From Moraxella nasovis (lineage in GTDB: Bacteria; Pseudomonadota; Gammaproteobacteria; Pseudomonadales; Moraxellaceae), in contig NZ_CP089976.1 in NCBI RefSeq assembly GCF_022701215.1, positions 900,001 to 932,000 on the forward strand: DNA of 32,000 bases. Direction: 5' to 3'. This document shows, in pieces, positions 1 through 32,000 of the stretch; position 1 is the stretch's first letter; each line of letters begins with the position of its first letter. The notes beneath the pieces were generated by a model. That model saw nothing but the letters and a program-made list of their open reading frames with translations, did not search any database and had not been told where the DNA came from. The translations under genes were made by a program, and so were the position numbers.

Positions 1-2575
1 GCTCTATACGCACAATCGCTACATGATCCAACCCAAGTGCACAACGCTTCTCTAAAAGCTCATAATACACCTTGCCACCACAAAGCACAAGACGAGTTAC
101 CTTGCTGTTGTCGATTGAATCAATCTCAGGCAATACCGTCTCAAACTTACCATTTGCTAATTGCTCTAGGCTTGATGTCGCTAACGGATGACGCAGCAAA
201 GATTTTGGCGACATCACAATAAGTGGCTTACGAATCGGGCGTACCGCTTGGCGACGTAAAGCATGGAAAATCTGTGCAGGCGTTGTTGGTGTAATCACTT
301 GCATGTTATCTTCTGCACACAGCTGCAAGAAACGCTCAAGACGAGCAGACGAATGCTCAGGACCTTGACCTTCAAAGCCGTGCGGTAATAACATGGTTAA
401 ACCACACGCACGTTGCCACTTTGTCTCACCACTAGAGATGAACTGATCAATAACAACTTGGGCACCATTAGCAAAGTCACCAAACTGAGCTTCCCAAACG
501 ATCAAGGCATTAGGCACGGTGGTCGCATAACCATATTCAAAAGCAAGCACCGCTTCTTCTGATAATAGCGAGTTATATGTCGCAAAACGTGCCTGATTTT
601 CACTGATGTGTTGCAACGGAATGTAAAGACTGCCGTCTTTTTGGTTATGAAGTTCACTATGGCGATGGCTAAATGTACCACGACCCACGTCTTCGCCTGT
701 GATGCGAACTAGTGTGCCTTCATCAACCAAACTTGCATAAGCTAAAGTTTCTGCTGCACCCCAGTTTAAAAGCTCTTCGCCAGTTTGCATCGCTAAGCGT
801 TGCTCTAGCACTTTACCGACTTGACGCTGAACTTGGAAACCTTCTGGCAGCTCTGCCATTGCTTTACCGTAGGCTTTTAATTTATTAATGTCAACACCAG
901 TCTCCCAATCGTCTTCAAGCTCGTGGCCTAAATAAGGCTGCCAATTCACAAATAAGCTTGTGTCAGGCTCTGTCGCTAGACCACGTGCCACATCTTCACC
1001 ATTATCTAGTGCGATGCGATAGCTGTCTTCGATTTGGTTGTTTTCGTCTTCAGTAATGACGCCTTGGCCAATGAGCTGTTTGGCATATTTAGCTCGAGTC
1101 GTTGGCAGCTTTTTGATAACTTGATACATCAATGGCTGAGTGGCAGATGGTTCATCTGACTCGTTATGCCCATTACGACGATAACAGCAAATATCAAGAA
1201 CGACATCTTTACCAAACTCACGACGGTAATCTAAAACCAACTGCGATGCAAAAACCACCGCTTCAGGATCATCGCCATTGACATGCAGTATAGGGGCTTG
1301 AACCATCTTGGCTACGTCTGTACAGTACTCAGTCGAACGTGCATCATCTACACGAGATGTGGTAAAGCCAACTTGGTTATTAATCACAATATGCACTGTG
1401 CCGCCTGTTTTATAGGCACGAGTTTGTGACATTTGGAATGTTTCTTGGTTTACACCTTGACCTGCAAAGGCAGCATCACCATGCACAACGATAGGCAGGA
1501 CGGTACTGTTGTCAATATCATGACCATAGCCATCTGAACGTCTGGCTTGTCTTGCACGAACAGAACCTAGCATAACAGGAGAAACAATCTCAAGATGTGA
1601 TGGATTATAAGCCAAAGCTAAGTGTAGCTCACCGCCATCAGTATGTACGTTCGACGAAAAACCATTATGGTATTTAACATCGCCAGACCCTGCGGTAGGT
1701 TGCACTTTACCATCAAACTCATCAAACAGCTCAGATGGGTTTTTACCCATGATATTTACAAGTAAGTTTAAGCGTCCACGGTGAGCCATGCCAATCACGA
1801 CTTCTTTGGCACCATAGCTACCCACACGCTGAATCATCTCATGTACAGCAGGGATAAAGCTTTCACCACCTTCTAAGCCAAAACGTTTTACGCCAGTATA
1901 TTTACGAGCCAAATACTTCTCTAGACCTTCGGCTGCCGTCAGACGGTCAAGGATTTCTAATTTTTTATCTTTATCAAAATTGATAAATCCTAAATTTTGC
2001 TCGATGTATTTTTCAAACCATTTTTTCTCTGTTGCGGTAAATACATGCATATACTCATAGCCGATGCTACCGCAATAAATACGTTCACAGATTTCAATGA
2101 TTTCGCTAAGCTTGGCTTCTGACTTACCAATATTCATTAATGTGGTTGGGAATACGGTGTTTAAGTCGCTCTCAGACAAGCCATGATATGCCAAGGTCAA
2201 ATCTTCAACGCCACTACGATCTTGAAGTCCTAGCGGATCGATTTTTGCTTTACGGTGTCCACGGCGACGATAGGCAGAAATCAGCTGCTGTACTGCCATC
2301 TGCTTAGGATCACACTCACCTTGTGTGCTAGCTACTGGACGAGCGTTCGTTTGATTTCGAGCAAGCAGTGCATACTGCTCACGAATCGCACCATGTGGTG
2401 CATCGCCTGCTTGTTCAAATTTGGCAAAATAGTCTTGCCACTCTTCGCTGACGCTTGATTTGTCCGCTAAATAATCTTCATACAGTGCTTCAATATAAGA
2501 CGCACCATCTGCTGTTAATTCGGTGCTTTGATATGCCACCGTATCTTTACTGGTTTTTGTCATGATGATTGCCAT
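1..2575 (-). CDS. sucA: 2-oxoglutarate dehydrogenase E1 component, 5' part (about 858 codons); the C-terminus runs off the left edge of the window
   Basis: Absent from the ORF track because the frame stays open to position 1. My translation from the ATG at 2575-2573 reads MAIIMTKTSKDTVAYQSTELTADGASYIEALYEDYLADKSSVSEEWQDYFAKFEQAGD..QLISAYRRRGHRKAKIDPLGL, matching the SucA N-terminus (..QLYEDFL.DP.SV...W..YF and the AYR.RGH..A..DPL motif). It lies downstream of sdhCDAB on the same strand, as in the classic sdh-suc cluster. The start could instead be the ATG at 2563. Confidence 0.9.
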   Translation of the reverse strand, partial: MAIIMTKTSKDTVAYQSTELTADGASYIEALYEDYLADKSSVSEEWQDYFAKFEQAGDAPHGAIREQYALLARNQTNARPVASTQGECDPKQMAVQQLISAYRRRGHRKAKIDPLGLQDRSGVEDLTLAYHGLSESDLNTVFPTTLMNIGKSEAKLSEIIEICERIYCGSIGYEYMHVFTATEKKWFEKYIEQNLGFINFDKDKKLEILDRLTAAEGLEKYLARKYTGVKRFGLEGGESFIPAVHEMIQRVGSYGAKEVVIGMAHRGRLNLLVNIMGKNPSELFDEFDGKVQPTAGSGDVKYHNGFSSNVHTDGGELHLALAYNPSHLEIVSPVMLGSVRARQARRSDGYGHDIDNSTVLPIVVHGDAAFAGQGVNQETFQMSQTRAYKTGGTVHIVINNQVGFTTSRVDDARSTEYCTDVAKMVQAPILHVNGDDPEAVVFASQLVLDYRREFGKDVVLDICCYRRNGHNESDEPSATQPLMYQVIKKLPTTRAKYAKQLIGQGVITEDENNQIEDSYRIALDNGEDVARGLATEPDTSLFVNWQPYLGHELEDDWETGVDINKLKAYGKAMAELPEGFQVQRQVGKVLEQRLAMQTGEELLNWGAAETLAYASLVDEGTLVRITGEDVGRGTFSHRHSELHNQKDGSLYIPLQHISENQARFATYNSLLSEEAVLAFEYGYATTVPNALIVWEAQFGDFANGAQVVIDQFISSGETKWQRACGLTMLLPHGFEGQGPEHSSARLERFLQLCAEDNMQVITPTTPAQIFHALRRQAVRPIRKPLIVMSPKSLLRHPLATSSLEQLANGKFETVLPEIDSIDNSKVTRLVLCGGKVYYELLEKRCALGLDHVAIVRIE

Positions 2576-2854
2576 TTTTTAGTGAATTTAGATTGTATAA
2601 ATTAGAACAATCGTTAACCCATTGCATAACACATACGCATAGTTGTATAGTTTACGCCATTTAAGATAAGATAACAAGTTGTAATCTTTTTAAAAAATCA
2701 TTGGGCTTAAAAATTGATATAAATTACACCAAAATACCCAGTTGCATAGGTCTTTTTTAAAATTTTATCACAAGATGCCTGTAAAAATAACAGTTAGTGC
2801 ACATAAGAGTAATACTTTATAAATATTCATTTGTTATCTTAATGACACACTCAA

Positions 2855-3475
2855 ATGCTAAAGAAAATTATGAACATCAATACATTGTATGACATCCGAG
2901 AAAAACGTCGCTCCATTTATCATTTAGGCAATAATCTGCCCGTGGATAACACTGACATTAAAAAAATTATTGAGCACGCTGTTTTACACACCCCATCGGC
3001 TTTCAATTCTCAATCTACACGCCTTGTGGTATTGTTTGGCGATGAACACAAAAAACTTTGGTCATTAACCGAGATGGAGCTACGCAAAATCGTTCCTGCT
3101 GAGAAATTCAAATCCACCGAACAAAAGCTAAACGGCTTTAAAAATGGAGCAGGGACGGTGTTATTTTTTGAAGACACAGACATTGTTAAAAGATTACAAG
3201 AGCAGTTTCCCACCTATGCTGACAACTTCCCAACTTGGTCAGAGCATACCAATGCCATGCACCAATACGCTATTTGGACTGCACTTACCGCTGTTGACGT
3301 GGGAGCAAATTTACAACACTACAACCCCATCATTGATGATGAAGTTGCAAAAACATGGAACGTACCAAAAACTTACAAATTAATGGCACAGCTTGTATTT
3401 GGCAGTGTTCAAAGCCCTGCAAGCGACAAAGAATTTACTCCACTTAAAGAACGCATTCGTTATGTTGGCATCTAA
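2855..3475 (+). CDS. Nitroreductase-family (FMN-dependent NAD(P)H oxidoreductase-like) protein, 206 aa
   Basis: The ORF-track protein has the nitroreductase-fold signature region (R(R)SIY.. near the N-terminus, HAVLHTPSAFNSQSTRLVVL, ...NLQHYNP...). It is followed by a terminator. An alternative start lies at 2870 (MNINTLY). Confidence 0.8.
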   Translation: MLKKIMNINTLYDIREKRRSIYHLGNNLPVDNTDIKKIIEHAVLHTPSAFNSQSTRLVVLFGDEHKKLWSLTEMELRKIVPAEKFKSTEQKLNGFKNGAGTVLFFEDTDIVKRLQEQFPTYADNFPTWSEHTNAMHQYAIWTALTAVDVGANLQHYNPIIDDEVAKTWNVPKTYKLMAQLVFGSVQSPASDKEFTPLKERIRYVGI

Positions 3476-3510
3476 CGCTTTACTTTATAAAATTAAATCA
3501 AATTAACGTA

Positions 3511-3539
3511 AAAGCACCGCTATAAAGGCGGTGTTTTTA
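3511..3539 (+). terminator. Rho-independent terminator of the nitroreductase gene
   Basis: CACCGC(3515-3520)/GCGGTG(3528-3533) stem with a 7-nt loop, followed by TTTTT. Confidence 0.7.
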
Positions 3540-3758
3540 TTTATTAAATAAGTTCAATTACTTCATTAATCGTATAATTAGCTTTACTTTTACCCACTTC
3601 AAAAATTTAAGCGGTTATACATCGCCTTTAGCATGAATAATGTGTATCATCATCATACTGATTAGCAGCATTGCAATCTTATACAAAAGATTCAATTTAT
3701 TCTCCCAACAAATACATCGTTAATACTCATTGACGTAGCAAATTAATCTGCTTTGCAA

Positions 3759-3796
3759 CAAAAAACCGCCTGCATATTTTGCAAGCGGTTTTTTGT
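3759..3796 (-). terminator. Rho-independent terminator downstream of sdhB (A-tract/T-tract on both sides, potentially bidirectional)
   Basis: AACCGCCTGC...GCAAGCGGTT stem with one mismatch, flanked by AAAAAA and TTTTTT. It starts 8 nt after the sdhB stop codon. Confidence 0.7.
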
Positions 3797-3803
3797 GATA
3801 AGC

Positions 3804-4514
3804 TTAGGCACCGACATCAAGTAACATATTACGGATGTGACCAATAGCACGAGTTGGGTTTAGTCCTTTTGGACAAACGCTTACGCAGTTCATAATGCCA
3901 CGGCAACGGAACAAGCTAAACGGATCATCAAGACGTGATAGACGTGCTTGAGTGTCCGTATCACGGCTATCAATGATAAAACGATAGCCGTTCAGCAAGG
4001 CTGATGGACCTAAGAACTTATCAGGATTCCACCAAAATGACGGACAAGACGTTGAACAGCAAGCACATAAGATACATTCATACAGACCGTTTAGTTTTTC
4101 ACGATCCGCTTGCGACTGCAAACGCTCTTTAGGTGGTGCTGGCTGATCGTTGATTAAAAATGGATGAACTTTTTCATATTGAGCATAAAATTGGTTCATA
4201 TCCACCACCAAATCCTTAATCACAGGCAAGCCTGGTAATGGACGGATGATGATTTTTTCTGGCAAAGTATTCATGTTGATTAGACATGCCAAGCCATTTC
4301 TACCATTGACATTCATACCATCAGAGCCACAAATACCTTCACGGCATGAGCGGCGGAATGTCAATGATTCATCTTGTTTCTTTAGGCGTAATAGCACATC
4401 TAAGAGCATACGATCAGAATCAAGCAGCTCAATCGTATAAGTCTGCATGCGAGGTGCTGCGTCCTTATCAGGATCATAGCGATAGATTTCAATGGTGCGA
4501 GTTCCACGACTCAT
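3804..4514 (-). CDS. sdhB: Succinate dehydrogenase iron-sulfur subunit
   Basis: Cys clusters typical of SdhB are present (CREGICGSDGMNVNG; CILCACCSTSCP; CRGIMNCVSVCPKG). I place the start at MSRGTRTIEIYRY (ATG 4514) because TGGAGT lies 8 nt upstream. The track ORF extends to 4556 through the intergenic hairpin. Confidence 0.93.
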   Translation of the reverse strand: MSRGTRTIEIYRYDPDKDAAPRMQTYTIELLDSDRMLLDVLLRLKKQDESLTFRRSCREGICGSDGMNVNGRNGLACLINMNTLPEKIIIRPLPGLPVIKDLVVDMNQFYAQYEKVHPFLINDQPAPPKERLQSQADREKLNGLYECILCACCSTSCPSFWWNPDKFLGPSALLNGYRFIIDSRDTDTQARLSRLDDPFSLFRCRGIMNCVSVCPKGLNPTRAIGHIRNMLLDVGA

Positions 4515-4531
4515 AATTTTACTCCAATTGG

Positions 4532-4560
4532 TTGAGTGCATGCCAAAGCCATGCACTCAA
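4532..4560 (-). other. Perfect 11-bp stem / 7-nt loop hairpin in the sdhA-sdhB intercistronic spacer
   Basis: TTGAGTGCATG (4532-4542) and CATGCACTCAA (4550-4560) are exact reverse complements. The hairpin sits between the sdhA stop (4576) and the sdhB SD/start (4514). Confidence 0.6.
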
Positions 4561-4575
4561 AATTTATTTGACAAA

Positions 4576-6423
4576 TTAGAACGTACGAACACGTGGCTCG
4601 CAATACTCAACTGTAAGTGGTGACTTACGCACAGGCTTATAGATGATACGGTTACCTTCTGAGTACCATAAAGTGTGCTTCATCCACTCATGGTCATTAC
4701 GTCCCAGTGGTGCATATTCATCCGTCTCATCACGCTCATAATCAAGCACACTGTGTGCTCCACGGCATTCGTGACGTAGGGCAGCTGATAGCATGGTCGC
4801 CTTAGCAACTTCATAAAGATTTGCTACTTCTAGTGCTTCAATACGAGCTGTGTTAAATACAGCTGACTTGTCTTGTAGATGAATGTTATTTACTTTATCA
4901 GCCAACGCCAAAATCTTCTCACGACCTTCATCCATCAACGCTTGGGTGCGAAATACGCCAGCGTGGGCTTGCATGACTTCACGGATTTCATCTGCCACGT
5001 CTTGGGCGTTGTAGCCGTCAGTTGAATTTTGCAGTTTATCAAGGCGGGCTTGAGTAAAGTCAAGCACACGTGGGTTCATTGGCTTATAGGTGTGGTCATT
5101 TTGGTGGAATTCATCAATGATGTGCTGACCTGCCGCACGACCAAATACCACTAAATCAAGTAGTGAGTTCGTACCCAAGCGATTAGCACCATGCACAGAT
5201 ACGCACGCACATTCGCCGATGGCATACAGACCTTTCACCACACGACCTTCGGTGTATAGTCCTTGCTCATCTACATTACCATCAAGCACAGGCACGGTTA
5301 CTTGCCCATGGATATTGGTTGGAATGCCGCCCATCATATAGTGAATGGTTGGCACAACTGGCACAGGCTCTTTGGTGATGTCCACATTGGCAAAGTTATG
5401 GCTAATCTCAAACACCGATGGCAGACGCTTCATAATGCCTTCATGCCCTAGATGCGTCATGTCCATCACGATATAATCGCCGTTAGGACCACAGCCACGG
5501 CCTTCTTTGATTTCTTGGTCCATAGAACGAGAAACGAAATCTCGTGGGGCTAAGTCTTTTAAGGTGGGGGCATAACGCTCCATAAAGGCTTCGCCATTTT
5601 TATTACGTAAAATCGCCCCTTCGCCACGACAGCCTTCGGTCAATAGTACGCCTGCCCCTGCCACGCCTGTTGGGTGAAATTGCCAAAACTCCATGTCTTG
5701 TAGCGGAATGCCTGCACGCACTGCCATACCCAGACCATCGCCTGTATTGATATAAGCGTTGGTAGATGCTTTAAAGATACGCCCTGCCCCACCTGTAGCA
5801 AGCACGGTGGTTGGTGCTTGGAATACTGATATATTGCCTGTCTCTTGGTCAAGTGCAATTACGCCATTAATATTGCCGTCTGCATCTTTGATTAAATCAA
5901 GAGCAATCCATTCCACAAAAAACTGCGTGCCTTTTTCAAGGTTTTTTTGGTACAGCGTGTGAAGTAGGGCGTGTCCTGTACGGTCAGCTGCCGCACACGC
6001 ACGTGGTACAGGTTTTTCGCCATAGTTGGCAGAGTGTCCGCCAAATGGACGCTGATAAATCGTACCATCAGCGTTACGGTCAAAAGGCATGCCCATGTGT
6101 TCTAGCTCATAGACCACTTTTGGTGCTTCACGGCACATGTACTCAATGGCATCTTGGTCACCCAGCCAGTCAGAGCCTTTGACCGTGTCATAAAAGTGAA
6201 AGTGCCAGTTGTCTTCGCTCATGTTGCCAAGACTTGCACCGATACCACCTTGGGCTGCAACCGTATGGCTGCGAGTTGGGAAAACTTTGGTCAATACCGC
6301 AACCTTCATACCGCCTTCAACCAACTGCAATGATGCACGCATACCTGAACCACCGCCACCAACGATGACAGCGTCAAAATTTAAGGTAGGAATGTTATTA
6401 ATTTTTTCTTCTAATAAAGCCAT
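4576..6423 (-). CDS. sdhA: Succinate dehydrogenase flavoprotein subunit
   Basis: 615 aa. N-terminal FAD fold DAVIVGGGGSGMRA, the RSHTVAAQGG covalent-FAD histidine region and the HPTG / RGEG motifs are present. Confidence 0.96.
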   Translation of the reverse strand: MALLEEKINNIPTLNFDAVIVGGGGSGMRASLQLVEGGMKVAVLTKVFPTRSHTVAAQGGIGASLGNMSEDNWHFHFYDTVKGSDWLGDQDAIEYMCREAPKVVYELEHMGMPFDRNADGTIYQRPFGGHSANYGEKPVPRACAAADRTGHALLHTLYQKNLEKGTQFFVEWIALDLIKDADGNINGVIALDQETGNISVFQAPTTVLATGGAGRIFKASTNAYINTGDGLGMAVRAGIPLQDMEFWQFHPTGVAGAGVLLTEGCRGEGAILRNKNGEAFMERYAPTLKDLAPRDFVSRSMDQEIKEGRGCGPNGDYIVMDMTHLGHEGIMKRLPSVFEISHNFANVDITKEPVPVVPTIHYMMGGIPTNIHGQVTVPVLDGNVDEQGLYTEGRVVKGLYAIGECACVSVHGANRLGTNSLLDLVVFGRAAGQHIIDEFHQNDHTYKPMNPRVLDFTQARLDKLQNSTDGYNAQDVADEIREVMQAHAGVFRTQALMDEGREKILALADKVNNIHLQDKSAVFNTARIEALEVANLYEVAKATMLSAALRHECRGAHSVLDYERDETDEYAPLGRNDHEWMKHTLWYSEGNRIIYKPVRKSPLTVEYCEPRVRTF

Positions 6424-6472
6424 GATAAATCCTTGCTTTTATAAAATGAACTTAGCGACAATGAATGGTTAT

Positions 6473-6829
6473 TTACCAAAAAATCATCACGCCCCAGAAC
6501 AAATACACCAAAATCGCAACAATCACGGCAGATTGTAGCACCATACGCACACCGCCTGATTTAACGTAATCAGTGAACACTGTCCACATACCCACCCATG
6601 CGTGAAATACGAGCGATAAAATCGCAACAAGGGTGAACAGCTTCATTGGCAAGCTCATCATAAAGCCGTAAAATACCTGATAATCAACGGTATTAAATAG
6701 GAAAAATCCCACCAAAACCACTGCATATACAGCAAGCACCACAGCACTGATACGTTGCAAAACCCAATCACGAGAGCCTGAACCTGTCAGACCTGTCGCA
6801 CTTTTAATACCTGAATTATTTCTTTTCAT
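6473..6829 (-). CDS. sdhD: Succinate dehydrogenase hydrophobic membrane anchor subunit
   Basis: Small 3-TM protein between sdhC and sdhA. The start is chosen at MKRNNSG (ATG 6829-6827), which overlaps the sdhC stop as TAATG. The track ORF extends to 6844. Confidence 0.85.
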   Translation of the reverse strand: MKRNNSGIKSATGLTGSGSRDWVLQRISAVVLAVYAVVLVGFFLFNTVDYQVFYGFMMSLPMKLFTLVAILSLVFHAWVGMWTVFTDYVKSGGVRMVLQSAVIVAILVYLFWGVMIFW

Positions 6830-7209
6830 TAGAACATCACCCATACAAACGATGCGACAATAAGCACAGCAGCGATAATAAAGCTAATTACTGCAGCTGT
6901 TTTGCCTGATTTAAATTCTTCATTCATGCCCATATCAGCAAGCAAGTGTTTTATCCCCATCACAAAGTGGTAGGCGGTCGCTGCCACAAAAATCCACGCT
7001 ACAAAACGTAAAAATCCATTATGAGCAACACTTTCAAAACCTTCAACTGATGAGAGTGAAGTTTGCAAAATGCACAGCATAACAGGCACGAGCAAAAACA
7101 GCACGATGCCAGAAATACGGTGTAAGATAGAAGCCATCGCAATCGGTGACTTTGAGTTCACTGCGATTACTTGGCTTAAGGGTAAATTAACTGGTCTATT
7201 GCTTTTCAC
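6829..7209 (-). CDS. sdhC: Succinate dehydrogenase cytochrome b556 subunit
   Basis: 126-aa 3-TM protein at the first position of the sdhCDAB operon, divergent from gltA. Confidence 0.85.
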   Translation of the reverse strand: MKSNRPVNLPLSQVIAVNSKSPIAMASILHRISGIVLFLLVPVMLCILQTSLSSVEGFESVAHNGFLRFVAWIFVAATAYHFVMGIKHLLADMGMNEEFKSGKTAAVISFIIAAVLIVASFVWVMF

Positions 7210-7593
7210 AGCGGGCGTCCTTATCTGATTTCGCCGTCAACTTACGGCAAGGAGAGCTGGCTGATAGTGTCTGTAGTCTATGCCACAGATCACAGCGAGC
7301 ATTACATGATATATAATGATTCATAAACAATCACCACAAAGCAAATGACCTTTCAATGCTTTGCTGATTATTGATGAATTTCGTTGCTAAAATAGATGAA
7401 TTATAAAACGCTTGGGGAAATTTTACAAACAAAAAACCGTATTTTTGCAAAATTAGTGTGATATTTTGACAAATATGGCATTTTAGATATTGTGACACTG
7501 TTATTAATGATAATTTTTATCAATAACTACATGATTTTAGCCAAGATTTTTTATTCATTTAAAATGGTTATTCTTAATTTTTAGTAAAAATGC

Positions 7594-7622
7594 TTGTAAG
7601 TTTGAGAAAGTTTTTGTATCAT
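7594..7622 (+). promoter_or_regulatory. Candidate sigma70 promoter for gltA
   Basis: TTGTAA (7594-7599), 17-nt spacer, TATCAT (7617-7622). This would give a leader of about 200 nt. Prediction from sequence only. Confidence 0.35.
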
Positions 7623-7827
7623 CAACATGCTAGCTTAATTACTTATGATAATTTATGATAAGTAGGGTATCGAAAAGCAAAACAAGGATGTCGCATTTTG
7701 CCATAAGGAAGTAAAGTAAATGCGATTCAAATCGTTTCTTTTTTTGTCAGGTCATTTTTAAGTTTGTTATGGATAACGTCACTTTGACTTGTTAAGAAGA
7801 ACGCAACCAACCATCAAGAGGTTTATT

Positions 7828-9105
7828 ATGTCAAAACAAGTGAAATTAGTCGTTGACGGCACAGAATATGAAATGCCAGTATTAGAAAGCTCGCTTGGCC
7901 GTCCTGTTCTAGACATCAGTGCGGTCGCTAAAGCAGGTCTATGGAGCTATGATCCAGGCTTTATGGCAACTGCCCCTGTCGAATCTGCACTAACCTACAT
8001 CGATGGCGAAAAAGGCGAGCTACTACACCGTGGCTATGCCATTGACGACTTAGCCGACAACGCTGATTATTTAGAAGTTTGTTATGCTCTTCTTTATGGT
8101 GATCTACCAACAAAAGAACAAAAAGAAAAATTCTATGCACGCATTGATGAGCATATGGCGGTTCATGACCAACTACGCAAATTCTTTGAAGGTTTCCGTC
8201 GTGATGCCCACCCAATGGCAATTATGGTTGGTGTATCAGGTGCATTATCAGCATTCTACCACAACCATCTAGACATCTCTGATCCGAATCATCGTGATGA
8301 TACAGCAGTAGATCTAATCGCTAAGATGCCAACGCTTGCTGCAATGAGCTATAAATACTCTATCGGAGAGCCGTTCGTATATCCACGCAAAGACTTCAGC
8401 TATGCTGAAAACTTCCTATACATGATGTTTTCAACACCTGGCGATGTAAATTATAAGCCAAACCCAGTACTGGTTAAGGCGATGGATAAAATCTTTACTT
8501 TGCACGCTGACCACGAACAAAACGCTTCAACTTCTACCGTTCGTCTAGCTGGCTCAACAGGTGCTAACCCATATGCGTGTATCGCAGCAGGTATCGTAGC
8601 CCTATGGGGACCATCTCACGGTGGTGCTAACGAAGCGGTACTAACCATGCTTGATGAGATCGGCTCAGTTGAGAATGTCGCCCCATTCATGGAAAAAGTA
8701 AAAACCAAAGAAGCTAAGCTTATGGGCTTTGGCCACCGTGTGTACAAGAACTTCGACCCACGTGCTAAAGTTATGAAAGAGACTTGTGATGAGGTTTTAG
8801 GCGCTCTTGGTATTAACGATCCTAAGTTACAGCTTGCTATGGAGCTTGAGAAGATTGCTCTATCTGATCAATACTTCATCGATCGTAAGCTATATCCGAA
8901 TGTGGATTTCTACTCTGGCATCATTCTAAAAGCAATCGGTATCCCAACATCTATGTTTACCGTAATCTTTGCCCTAGCACGTACAGCAGGCTGGATTGCT
9001 CACTGGACAGAAATGCACTCAGAACCATTTAAAATCGGTCGTCCACGTCAGCGTTATATTGGCGAAAAACACCGTGAATTTGTTAAAATTGAAGACCGTA
9101 AATAA
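7828..9105 (+). CDS. gltA: Citrate synthase (type II, hexameric class)
   Basis: [20 protein letters not shown]... with [14 protein letters not shown] and [11 protein letters not shown] catalytic motifs. The start at 7828 is preceded by AGAGG. The track TTG extension from 7789 is rejected. Confidence 0.96.
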
Positions 9106-9116
9106 TCCCATTAAAC

Positions 9117-9146
9117 ATCCCCAAGCCTGTCTTGGGGATTTTTTTA
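9117..9146 (+). terminator. gltA rho-independent terminator
   Basis: ATCCCCAAG / CTTGGGGAT stem with loop CCTGT, followed by TTTTTTT. Confidence 0.8.
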
Positions 9147-9153
9147 GCTTAAT

Positions 9154-9184
9154 AAAAAGCCAAACTTATAAAGTTTGGCTTTTT
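9154..9184. terminator. Bidirectional terminator between convergent gltA and tex
   Basis: AAAAAGCCAAACTT-ATA-AAGTTTGGCTTTTT: a perfect 14-bp palindromic stem with an A-tract and a T-tract. Confidence 0.8.
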
Positions 9185-9208
9185 TGGCTTGGGTGGGTAG
9201 ATAAGCAT

Positions 9209-11566
9209 TTATAACCCTGCTTGCTTTAACAAAGCACCAAAGCTACCCGTTTTATGGGTACTGCTACCTTTGGCAGACTTAGCACTTTTCTTCTGTAAAG
9301 ACTTAGGATAAGACGACTTTTTGGATTTACCGTCAGACTGCTCTTGCTTGGTAGATTTTTTCGGTTCTGATTTCATGCTAAATCCGATACGACCACGCTT
9401 TTCGTCCACGACAATTACACGAACCTTTATGATGTCTTGCGGCTTAACGATGCTTGCAGGATTATCCACGAAACCATCTGACATCTCAGAAATATGCACC
9501 AAGCCGTCTTGATGTACGCCCACATCCACAAAACAGCCGAACGCTGTAACATTCGTTACCACGCCCTCTAGCACCATGCCAACCTTTAAATCCTTAATAG
9601 AATTTACATCATCGCTAAAATTCGCTGTGCGAAACTCGCCACGAGGGTCGTGAGCGGGCTTGGCAAGCTCACAAAGCACCGTAGATAGCTGACTAAAATC
9701 ATCTAAGTCTTTATTTAAAGACATGGCTACCTGTTCATTACCAAGCACCTCATTTAAAGTTTTACCTGATTTTAATAAAATCTCATGAACCAAACCATAA
9801 CTTTCTGGGTGTACGCCAGTAGCGTCTAATGGTTCTGTGCCGTCCTTAATTCGCAAAAATCCTGCCGCTTGCTCAAACGTCTTTACGCCAAGTCGTGGAA
9901 CACGTTTTAGCTCTTCACGATTCTTAAATTCACCATTTGCACGGCGGTATTCTACAATCTGATGGGCAACGTTCTTATTTAACCCAGCAATGTGCGCCAA
10001 AATAGCAGGGCTTGCAGTGTTTACATCTACGCCGACCGCATTCACGCAATCTTCTGTTACTTTATCCAAACTGCTTTCAAGCTCAACTTGGTTCACATCA
10101 TGCTGATACTGCCCCACTCCGATCGCTTTTGGCTCAACCTTAACCAACTCAGACAATGGGTCTTGAAGTCGTCTAGCGATAGACACCGCTCCACGCACGG
10201 ACACATCAAGATCTGAAAGCTCATTACTTGCAAGCTCGCTGGCAGAATATACTGACGCACCCGCCTCTGAAATCACCACCGCCTTGGCGGATAAACCATG
10301 CTCTTCAATAATGGATTTGACAAGGCTTTCTGACTCACGGCTTGCTGTGCCATTACCAATAGCCACAAGCTCTACACCATAATCAGTAATTAAGTTTTTA
10401 ATGATGACTTTTGCTTCATCTAACTTCTTATAAGGCTCAAATGGATAAGCTGTATCTGTCGCCAGTACATCACCTGTGGCACTTATGACCGCCATTTTTA
10501 CACCATGACGAATGCCAGGATCGACCCCTAAAATCACTTTACGGCCTGCTGGAGATGCCATCAGCAAATGCTTAAGATTCTCAGCAAACACACCGATAGC
10601 ATCTGTCTCTGCCATGATACGTCTTTCAGTTAGCAGGCGATGCTCAATCTGTGTACGCCATTTGGTTGACCATAATTTCTCGGCAGTGCTTGCCAAAAAC
10701 TCGCCATTAGCAGCTGATTTATCTATATTAAAATGCTTTAAAATCATCTCAATAAACGGCTCATCTTCGCCATCAACGCTTAGCACCAGTACATTTTGTT
10801 GGCGACCACGCAACATAGCAAGTAAACGATGATTAGACAGCTTAGCAAATGGCTCACTGTGCTCAAAATAATCTTTAAACTTCTCGCCTGCCTCTCGCTT
10901 TTCTTCGCCGACAAGCTCGCTTTTAATGACTGCTGTCTGATTAAATCCTAGACGCACCGCATCTAACAAATCCAAAGACTGAGCCCATTCATCTAAAATA
11001 ATTGCCTGAACGCCTAAAAGCTGCTTATCATAATCATGAAAGTCCGCCTCAAAACTCTCACCTGTCTCATCGGTTAGTGTATCAGGGCAACTAAAGCCAT
11101 CTAATGCGATTTTTGGATCTGTACCTGACAGCACCGCCTGAGCGATGGGCAATAGCCCTGCTAATTTTGCACGGCTTGCGACAGAGCGACGACGTGGACG
11201 ATACGGCTGGTAAATTTCTTCTAGTTCAAGCTTGCTTGTGGCAGCCTCGATACGCTTACCAAGATCTTCTGTGTAGGCGTTTTGAGTTTTTAATAAATCA
11301 ATAATCTTTAGGCGACGAGCGGCAATCTCTCTTTCATACACTAAGTCTTTTTCTAGGCTACGCAATAACGCATCATCTAAACCGCCCGTCTTCTCCTTAC
11401 GGTAACGTGCAATAAATGGCACACTTGCTCCATCGTCTAAAAGTTCAGCAAAAGCGATAACTTGTGCTTTTTTTACGTTATTTTTCTTAGCAAGTTTATC
11501 AAAAATTATCATTTGGTCAATGGCGTTTTCGCTGGTACTTGGTGAATCGGTGCTAATCTGGATCAT
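9209..11566 (-). CDS. tex: Tex-like transcription accessory protein (YqgF/RuvX-like, HhH and C-terminal S1 domains) with a Lys/Ser-rich tail
   Basis: 785 aa. It has the canonical Tex N-terminus (...LLDDGASVPFIARYRKE.TGGLDD), the YqgF-like block (ILGVDPGIRHGVKMAVI) and an S1 domain (VGMVLEGVVTNVTAFGCFVDVGVHQDGLVHISE). Confidence 0.93.
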   Translation of the reverse strand: MIQISTDSPSTSENAIDQMIIFDKLAKKNNVKKAQVIAFAELLDDGASVPFIARYRKEKTGGLDDALLRSLEKDLVYEREIAARRLKIIDLLKTQNAYTEDLGKRIEAATSKLELEEIYQPYRPRRRSVASRAKLAGLLPIAQAVLSGTDPKIALDGFSCPDTLTDETGESFEADFHDYDKQLLGVQAIILDEWAQSLDLLDAVRLGFNQTAVIKSELVGEEKREAGEKFKDYFEHSEPFAKLSNHRLLAMLRGRQQNVLVLSVDGEDEPFIEMILKHFNIDKSAANGEFLASTAEKLWSTKWRTQIEHRLLTERRIMAETDAIGVFAENLKHLLMASPAGRKVILGVDPGIRHGVKMAVISATGDVLATDTAYPFEPYKKLDEAKVIIKNLITDYGVELVAIGNGTASRESESLVKSIIEEHGLSAKAVVISEAGASVYSASELASNELSDLDVSVRGAVSIARRLQDPLSELVKVEPKAIGVGQYQHDVNQVELESSLDKVTEDCVNAVGVDVNTASPAILAHIAGLNKNVAHQIVEYRRANGEFKNREELKRVPRLGVKTFEQAAGFLRIKDGTEPLDATGVHPESYGLVHEILLKSGKTLNEVLGNEQVAMSLNKDLDDFSQLSTVLCELAKPAHDPRGEFRTANFSDDVNSIKDLKVGMVLEGVVTNVTAFGCFVDVGVHQDGLVHISEMSDGFVDNPASIVKPQDIIKVRVIVVDEKRGRIGFSMKSEPKKSTKQEQSDGKSKKSSYPKSLQKKSAKSAKGSSTHKTGSFGALLKQAGL

Positions 11567-11909
11567 AAAAACTCTTTGTTTAAGGTGTGCCGATTATCGT
11601 GCATATTTGGACAGCTTTTATAGACTATACACTTAAAAATCGGCACACTGAGTAGATTTTGGGCGTGTGATAAATATTTCACACGTTTTAGCTAAAATGT
11701 GGGAATTGCCACAAAAACCTTATCATTATAGCAAGTTTTTAGCCAAACACCAAAACCAATCCGCTTTACCAAAAATACACAAAAAATGGCAGATTTTTTC
11801 ATTTTTTCACTAAAAAAGCATGGTATGATAGGGTAATTTAGATAAAGCAGTTACATTTTTTTGTGCAATGTTGTACACTAATCATAAGCTCACTGACGAA
11901 GGATTTCTT

Positions 11910-12644
11910 ATGACAGACTATAATGAAAACATCGCCCATCGTATCTTAGTTGTAGATGATGACGCCCGCCTTAGAGCCTTGTTGCAGCGGTTCTTAGAAG
12001 ATGACGGCTTTGTTGTTAGGGTAGCTCATGATGGTAAACAAATGGATAAGCTCATCTCAAGAGAGCTGTTCTCGCTCATCGTGCTAGACTTAATGCTCCC
12101 AGATGAAGACGGTATCGCCATCTGTAAGCGTTTGCGTGCCGAAAATGCCGACATACCTATCATCATGCTCACTGCCAAAGGCTCGGATGCTGACCGCATT
12201 GCTGGGCTTGAAGCTGGTGCAGACGACTATCTGCCTAAGCCGTTCAACCCCAAAGAGTTGCTTGCTCGCATTAAGGCTGTGTTACGTCGCCAAAATCGTG
12301 AACTACCCGGAGCACCAAGCCAGCAAATGGAAGTGGTGGAGTTTGGACCTTGGACACTTGACTTATCCACTCGCACATTAAAGCGTGATGGCAATGTCGT
12401 TACCTTAACAACAGGTGAATTTAGCGTACTAAAAGCATTAGTACAACACCCAAGAGAGCCACTCACTCGAGATAAGCTTATGAACTTAGCTCGTGGGCGT
12501 GAATGGGGGGCGATGGAACGCAGTATTGATGTGCAAGTGTCTCGCCTACGTCGTCTCATCGAAGACAACCCAAGCCAAGCTCGCTACATTCAGACAGTGT
12601 GGGGTGTTGGCTATTGTTTCGTGCCTGATGGTGCCGAAAGCTAA
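11910..12644 (+). CDS. ompR: OmpR-family response regulator, close OmpR orthologue
   Basis: Near-colinear with E. coli OmpR (ILVVDDD.RLRALL.R.L...GF.V; DYLPKPFNP(K/R)ELLARI(K/R)AVLRRQ; LTRDKLMNLARGRE..AMERSIDVQ(V/I)SRLRR; YIQTVWG.GY.FVPDG). The start at 11910 is preceded by AAGGA. Confidence 0.92.
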   Translation: MTDYNENIAHRILVVDDDARLRALLQRFLEDDGFVVRVAHDGKQMDKLISRELFSLIVLDLMLPDEDGIAICKRLRAENADIPIIMLTAKGSDADRIAGLEAGADDYLPKPFNPKELLARIKAVLRRQNRELPGAPSQQMEVVEFGPWTLDLSTRTLKRDGNVVTLTTGEFSVLKALVQHPREPLTRDKLMNLARGREWGAMERSIDVQVSRLRRLIEDNPSQARYIQTVWGVGYCFVPDGAES

Positions 12645-12670
12645 TCAATCACCACCAAAACACCAAAAAG

Positions 12671-12716
12671 AAAGGTTGGTACAGTAGACTACATTGTCTT
12701 TACTTGACCAACCTTT
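12671..12716. terminator. Long hairpin between convergent ompR and lptG
   Basis: AAAGGTTGGT (12671-12680) pairs with ACCAACCTTT (12707-12716). A-rich 5' flank and T-rich 3' flank. Confidence 0.6.
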
Positions 12717-12738
12717 TATTTGTCAGTTTATTTGTTGA

Positions 12739-13839
12739 TTATTGCTGATTAAGAAGGTAAACGCCCGCTATGGCACTGATAATGATAGGCAGTAACACCA
12801 TCAATAAAGGCGATACGCCTGTTGCCAATGCAATAAAGCCTGATAAGTCTGTCAAGTAGCTAAAAAGCAGTCCTGTTAATAACGCCATGACAATTCTTAA
12901 GCCTAAACTTTGATGGCGAAAAGAGCCAAAAACAAAAGAAGAAGCGACAAGCACAAGCGACAACACCGAAAATGGCGACAGCAGCTTTTGCCAAAACGAC
13001 AATTGATGCGGTAATGATTGTCTGCCTTGATAGTTCATCAGCCTTGCATGAGCCTGAAGATCGGTCAAGGACATATCATCAGGCTGTAATGTCAGCAGAC
13101 GCACATCAGACGGAGCGATAGGTAGTGCTAAAGTCTGAGTGTCTAAAGCGGTAGCTTGCACACCTGTGGGCGTGACGGTCGTCTGATGAACACCGTGCAT
13201 TTGCCATGTGTAGTTATCACTTGTATCTGGTATATTAGGTTGTGCGTTATAGACACCAAAGTCAGCTTGTACAACCTGAGATAGATTGCTATTAGCGTCT
13301 AGGCTATACCGCTTGGTCAAACCAAGTTTACCATCGCTGTCAGCATAACTGATATACACAATATCTTGACCCTTTGGGGTATTAAGCACCGACCAATAGC
13401 CTTGCACCGAAGCTAATGTATTAACTGGTCGATGAGCTTGTAGTGCTTGAGAATACTCCTTAGCCGCAGGCAGTGCAAACTGATTTATGCCAAGCGAAAC
13501 AAACACAAAGAGCATCGCAGGTATCATCGCCCAGCTAATAATCCGATATAAGCCAAGCCCTGCCGCTCTCATGCTGATTAATTCACTGTTTGTGGCAAGC
13601 ATGCCAAGCCCTAGAACCGAACCCAATAAAACGCCCGTTGGAATAAACTGCACCAAAAAATAAGGGGAGCGATACAAAATGTATAAAAATGCATCTTTAA
13701 AGGTATATGCATCGCTTAGGTTTTCAAGCTCGGACAAGTAAGCAAACACCATCTGCAGTAGCCATAAACCCACCACAGAACCTAGCATGGCAAGCAGCAC
13801 CGATGTCATCACATATCGGGGTAAAATCATCAATCTCAT
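12739..13839 (-). CDS. lptG: LPS export ABC transporter permease LptG
   Basis: 366-aa YjgP/YjgQ-family permease. It overlaps lptF by 4 nt (ATGA). The lptFG pair is divergent from pepA, as in E. coli. Confidence 0.9.
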   Translation of the reverse strand: MRLMILPRYVMTSVLLAMLGSVVGLWLLQMVFAYLSELENLSDAYTFKDAFLYILYRSPYFLVQFIPTGVLLGSVLGLGMLATNSELISMRAAGLGLYRIISWAMIPAMLFVFVSLGINQFALPAAKEYSQALQAHRPVNTLASVQGYWSVLNTPKGQDIVYISYADSDGKLGLTKRYSLDANSNLSQVVQADFGVYNAQPNIPDTSDNYTWQMHGVHQTTVTPTGVQATALDTQTLALPIAPSDVRLLTLQPDDMSLTDLQAHARLMNYQGRQSLPHQLSFWQKLLSPFSVLSLVLVASSFVFGSFRHQSLGLRIVMALLTGLLFSYLTDLSGFIALATGVSPLLMVLLPIIISAIAGVYLLNQQ

Positions 13840-14966
13840 GACGCACTCTCCTTGCTTAGGCGTAACCGCATGATGATACGTTCATGATAATTTAAATACA
13901 ATCCAAGTAAAACAAAACCAACAACCGCCACAGGATAAATCCATACACCCATCTTGCCTTTAGATATGGTCTCTTTTAGTGAGATGAGTACGATGACACT
14001 GGCAACAAATACAAATACAGCAGGCACAAGCTTTAGCCATCTGCCTTGGCGTGGCTTGGTCTGAGACAATGGTAATGCCAACATTACTGCAATAAGTATC
14101 AACCATGGTAAGCTTGCACGATAGCCAAACTCAGCTTGGATTTGACTGGCATTATTTGGTGATTTATTTTTCATGGCTGATAGCAATTGCCACGTCGTCA
14201 AGCCCTCAACTCTTTGTGAGCTAATATCTTCTGATGCTGCTTGTGCTAGACTGATACGATACCGCTCAAAGCCTATTTGGTTGTATTGACCTGTAGTCGC
14301 ATTTACCTCATAACGCCTGCCTTGATGTAGATCAAGCTGTATTGCACCGCTGTTATGACTCGTCTGCGTCATAGATTTTGCATAGATGATGGCATCTTTA
14401 TTTGGCTTATTGGGATTATCTGATGATTCGATGATGATGACGTCTTTTAGGTATTGTCTATCTTGACCGATTTCACCGACATACAGTTGATACTTACCTA
14501 CACTTACGAACGTTTTTGGCTTGATTAAGTCAAAAACCTGCACTACTGATTGCTCATGCCAAATGGTATCTGATCGATGCACACCCCACGGCTTGGCAAT
14601 AAACGTAATCCACGCCTGCAGCACGATAAACACCAAGATTAAAGCCCCAAGTTGCCTGCCAATTGCACCACGGCTTATCCCGCTACTGTTTAACACCGCC
14701 ATCTCATGATCGGCATACATTCTACCAAAGACAAGCATTAACGCCACAAAAAATGACAAAGGAAAAATCAGCTCTAAAAAATATGGCAAGTTATAGGTGA
14801 TAAGTGAAAACAGAACGCTGACACTTAGCCCGCCTTCTGCTGCCATACCAAAGTAACGGATAAAACGACCGCCAAGCAGCATCACGACCAAAAACCCAAG
14901 CACAAGGGTTGTCGTCATTACAACCTGTCTGACCAAATAGCGGCGTAAAATCACAAGAACACCCAA
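13836..14966 (-). CDS. lptF: LPS export ABC transporter permease LptF
   Basis: YjgP/YjgQ family. The N-terminus ..VILRRYLVRQV matches LptF MIIIRYLVRE, so the real start is probably the GTG at 14954. Confidence 0.9.
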   Translation of the reverse strand: MGVLVILRRYLVRQVVMTTTLVLGFLVVMLLGGRFIRYFGMAAEGGLSVSVLFSLITYNLPYFLELIFPLSFFVALMLVFGRMYADHEMAVLNSSGISRGAIGRQLGALILVFIVLQAWITFIAKPWGVHRSDTIWHEQSVVQVFDLIKPKTFVSVGKYQLYVGEIGQDRQYLKDVIIIESSDNPNKPNKDAIIYAKSMTQTSHNSGAIQLDLHQGRRYEVNATTGQYNQIGFERYRISLAQAASEDISSQRVEGLTTWQLLSAMKNKSPNNASQIQAEFGYRASLPWLILIAVMLALPLSQTKPRQGRWLKLVPAVFVFVASVIVLISLKETISKGKMGVWIYPVAVVGFVLLGLYLNYHERIIMRLRLSKESAS

Positions 14967-15122
14967 CTGATATAAAGGGCTTATTATAGCAAAAACCCTG
15001 ATTTTTTTTAGATTTTTTGATAATATTTCGCCAAATATGATACACTTTAGGTTGATATATTTTAGGCAAGCGATTTAATATCCATGCCACTTTTAGGTTC
15101 ATTTTTAAAAAAGGATTATGTT

Positions 15123-16622
15123 ATGTCAAAGTTTAATCTATCTGTTTTGCCAAAACTTAGCGAATCAAGCACTGCATCACACTTGGTTTTTTTTGCTGAT
15201 AAACAAGGCAATATACTGGGTAATGCTGCTGATGCTCTGGCAAATACCGCTCACCTTGAACGTGCTCAGTCGCTCATTAAAGCTGCCAATTTTAAGGGCG
15301 ATACAAACGAAGTTATCAGCGACTATGCTTTAAATAGCGACAACCCTGCTATTAGCGTTATCGGTGTTGGTGATACCAAAAACTTAGTAAACAACATAAA
15401 AAAACTGGCAACCACTGCCTACAAAACCATCAAAAACAGCGAAAGTGCAGCCATCATTTGGGGCGATGTCATTTGCCACAAGCACTTTACTTGGTTTAGC
15501 CTTGCCCTACTAAATGCAAGCTACCGCTTTGAAAATCATAAATCCAAAAAGTCGGACGCTGATACCATCAGCACCATCGCTTTTATCAATAATAAAGAAA
15601 GCGAAAATGACTATCAAGACGCCCTAACCCAAGTGCAAGCAACTTTCGTCGGTCAAAGCTTAGCCCGTGATGTCGCTAACGAAGCACCAAACGTATTAAG
15701 CCCAAGTGCACTTGCCAACGAAGCTCAAAAATTAGCTCAAGATTATAGCGATAAAGTGCGTGTTACTGTGCTTGGTGAAGAACAAATGAAAGAGCTTGGC
15801 ATGGGCTGCTTTTTAGCAGTGTCTCAAGGCTCAGATGAAGAAGGTAAGCTTGTCGTTATCGAATACTTCGGTAAGACTGCCAAATCAGACTCAGCCACAT
15901 TAGATAATCCGATAGCTTTAGTTGGTAAAGGAATTACTTTTGACACAGGCGGTATCTCGCTTAAGCCAGCTGCAGGCATGGAAGATATGAAATATGACAT
16001 GGGCGGTGCTGCTGCTATGCTTGGCACTACCAAAGCTGCATGCGAAGCAAATTTACCACTAGATATGGTAACTGTGCTTGCTTGTGCTGAAAATATGCCA
16101 TCAGGTCACGCCTCTAGACCGGGCGACATCGTTACTGCAATGAATGGCACTACTGTTGAAATCTTAAACACCGATGCCGAAGGTCGCCTTGTACTATGTG
16201 ATGCCCTATGCTACACCCAAGAAAACTACAAACCACAAGTTATCATTGATAGTGCGACACTCACAGGGGCTTGTGTGATTGCCTTAGGTAGCATACGTTC
16301 TGCCGTCTATACTAACGACGAAGATACGCTATTTGCTCTAGAATCAGCGAGTGACTTCACCGATGATTTAGTATGGCAAATGCCACTAGATAGTGCATAT
16401 GACGATCAGCTAAAGTCCACTTTTGCAGATGTTCAAAACATCGGTGGACGTGAAGCAGGCTCAGTAACAGCAGCTTGTTTCCTACAGCGATTTATTAAAG
16501 ATGGTCAAGCGTGGGCTCACCTTGATATTGCAGGCACAGCATGGCAGTCTGACATTAAAGGTGCAAGCGGTCGCCCAGTGCCTTTGCTTATGCAATACCT
16601 AAAAGCACAATCAGGCAAATAA
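15123..16622 (+). CDS. pepA: Leucyl aminopeptidase (M17 family)
   Basis: M17 signature NTDAEGRLVLCD and VGKGITFDTGGISLKP are present. The start at 15123 (MSKFNL) is preceded by AAGGA. Confidence 0.95.
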   Translation: MSKFNLSVLPKLSESSTASHLVFFADKQGNILGNAADALANTAHLERAQSLIKAANFKGDTNEVISDYALNSDNPAISVIGVGDTKNLVNNIKKLATTAYKTIKNSESAAIIWGDVICHKHFTWFSLALLNASYRFENHKSKKSDADTISTIAFINNKESENDYQDALTQVQATFVGQSLARDVANEAPNVLSPSALANEAQKLAQDYSDKVRVTVLGEEQMKELGMGCFLAVSQGSDEEGKLVVIEYFGKTAKSDSATLDNPIALVGKGITFDTGGISLKPAAGMEDMKYDMGGAAAMLGTTKAACEANLPLDMVTVLACAENMPSGHASRPGDIVTAMNGTTVEILNTDAEGRLVLCDALCYTQENYKPQVIIDSATLTGACVIALGSIRSAVYTNDEDTLFALESASDFTDDLVWQMPLDSAYDDQLKSTFADVQNIGGREAGSVTAACFLQRFIKDGQAWAHLDIAGTAWQSDIKGASGRPVPLLMQYLKAQSGK

Positions 16623-16654
16623 ACCATCTAAAATTTCGGCAATGCCAATATAAC

Positions 16655-16681
16655 AAAATCCCCCAATCATTGGGGGATTTT
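16655..16681 (+). terminator. pepA rho-independent terminator
   Basis: AAAATCCCCCA / TGGGGGATTTT stem followed by a T-run. Confidence 0.8.
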
Positions 16682-16708
16682 AGTTTAAAAAGTTTATCAA
16701 AGCTTAAA

Positions 16709-16908
16709 TCAAGGGCAATCGGCTACCAAAATACCGTTATTATCGGCATAGATATACGCCCCATCACGAATGGTTACACCACTAAACACAAAGTCATGTC
16801 TATCTTGCCTGCTCTTTTTCGTAAAATTTCCCATCAATATAAGGCGTTAACCTGTACGCCATCGCTATTATATCCATCTAGCAAATCACACGTTACAAAA
16901 TCTGTCAT
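16709..16908 (-). pseudogene. rraA: Internally deleted, frameshifted remnant of rraA (RNase E regulator RraA/MenG family)
   Basis: My translation of the minus strand starts with GAGGATAAGCA-ATG. It reads MTDFVTCDLLDGYNSDGVQVNALY*. After a +1 shift it reads LILMGNFTKKSRQDRHDFVFSGVTIRDGAYIYADNNGILVADCP*. The first block resembles the RraA N-terminus (E. coli ..[24 protein letters not shown]). The last block resembles the RraA C-terminus (..[24 protein letters not shown]). The roughly 100 codons in between are missing. Confidence 0.7.
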
Positions 16909-16972
16909 TGCTTATCCTCAAGACTTTAAAACTCTCTTAAAGATACCGTTTTATCCTTATCTTTTCAAAGTC

Positions 16973-17875
16973 TTACCACAAAAGTGTGCGAGTTGATTCA
17001 AAATACTGCTGCCTACCTGTCATTGGGTCGATAAATTGTAGCGATTTTGCCAATAACTGCAAAGGTTTTGTAAAATCATCTTTGGGCTGGTGGCATACCG
17101 TAGGATAAAATTCATCGTGTAAAATCGGCAAACCCAAATGAGTTAAATGCACTCTTAGCTGATGCAGCTTGCCTGTCGTGGGTCTAAGTTCATACTTAGC
17201 AAGATTGTCTTGCACGTCAAGCAGATCAATGAAGGTCTGCGAATTTGGCTCACCCTTTGTAACACGCATCGTATAAAATGGCTCGCCACGAGTCAGATGA
17301 AGCGATAACTCACATGGGAAAGCTTGGTTCTTACTGACAGGGGCGATGGCGTGATATACCTTAGTAATGCGATTATGGCGAAATAATGCTTGATAGCTGT
17401 CTCGAGTCTTTGGGTTTTTGCTAATCATTATCAGCCCTGCCGTCTGCCGATCTAATCGATGGATAGGTGATAAATTTTGATTATGCGTTTCATACTTTAG
17501 CCGAGTGAGTAGCGTTTGGCTGACATGACTTCCTGCTGGACTTACTGCCAAAAAGTGTGGCTTATCTACAATGATAATCTCATCATCTTCGTATAAAATC
17601 TTATGACTAAATGGCACTACCACCTCGCCATCAACCCAGCGATAATAATACACATTTTTGCCATAACGATAAGGTGTATCAAGACTTAAGGCTTGCCCAC
17701 ACTCATCTAATACTTGACCTGACAAAAAACGTTGCCGCCACACATCTTCGCTAATATGGCTAAACTTTTGGCAAAAAAACTCAAAAATCGTATTAGGATT
17801 ATCCATCATTTTTGGTAAATATACTACGCTTGGCGATACACCTTTTATCATTGGTAAATTATTCAAAAAGCCCAC
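16973..17875 (-). CDS. RluA-family pseudouridine synthase
   Basis: Catalytic motif HRLDRQTAGLIMISK is present, with the RluA-family block KVYHAIA. The GTG start at 17875 is uncertain; an alternative ATG lies at 17851. Confidence 0.85.
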   Translation of the reverse strand: MGFLNNLPMIKGVSPSVVYLPKMMDNPNTIFEFFCQKFSHISEDVWRQRFLSGQVLDECGQALSLDTPYRYGKNVYYYRWVDGEVVVPFSHKILYEDDEIIIVDKPHFLAVSPAGSHVSQTLLTRLKYETHNQNLSPIHRLDRQTAGLIMISKNPKTRDSYQALFRHNRITKVYHAIAPVSKNQAFPCELSLHLTRGEPFYTMRVTKGEPNSQTFIDLLDVQDNLAKYELRPTTGKLHQLRVHLTHLGLPILHDEFYPTVCHQPKDDFTKPLQLLAKSLQFIDPMTGRQQYFESTRTLLW

Positions 17876-17988
17876 CTATTACAAGCCACTTATTAACCTA
17901 AGATTATAATCTAAAACCACAACCAATCCCAACAACCACGACAACTTTTGGTATAATACCGCTATATACAAACCAATGAGTAATAACA

Positions 17989-19002
17989 ATGGCAGTAAAC
18001 TTCTCCGAAACACTCATCGTGGCGATCAGTGCTACCGCTCTTTTTGACTTAAGACATTTAGAAAATAAGTTAGCAGAGCTCACCACCAAAAACCCTAAGA
18101 CTGCCCCTAAGCAATTTCAAGAATTTGTTATCAGTCAAGAAAACAAACCTCTCGATGCAGGAGCAGGCTATCCCCTAATTAAAGCATTATTAAACCTAAA
18201 CCGCTACCAAACAAAAAAAGATTATCACGATGAATCGCCCTTAGTAGAAGTGGTCATCGTCTCAAAATCCACGCCAGATATGGGCGTCCAAGTACTAAAC
18301 GCCATTCGCCAACACGAACTGCCCATCACACGATCGGCGTTCGTCTCAGGTGATAGTGTGGCACGTTATATCGCTGATTTTGACGTAGACCTATTTTTAA
18401 CCACTAATCAAGCCGATGCTCAAGCGGTGGTAGATGAACGCATCTGTGCCTGTGCCATATTAGACGCCGCCCCCATTGATGTCAGCGAGCTTGATACCGA
18501 TCAGCTTAGAATCGCCTTTGATGGCGATGCGGTTCTGTTTGATGATTCAGGCGAGCTTGTCTTTAAACAAAAGGGATTACAAGCCTTTCATGAGCGTGAA
18601 AACCAGATGACTGACACACCCATAGATAAAGGCCCTTATGCTGACTTTTTAATTAAGCTGTCTGCCCTGCAAGCCAAACTCCCCACCAATATCAATGCCG
18701 ACAAAAGCCCCATCTGCATTGCCCTTGTAACCGCACGCAACGCCCCAGCGGACTTACGAGCCATAAAAACCTTACGTCAATGGGGCGTGACCGTTGATGA
18801 AGCCTTTTTCTTAGGCGGTATTGGCAAAACCAAAGTCTTACAAAGCTTCTTGCCACACATCTTTTTTGATGACAGCATTAAGCATATTGATGCTGCTCGC
18901 CATGTAGTGCCATCTGGGCTTGTGCCATATCACTCAACATCACCGCTAAAAAAATACGCACAAGACATCGTCTCTACAGATGAGCCTAATGATAATCCCT
19001 AA
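17989..19002 (+). CDS. 5'-nucleotidase, cN-IA-like bacterial family (PF06189-type)
   Basis: 337 aa with LRIAFDGDAVLFDDSGE...F (HAD-like DxDx motif) and ...ALVTARNAP...FFLGG..K..VL......FFDD. This is the typical architecture of that family, from memory. Confidence 0.75.
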   Translation: MAVNFSETLIVAISATALFDLRHLENKLAELTTKNPKTAPKQFQEFVISQENKPLDAGAGYPLIKALLNLNRYQTKKDYHDESPLVEVVIVSKSTPDMGVQVLNAIRQHELPITRSAFVSGDSVARYIADFDVDLFLTTNQADAQAVVDERICACAILDAAPIDVSELDTDQLRIAFDGDAVLFDDSGELVFKQKGLQAFHERENQMTDTPIDKGPYADFLIKLSALQAKLPTNINADKSPICIALVTARNAPADLRAIKTLRQWGVTVDEAFFLGGIGKTKVLQSFLPHIFFDDSIKHIDAARHVVPSGLVPYHSTSPLKKYAQDIVSTDEPNDNP

Positions 19003-19005
19003 ACC

Positions 19006-19037
19006 AAAACAGCCAACAAACGAAGTTGGCTGTTTTT
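19006..19037 (+). terminator. Rho-independent terminator
   Basis: AAAACAGCCAAC / GTTGGCTGTTTT 12-bp stem with a 7-nt loop. Confidence 0.8.
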
Positions 19038-19114
19038 GTGTCGGTATATTCATGATGCATATACATAAGATTGGTTTGGCAGGTTATGTGAGATATTTCT
19101 TTTAATACCAATCA

Positions 19115-19771
19115 TTACACCCCTTGTAAAATAAAATTTCCAAGCAATCTTTTTGCCCCTTCGGTCGCAAACGATTCTGGGTGGTATTGTACGCCTTGAA
19201 TGGGATAGGTTTTGTGGCGAATGCCCATAATTTCATCACCAAGCTTGCTTGCTGTTATCATGTCTTTATCGTCATTGTCAAAGTTTTGGACGATGCTTGT
19301 AATTTCTAGGCAATCAGGCAGACTGCCAGCATCTACCATCAGCGAATGATAACGCATAATCTCAATGCCCTGTGGCAAGCCTTGATATACGCCTTTTGCG
19401 TCATGGCGAATGGGTGATGTTTTACCGTGCATAGGAGTATTTGCTCGCACCACTTTAGCACCAAAAAAGTGGGCAATTCCCTGCATGCCAAGGCACACAC
19501 CCAATAAAGGCGTGGTTTTGCCAAGCGTGGTAATCACTTGACCACACACGCCAAAATAATTGGGGTCGTCAGGCGAGCCTGCTCCCGGTGAGATGATGAT
19601 GCGATCAGGATTTAATGCTTTAATTTCATCAAGAGTAATCTTGTCATTACGTTTGACGGTTACGCTAAAATTTTGCCCTGTTTGTCCTTGGCGATCTATC
19701 AAAATTTCGCCAATGTATTGGTATAAATTAAAGGTAAAACTGTCGTAATTGTCAATGATTAAAACATTCAT
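19115..19771 (-). CDS. trpG: Glutamine amidotransferase subunit of anthranilate/aminodeoxychorismate synthase (TrpG/PabA type)
   Basis: Class-I GATase triad context is present (LLGVCLGMQ; GVQYHPES). It overlaps the upstream component I gene by 4 nt. At 218 aa it is longer than typical TrpG. Confidence 0.85.
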   Translation of the reverse strand: MNVLIIDNYDSFTFNLYQYIGEILIDRQGQTGQNFSVTVKRNDKITLDEIKALNPDRIIISPGAGSPDDPNYFGVCGQVITTLGKTTPLLGVCLGMQGIAHFFGAKVVRANTPMHGKTSPIRHDAKGVYQGLPQGIEIMRYHSLMVDAGSLPDCLEITSIVQNFDNDDKDMITASKLGDEIMGIRHKTYPIQGVQYHPESFATEGAKRLLGNFILQGV

Positions 19772-21162
19772 TTTACTTCCCCCATAAAATAACCCAAAGT
19801 CGCCTTCATCGCAGACAATTTTCGCACAATTTCTTCATATTCATCATCAGCATTACTGTCATACACATTACCACCACACGTCTGAGCATACGCCTTATCG
19901 CCACTGATAAACAGCGAGCGAATAGGAATGGCAAAAATACAATCGCCATTAAACGAAAATTGCCCCAACGCCCCGCCATACGCCCCACGTCCATCAGGCT
20001 CTAGCTCATTGATGATTTTAATCGCTTCAATCTTAGGAGCTCCTGATAACGTGCCTGCAGGAAAATTGCTCGCAAGGGCAGAAAACATATCTTCAGACGG
20101 ATGAATAATACCGACTATCTCGCTTGAGATGTGCTGAACATGCGAAAATCGTTTAATATCCATAAGATTTCGCACTTTGACCGTGCCAAACTGAGCCACT
20201 CGCCCAATATCGTTTCTGTGCAAATCCACAAGCATATTATGCTCAGCAATCTCTTTAGGGTCATTAAGCAAGGCTCTGGCAAGCTGCCTATCTTCGCTTT
20301 CATTAGCCCCACGCTTAGTTGTGCCAGCAAGTGGAAAGGTTTCCATTTCGCCATTTCGCAGACGAAACAGCAGCTCAGGCGATGCCCCAATGATTTTTTG
20401 CTTGCCAAATTTGACAAAATACATATGCGGAGATGGATTGACTTCACGCAGTTTTTGGTAAATCGGTAACGTATCACCATCAATGGCATAGTGCGATTTA
20501 AAGCCCACTTCACATTGAAAAATTCGCCCTGCTTTGATGTCTTCTTTGACCTTTTGTACGGCTTTAGCGTGTTCGTCTTTACTCATGCCATCGCCCAAAT
20601 ACCGCACTTTTGGCGATTTTTGCTCAGGTGTTGGCATATCAAGCAAAACTTTAATCTCATCAATACGATTGTTATGATAATAAAAATAAAAAATCTCGCC
20701 TGTCATTTTATCAAGGCTTAAACCGTCCAAATATAAGCCAAATTTAAACGGTTCAAACTCGTCAGAACCTTGTACATCAAGGCTTGGCTCAAAAAAATTA
20801 ATACTGTCATACCCCAAATAGCCAACCAAGCCACCCGTGTGGTTGCGAGATAGCACATTTTGGGGTGTGATTTGTCGTAACAGCTGATAGGGATTGTCGC
20901 AGACATAATCACTTATCGTGCCGTTATCATCTATGCTTAGGGTGTGACGATCTTTGGCAAAAATGATTTTATCAGGAGCAAAACCAATGGCATGATGACG
21001 TGAAATGTGGCTGTCTTCGCCCAAGGATTCTAGCAAAAAACAAGAATCGTATTTATCTTCAATACGTTTAAATAACTCAAAAAAATCAATGTCTTGAGCG
21101 ATTTTTATCAGGTGTGGCTTACTTGGGATTTGGATTTTTGGTGGTGTGTTTTGAGTATTCAT
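19768..21162 (-). CDS. trpE: Anthranilate synthase component I-like chorismate-utilising enzyme (TrpE type; PabB not excluded)
   Basis: 464 aa. It has the chorismate-binding domain (GASPELLFR, PLAGTTKRG, AEHNMLVDLHRND, GTLSGAPK, GAYGGALG). An N-terminal CFLLESL resembles the Trp-feedback LLES motif. PLAGT rather than PIKGT argues against E. coli-type PabB. It is adjacent to a trpR-like gene. Confidence 0.7.
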   Translation of the reverse strand: MNTQNTPPKIQIPSKPHLIKIAQDIDFFELFKRIEDKYDSCFLLESLGEDSHISRHHAIGFAPDKIIFAKDRHTLSIDDNGTISDYVCDNPYQLLRQITPQNVLSRNHTGGLVGYLGYDSINFFEPSLDVQGSDEFEPFKFGLYLDGLSLDKMTGEIFYFYYHNNRIDEIKVLLDMPTPEQKSPKVRYLGDGMSKDEHAKAVQKVKEDIKAGRIFQCEVGFKSHYAIDGDTLPIYQKLREVNPSPHMYFVKFGKQKIIGASPELLFRLRNGEMETFPLAGTTKRGANESEDRQLARALLNDPKEIAEHNMLVDLHRNDIGRVAQFGTVKVRNLMDIKRFSHVQHISSEIVGIIHPSEDMFSALASNFPAGTLSGAPKIEAIKIINELEPDGRGAYGGALGQFSFNGDCIFAIPIRSLFISGDKAYAQTCGGNVYDSNADDEYEEIVRKLSAMKATLGYFMGEVK

Positions 21163-21173
21163 AGATGTTTCAA

Positions 21174-21221
21174 TGTTCTAGTATGATGATACATTCTAAT
21201 CGCATTTTATATAATTTGCAA
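21174..21221 (-). promoter_or_regulatory. Predicted trpE/G promoter (TTGCAA-17-TAGAAT) with a conserved 20-nt CTAG-containing operator-like element
   Basis: On the minus strand: -35 TTGCAA (21216-21221), 17-nt spacer, -10 TAGAAT (21193-21198). Next comes TGTATCATCATACTAGAACA (21193-21174, its first T shared with the -10). It ends 11 nt before the ATG at 21162. The same module occurs upstream of trpR. Confidence 0.55.
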
Positions 21222-21427
21222 CTATTTTATATTTAAAACACCAATAAATTCTTGATTTTAATGATAATATTTTTTAATCATTTGATTGAAGATAATTAAG
21301 TGATTGAAAATTGCATATAATTGACAGTGATTAGTGTCTTATTCATACTAAAGATCTTCAGTGCTTGGATTAAAGTTACTTCGTTTTGGTATTATAATCG
21401 TAACTTTAGCCCCATTGTCTTTCATCA

Positions 21428-21448
21428 AGTACAGCTTAAGTTAGTACA
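21428..21448. promoter_or_regulatory. Palindrome resembling the E. coli TrpR operator
   Basis: The minus strand reads TGTACTAACTTAAGCTGTACT. The E. coli trp operator is TGTACTAGTTAACTAGTACG. Outer GTAC(T) arms and a symmetric centre (CTTAAG) are shared, with one extra central nt here. Confidence 0.4.
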
Positions 21449-21664
21449 TAAAGATGCCTTGCTCACTCTCGCTATTTAAAAATTGGCATTATCTACGCAA
21501 TCGGATAAAACCAGCATGCTATGATTAACCACCAAACTTAAATGATAGCATTGGTGTTTATACAACTTATAAAATACAAAATAAGTCTAAGCGTCTAAAA
21601 CTTACCCATGAAAGTTTGTTACATAAGGCAAGCATTGGTCATGAACTACAAGAGCAAGGTCATA

Positions 21665-21952
21665 TTAAAACCGTTCTTTTAAATTTGGTAATAAACTTGC
21701 TACATCGTTCACTTGATACGCTTTTGCCCCCCTTGACACAGTAGCTATCCCCACGCCAAGCCGTTCGGCAATCTCACGCTGTGGCAAGCCTTGTTGAAGC
21801 AGAGCAAAAATTAAGATGCGGTTGGCAAGCTCGGCTTGCTCTTTTTGGGTTAATATCGCTGATAGCAAACTCTCGATGTACTGCGGATCTTGGTTCTCAC
21901 ACAGTAGTTGCACAAGATAGACATGGGCAGATTGGTGGGCGGATTTTGGCAT
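21665..21952 (-). CDS. trpR: TrpR-family (trp operon repressor-like) transcriptional regulator
   Basis: The HTH region QREIAERLGVGIATVSRGAKA parallels E. coli TrpR [21 protein letters not shown]. It is preceded by LT..E...L..R. I place the start at the ATG at 21952 (MPKSAH...). The track TTG start (21985) overlaps the predicted -10 TATAAT. Confidence 0.75.
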   Translation of the reverse strand: MPKSAHQSAHVYLVQLLCENQDPQYIESLLSAILTQKEQAELANRILIFALLQQGLPQREIAERLGVGIATVSRGAKAYQVNDVASLLPNLKERF

Positions 21953-21964
21953 TGCTTGTTTTTG

Positions 21965-22013
21965 TGTTCTAGTATAATGATACAATTATAATCCAATCAC
22001 TTTTTTAAAGCAA
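21965..22013 (-). promoter_or_regulatory. Predicted trpR promoter (TTGCTT-17-TATAAT) with the same 20-nt operator-like element
   Basis: On the minus strand: -35 TTGCTT (22008-22013), 17-nt spacer, -10 TATAAT (21985-21990), then TGTATCATTATACTAGAACA (21984-21965). The element ends 12 nt before the ATG at 21952. It matches the trpE-proximal copy at 19 of 20 positions. Confidence 0.55.
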
Positions 22014-22121
22014 GTTTAAAGGTGGAGTTAGCATAAAATGATTTATTTATTATAAATCCACTAAAAACATAACTAAAATTTGTTATAATAATCTAAATAT
22101 TTATAAAATATATATCTTAAA

Positions 22122-22622
22122 ATGCGTCTTACCAATTACAGTGACTACGCTCTGCGTTCGCTCATTTATTTGGCAATCAAGCCTAAAAACCATGAACTTG
22201 CCAACATTAATGACATCGCTGACAGCTACCACATCTCAAAAAGCCACTTAACCAAAATCATCCATCAACTGGGCAAGCTGGGTTATATTGAAAGCGTGCG
22301 TGGTAAAGGCGGTGGCATTCGCCTTGCCAAACACCCAAAACAGATTAACATTGGCACACTCATTCGCCATACTGAAAGCGATTTTTATATCCTAGACTGC
22401 CTAGATGACAGCTCTGATACCCCATCAAAAAAAACGCCTCCAGACGTCATACCCAGTCTTGAAATCAGCACAGCAGAAGTAACAAGCAGCTGTGTTATCT
22501 CACCTGTATGCCAGCTAAAAGGCGTGTTTAGTAAGGCGATGCTTGCTTTTATTACGGTGCTAGATGACTACACACTTGCTGACGTCATCACCAATGCCGA
22601 TGAACTGCTTGAGCATTTATAA
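22122..22622 (+). CDS. Rrf2-family transcriptional regulator (NsrR/IscR-like, three-Cys cluster ligand set) with an insertion of roughly 25 aa in the Cys loop
   Basis: The N-terminal wHTH MRLTNYSDYALRSLIYLA...ISKSHLTKIIHQLGKLGYIESVRGKGGGIRLAK parallels NsrR. Cys ligands lie at LDC...SSCVISPVCQLK, against NsrR VNCSSEFCHITPACRLK. Confidence 0.85.
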   Translation: MRLTNYSDYALRSLIYLAIKPKNHELANINDIADSYHISKSHLTKIIHQLGKLGYIESVRGKGGGIRLAKHPKQINIGTLIRHTESDFYILDCLDDSSDTPSKKTPPDVIPSLEISTAEVTSSCVISPVCQLKGVFSKAMLAFITVLDDYTLADVITNADELLEHL

Positions 22623-22624
22623 TT

Positions 22625-22692
22625 TGTAAGCCAAATCTTACAAACATTGACGATTTTTGCGTCTTTTCTTATTCAGCATAATTTAGGATAAT
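22625..22692 (+). promoter_or_regulatory. GacA/UvrY-type upstream activating box plus -10 for sRNA copy 1
   Basis: TGTAAG-CCAAAT-CTTACA (22625-22642) matches the published GacA box consensus TGTAAGN6CTTACA perfectly. -10 is GATAAT (22687-22692). The box centre lies about 65 nt upstream of the predicted start. Confidence 0.75.
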
Positions 22693-22698
22693 ACACAC

Positions 22699-22848
22699 AC
22701 AGCAAAGGAAATGGATGGTTTTAAGGATTGATAAAATTTGCTGTTGTTTCTCAAGGATTGAGAAAGCTTTGATGGATTAAGCTAGGATACCGCAAGGTAA
22801 TAAACGTTAAGATAAAGCCACAGATTTCGGTCTGTGGCTTTGTTTTTT
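22699..22848 (+). ncRNA. Csr/Rsm-family (RsmX/Y/Z- or CsrB-like) CsrA-sequestering sRNA, copy 1; 5' end predicted to within about 5 nt
   Basis: Six GGA motifs in about 90 nt, including TTTCTC-AAGGATT-GAGAAA (22747-22765) and GCTT-TGATGGATT-AAGC (22766-22782). Three more lie inside the CAGCAAA(22700-06)/TTTGCTG(22737-43) hairpin. The terminator is AAAGCCACAGA-TTTCGG-TCTGTGGCTTT followed by GTTTTTT (22814-22848). No ORF. Confidence 0.75.
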
Positions 22849-22873
22849 ATGAATTTGTTTTGTTGTTCAGCTT

Positions 22874-22941
22874 TGTAAGCCAAATCTTACAAACATTGAC
22901 GATTTTTGCGTCTTTTCTTATTCAGCATAATTTAGGATAAT
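22874..22941 (+). promoter_or_regulatory. GacA/UvrY-type box plus -10 for sRNA copy 2
   Basis: Identical to copy 1: TGTAAGCCAAATCTTACA at 22874-22891 and GATAAT at 22936-22941. Confidence 0.75.
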
Positions 22942-22947
22942 ACACAC

Positions 22948-23097
22948 ACAGCAAAGGAAATGGATGGTTTTAAGGATTGATAAAATTTGCTGTTGTTTCT
23001 CAAGGATTGAGAAAGCTTTGATGGATTAAGCTAGGATACCGCAAGGTAATAAACGTTAAGATAAAGCCACAGATTTCGGTCTGTGGCTTTGTTCTTT
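22948..23097 (+). ncRNA. Csr/Rsm-family sRNA, copy 2 (body identical to copy 1; terminator T-tract interrupted, TTCTTT)
   Basis: Same GGA hairpins as copy 1, shifted by 249 nt. Terminator stem at 23063-23090. Confidence 0.75.
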
Positions 23098-23122
23098 ATG
23101 AATTTGTTTTATTGTTCAGCTT

Positions 23123-23190
23123 TGTAAGCCAAATCTTACAAACATTGACGATTTTTACACCTTTTCATACGATGGTGATTTTGGCATAAT
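23123..23190 (+). promoter_or_regulatory. GacA/UvrY-type box plus -10 for the divergent third sRNA
   Basis: TGTAAGCCAAATCTTACA at 23123-23140. -10 is CATAAT at 23185-23190, at exactly the same offset as in copies 1 and 2. Confidence 0.7.
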
Positions 23191-23196
23191 GCACTC

Positions 23197-23325
23197 ATAC
23201 AGCAAGGATTAGGCAGATGGACTGCCACACGGAATATAGCTGTAATCATGGAAGAGCTTAGAAACGCATGACGCTCTATCACAAACCGTAAACTTGCTCC
23301 TTTGGTTTACGGTTTGTTATTTTTT
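23197..23325 (+). ncRNA. Third, sequence-divergent Csr/Rsm-family sRNA
   Basis: Four GGA motifs, including GGCAG-ATGGA-CTGCC (23212-23226) and AGCT-GTAATCATGGAAG-AGCT (23238-23258). The terminator is AAACCGTAAAC...GTTTACGGTTT (23283-23315) followed by a T-run that overlaps the yigZ stop codon. Confidence 0.65.
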
Positions 23326-23922
23326 GATTGATGGCGTTATTATTTCACCAAAGACACCTAAGCTTTCTTGAAACTGAGCGATTTTTTCATCATCAAGCCG
23401 TGCTGTCAGCATGACTGCTTTGCAATAATCCACCTCTAAAATCTCGCCTTGGACTTGCTCGGTTAAGTACCGCACTTGAGCCTCATCCTTAAAATCACAC
23501 ATAATCTTAACGGTGGATTGTGGTACAAAGACAGCCAAAGACATCTTATCAACAGCCATCTGTGTTGCTGTAGCATAGGCTCGAGTCAGACCGCCCGCAC
23601 CAAGCTTAATACCCCCAAAATACCGCACCACGATGACGCATACATTACCGATGGCTTTATGTTGTAGCACGTTTAAAATAGGTCTACCTGCTGTGCCATT
23701 TGGCTCTCCATCATCATCAAAGCCTGCTGATGTGGTATTATTTGGATCACCAATGATATAGCCGTAGCAGACATGGCGAGCATCTGGATAGGTCTGTCGG
23801 TAGTGTTCCACGTGAAACGTTAATTGGTCACGATTGGTGATGGGGTGAGCAAAAGCAAGAAATTCGCTTTTTTTAATCTCAAAAACAGCCGAGCAAGGTG
23901 CAGATAGGGTTGAATAAGTCAT
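23317..23922 (-). CDS. yigZ: YigZ / IMPACT-family protein (UPF0029)
   Basis: Family signature blocks are present: EIKKS.F.A...P......F........YPDA.H.CY.Y..G........DDGEP.GTAG.PIL.VL......N..V.V.RYFGG.KLG.GGL.RAY. The start is placed at MTYSTLSAP (23922). Confidence 0.85.
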   Translation of the reverse strand: MTYSTLSAPCSAVFEIKKSEFLAFAHPITNRDQLTFHVEHYRQTYPDARHVCYGYIIGDPNNTTSAGFDDDGEPNGTAGRPILNVLQHKAIGNVCVIVVRYFGGIKLGAGGLTRAYATATQMAVDKMSLAVFVPQSTVKIMCDFKDEAQVRYLTEQVQGEILEVDYCKAVMLTARLDDEKIAQFQESLGVFGEIITPSIKK

Positions 23923-24063
23923 ATCAATTAGAATAAATAAAAACATCCCATCATAACACAAACAGCATAATAGTCATCAGATGTCCTTTTGTGAAAATCA
24001 TGTTTATGTTGTCATCATTATGCTATCATAAATTGATAAAAAGTAAATGAAATTTAGGCTTTT

Positions 24064-24516
24064 ATGAATTTATCTAATCAGCATTACCCCACCGCCAAAA
24101 TCATCATATTATATCCGCTATTAGGTGGCGTGGTTGGTGGCGTGCTAAGTTTGCCTTATTTTCTTTTTAATCTTACAGTTAATACACAAGATGGCTATTT
24201 TCTTGTGATTTTTGAAATGATATTTTTGGTACTGATTTTTTCCTTTGTGGTAGGCTTGTTGCCTGCGTTATTGGCAGGAATAATGATGGTAATTTTTAAA
24301 ATCCATGTAGGTAATTTTAAAAGTTATTTTAAGGCTTTTGTTATCGGCTTTGTGGCGGTGGTGCTGGCTTATTTGGGATTGATGCTTTTGACGGTTTTGA
24401 GTGGGGCTGATTGGTCGGACTGGTCAGCCAAAAAAGAAGTTACAACGCTTTGGTTTGCACTACTTGGCGGATTATCATCTGTGGTATTGGCAAGGTTATT
24501 TGTACCAAAGCGTTAG
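24064..24516 (+). CDS. Hypothetical 4-TM membrane protein (paralogue A)
   Basis: 150 aa and hydrophobic. It is a clear paralogue of the next gene: YPTAKIIILYPLLGGVVGG vs YPTIKVILGYALLGGLLG, and LLGGLSSVVLARLFVPK vs LIGGIASVALAKFLLPK. Confidence 0.6.
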   Translation: MNLSNQHYPTAKIIILYPLLGGVVGGVLSLPYFLFNLTVNTQDGYFLVIFEMIFLVLIFSFVVGLLPALLAGIMMVIFKIHVGNFKSYFKAFVIGFVAVVLAYLGLMLLTVLSGADWSDWSAKKEVTTLWFALLGGLSSVVLARLFVPKR

Positions 24517-24578
24517 GGCTTGCTAATTTGGTTCATGGTGTTTTAAGTTATAAATTAGGAGCTTCAACAAGGATTTTT

Positions 24579-25040
24579 ATGAAAAAATATCCCACCATAA
24601 AAGTCATTCTAGGTTATGCGTTATTAGGCGGATTATTAGGAAGTTTGCCGTTTGTATGGTTGCTTTTATTTTGGTTGTTTTTCTTGGGTGATGATTGGAA
24701 TGTTTTATTTGCGGTGGTGGAGGCTGCTGTCATGTTTGGCACCGCACCTGCTTTCTTGACAGGATTGACGCTATCTTTGACAAAAACAAGAATTAAGAAA
24801 GATTCTGATTACTGGCGAATATTTACCATTGGTTTTGTGATGACATTTTTGTGCTTTTTAATTACTGGGATATTTGACCTATTAATGGATGGTATGGATG
24901 TGTATTATGTTATTAAAAGAAGTGTATTTGGATTTTTGTTTTTTGGGATTTTTGGGCTGATTGGTGGTATAGCATCCGTGGCATTAGCCAAATTTTTACT
25001 CCCCAAATCTGCTTGCCCCACCAACCAAAGCATGCGATAA
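24579..25040 (+). CDS. Hypothetical 4-TM membrane protein (paralogue B)
   Basis: The start at 24579 (MKKYPTIKV) is preceded by AAGGA. The track N-terminal extension from 24411 overlaps paralogue A and is rejected. Confidence 0.6.
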   Translation: MKKYPTIKVILGYALLGGLLGSLPFVWLLLFWLFFLGDDWNVLFAVVEAAVMFGTAPAFLTGLTLSLTKTRIKKDSDYWRIFTIGFVMTFLCFLITGIFDLLMDGMDVYYVIKRSVFGFLFFGIFGLIGGIASVALAKFLLPKSACPTNQSMR

Positions 25041-25076
25041 TAGTTGGTTTAACTTTTATTTTATTCAAGGAAACTC

Positions 25077-26738
25077 ATGGCACAATACATCTACACCATG
25101 AACAAAGTGTCAAAACTTGTTCCACCCAAGCGTGAAATCCTAAAAGACATCTCGCTGTCTTTCTTCCCAGGGGCGAAAATTGGCGTACTCGGTCTAAACG
25201 GTGCTGGCAAATCCACACTTCTTCGTATCATGGCAGGCGTGGATACCGAATACAATGGCGAAGCACGCCCACAAACAGGCATCAAGATTGGCTACCTACC
25301 CCAAGAGCCACAGCTTGACCCCACCAAAGACGTGCGTGGTAATGTAGAAGATGGCGTGCGTGAAGCCCTAGACGCTCTTGACCGCCTAAACCAAATCTAT
25401 GCCGAATATGCCGAGCCTGATGCTGATTTTGATAAGCTGGCTGCCGAGCAAGGCAAGATGGAAGATATTATCACTGCTTGGGACGCACACAACCTAAATA
25501 CTCAGCTTGAAAAAGCAGCGGACGCACTTCGTCTGCCACCTTGGGACGCTGATGTGTCTAAGCTGTCTGGGGGCGAAAAACGCCGTGTCGCATTGTGTCG
25601 CCTGCTGTTATCCAAGCCTGATATGCTCCTACTTGACGAGCCGACCAACCACTTGGACGCAGAGAGTGTGGCGTGGCTTGAGCGTTTCTTAAAAGACTAC
25701 TCTGGCACGATTGTGGCGATTACGCATGACCGCTATTTTCTTGACAATGTCGCTGAGTGGATTTTGGAGCTGGACCGTGGCTATGGCTATCCGTATCAAG
25801 GCAACTATACCGAATGGCTTGAACAGAAAAACAAACGTCTAGAACAAGAACAAAAACAAGAAGAAGCCTTTGCCAAAGCCCTAAAACAAGAGCTAGAATG
25901 GGTACGCAAAAACCAAAAGGGTCAGCAAGCCAAATCCAAATCTCGCCTAGAACGCTTTGAAGAGATGAACTCACGAGAGTTCCAACAGCGTAACGAAACC
26001 GCCGAAATTTATATCCCACCGGGACCACGCCTTGGCAATAAAGTGATTGAAGTTAATAACATTTCCAAATCCTTTGGCGACCGTCTGCTGTATGAAAATC
26101 TATCTTTCACCGTGCCACCCTTAGCGATTGTCGGTATCGTAGGACCTAACGGCGTGGGTAAAACCACCTTATTTAACATGATTACAGGTAAAGATAAGCC
26201 AGACACAGGCACTGTGGAGATTGGCGAGAGCGTGAAAGTTGCCTATGTGGGTCAGGTGCGTGATGATCTTGATGACAAAAAAACCGTGTGGGAAGAAGTG
26301 TCGGACGGACTTGACATGATAACGGTGGGCGAGTATACCACACCAAGCCGTGCCTACATCGGACGCTTTAACTTTAAAGGTCAAGACCAACAAAAACTCG
26401 TTGGCAATCTATCAGGTGGTGAGCGAAATCGCCTACAACTTGCCAAAACCCTAAAACAAGGGGCGAACGTTATCCTACTGGACGAGCCGTCCAACGACCT
26501 TGATGTGGAGACCTTGCGTGCCTTAGAAGATGCGATTCAAGTGTTCCCCGGCACAGTGATGGTCGTTTCGCATGACAGATGGTTCTTGGACCGTATTTGT
26601 ACGCATATTTTATCTTTTGAGAATGAAGAGCCTGAATTTTTTGATGGTAATTATTCAGAATACGAAAAATGGCGTAAGGAGCGATTGGGGGCAGATGCCA
26701 CACCAAAAAGAACGAAATATAAAAAGATTGGTGGGTAA
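25077..26738 (+). CDS. ettA: Energy-dependent translational throttle ABC-F ATPase EttA
   Basis: 553 aa. The N-terminus MAQYIYTMNKVSK.VPPKREILKDISLSFFPGAKIGVLGLNGAGKSTLLRIMAG is near-identical to EttA. Two ABC cassettes with LSGGE signatures are present. Confidence 0.96.
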   Translation: MAQYIYTMNKVSKLVPPKREILKDISLSFFPGAKIGVLGLNGAGKSTLLRIMAGVDTEYNGEARPQTGIKIGYLPQEPQLDPTKDVRGNVEDGVREALDALDRLNQIYAEYAEPDADFDKLAAEQGKMEDIITAWDAHNLNTQLEKAADALRLPPWDADVSKLSGGEKRRVALCRLLLSKPDMLLLDEPTNHLDAESVAWLERFLKDYSGTIVAITHDRYFLDNVAEWILELDRGYGYPYQGNYTEWLEQKNKRLEQEQKQEEAFAKALKQELEWVRKNQKGQQAKSKSRLERFEEMNSREFQQRNETAEIYIPPGPRLGNKVIEVNNISKSFGDRLLYENLSFTVPPLAIVGIVGPNGVGKTTLFNMITGKDKPDTGTVEIGESVKVAYVGQVRDDLDDKKTVWEEVSDGLDMITVGEYTTPSRAYIGRFNFKGQDQQKLVGNLSGGERNRLQLAKTLKQGANVILLDEPSNDLDVETLRALEDAIQVFPGTVMVVSHDRWFLDRICTHILSFENEEPEFFDGNYSEYEKWRKERLGADATPKRTKYKKIGG

Positions 26739-26747
26739 GCCCTAAAT

Positions 26748-26776
26748 AAAAGCCCGTGATAAAATCATGGGCTTTT
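26748..26776 (+). terminator. ettA rho-independent terminator
   Basis: AAAAGCCCGTGAT / ATCATGGGCTTTT stem (one G-U pair) with a T-run. Confidence 0.8.
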
Positions 26777-26805
26777 ATTGTATTTATATAGTTAATAGGA
26801 AAAAT

Positions 26806-27474
26806 ATGAAAAAATTGCCTTATGTTGGATTGCTATTTGGTTTGGCAATCTCTGCTTGTTCATTTGCCGATACTACCGCCCCCACCATTAAACCCATAGA
26901 GCATTTCCCAAAAACACCAGATGTGAATTGCCGTGATGGGAATGCCAAATTACATGATGAATGTGGCGACCAAGTATTAATTATCAAAAATGCCATTGCC
27001 ACCGCCCAATCTCAAAATAAAAATGTTCTTATGATTTATGGGGGCGAATGGTGTATTTGGTGTCATGTTTTGGATAGATATTTTAATGGGAAAATTCAAA
27101 CACATGATTATGTTTGGCGTGATAGTAATGGCGATTTGTCGCAATGGGTAATGAATGAAAATATTACTCAAAATGACATTGATAACGCCATAAAATTAAA
27201 TCATTATGTGGCGGATAACTTTGTCATTGCTCATATTGACGGAGATTATGCCAATGGCGAGCAGGCTTTGGATTATGTGAATTTTACAGATGAAATCGTT
27301 GTTTATCCGACCATTATGGTTTTAAACAAACAAGGTAAGTATGCCCACCATATGCCGCCTACTAGCTTTATTGATGGATTGCAAATTCGTGAAGTAGATG
27401 GGCAGCCGTATCGTGGCTATGATAGAGCGATACTATTACAAGAATTGCAAAAACTACATGGTATGGCAAAATAA
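26806..27474 (+). CDS. Thioredoxin-fold lipoprotein with a CxxC motif
   Basis: MKKLPYVGLLFGLAISAC has a signal peptide and lipobox (ISAC). GGEWCIWCHVLD is a thioredoxin-like WCxxC site. The start at 26806 is preceded by AGGA. The track start (26767) lies inside the ettA terminator. Confidence 0.7.
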   Translation: MKKLPYVGLLFGLAISACSFADTTAPTIKPIEHFPKTPDVNCRDGNAKLHDECGDQVLIIKNAIATAQSQNKNVLMIYGGEWCIWCHVLDRYFNGKIQTHDYVWRDSNGDLSQWVMNENITQNDIDNAIKLNHYVADNFVIAHIDGDYANGEQALDYVNFTDEIVVYPTIMVLNKQGKYAHHMPPTSFIDGLQIREVDGQPYRGYDRAILLQELQKLHGMAK

Positions 27475-27524
27475 TAAATAAAATAATAAATAAGAAGTTA
27501 TTTGATTTATGGGTGGTAAACAGT

Positions 27525-27935
27525 ATGGCGAATATTTTGTATATTTTAAAAAACACTTTATTCTTTTTATTACTTACTACGCCCTTTATCGCCTATTTTA
27601 TTAAATATAAATACCAGTTGCGACTGCGTTTTGTATTTCCCATAACTTGCCTAATTGCGTATCTACTCATTATCGGCACGGCATGGGCGATAAGTGAATA
27701 TTTAAATGCGATTTTGCAAAGTTTTGATTTGAATAATAATGGATTTTTTGAAGACAATGAAATTACACCCACCCAACAAATCGCCCTACAAAGGGTTGCC
27801 AATGACACAGGCAGAGCATTAGCACCATTTATAGGGCTTGTGGTTGCACCGATTGGCGTGGGTGTGTGTTTTGGATTGTGTGCGATAATTCGTGCAATGT
27901 ACGAAGCGACCAAAACAAAAAACGACACCCCATGA
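27525..27935 (+). CDS. Hypothetical membrane protein with an EF-hand-like loop
   Basis: Three or four predicted TM segments. DLNNNGFFEDNE (27726-27761) fits the 12-residue EF-hand loop pattern DxNxNGx(hydrophobic)xxxE. Confidence 0.55.
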   Translation: MANILYILKNTLFFLLLTTPFIAYFIKYKYQLRLRFVFPITCLIAYLLIIGTAWAISEYLNAILQSFDLNNNGFFEDNEITPTQQIALQRVANDTGRALAPFIGLVVAPIGVGVCFGLCAIIRAMYEATKTKNDTP

Positions 27936-27945
27936 TGTCGTTTTT
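27918..27945 (+). terminator. Rho-independent terminator overlapping the stop codon
   Basis: AAAAACGACA / TGTCGTTTTT stem. Confidence 0.7.
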
Positions 27946-27975
27946 ATTGTTTTGTATCAGTAGCTAAAATATGAT

Positions 27976-28179
27976 TTAAAAACGTGGTTCGTTAACCTGT
28001 GGATTTGGCATAATGACTTTGTTGTCTGCTTGTTTTTCTGCTTTGTCTTGGATACGCTTTAACAGACGTGCGCCAACTTTATGACCGCCTAAGACCAAAA
28101 GCAAGGGCAACGCCACAGCGACAGCACCTAAAAATACAAATAGCATTGGCATAAAAATATTGATGAATGACAACGCCAT
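27976..28179 (-). CDS. Hypothetical small single-pass membrane protein (67 aa)
   Basis: An N-terminal hydrophobic helix is followed by a charged tail. No recognisable family. Coding status rests only on ORF length and hydrophobicity pattern. Confidence 0.4.
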   Translation of the reverse strand: MALSFINIFMPMLFVFLGAVAVALPLLLVLGGHKVGARLLKRIQDKAEKQADNKVIMPNPQVNEPRF

Positions 28180-28252
28180 TTTAAGATTTGATGTGGTGAA
28201 TATTTTAATTTTATTAGTATAAATTCTTGTACTTTATGCCTAATTATCAAGC

Positions 28253-28564
28253 CTACACATCTACCATCAGATACACATCGTACGCAGGGCATTCATAAGG
28301 ATGAGCTTTCTTGTAGGCTTGAATAACCGAATGTAGCCTATCATCTGGCACTATCATCTCCACACGCCATTCTTTGACAGTCTCAAGAGTGCCAACCTGA
28401 CCGATAGTAGGATTAGCTCCCTTAAGTGGCTTAAACTGACCTACTCCCAAAACCTCCCAAGCACAGCAAGAATAATTACCAAACTGCCCTGCACCTGCCT
28501 GAAACACCGCCTCTTTTACCTCGTCTAAATGTTCTTGGGGTATATAGATGATTAATTTATACAT
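28253..28564 (-). CDS. YqfO/NIF3-insert-like small protein (COG3323-type, PII-like fold)
   Basis: 103 aa: MYKLIIYIP..HL..VK.A.F.AGAG..GNY..C.W...G.GQF.P..GANP..G. Family recognised from memory. Confidence 0.65.
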   Translation of the reverse strand: MYKLIIYIPQEHLDEVKEAVFQAGAGQFGNYSCCAWEVLGVGQFKPLKGANPTIGQVGTLETVKEWRVEMIVPDDRLHSVIQAYKKAHPYECPAYDVYLMVDV

Positions 28565-28576
28565 CTTTTTTCCTTA

Positions 28577-28609
28577 CAAAAAACCCAAAACATCACATTT
28601 TGGGTTTTT
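28577..28609. terminator. Bidirectional-looking terminator after purC
   Basis: AAAAAACCCAAAA / TTTTGGGTTTTTT stem. Confidence 0.75.
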
Positions 28610-28624
28610 TATTCATCGACTCAA

Positions 28625-29341
28625 TCAGTCTTCTAGTGGCACACCAATTCGGCGGGCGACTTCTTCATAACCTTCTACCACATCGCCTAAGCCTTGGCGG
28701 AAACGATCTTTATCTAGTTTTTTCTTAGTTTGTTTATCCCAAAGGCGGCAACCGTCTGGCGAGAACTCATCACCAAGCACAATTCGACCTTGGAATAAGC
28801 CAAATTCAAGCTTAAAGTCCACAAGCAAAAGACCTGCTTCATCAAAAATAGCTGATAAAACTTCATTCACCTTATAAGTGAGCTTCTTCATCTGATCAAG
28901 CTCATCAGCTGTGGCAAAACCTAGGGCGATAGCAGTTGATTCTGACAGCATTGGATCGCCAAGCTTATCGTCTTTATAAAAAAGCTCATACGTTGGTGGC
29001 AGTAGTGGCAAGCCTTCTTCTAGACCTAGACGCTTCATTAGCCCGCCTGCTGCATAGTTACGCACCACGCATTCCACAGGAATCATTTTTAGGCGTTTGA
29101 CCAGCACTTCATCGTCAGATAGCTGACGCTCAAAGTGTGTCTCAACACCAGCTTCGGCAAGTTTTTGCATAATAAAAGCATTAAAGCGATTATTGACCTT
29201 ACCCTTGCGGTCAAGCTGGGCAATTTTCTCGCCATTGAATGCACTGGCGTCGTTACGAAAGTGCAAAATCAGATAATCAGCATCATGTGTCTCATAGACA
29301 GATTTTGCTTTACCAGTATAAAGAAGTGCTTGTTTTTCCAT
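28625..29341 (-). CDS. purC: Phosphoribosylaminoimidazole-succinocarboxamide (SAICAR) synthase
   Basis: 238 aa: [10 protein letters not shown]......L...F.....AF.G........KG..NN.....M, and C-terminal DKDRFR. The purC-bamC-dapA neighbourhood matches E. coli. Confidence 0.95.
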
Positions 29342-29377
29342 AGAAAAGCCCTAAAAGTCGTTAATAAAACCAATAAA

Positions 29378-29662
29378 TTAATGAATGCTTGGCGGTGCTG
29401 GCAATTGATATTGCTTGCCTGAGCTGTTTTTTAGATCAAGCTGATTATCACCAAGCTCCACGGTTGGATATAGCGGAATAAAGTTGCCTGTCACCTGATC
29501 AGCAGGAAGCTTAATTGGGTCAAGTTTTTGGCTTGATTGATAATCAAGACTGCCGTCACTACGCTTAGCCAACAGATTTTTGGTGGCACTACAGCCTGTC
29601 AAAACTAGGCTTACAACCAATGCTGTAAATGTAATTTTTAATACGTTCATCTTTTTACCCAT
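29378..29662 (-). CDS. Small lipoprotein in the bamC (nlpB) syntenic slot
   Basis: Signal peptide and lipobox LTGC. It lies between dapA and purC, exactly where E. coli has bamC. Only 94 aa; see findings. Its start overlaps the dapA stop (TAATG); an alternative ATG lies at 29650. Confidence 0.65.
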   Translation of the reverse strand: MGKKMNVLKITFTALVVSLVLTGCSATKNLLAKRSDGSLDYQSSQKLDPIKLPADQVTGNFIPLYPTVELGDNQLDLKNSSGKQYQLPAPPSIH

Positions 29663-30567
29663 TAAATCAAATTCGCCTTGGTCAGTGCTGCATCAATCAC
29701 AGGCTGATACTCTTTAGATAACCAAACCAGTGGCAAGCGAATGCCTTTATCAATCTTGCCCATCTTGTATAAAGCATACTTAGTTGGCTGAGGACTTGCC
29801 TCACAAAATAAATCGCTGTGTAAGTGCTTAATGGTGTCGTGCAAAGCGTTCGCTTCGTCAAATTTACCCTCAAGTGCCAAAGTAAAAGTTTGGCTCATCG
29901 CACGAGGAACGACATTCGCCGTTACAGAGATGTTACCCCTGCCACCAAGCTTAATAAGCTCTAAAGCGGTCGGATCATCGCCTGACAGCACCACGATGTG
30001 ATCACTAACTGCCTCAATTAACGCCCGACCACGGGTCAGATCGCCTGTCGCATCTTTAATGGCGACGATATTTGGAATGGTCATCAGGCGTTCTACAGTC
30101 GCCTGCTGTAAATCTACCACGGTGCGTCCTGGCACGTTATATAAAATTTGTGGAATGTCCACCGCATTGGCAATCGCCTTATAGTGCTGATAGATACCTT
30201 CTTGGGAAGGCTTATTGTAGTATGGCACGACAAGCAGTGCAGCATCTGCCCCTGCGTCTTTGGCGTATTGGGTTAATTCGATCGCTTCAAGCGTGTTATT
30301 TGCCCCTGTACCTGCGATGACGGGTACACGTCCTGCCACTTGCTGAACAAAAAACTTAATCACTTCAGCATGCTCTTGCATAGATAAAGTTGCCGACTCG
30401 CCTGTCGTACCAACTGCCACGATAGCGTGCGTACCTTCTGCGATTTGCCATTCGATAAGCTTTGCAAGAGCGTCATAATCTACCGCACCGTCTACCGTCA
30501 TCGGCGTAATTAGCGCAGGTATCGAGCCGTGCAGTCTGCTTTTTATATCTTGATATGCGTCTGCCAT
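29662..30567 (-). CDS. dapA: 4-hydroxy-tetrahydrodipicolinate synthase
   Basis: 301 aa with GSIPALITPM, VGTTGES.TL and the active-site Lys context AIKDATG. Confidence 0.95.
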   Translation of the reverse strand: MADAYQDIKSRLHGSIPALITPMTVDGAVDYDALAKLIEWQIAEGTHAIVAVGTTGESATLSMQEHAEVIKFFVQQVAGRVPVIAGTGANNTLEAIELTQYAKDAGADAALLVVPYYNKPSQEGIYQHYKAIANAVDIPQILYNVPGRTVVDLQQATVERLMTIPNIVAIKDATGDLTRGRALIEAVSDHIVVLSGDDPTALELIKLGGRGNISVTANVVPRAMSQTFTLALEGKFDEANALHDTIKHLHSDLFCEASPQPTKYALYKMGKIDKGIRLPLVWLSKEYQPVIDAALTKANLI

Positions 30568-30702
30568 GAGAACCTACTTTGATTTATCCTAATTCAAGAA
30601 ATTAGCCTAGTTTATCACACTTGTTTTGGTGATGTGCAGATTTGGTTGCAATTTTTCTAAAATTTTTATTAATGCTTTTAATGTTTAAAACAAGCTCATC
30701 AT

Positions 30703-31338
30703 CTATTGATTGCCATTTGGTAAAAATGGCTCAAGCTTTAAGATAATTTTTGCCAAGACATCTTCTGGCGAACCACTAGCGTCAATGCGGCAGATTCTAT
30801 CATAGTGCATGGCTTGATACTGTAAGCCTTCATACACTCGCTCAAAAAACGCTAACTTTTCAGTCTCAAAGCGGTCAGCGACGCTACGCTTAGATGCTCG
30901 GCTCATACCAAGATGAACATCCAAATCCAACCAAAACGTTAAATCCGGCAAGCGTGGCACAAAGCCATCTGTTAAAAGCTTGATTTTTTGTAAAGCTGCC
31001 TTATCACCAAAGAACCGCCCAAAGCCTTGATATGCAACTGTGCTATCCACAAAGCGATCACAAATCACCCACTTATCGGCAGCTAGTGCAGGCAAGATGG
31101 TCTGATGTAGATGATCAGCCCTAGCACTGTGCATTAATAAAAGCTCGGTATCATCATTAATCTGAGTGTCTTTATCTAGCAAAATGGCTCTTAGTTTCTC
31201 AGCAACGATACTACCGCCAGGCTCACGAGTGCGGATAAAATCCACCCCTTTATCGGCTAATGTTTGGCAAAGATGGTCGATGGCGGTAGTCTTACCCACC
31301 CCTTCTGTGCCTTCAAAACTGATGAATAAAGCACTCAT
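30703..31338 (-). CDS. tmk: Thymidylate kinase
   Basis: P-loop FISFEGTEGVGKTT, DRF..S..AYQG. It overlaps mltG by 4 nt. Confidence 0.93.
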   Translation of the reverse strand: MSALFISFEGTEGVGKTTAIDHLCQTLADKGVDFIRTREPGGSIVAEKLRAILLDKDTQINDDTELLLMHSARADHLHQTILPALAADKWVICDRFVDSTVAYQGFGRFFGDKAALQKIKLLTDGFVPRLPDLTFWLDLDVHLGMSRASKRSVADRFETEKLAFFERVYEGLQYQAMHYDRICRIDASGSPEDVLAKIILKLEPFLPNGNQ

Positions 31339-32000
31339 TTTGCATTATCCTTTAGAGTGGCACGATACTTGGCAACCGCCTGATTATGCTCATCTAAGGT
31401 GCGGCTAAACGTGTGTCCACCTTTGCCTGTCGCCACAAAATACACCACATCTGTATCTGCTGGGTGCATAGCGGCACGAATAGATGCAGCAGATGGTAAG
31501 GCGATTGGCGTTGGTGGCAGTCCATTAATCTGGTAGGTGTTATAGGCGGTTTTTTCGCTAATGTTTGAACGGTAAATCTTACCATCATAGCGATCAAACA
31601 AACCATAGATGATGGTCGGATCTGTTTGTAGTCGCATACCTTGGCGTAAGCGATTAATAAATACTGCCGCTACCTTTTGACGCTCATCATCAATGCTTGT
31701 TTCTTTTTCAATGATGCTTGCCATGATGAGTGCTTCATAAGGCGACTGATAAGGCAAATTGGCATCTTTGTCATCCCACTCTGCCTGTAAGAGCTTTTTT
31801 TGTTCGCTATATAGTCGTTTTAGGATTTGGCGGTCACTTGTTCCATAATCAAATAAGTAGGTATTTGGAGCAAACCACCCTTCTAAATTGCCTTGCCCGC
31901 CTTTTGACTTGTCAATTTGCAAAGCTTCTGCCACCGCCTTATTATCAGCTGCAACATCCTGCCACGTATAATCGGCAGTCTTTGGAGCTAACAGCTCAAG
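31335..32000 (-). CDS. mltG: Endolytic murein transglycosylase MltG (YceG family), C-terminal part; the N-terminus runs off the right edge
   Basis: YceG motifs are present: LEGWFAPNTY, ASIIEKET, VFINRLR.GM.LQTDPT.IYG, YNTY...GLPP.PIA.P. The frame remains open beyond the internal Met at 31934 to the window end. mltG-tmk order matches E. coli. Confidence 0.9.
   Translation of the reverse strand, partial: LELLAPKTADYTWQDVAADNKAVAEALQIDKSKGGQGNLEGWFAPNTYLFDYGTSDRQILKRLYSEQKKLLQAEWDDKDANLPYQSPYEALIMASIIEKETSIDDERQKVAAVFINRLRQGMRLQTDPTIIYGLFDRYDGKIYRSNISEKTAYNTYQINGLPPTPIALPSAASIRAAMHPADTDVVYFVATGKGGHTFSRTLDEHNQAVAKYRATLKDNAK

Follow-up and report, generated by a model that had tools for sequence, protein, structure and literature searches.

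Introduction

The GacA-dependent small RNAs RsmX, RsmY and RsmZ of Pseudomonas sequester RsmA and RsmE (PMC7911923; PMC12716042). Tandem, GacA-dependent rsmX-1 and rsmX-2 copies, each about 110 nt long and containing 6 GGA, are present in P. brassicacearum, P. fluorescens F113 and P. stutzeri, and rsmX is multi-copy in P. syringae; the tandem arrangement has been read as dosage amplification (PMC7911923). Five sequence criteria define sRNAs that regulate CsrA: an intergenic site, a dense CsrA-binding motif, a rho-independent terminator, the repeated placement of GGA where the predicted structure leaves it in a loop or single-stranded, and a conserved upstream site of the GacA/UvrY type (Kulkarni et al. 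2006, PMC1488887). That paper predicted rsmX, rsmY and rsmZ genes in Acinetobacter ADP1 and Psychrobacter arcticus, as well as csrB1-3 arrays in Photobacterium profundum and Colwellia, where one intergenic region may carry several copies (PMC1488887). We report here on a locus of Moraxella nasovis which compares closely with these systems in design. The window referred to below is the whole stretch of DNA analysed, 32,000 nucleotides long.

Results

Organisation of the array

Three head-to-tail units, with a period of 249 nt, fill the intergenic region 22623-23326 of the M. nasovis window. They are flanked by a gene for a PF02082 protein and one for a YigZ/UPF0029 protein, that is, by the Rrf2 regulator and yigZ genes that the initial annotation had named as neighbours. 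The features are as follows.

22122-22622, + strand: Rrf2-family (NsrR-like) regulator gene (Pfam Rrf2 PF02082, E 7.5e-33)
22625-22642, + strand: unit 1 GacA/UvrY-type upstream activating box (putative), perfect TGTAAGCCAAATCTTACA; about 20 other Moraxella loci have a homologous box at this offset
22643-22686, + strand: unit 1 conserved linker from box to -10, containing CGATTTTTGCGTCTTTTCTTA
22687-22692, + strand: unit 1 -10 hexamer GATAAT, matching the position of the family-wide CATAAT
22699-22848, + strand: unit 1 predicted sRNA, about 150 nt, ends putative; fold z-score -5.15; match to covariance model R1 (see below) at 22695-22844
22874-22891, + strand: unit 2 GacA-type box, perfect match
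22936-22941, + strand: unit 2 -10 hexamer GATAAT, 62 nt from the box start
22948-23097, + strand: unit 2 predicted sRNA, 99% identical to unit 1; R1 match at 22944-23093
23123-23140, + strand: unit 3 GacA-type box, perfect match
23185-23190, + strand: unit 3 -10 hexamer CATAAT, extended TGn (TTGGCATAAT), 62 nt from the box start
23197-23326, + strand: unit 3 predicted sRNA, about 130 nt; R1 match at 23191-23318
23317-23961, - strand: yigZ-like (UPF0029/IMPACT) gene, convergent, bounding the array (ORF and domain match)

The Rrf2 protein encoded beside the array matches that of Moraxella nasovis at 100% identity. Its stop codon occupies 22620-22622 and box 1 follows after 2 bases (TT), not 3 as first reported; the other part of that report stood, since no terminator lies in the 2-nt gap and the Rrf2 gene has none of its own. 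No open reading frame of at least 30 aa was found on the + strand between 22623 and 23316, a region already described as free of ORFs.

The three perfect palindromes that had been announced, all TGTAAGCCAAATCTTACA and of the TGTAAG-N6-CTTACA type, were present at 22625-22642, 22874-22891 and 23123-23140, against no perfect match in 100 dinucleotide-preserving shuffles of the sequence. Their half-sites agree with the GacA consensus at 12/12 positions. A near-box at 4612, with 1 mismatch, lies within a succinate-dehydrogenase-like ORF and has no R1 match; it was discarded as a chance occurrence. Units 1 (22623-22871) and 2 (22872-23120) are 99% identical and differ only at 22845 (T/C) and 22862 (G/A). 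Unit 3 resembles them over its first 77 nt, which comprise box and promoter (79% identity), and has a different body.

Promoters, terminators and predicted RNAs

The -10 hexamers GATAAT (22687), GATAAT (22936) and CATAAT (23185) each begin 62 nt past the start of their own box, so that the constant offset claimed for them holds. A second CATAAT is found in unit 1 at 22677-22682. The linker-region consensus built from 17 distinct promoter regions reads CGAttTTtGCGTaTTTTCtTA. A GACG...CGUC hairpin in the linker of unit 1 was considered and rejected as a terminator, being missing from unit 3 and from other species.

Strong rho-independent terminators had been proposed for every unit, and hairpins with a T-run behind them were indeed found, at -17.2 (unit 1), -17.2 (unit 2) and -18.2 kcal/mol (unit 3). 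The terminator of unit 1 spans 22814-22841, ahead of its T-run; the T-run of unit 2 is broken by a C at 23094 (the position equivalent to T 22845 of unit 1), and the terminator of unit 3 (23278-23320) overlaps the yigZ stop codon. A simple terminator scan listed none of the three.

Recounting on the + strand gave 6, 6 and 4 GGA for the three units, as in the initial annotation, and the - strand gave 0, 0 and 1. Averaged over the window, 130 nt contain 0.90 GGA, and nowhere in the 32 kb except in units 1 and 2 does the number reach 6 or more. All GGA of the units stand in an A(N)GGA context (22707, 22713, 22725, 22755, 22774 and 22785 in unit 1; 23206, 23219, 23231 and 23250 in unit 3), with an AGGA/ARGGA subset of 4, 4 and 1 in units 1, 2 and 3. 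With a mean probability of being unpaired above 0.5, 4 of the 6 motifs of unit 1 and 3 of the 4 of unit 3 are exposed, and the other 2 of unit 1 are mostly paired in the predicted ensemble. The unit 1 RNA has a 5' stem ACAGCAAA/UUUGCUGU, and that of unit 3 has the stems P1 (ACAGC/GCUGU) and P2 (GGCAG-AUGGA-CUGCC). Three GGA hairpins had been quoted, and all were found in place. Two of them, TTTCTC-AAGGATT-GAGAAA (-5.4 kcal/mol) and GGCAG-ATGGA-CTGCC (-6.3 kcal/mol), are stable; the third, GCTT-TGATGGATT-AAGC, is weak (-0.9 kcal/mol) and falls outside the minimum-energy fold.

A family of related loci in Moraxella

The same gene design was found directly 3' of Rrf2 in M. caviae, M. equi and M. 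lacunata, and at other loci on about 20 Moraxella-like metagenome contigs, often in several copies each. The 62-nt spacing from box to -10 is common to all 3 units, to these three species and to two Logan contigs. Metagenomes were scanned with a pattern made of the -10 and the RNA 5' end, the box being left out of it. A box with 0-2 mismatches was present exactly 62 nt upstream in 20 of the 29 matches; the remaining 9, which have 7-11 mismatches at the box position, are chance matches. Across the family the half-sites of the box are conserved and its spacer is variable, as predicted for a dimeric DNA-binding regulator.

Complete family members are 126-154 nt long and contain 4-8 GGA. Over the whole family 57 of the 85 motifs are exposed; the mean probability of being unpaired is 0.66 for GGA and 0.44 for other bases. 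The consensus structure consists of P1, a P2 hairpin with an A(N)GGA loop, and the terminator; all three show compensatory changes, and 7 of the 17 consensus pairs stay paired via changes on both sides. For the 5' domain, 92.5% of the cells are paired and covariation reaches 0.187, against 0.069 in shuffled alignments (0 of 500 shuffles as high), a signal drawn from few independent lineages in an alignment where most stem positions are invariant.

A covariance model, R1, was built from 16 Moraxella sequences, those of the window being left out. Applied to the window, it retrieved unit 3 with 49 bits (E 1.9e-11) and units 1 and 2 with 43.3 bits (E 6.3e-10). The next matches, at 25 bits at most, were terminators, and those near 9069-9261 were rejected as ordinary ones. 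The 5' domain of unit 3 can be aligned with the genes of M. caviae, M. equi and M. lacunata. The gene has been lost from a related contig, L034, where a half-box alone remains, and the Psychrobacter and M. marmotae loci have kept the Rrf2 gene without box or RNA, the Psychrobacter loci giving no R1 match.

The order Rrf2-sRNA is shared by M. nasovis, M. caviae, M. equi and M. lacunata, and by several uncultured relatives. The distance from the Rrf2 stop to the box is 2-5 nt in Rrf2-linked lineages, with the exception of M. caviae (about 40 nt). Read-through from Rrf2 into unit 1 is consistent with the 2-nt gap devoid of terminator. That this order is functional, the Rrf2 mRNA ending at the sRNA terminator and its 3' UTR being a CsrA sponge or precursor, is a speculation that we consider doubtful. 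If it held, the Csr switch would receive a GacA-independent input (nitrosative or iron-sulfur stress), CsrA could act back on the Rrf2 transcript, and the Rrf2-sRNA node would be amplified to three copies in M. nasovis. A candidate autoregulatory NsrR box 5' of the window Rrf2 gene was also looked at, and the evidence for it was unconvincing.

Rfam, literature and partner genes

No Rfam family matched the window at the gathering score, and over 22500-23450 a threshold of E<=10 brought up none of the Rsm or Csr families. Low-score noise came from the rimP leader, STnc40 and miRNA models (15-21 bits). At the gathering score, 11 related Moraxella loci yielded only a TPP riboswitch. The suspicion that existing covariance models may overlook these RNAs was thus borne out at both thresholds, and the absence of an Rsm/Csr match makes their relation to the characterised families one of analogy rather than demonstrated homology.

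The array does have the five properties listed by Kulkarni et al. It lies in an intergenic site, bounded by the stop codons of Rrf2 (22622) and yigZ (23317). It carries a dense CsrA-binding motif (AGGA/ARGGA or A(N)GGA, 6/6/4 per unit) and rho-independent terminators with a stem that shows covariation in the family. In the predicted structures 4/6 (unit 1) and 3/4 (unit 3) of the GGA lie in loops or unpaired stretches, and each unit has a conserved upstream GacA/UvrY-type site, a perfect box at the fixed 62-nt offset seen in 20 pattern matches. The RNAs fall outside Rfam RsmX, RsmY, RsmZ (PrrB_RsmZ), CsrB and CsrC at the gathering score.

Such RNAs had been thought undescribed in this lineage. 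This is accurate for the genus, as no Rsm/Csr-type sRNA of Moraxella was found in the searchable literature, nor any description of the output RNAs of a Moraxella Gac/Csr circuit; it does not extend to the lineage, given the 2006 predictions in Acinetobacter and Psychrobacter.

By tblastn, csrA and gacA are absent from the window and from all fetched sRNA-bearing loci. The sole response regulator in the window (11868-12644) is of the OmpR type, not of the NarL/GacA type. Genomes named Moraxella sp. have annotated CsrA proteins of the Moraxellaceae type. Protein searches were seeded with an Acinetobacter-type CsrA, then with Moraxella sp. CsrA; they retrieved Moraxellaceae CsrA clusters, none of which was linked by name or assembly with M. 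nasovis, M. equi, M. lacunata or M. caviae, and none of the csrA loci fetched bears the sRNA. A csrA gene is annotated in M. catarrhalis BBH18 (PMC9409589), and BarA/GacS orthologues make up a Moraxellaceae clade (PMC8639471).

Discussion

Interpretation and alternatives

We conclude, with a probability of roughly 80%, that the array consists of three independently promoted and terminated Rsm/Csr-type sRNA genes of about 130-150 nt, whose products would titrate CsrA and whose expression would be driven by a GacA-type regulator. The five criteria, the conservation of the family and the R1 matches all agree with the initial proposal of three GacA-box-driven, GGA-rich genes of this type; their function is predicted. 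The anatomy of the locus, its conservation, the covariation of the stems and the exposure of GGA are direct observations. From them we infer that the units are transcribed, where exactly the RNAs begin and end, that GacA is required and that CsrA binds. The best reading of the array RNAs is that they belong to a Moraxella-wide family, probably a functional analogue of RsmX/Y/Z and CsrB/C.

The RNAs might be real and GacA-controlled, yet act mainly by base-pairing to mRNAs, in the Hfq or ProQ manner, instead of titrating CsrA. Binding of the array RNAs to CsrA is itself a prediction from sequence, unit 3 has 4 GGA only, one of them AGGA/ARGGA, and the highly conserved 5' ACAC(N)CA-NCAGCAAGGA could equally be a seed region. 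We nevertheless find this unlikely: conservation falls on the GGA motifs themselves, most members keep the loop GGA while the stem of P2 changes in sequence, GGA is strongly biased to one strand and enriched in all paralogues, and the design fits 5/5 published criteria for CsrA sponges (PMC1488887). A different reading of the palindromes, as operators of the adjacent NsrR-like Rrf2 protein, would place the RNAs in the response to nitrosative or iron-sulfur stress and outside Gac/Csr. Inverted repeats are the binding targets of Rrf2 proteins, and the short distance from Rrf2 stop to box, M. caviae excepted, would be explained. However, paralogues with the same box and spacing have no Rrf2 nearby (L040 at 12587; L050), the box is the GacA consensus at all 12 positions, the NsrR-type palindrome found 5' of norB in M. 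marmotae (AAGATACATTTAAAATATATCTT) is unrelated to it, and the Rrf2 gene exists without box or RNA in Psychrobacter and M. marmotae, all of which makes Rrf2 operators very improbable.

We give as little credit to the idea that the array is a non-functional tandem repeat, whether a mobile-element remnant or an assembly duplication. It would account for units 1 and 2 being 99% identical and exactly head to tail, and for the interrupted T-run of unit 2; the half-box of contig L034 indicates in addition that the gene can be lost. Yet the family spans several species and many metagenome contigs, promoter, stems and terminator are maintained, with compensatory changes, and unit 3 is a diverged paralogue. 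Moreover, two positions distinguish unit 1 from unit 2, so that the pair is not the result of a simple assembly collapse or expansion.

Under the preferred reading, CsrA titration by Gac-controlled RNAs, a GacA/UvrY-type response regulator would bind the TGTAAG-N6-CTTACA palindrome, centred about 66 nt upstream of the putative transcription start, and switch on a promoter in which the (extended) -10 is good and a clear -35 is missing. Every transcript would expose 4-6 A(N)GGA, in the loop of a short hairpin, in an internal loop closed by P1 and in single-stranded stretches. CsrA dimers would settle on these motifs and be pulled off their mRNA targets. Units 1 and 2 probably represent a very recent tandem duplication that would raise gene dosage, and unit 3 an older paralogue.

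Comparison with known systems

Among the species of Moraxella are M. catarrhalis, a human pathogen, and M. bovis and M. bovoculi, which are pathogens of livestock. What the array provides, together with its relatives, is an alignable RNA family of about 20 sequences, with a defined promoter architecture and a consensus structure, usable for genus-wide annotation, for a box-based search of the GacA regulon and for tests of CsrA-controlled colonisation traits. The array is a further case of a known type of regulator, less new than first thought in view of the 2006 predictions and of the tandem rsmX genes of Pseudomonas. The accepted picture of how Gac/Csr-type systems work is unchanged by it.

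With RsmX, RsmY and RsmZ of Pseudomonas the array shares the 18-bp TGTAAG-N6-CTTACA palindrome, the rho-independent terminator, a size of about 110-150 nt and 4-10 GGA partly placed in hairpin loops; several redundant paralogues per genome are likewise common to both groups. There is no detectable similarity in sequence or by covariance model, and the Moraxella RNAs have in common a 5' domain of their own, with P1 enclosing AAGGA, a GGA-loop hairpin and CAUGGAUGA. Like rsmX-1 and rsmX-2, the units are head-to-tail copies, each with its own upstream activating sequence and terminator. They number three instead of two, in another genus and another RNA family, and two of them are 99% identical, compared to 75-81% for the Pseudomonas rsmX pairs. 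The triple array would be an added example of dosage amplification among sibling sRNAs.

The rsmX/Y/Z of Acinetobacter ADP1 and the rsmY (with rsmX and rsmZ) of Psychrobacter arcticus, compared by description only, likewise belong to Moraxellaceae, and these predictions follow the same logic of an intergenic position, many GGA, a terminator and an upstream site of the rsmY type. CsrB and CsrC of Enterobacteriaceae greatly exceed the Moraxella RNAs in length, at about 250-420 nt, and carry as many as about 21 motifs (PMC1488887); their Rfam models do not match the Moraxella RNAs; they are, however, CsrA sponges activated by BarA/UvrY, and this is the role predicted for the Moraxella RNAs.

Organisation of the array

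The array is composed of three head-to-tail units, each with a perfect copy of the palindromic box TGTAAGCCAAATCTTACA, as found by pattern search of the window:

22625, + strand: box of unit 1
22874, + strand: box of unit 2
23123, + strand: box of unit 3
Flanks: Rrf2 regulator gene on one side, YigZ/UPF0029 protein gene on the other

When the window was shuffled 100 times with dinucleotides preserved, no perfect box arose. The array period is 249 nt (Tandem Repeats Finder and a repeat finder). Units 1 (22623-22871) and 2 (22872-23120) are 99% identical, the only differences being at 22845 and 22862; unit 3 has only its first 77 nt, box and promoter, in common with them (79% identity), and is divergent beyond. 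Exactly 62 nt after each box lies a -10-like hexamer, GATAAT, GATAAT and CATAAT respectively, the last with a TGn upstream. GGA is found 6, 6 and 4 times on the + strand of the three bodies, and 0, 0 and 1 times on the - strand. The window mean is 0.90 per 130 nt, and a count of at least 6 is reached by units 1 and 2 only in the 32 kb. Each unit ends with a long hairpin (-17.2, -17.2 and -18.2 kcal/mol) followed by a T-run; these terminators were absent from the output of a simple terminator scan. No + strand ORF of at least 30 aa was found in the array region. Boxes, -10 hexamers, GGA counts, terminators and ORF-free intergenic site were all as described in the initial annotation. Its close junction between Rrf2 and the first box also stood, with the gap after the stop codon corrected to 2 bases.

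In units 1 and 2 the conserved -10 is preceded, at a distance of 10 nt, by another -10-like hexamer, CATAAT (22677-22682 and 22926-22931). Its use would move the RNA start some 10 nt upstream and add a seventh GGA (AGGAUAA). The unit 3 terminator runs into the convergent yigZ-like gene: its 3' arm and T-run (23305-23326) overlap the stop and final codons of that gene, whose ORF ends at 23317. Elsewhere in the window, two adjacent + strand ORFs (24064-24516 and 24411-25040) encode hydrophobic products with no Pfam match and similar N-termini (…YPLLGGVVGGVLSLPYF… and …GYALLGGLLGSLPFVW…), and are possibly membrane proteins that arose as tandem paralogues. At 4612-4629 a GacA-like box with one mismatch, TGTAAGTGGTGACTTACG, falls within a succinate-dehydrogenase flavoprotein-like ORF; no features of a promoter or RNA accompany it, and it is probably due to chance.

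Relatives downstream of Rrf2 genes

The Rrf2 protein of the window shows 100% identity to its Moraxella nasovis entry, encoded on a contig of 2.03 Mb. Using the Rrf2 gene as query, a single gene of the same design was retrieved directly 3' of Rrf2 in three species and two Logan contigs:

M. caviae (L001): box at 4560
M. equi (L029 and L030): box at 3501
M. lacunata (L031): box at 3501
Logan contigs: L035, and L033, where the gene is interrupted by the contig end

In contig L034 (ENA ERZ27319678, 2508-2600), only CTTACA, the right half-site, is left of the box after the Rrf2 stop, together with the linker motif and part of the promoter; the RNA body is missing. This looks like a decayed copy; the Rrf2-linked gene can thus be lost, as only a promoter remnant is retained. 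In M. marmotae norB follows Rrf2 in place of the sRNA gene, and the Rrf2 loci of Psychrobacter, Faucicola and M. osloensis gave neither a box nor a match to R1, our covariance model of the Moraxella family. In M. equi and M. lacunata the gene immediately after the Rrf2-sRNA pair is of the Tex family; its M. nasovis counterpart is found about 11 kb away (9209-11566, - strand), and the locus has therefore been rearranged.

Between the M. marmotae Rrf2 gene and norB (nitric-oxide reductase, at 3761 of L032) lies a near-perfect palindrome, AAGATACATTTAAAATATATCTT (3670-3695), suggesting an NsrR-like identity for this group of Rrf2 orthologues. Psychrobacter homologues of the protein bear the JGI name 'nitric oxide-sensitive transcriptional repressor'.

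Promoter architecture in metagenomes

JGI metagenome contigs were scanned with a pattern covering the -10 and RNA 5' end, CATAATNCANNCAN{1,2}CAGCAAGGA, from which the box was excluded. A box with 0-2 mismatches was present exactly 62 nt upstream in 20 of the 29 matches. The other 9, with 7-11 mismatches at that position, are chance matches. Several contigs carried multiple copies separated by ordinary genes: two in L040, 3.8 kb apart, three within 2.7 kb in L050, and two each in ODFQ01000003 and ODVI01000003. Several paralogues per genome are therefore typical of Moraxella. Among the sequences examined, directly head-to-tail copies were found in M. nasovis only.

A comparison of 17 distinct promoter regions showed conserved half-sites around a variable 6-nt spacer; a linker motif, CGAttTTtGCGTaTTTTCtTA, and TTTGGCATAAT are conserved as well. 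The linker motif lies between box and -10 at equal offset in all 17 (22651-22671, 22900-22920 and 23149-23169 in the window, less well preserved in unit 3), and may be a second-factor site or a bend element.

RNA family and consensus structure

Complete family members measure 126-154 nt and contain 4-8 GGA. Their common 5' domain comprises ACAC(N)CA, a stem P1 (NCAGC/GCUGN') with AAGGA right after its 5' strand, a short hairpin P2 with A(N)GGA in the loop, and a third motif, CAUGGAUGA, ahead of the P1 3' strand; more GGA motifs and the terminator follow. The RNAalifold consensus consists of exactly P1, P2 and the terminator, and pairing is retained through two-sided changes in 7 of its 17 pairs. 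The closing pair of P1 is U-A, A-U, G-C or G-U, and P2 varies as GGC/GCC, GGU/ACC, GGUG/CACC and GGCAG/CUGCC. In the 5' domain pairing holds for 92.5% of cells; the covariation score, 0.187, exceeds that of shuffles (0.069; none of 500 reached it), and pairing is lost when partner columns are slid. This covariation support is real, and comes from few lineages. When GGA in unpaired positions were counted over 16 members, the motifs proved preferentially exposed (57 of 85; mean unpaired probability 0.66, versus 0.44 for other bases). One Moraxella-like metagenome contig (L055) has a TPP riboswitch (5250-5342, - strand; 69.9 bits) at a distance of about 1.5 kb from an sRNA gene.

R1 was built from 16 Moraxella sequences, those of the window being left out, and the whole window was searched. 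The best matches were unit 3, with 49 bits (E 1.9e-11), and units 1 and 2, each with 43.3 bits (E 6.3e-10); the remaining ones, at 25 bits or below, were terminators or their reverse strands. Resemblance to the single-copy relatives falls in different parts of the units. The canonical 5' domain is seen in unit 3. In units 1 and 2, P1 is enlarged (ACAGCAAA/UUUGCUGU), enclosing three GGA motifs, and is followed by two additional hairpins, one of them, UUUCUCAAGGAUUGAGAAA, with GGA in its loop; in the 3' half and terminator of these two units (AAAGCCACAGA...), homology with the genes of M. equi, M. lacunata and M. caviae is clear.

Candidate partner genes

Searches of the window and of every sRNA-bearing locus found neither csrA nor gacA; the response regulator encoded in the window is OmpR-type. 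For both partners there is evidence at the level of genus and family. Moraxellaceae-type CsrA protein clusters (P0212, P0204, P0155) are named [Moraxella sp.], and in Moraxellaceae-like contigs (L062-L071) csrA lies in the conserved order lysC-csrA-hopJ-rpmB-rpmG, lysC being preceded by alaS on contigs that reach far enough. In the CsrA proteins of these contigs the C-terminus is extended by 20-30 residues, with ...DDDYFNR at the end. In M. catarrhalis BBH18 csrA is annotated (PMC9409589), and a Moraxellaceae clade is formed by BarA/GacS orthologues (PMC8639471).

Interpretation

TGTAAG-N6-CTTACA is the GacA/UvrY-type activating site ahead of rsm/csr genes, and CsrA/RsmA sponges are defined by multiple exposed A(N)GGA motifs (PMC7911923, PMC12716042, PMC1488887). 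All five sequence features taken as defining by Kulkarni et al. (intergenic site, motif density, terminator, exposed GGA, conserved upstream site; PMC1488887) were found in the array. Together with R1 family membership, they uphold at the sequence level the initial proposal of Gac-controlled CsrA antagonists. By analogy with rsm/csr genes, a GacA-type regulator would activate the three promoters, the predicted transcripts would titrate CsrA, and units 1 and 2, as 99% identical copies, would increase the dosage; this is the most likely reading.

That the units encode base-pairing sRNAs instead is unlikely, since conservation falls on the GGA motifs themselves. That the boxes are operators of the adjacent Rrf2 protein was also considered; however, paralogues with identical box design occur at loci devoid of Rrf2, and the NsrR-type palindrome at M. 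marmotae norB is unrelated to the box. Conservation across the genus, with covariation, argues against a functionless repeat. Besides GacA-dependent titration of CsrA, the conserved, terminator-less Rrf2-sRNA junction may make the Rrf2 3' UTR a second, GacA-independent route to the same end.

Comparison with known systems

Rfam 15 gave no match for the array RNAs, even at E<=10, in line with the initial expectation that covariance models might miss them. Because of this, the RNAs are, as judged from sequence, not members of the RsmX/Y/Z and CsrB/C families; they look like functional analogues of them. The initial annotation knew of no such RNAs in a Moraxellaceae-like lineage. This holds for the genus Moraxella, for which no description of Rsm/Csr RNAs was found in the literature searched, but CsrA-regulating sRNAs were predicted in 2006 in Acinetobacter ADP1 and Psychrobacter arcticus, along with multi-copy arrays in one intergenic region in Photobacterium and Colwellia (PMC1488887). 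Pseudomonas, like Moraxella, has several paralogues per genome (rsmX, rsmY, rsmZ), and its tandem GacA-dependent rsmX-1/rsmX-2 have been characterised (PMC7911923). The Moraxella RNAs form a sequence family that is new, real and well supported, within a well-known type of system; in M. nasovis it has been amplified to three tandem copies.
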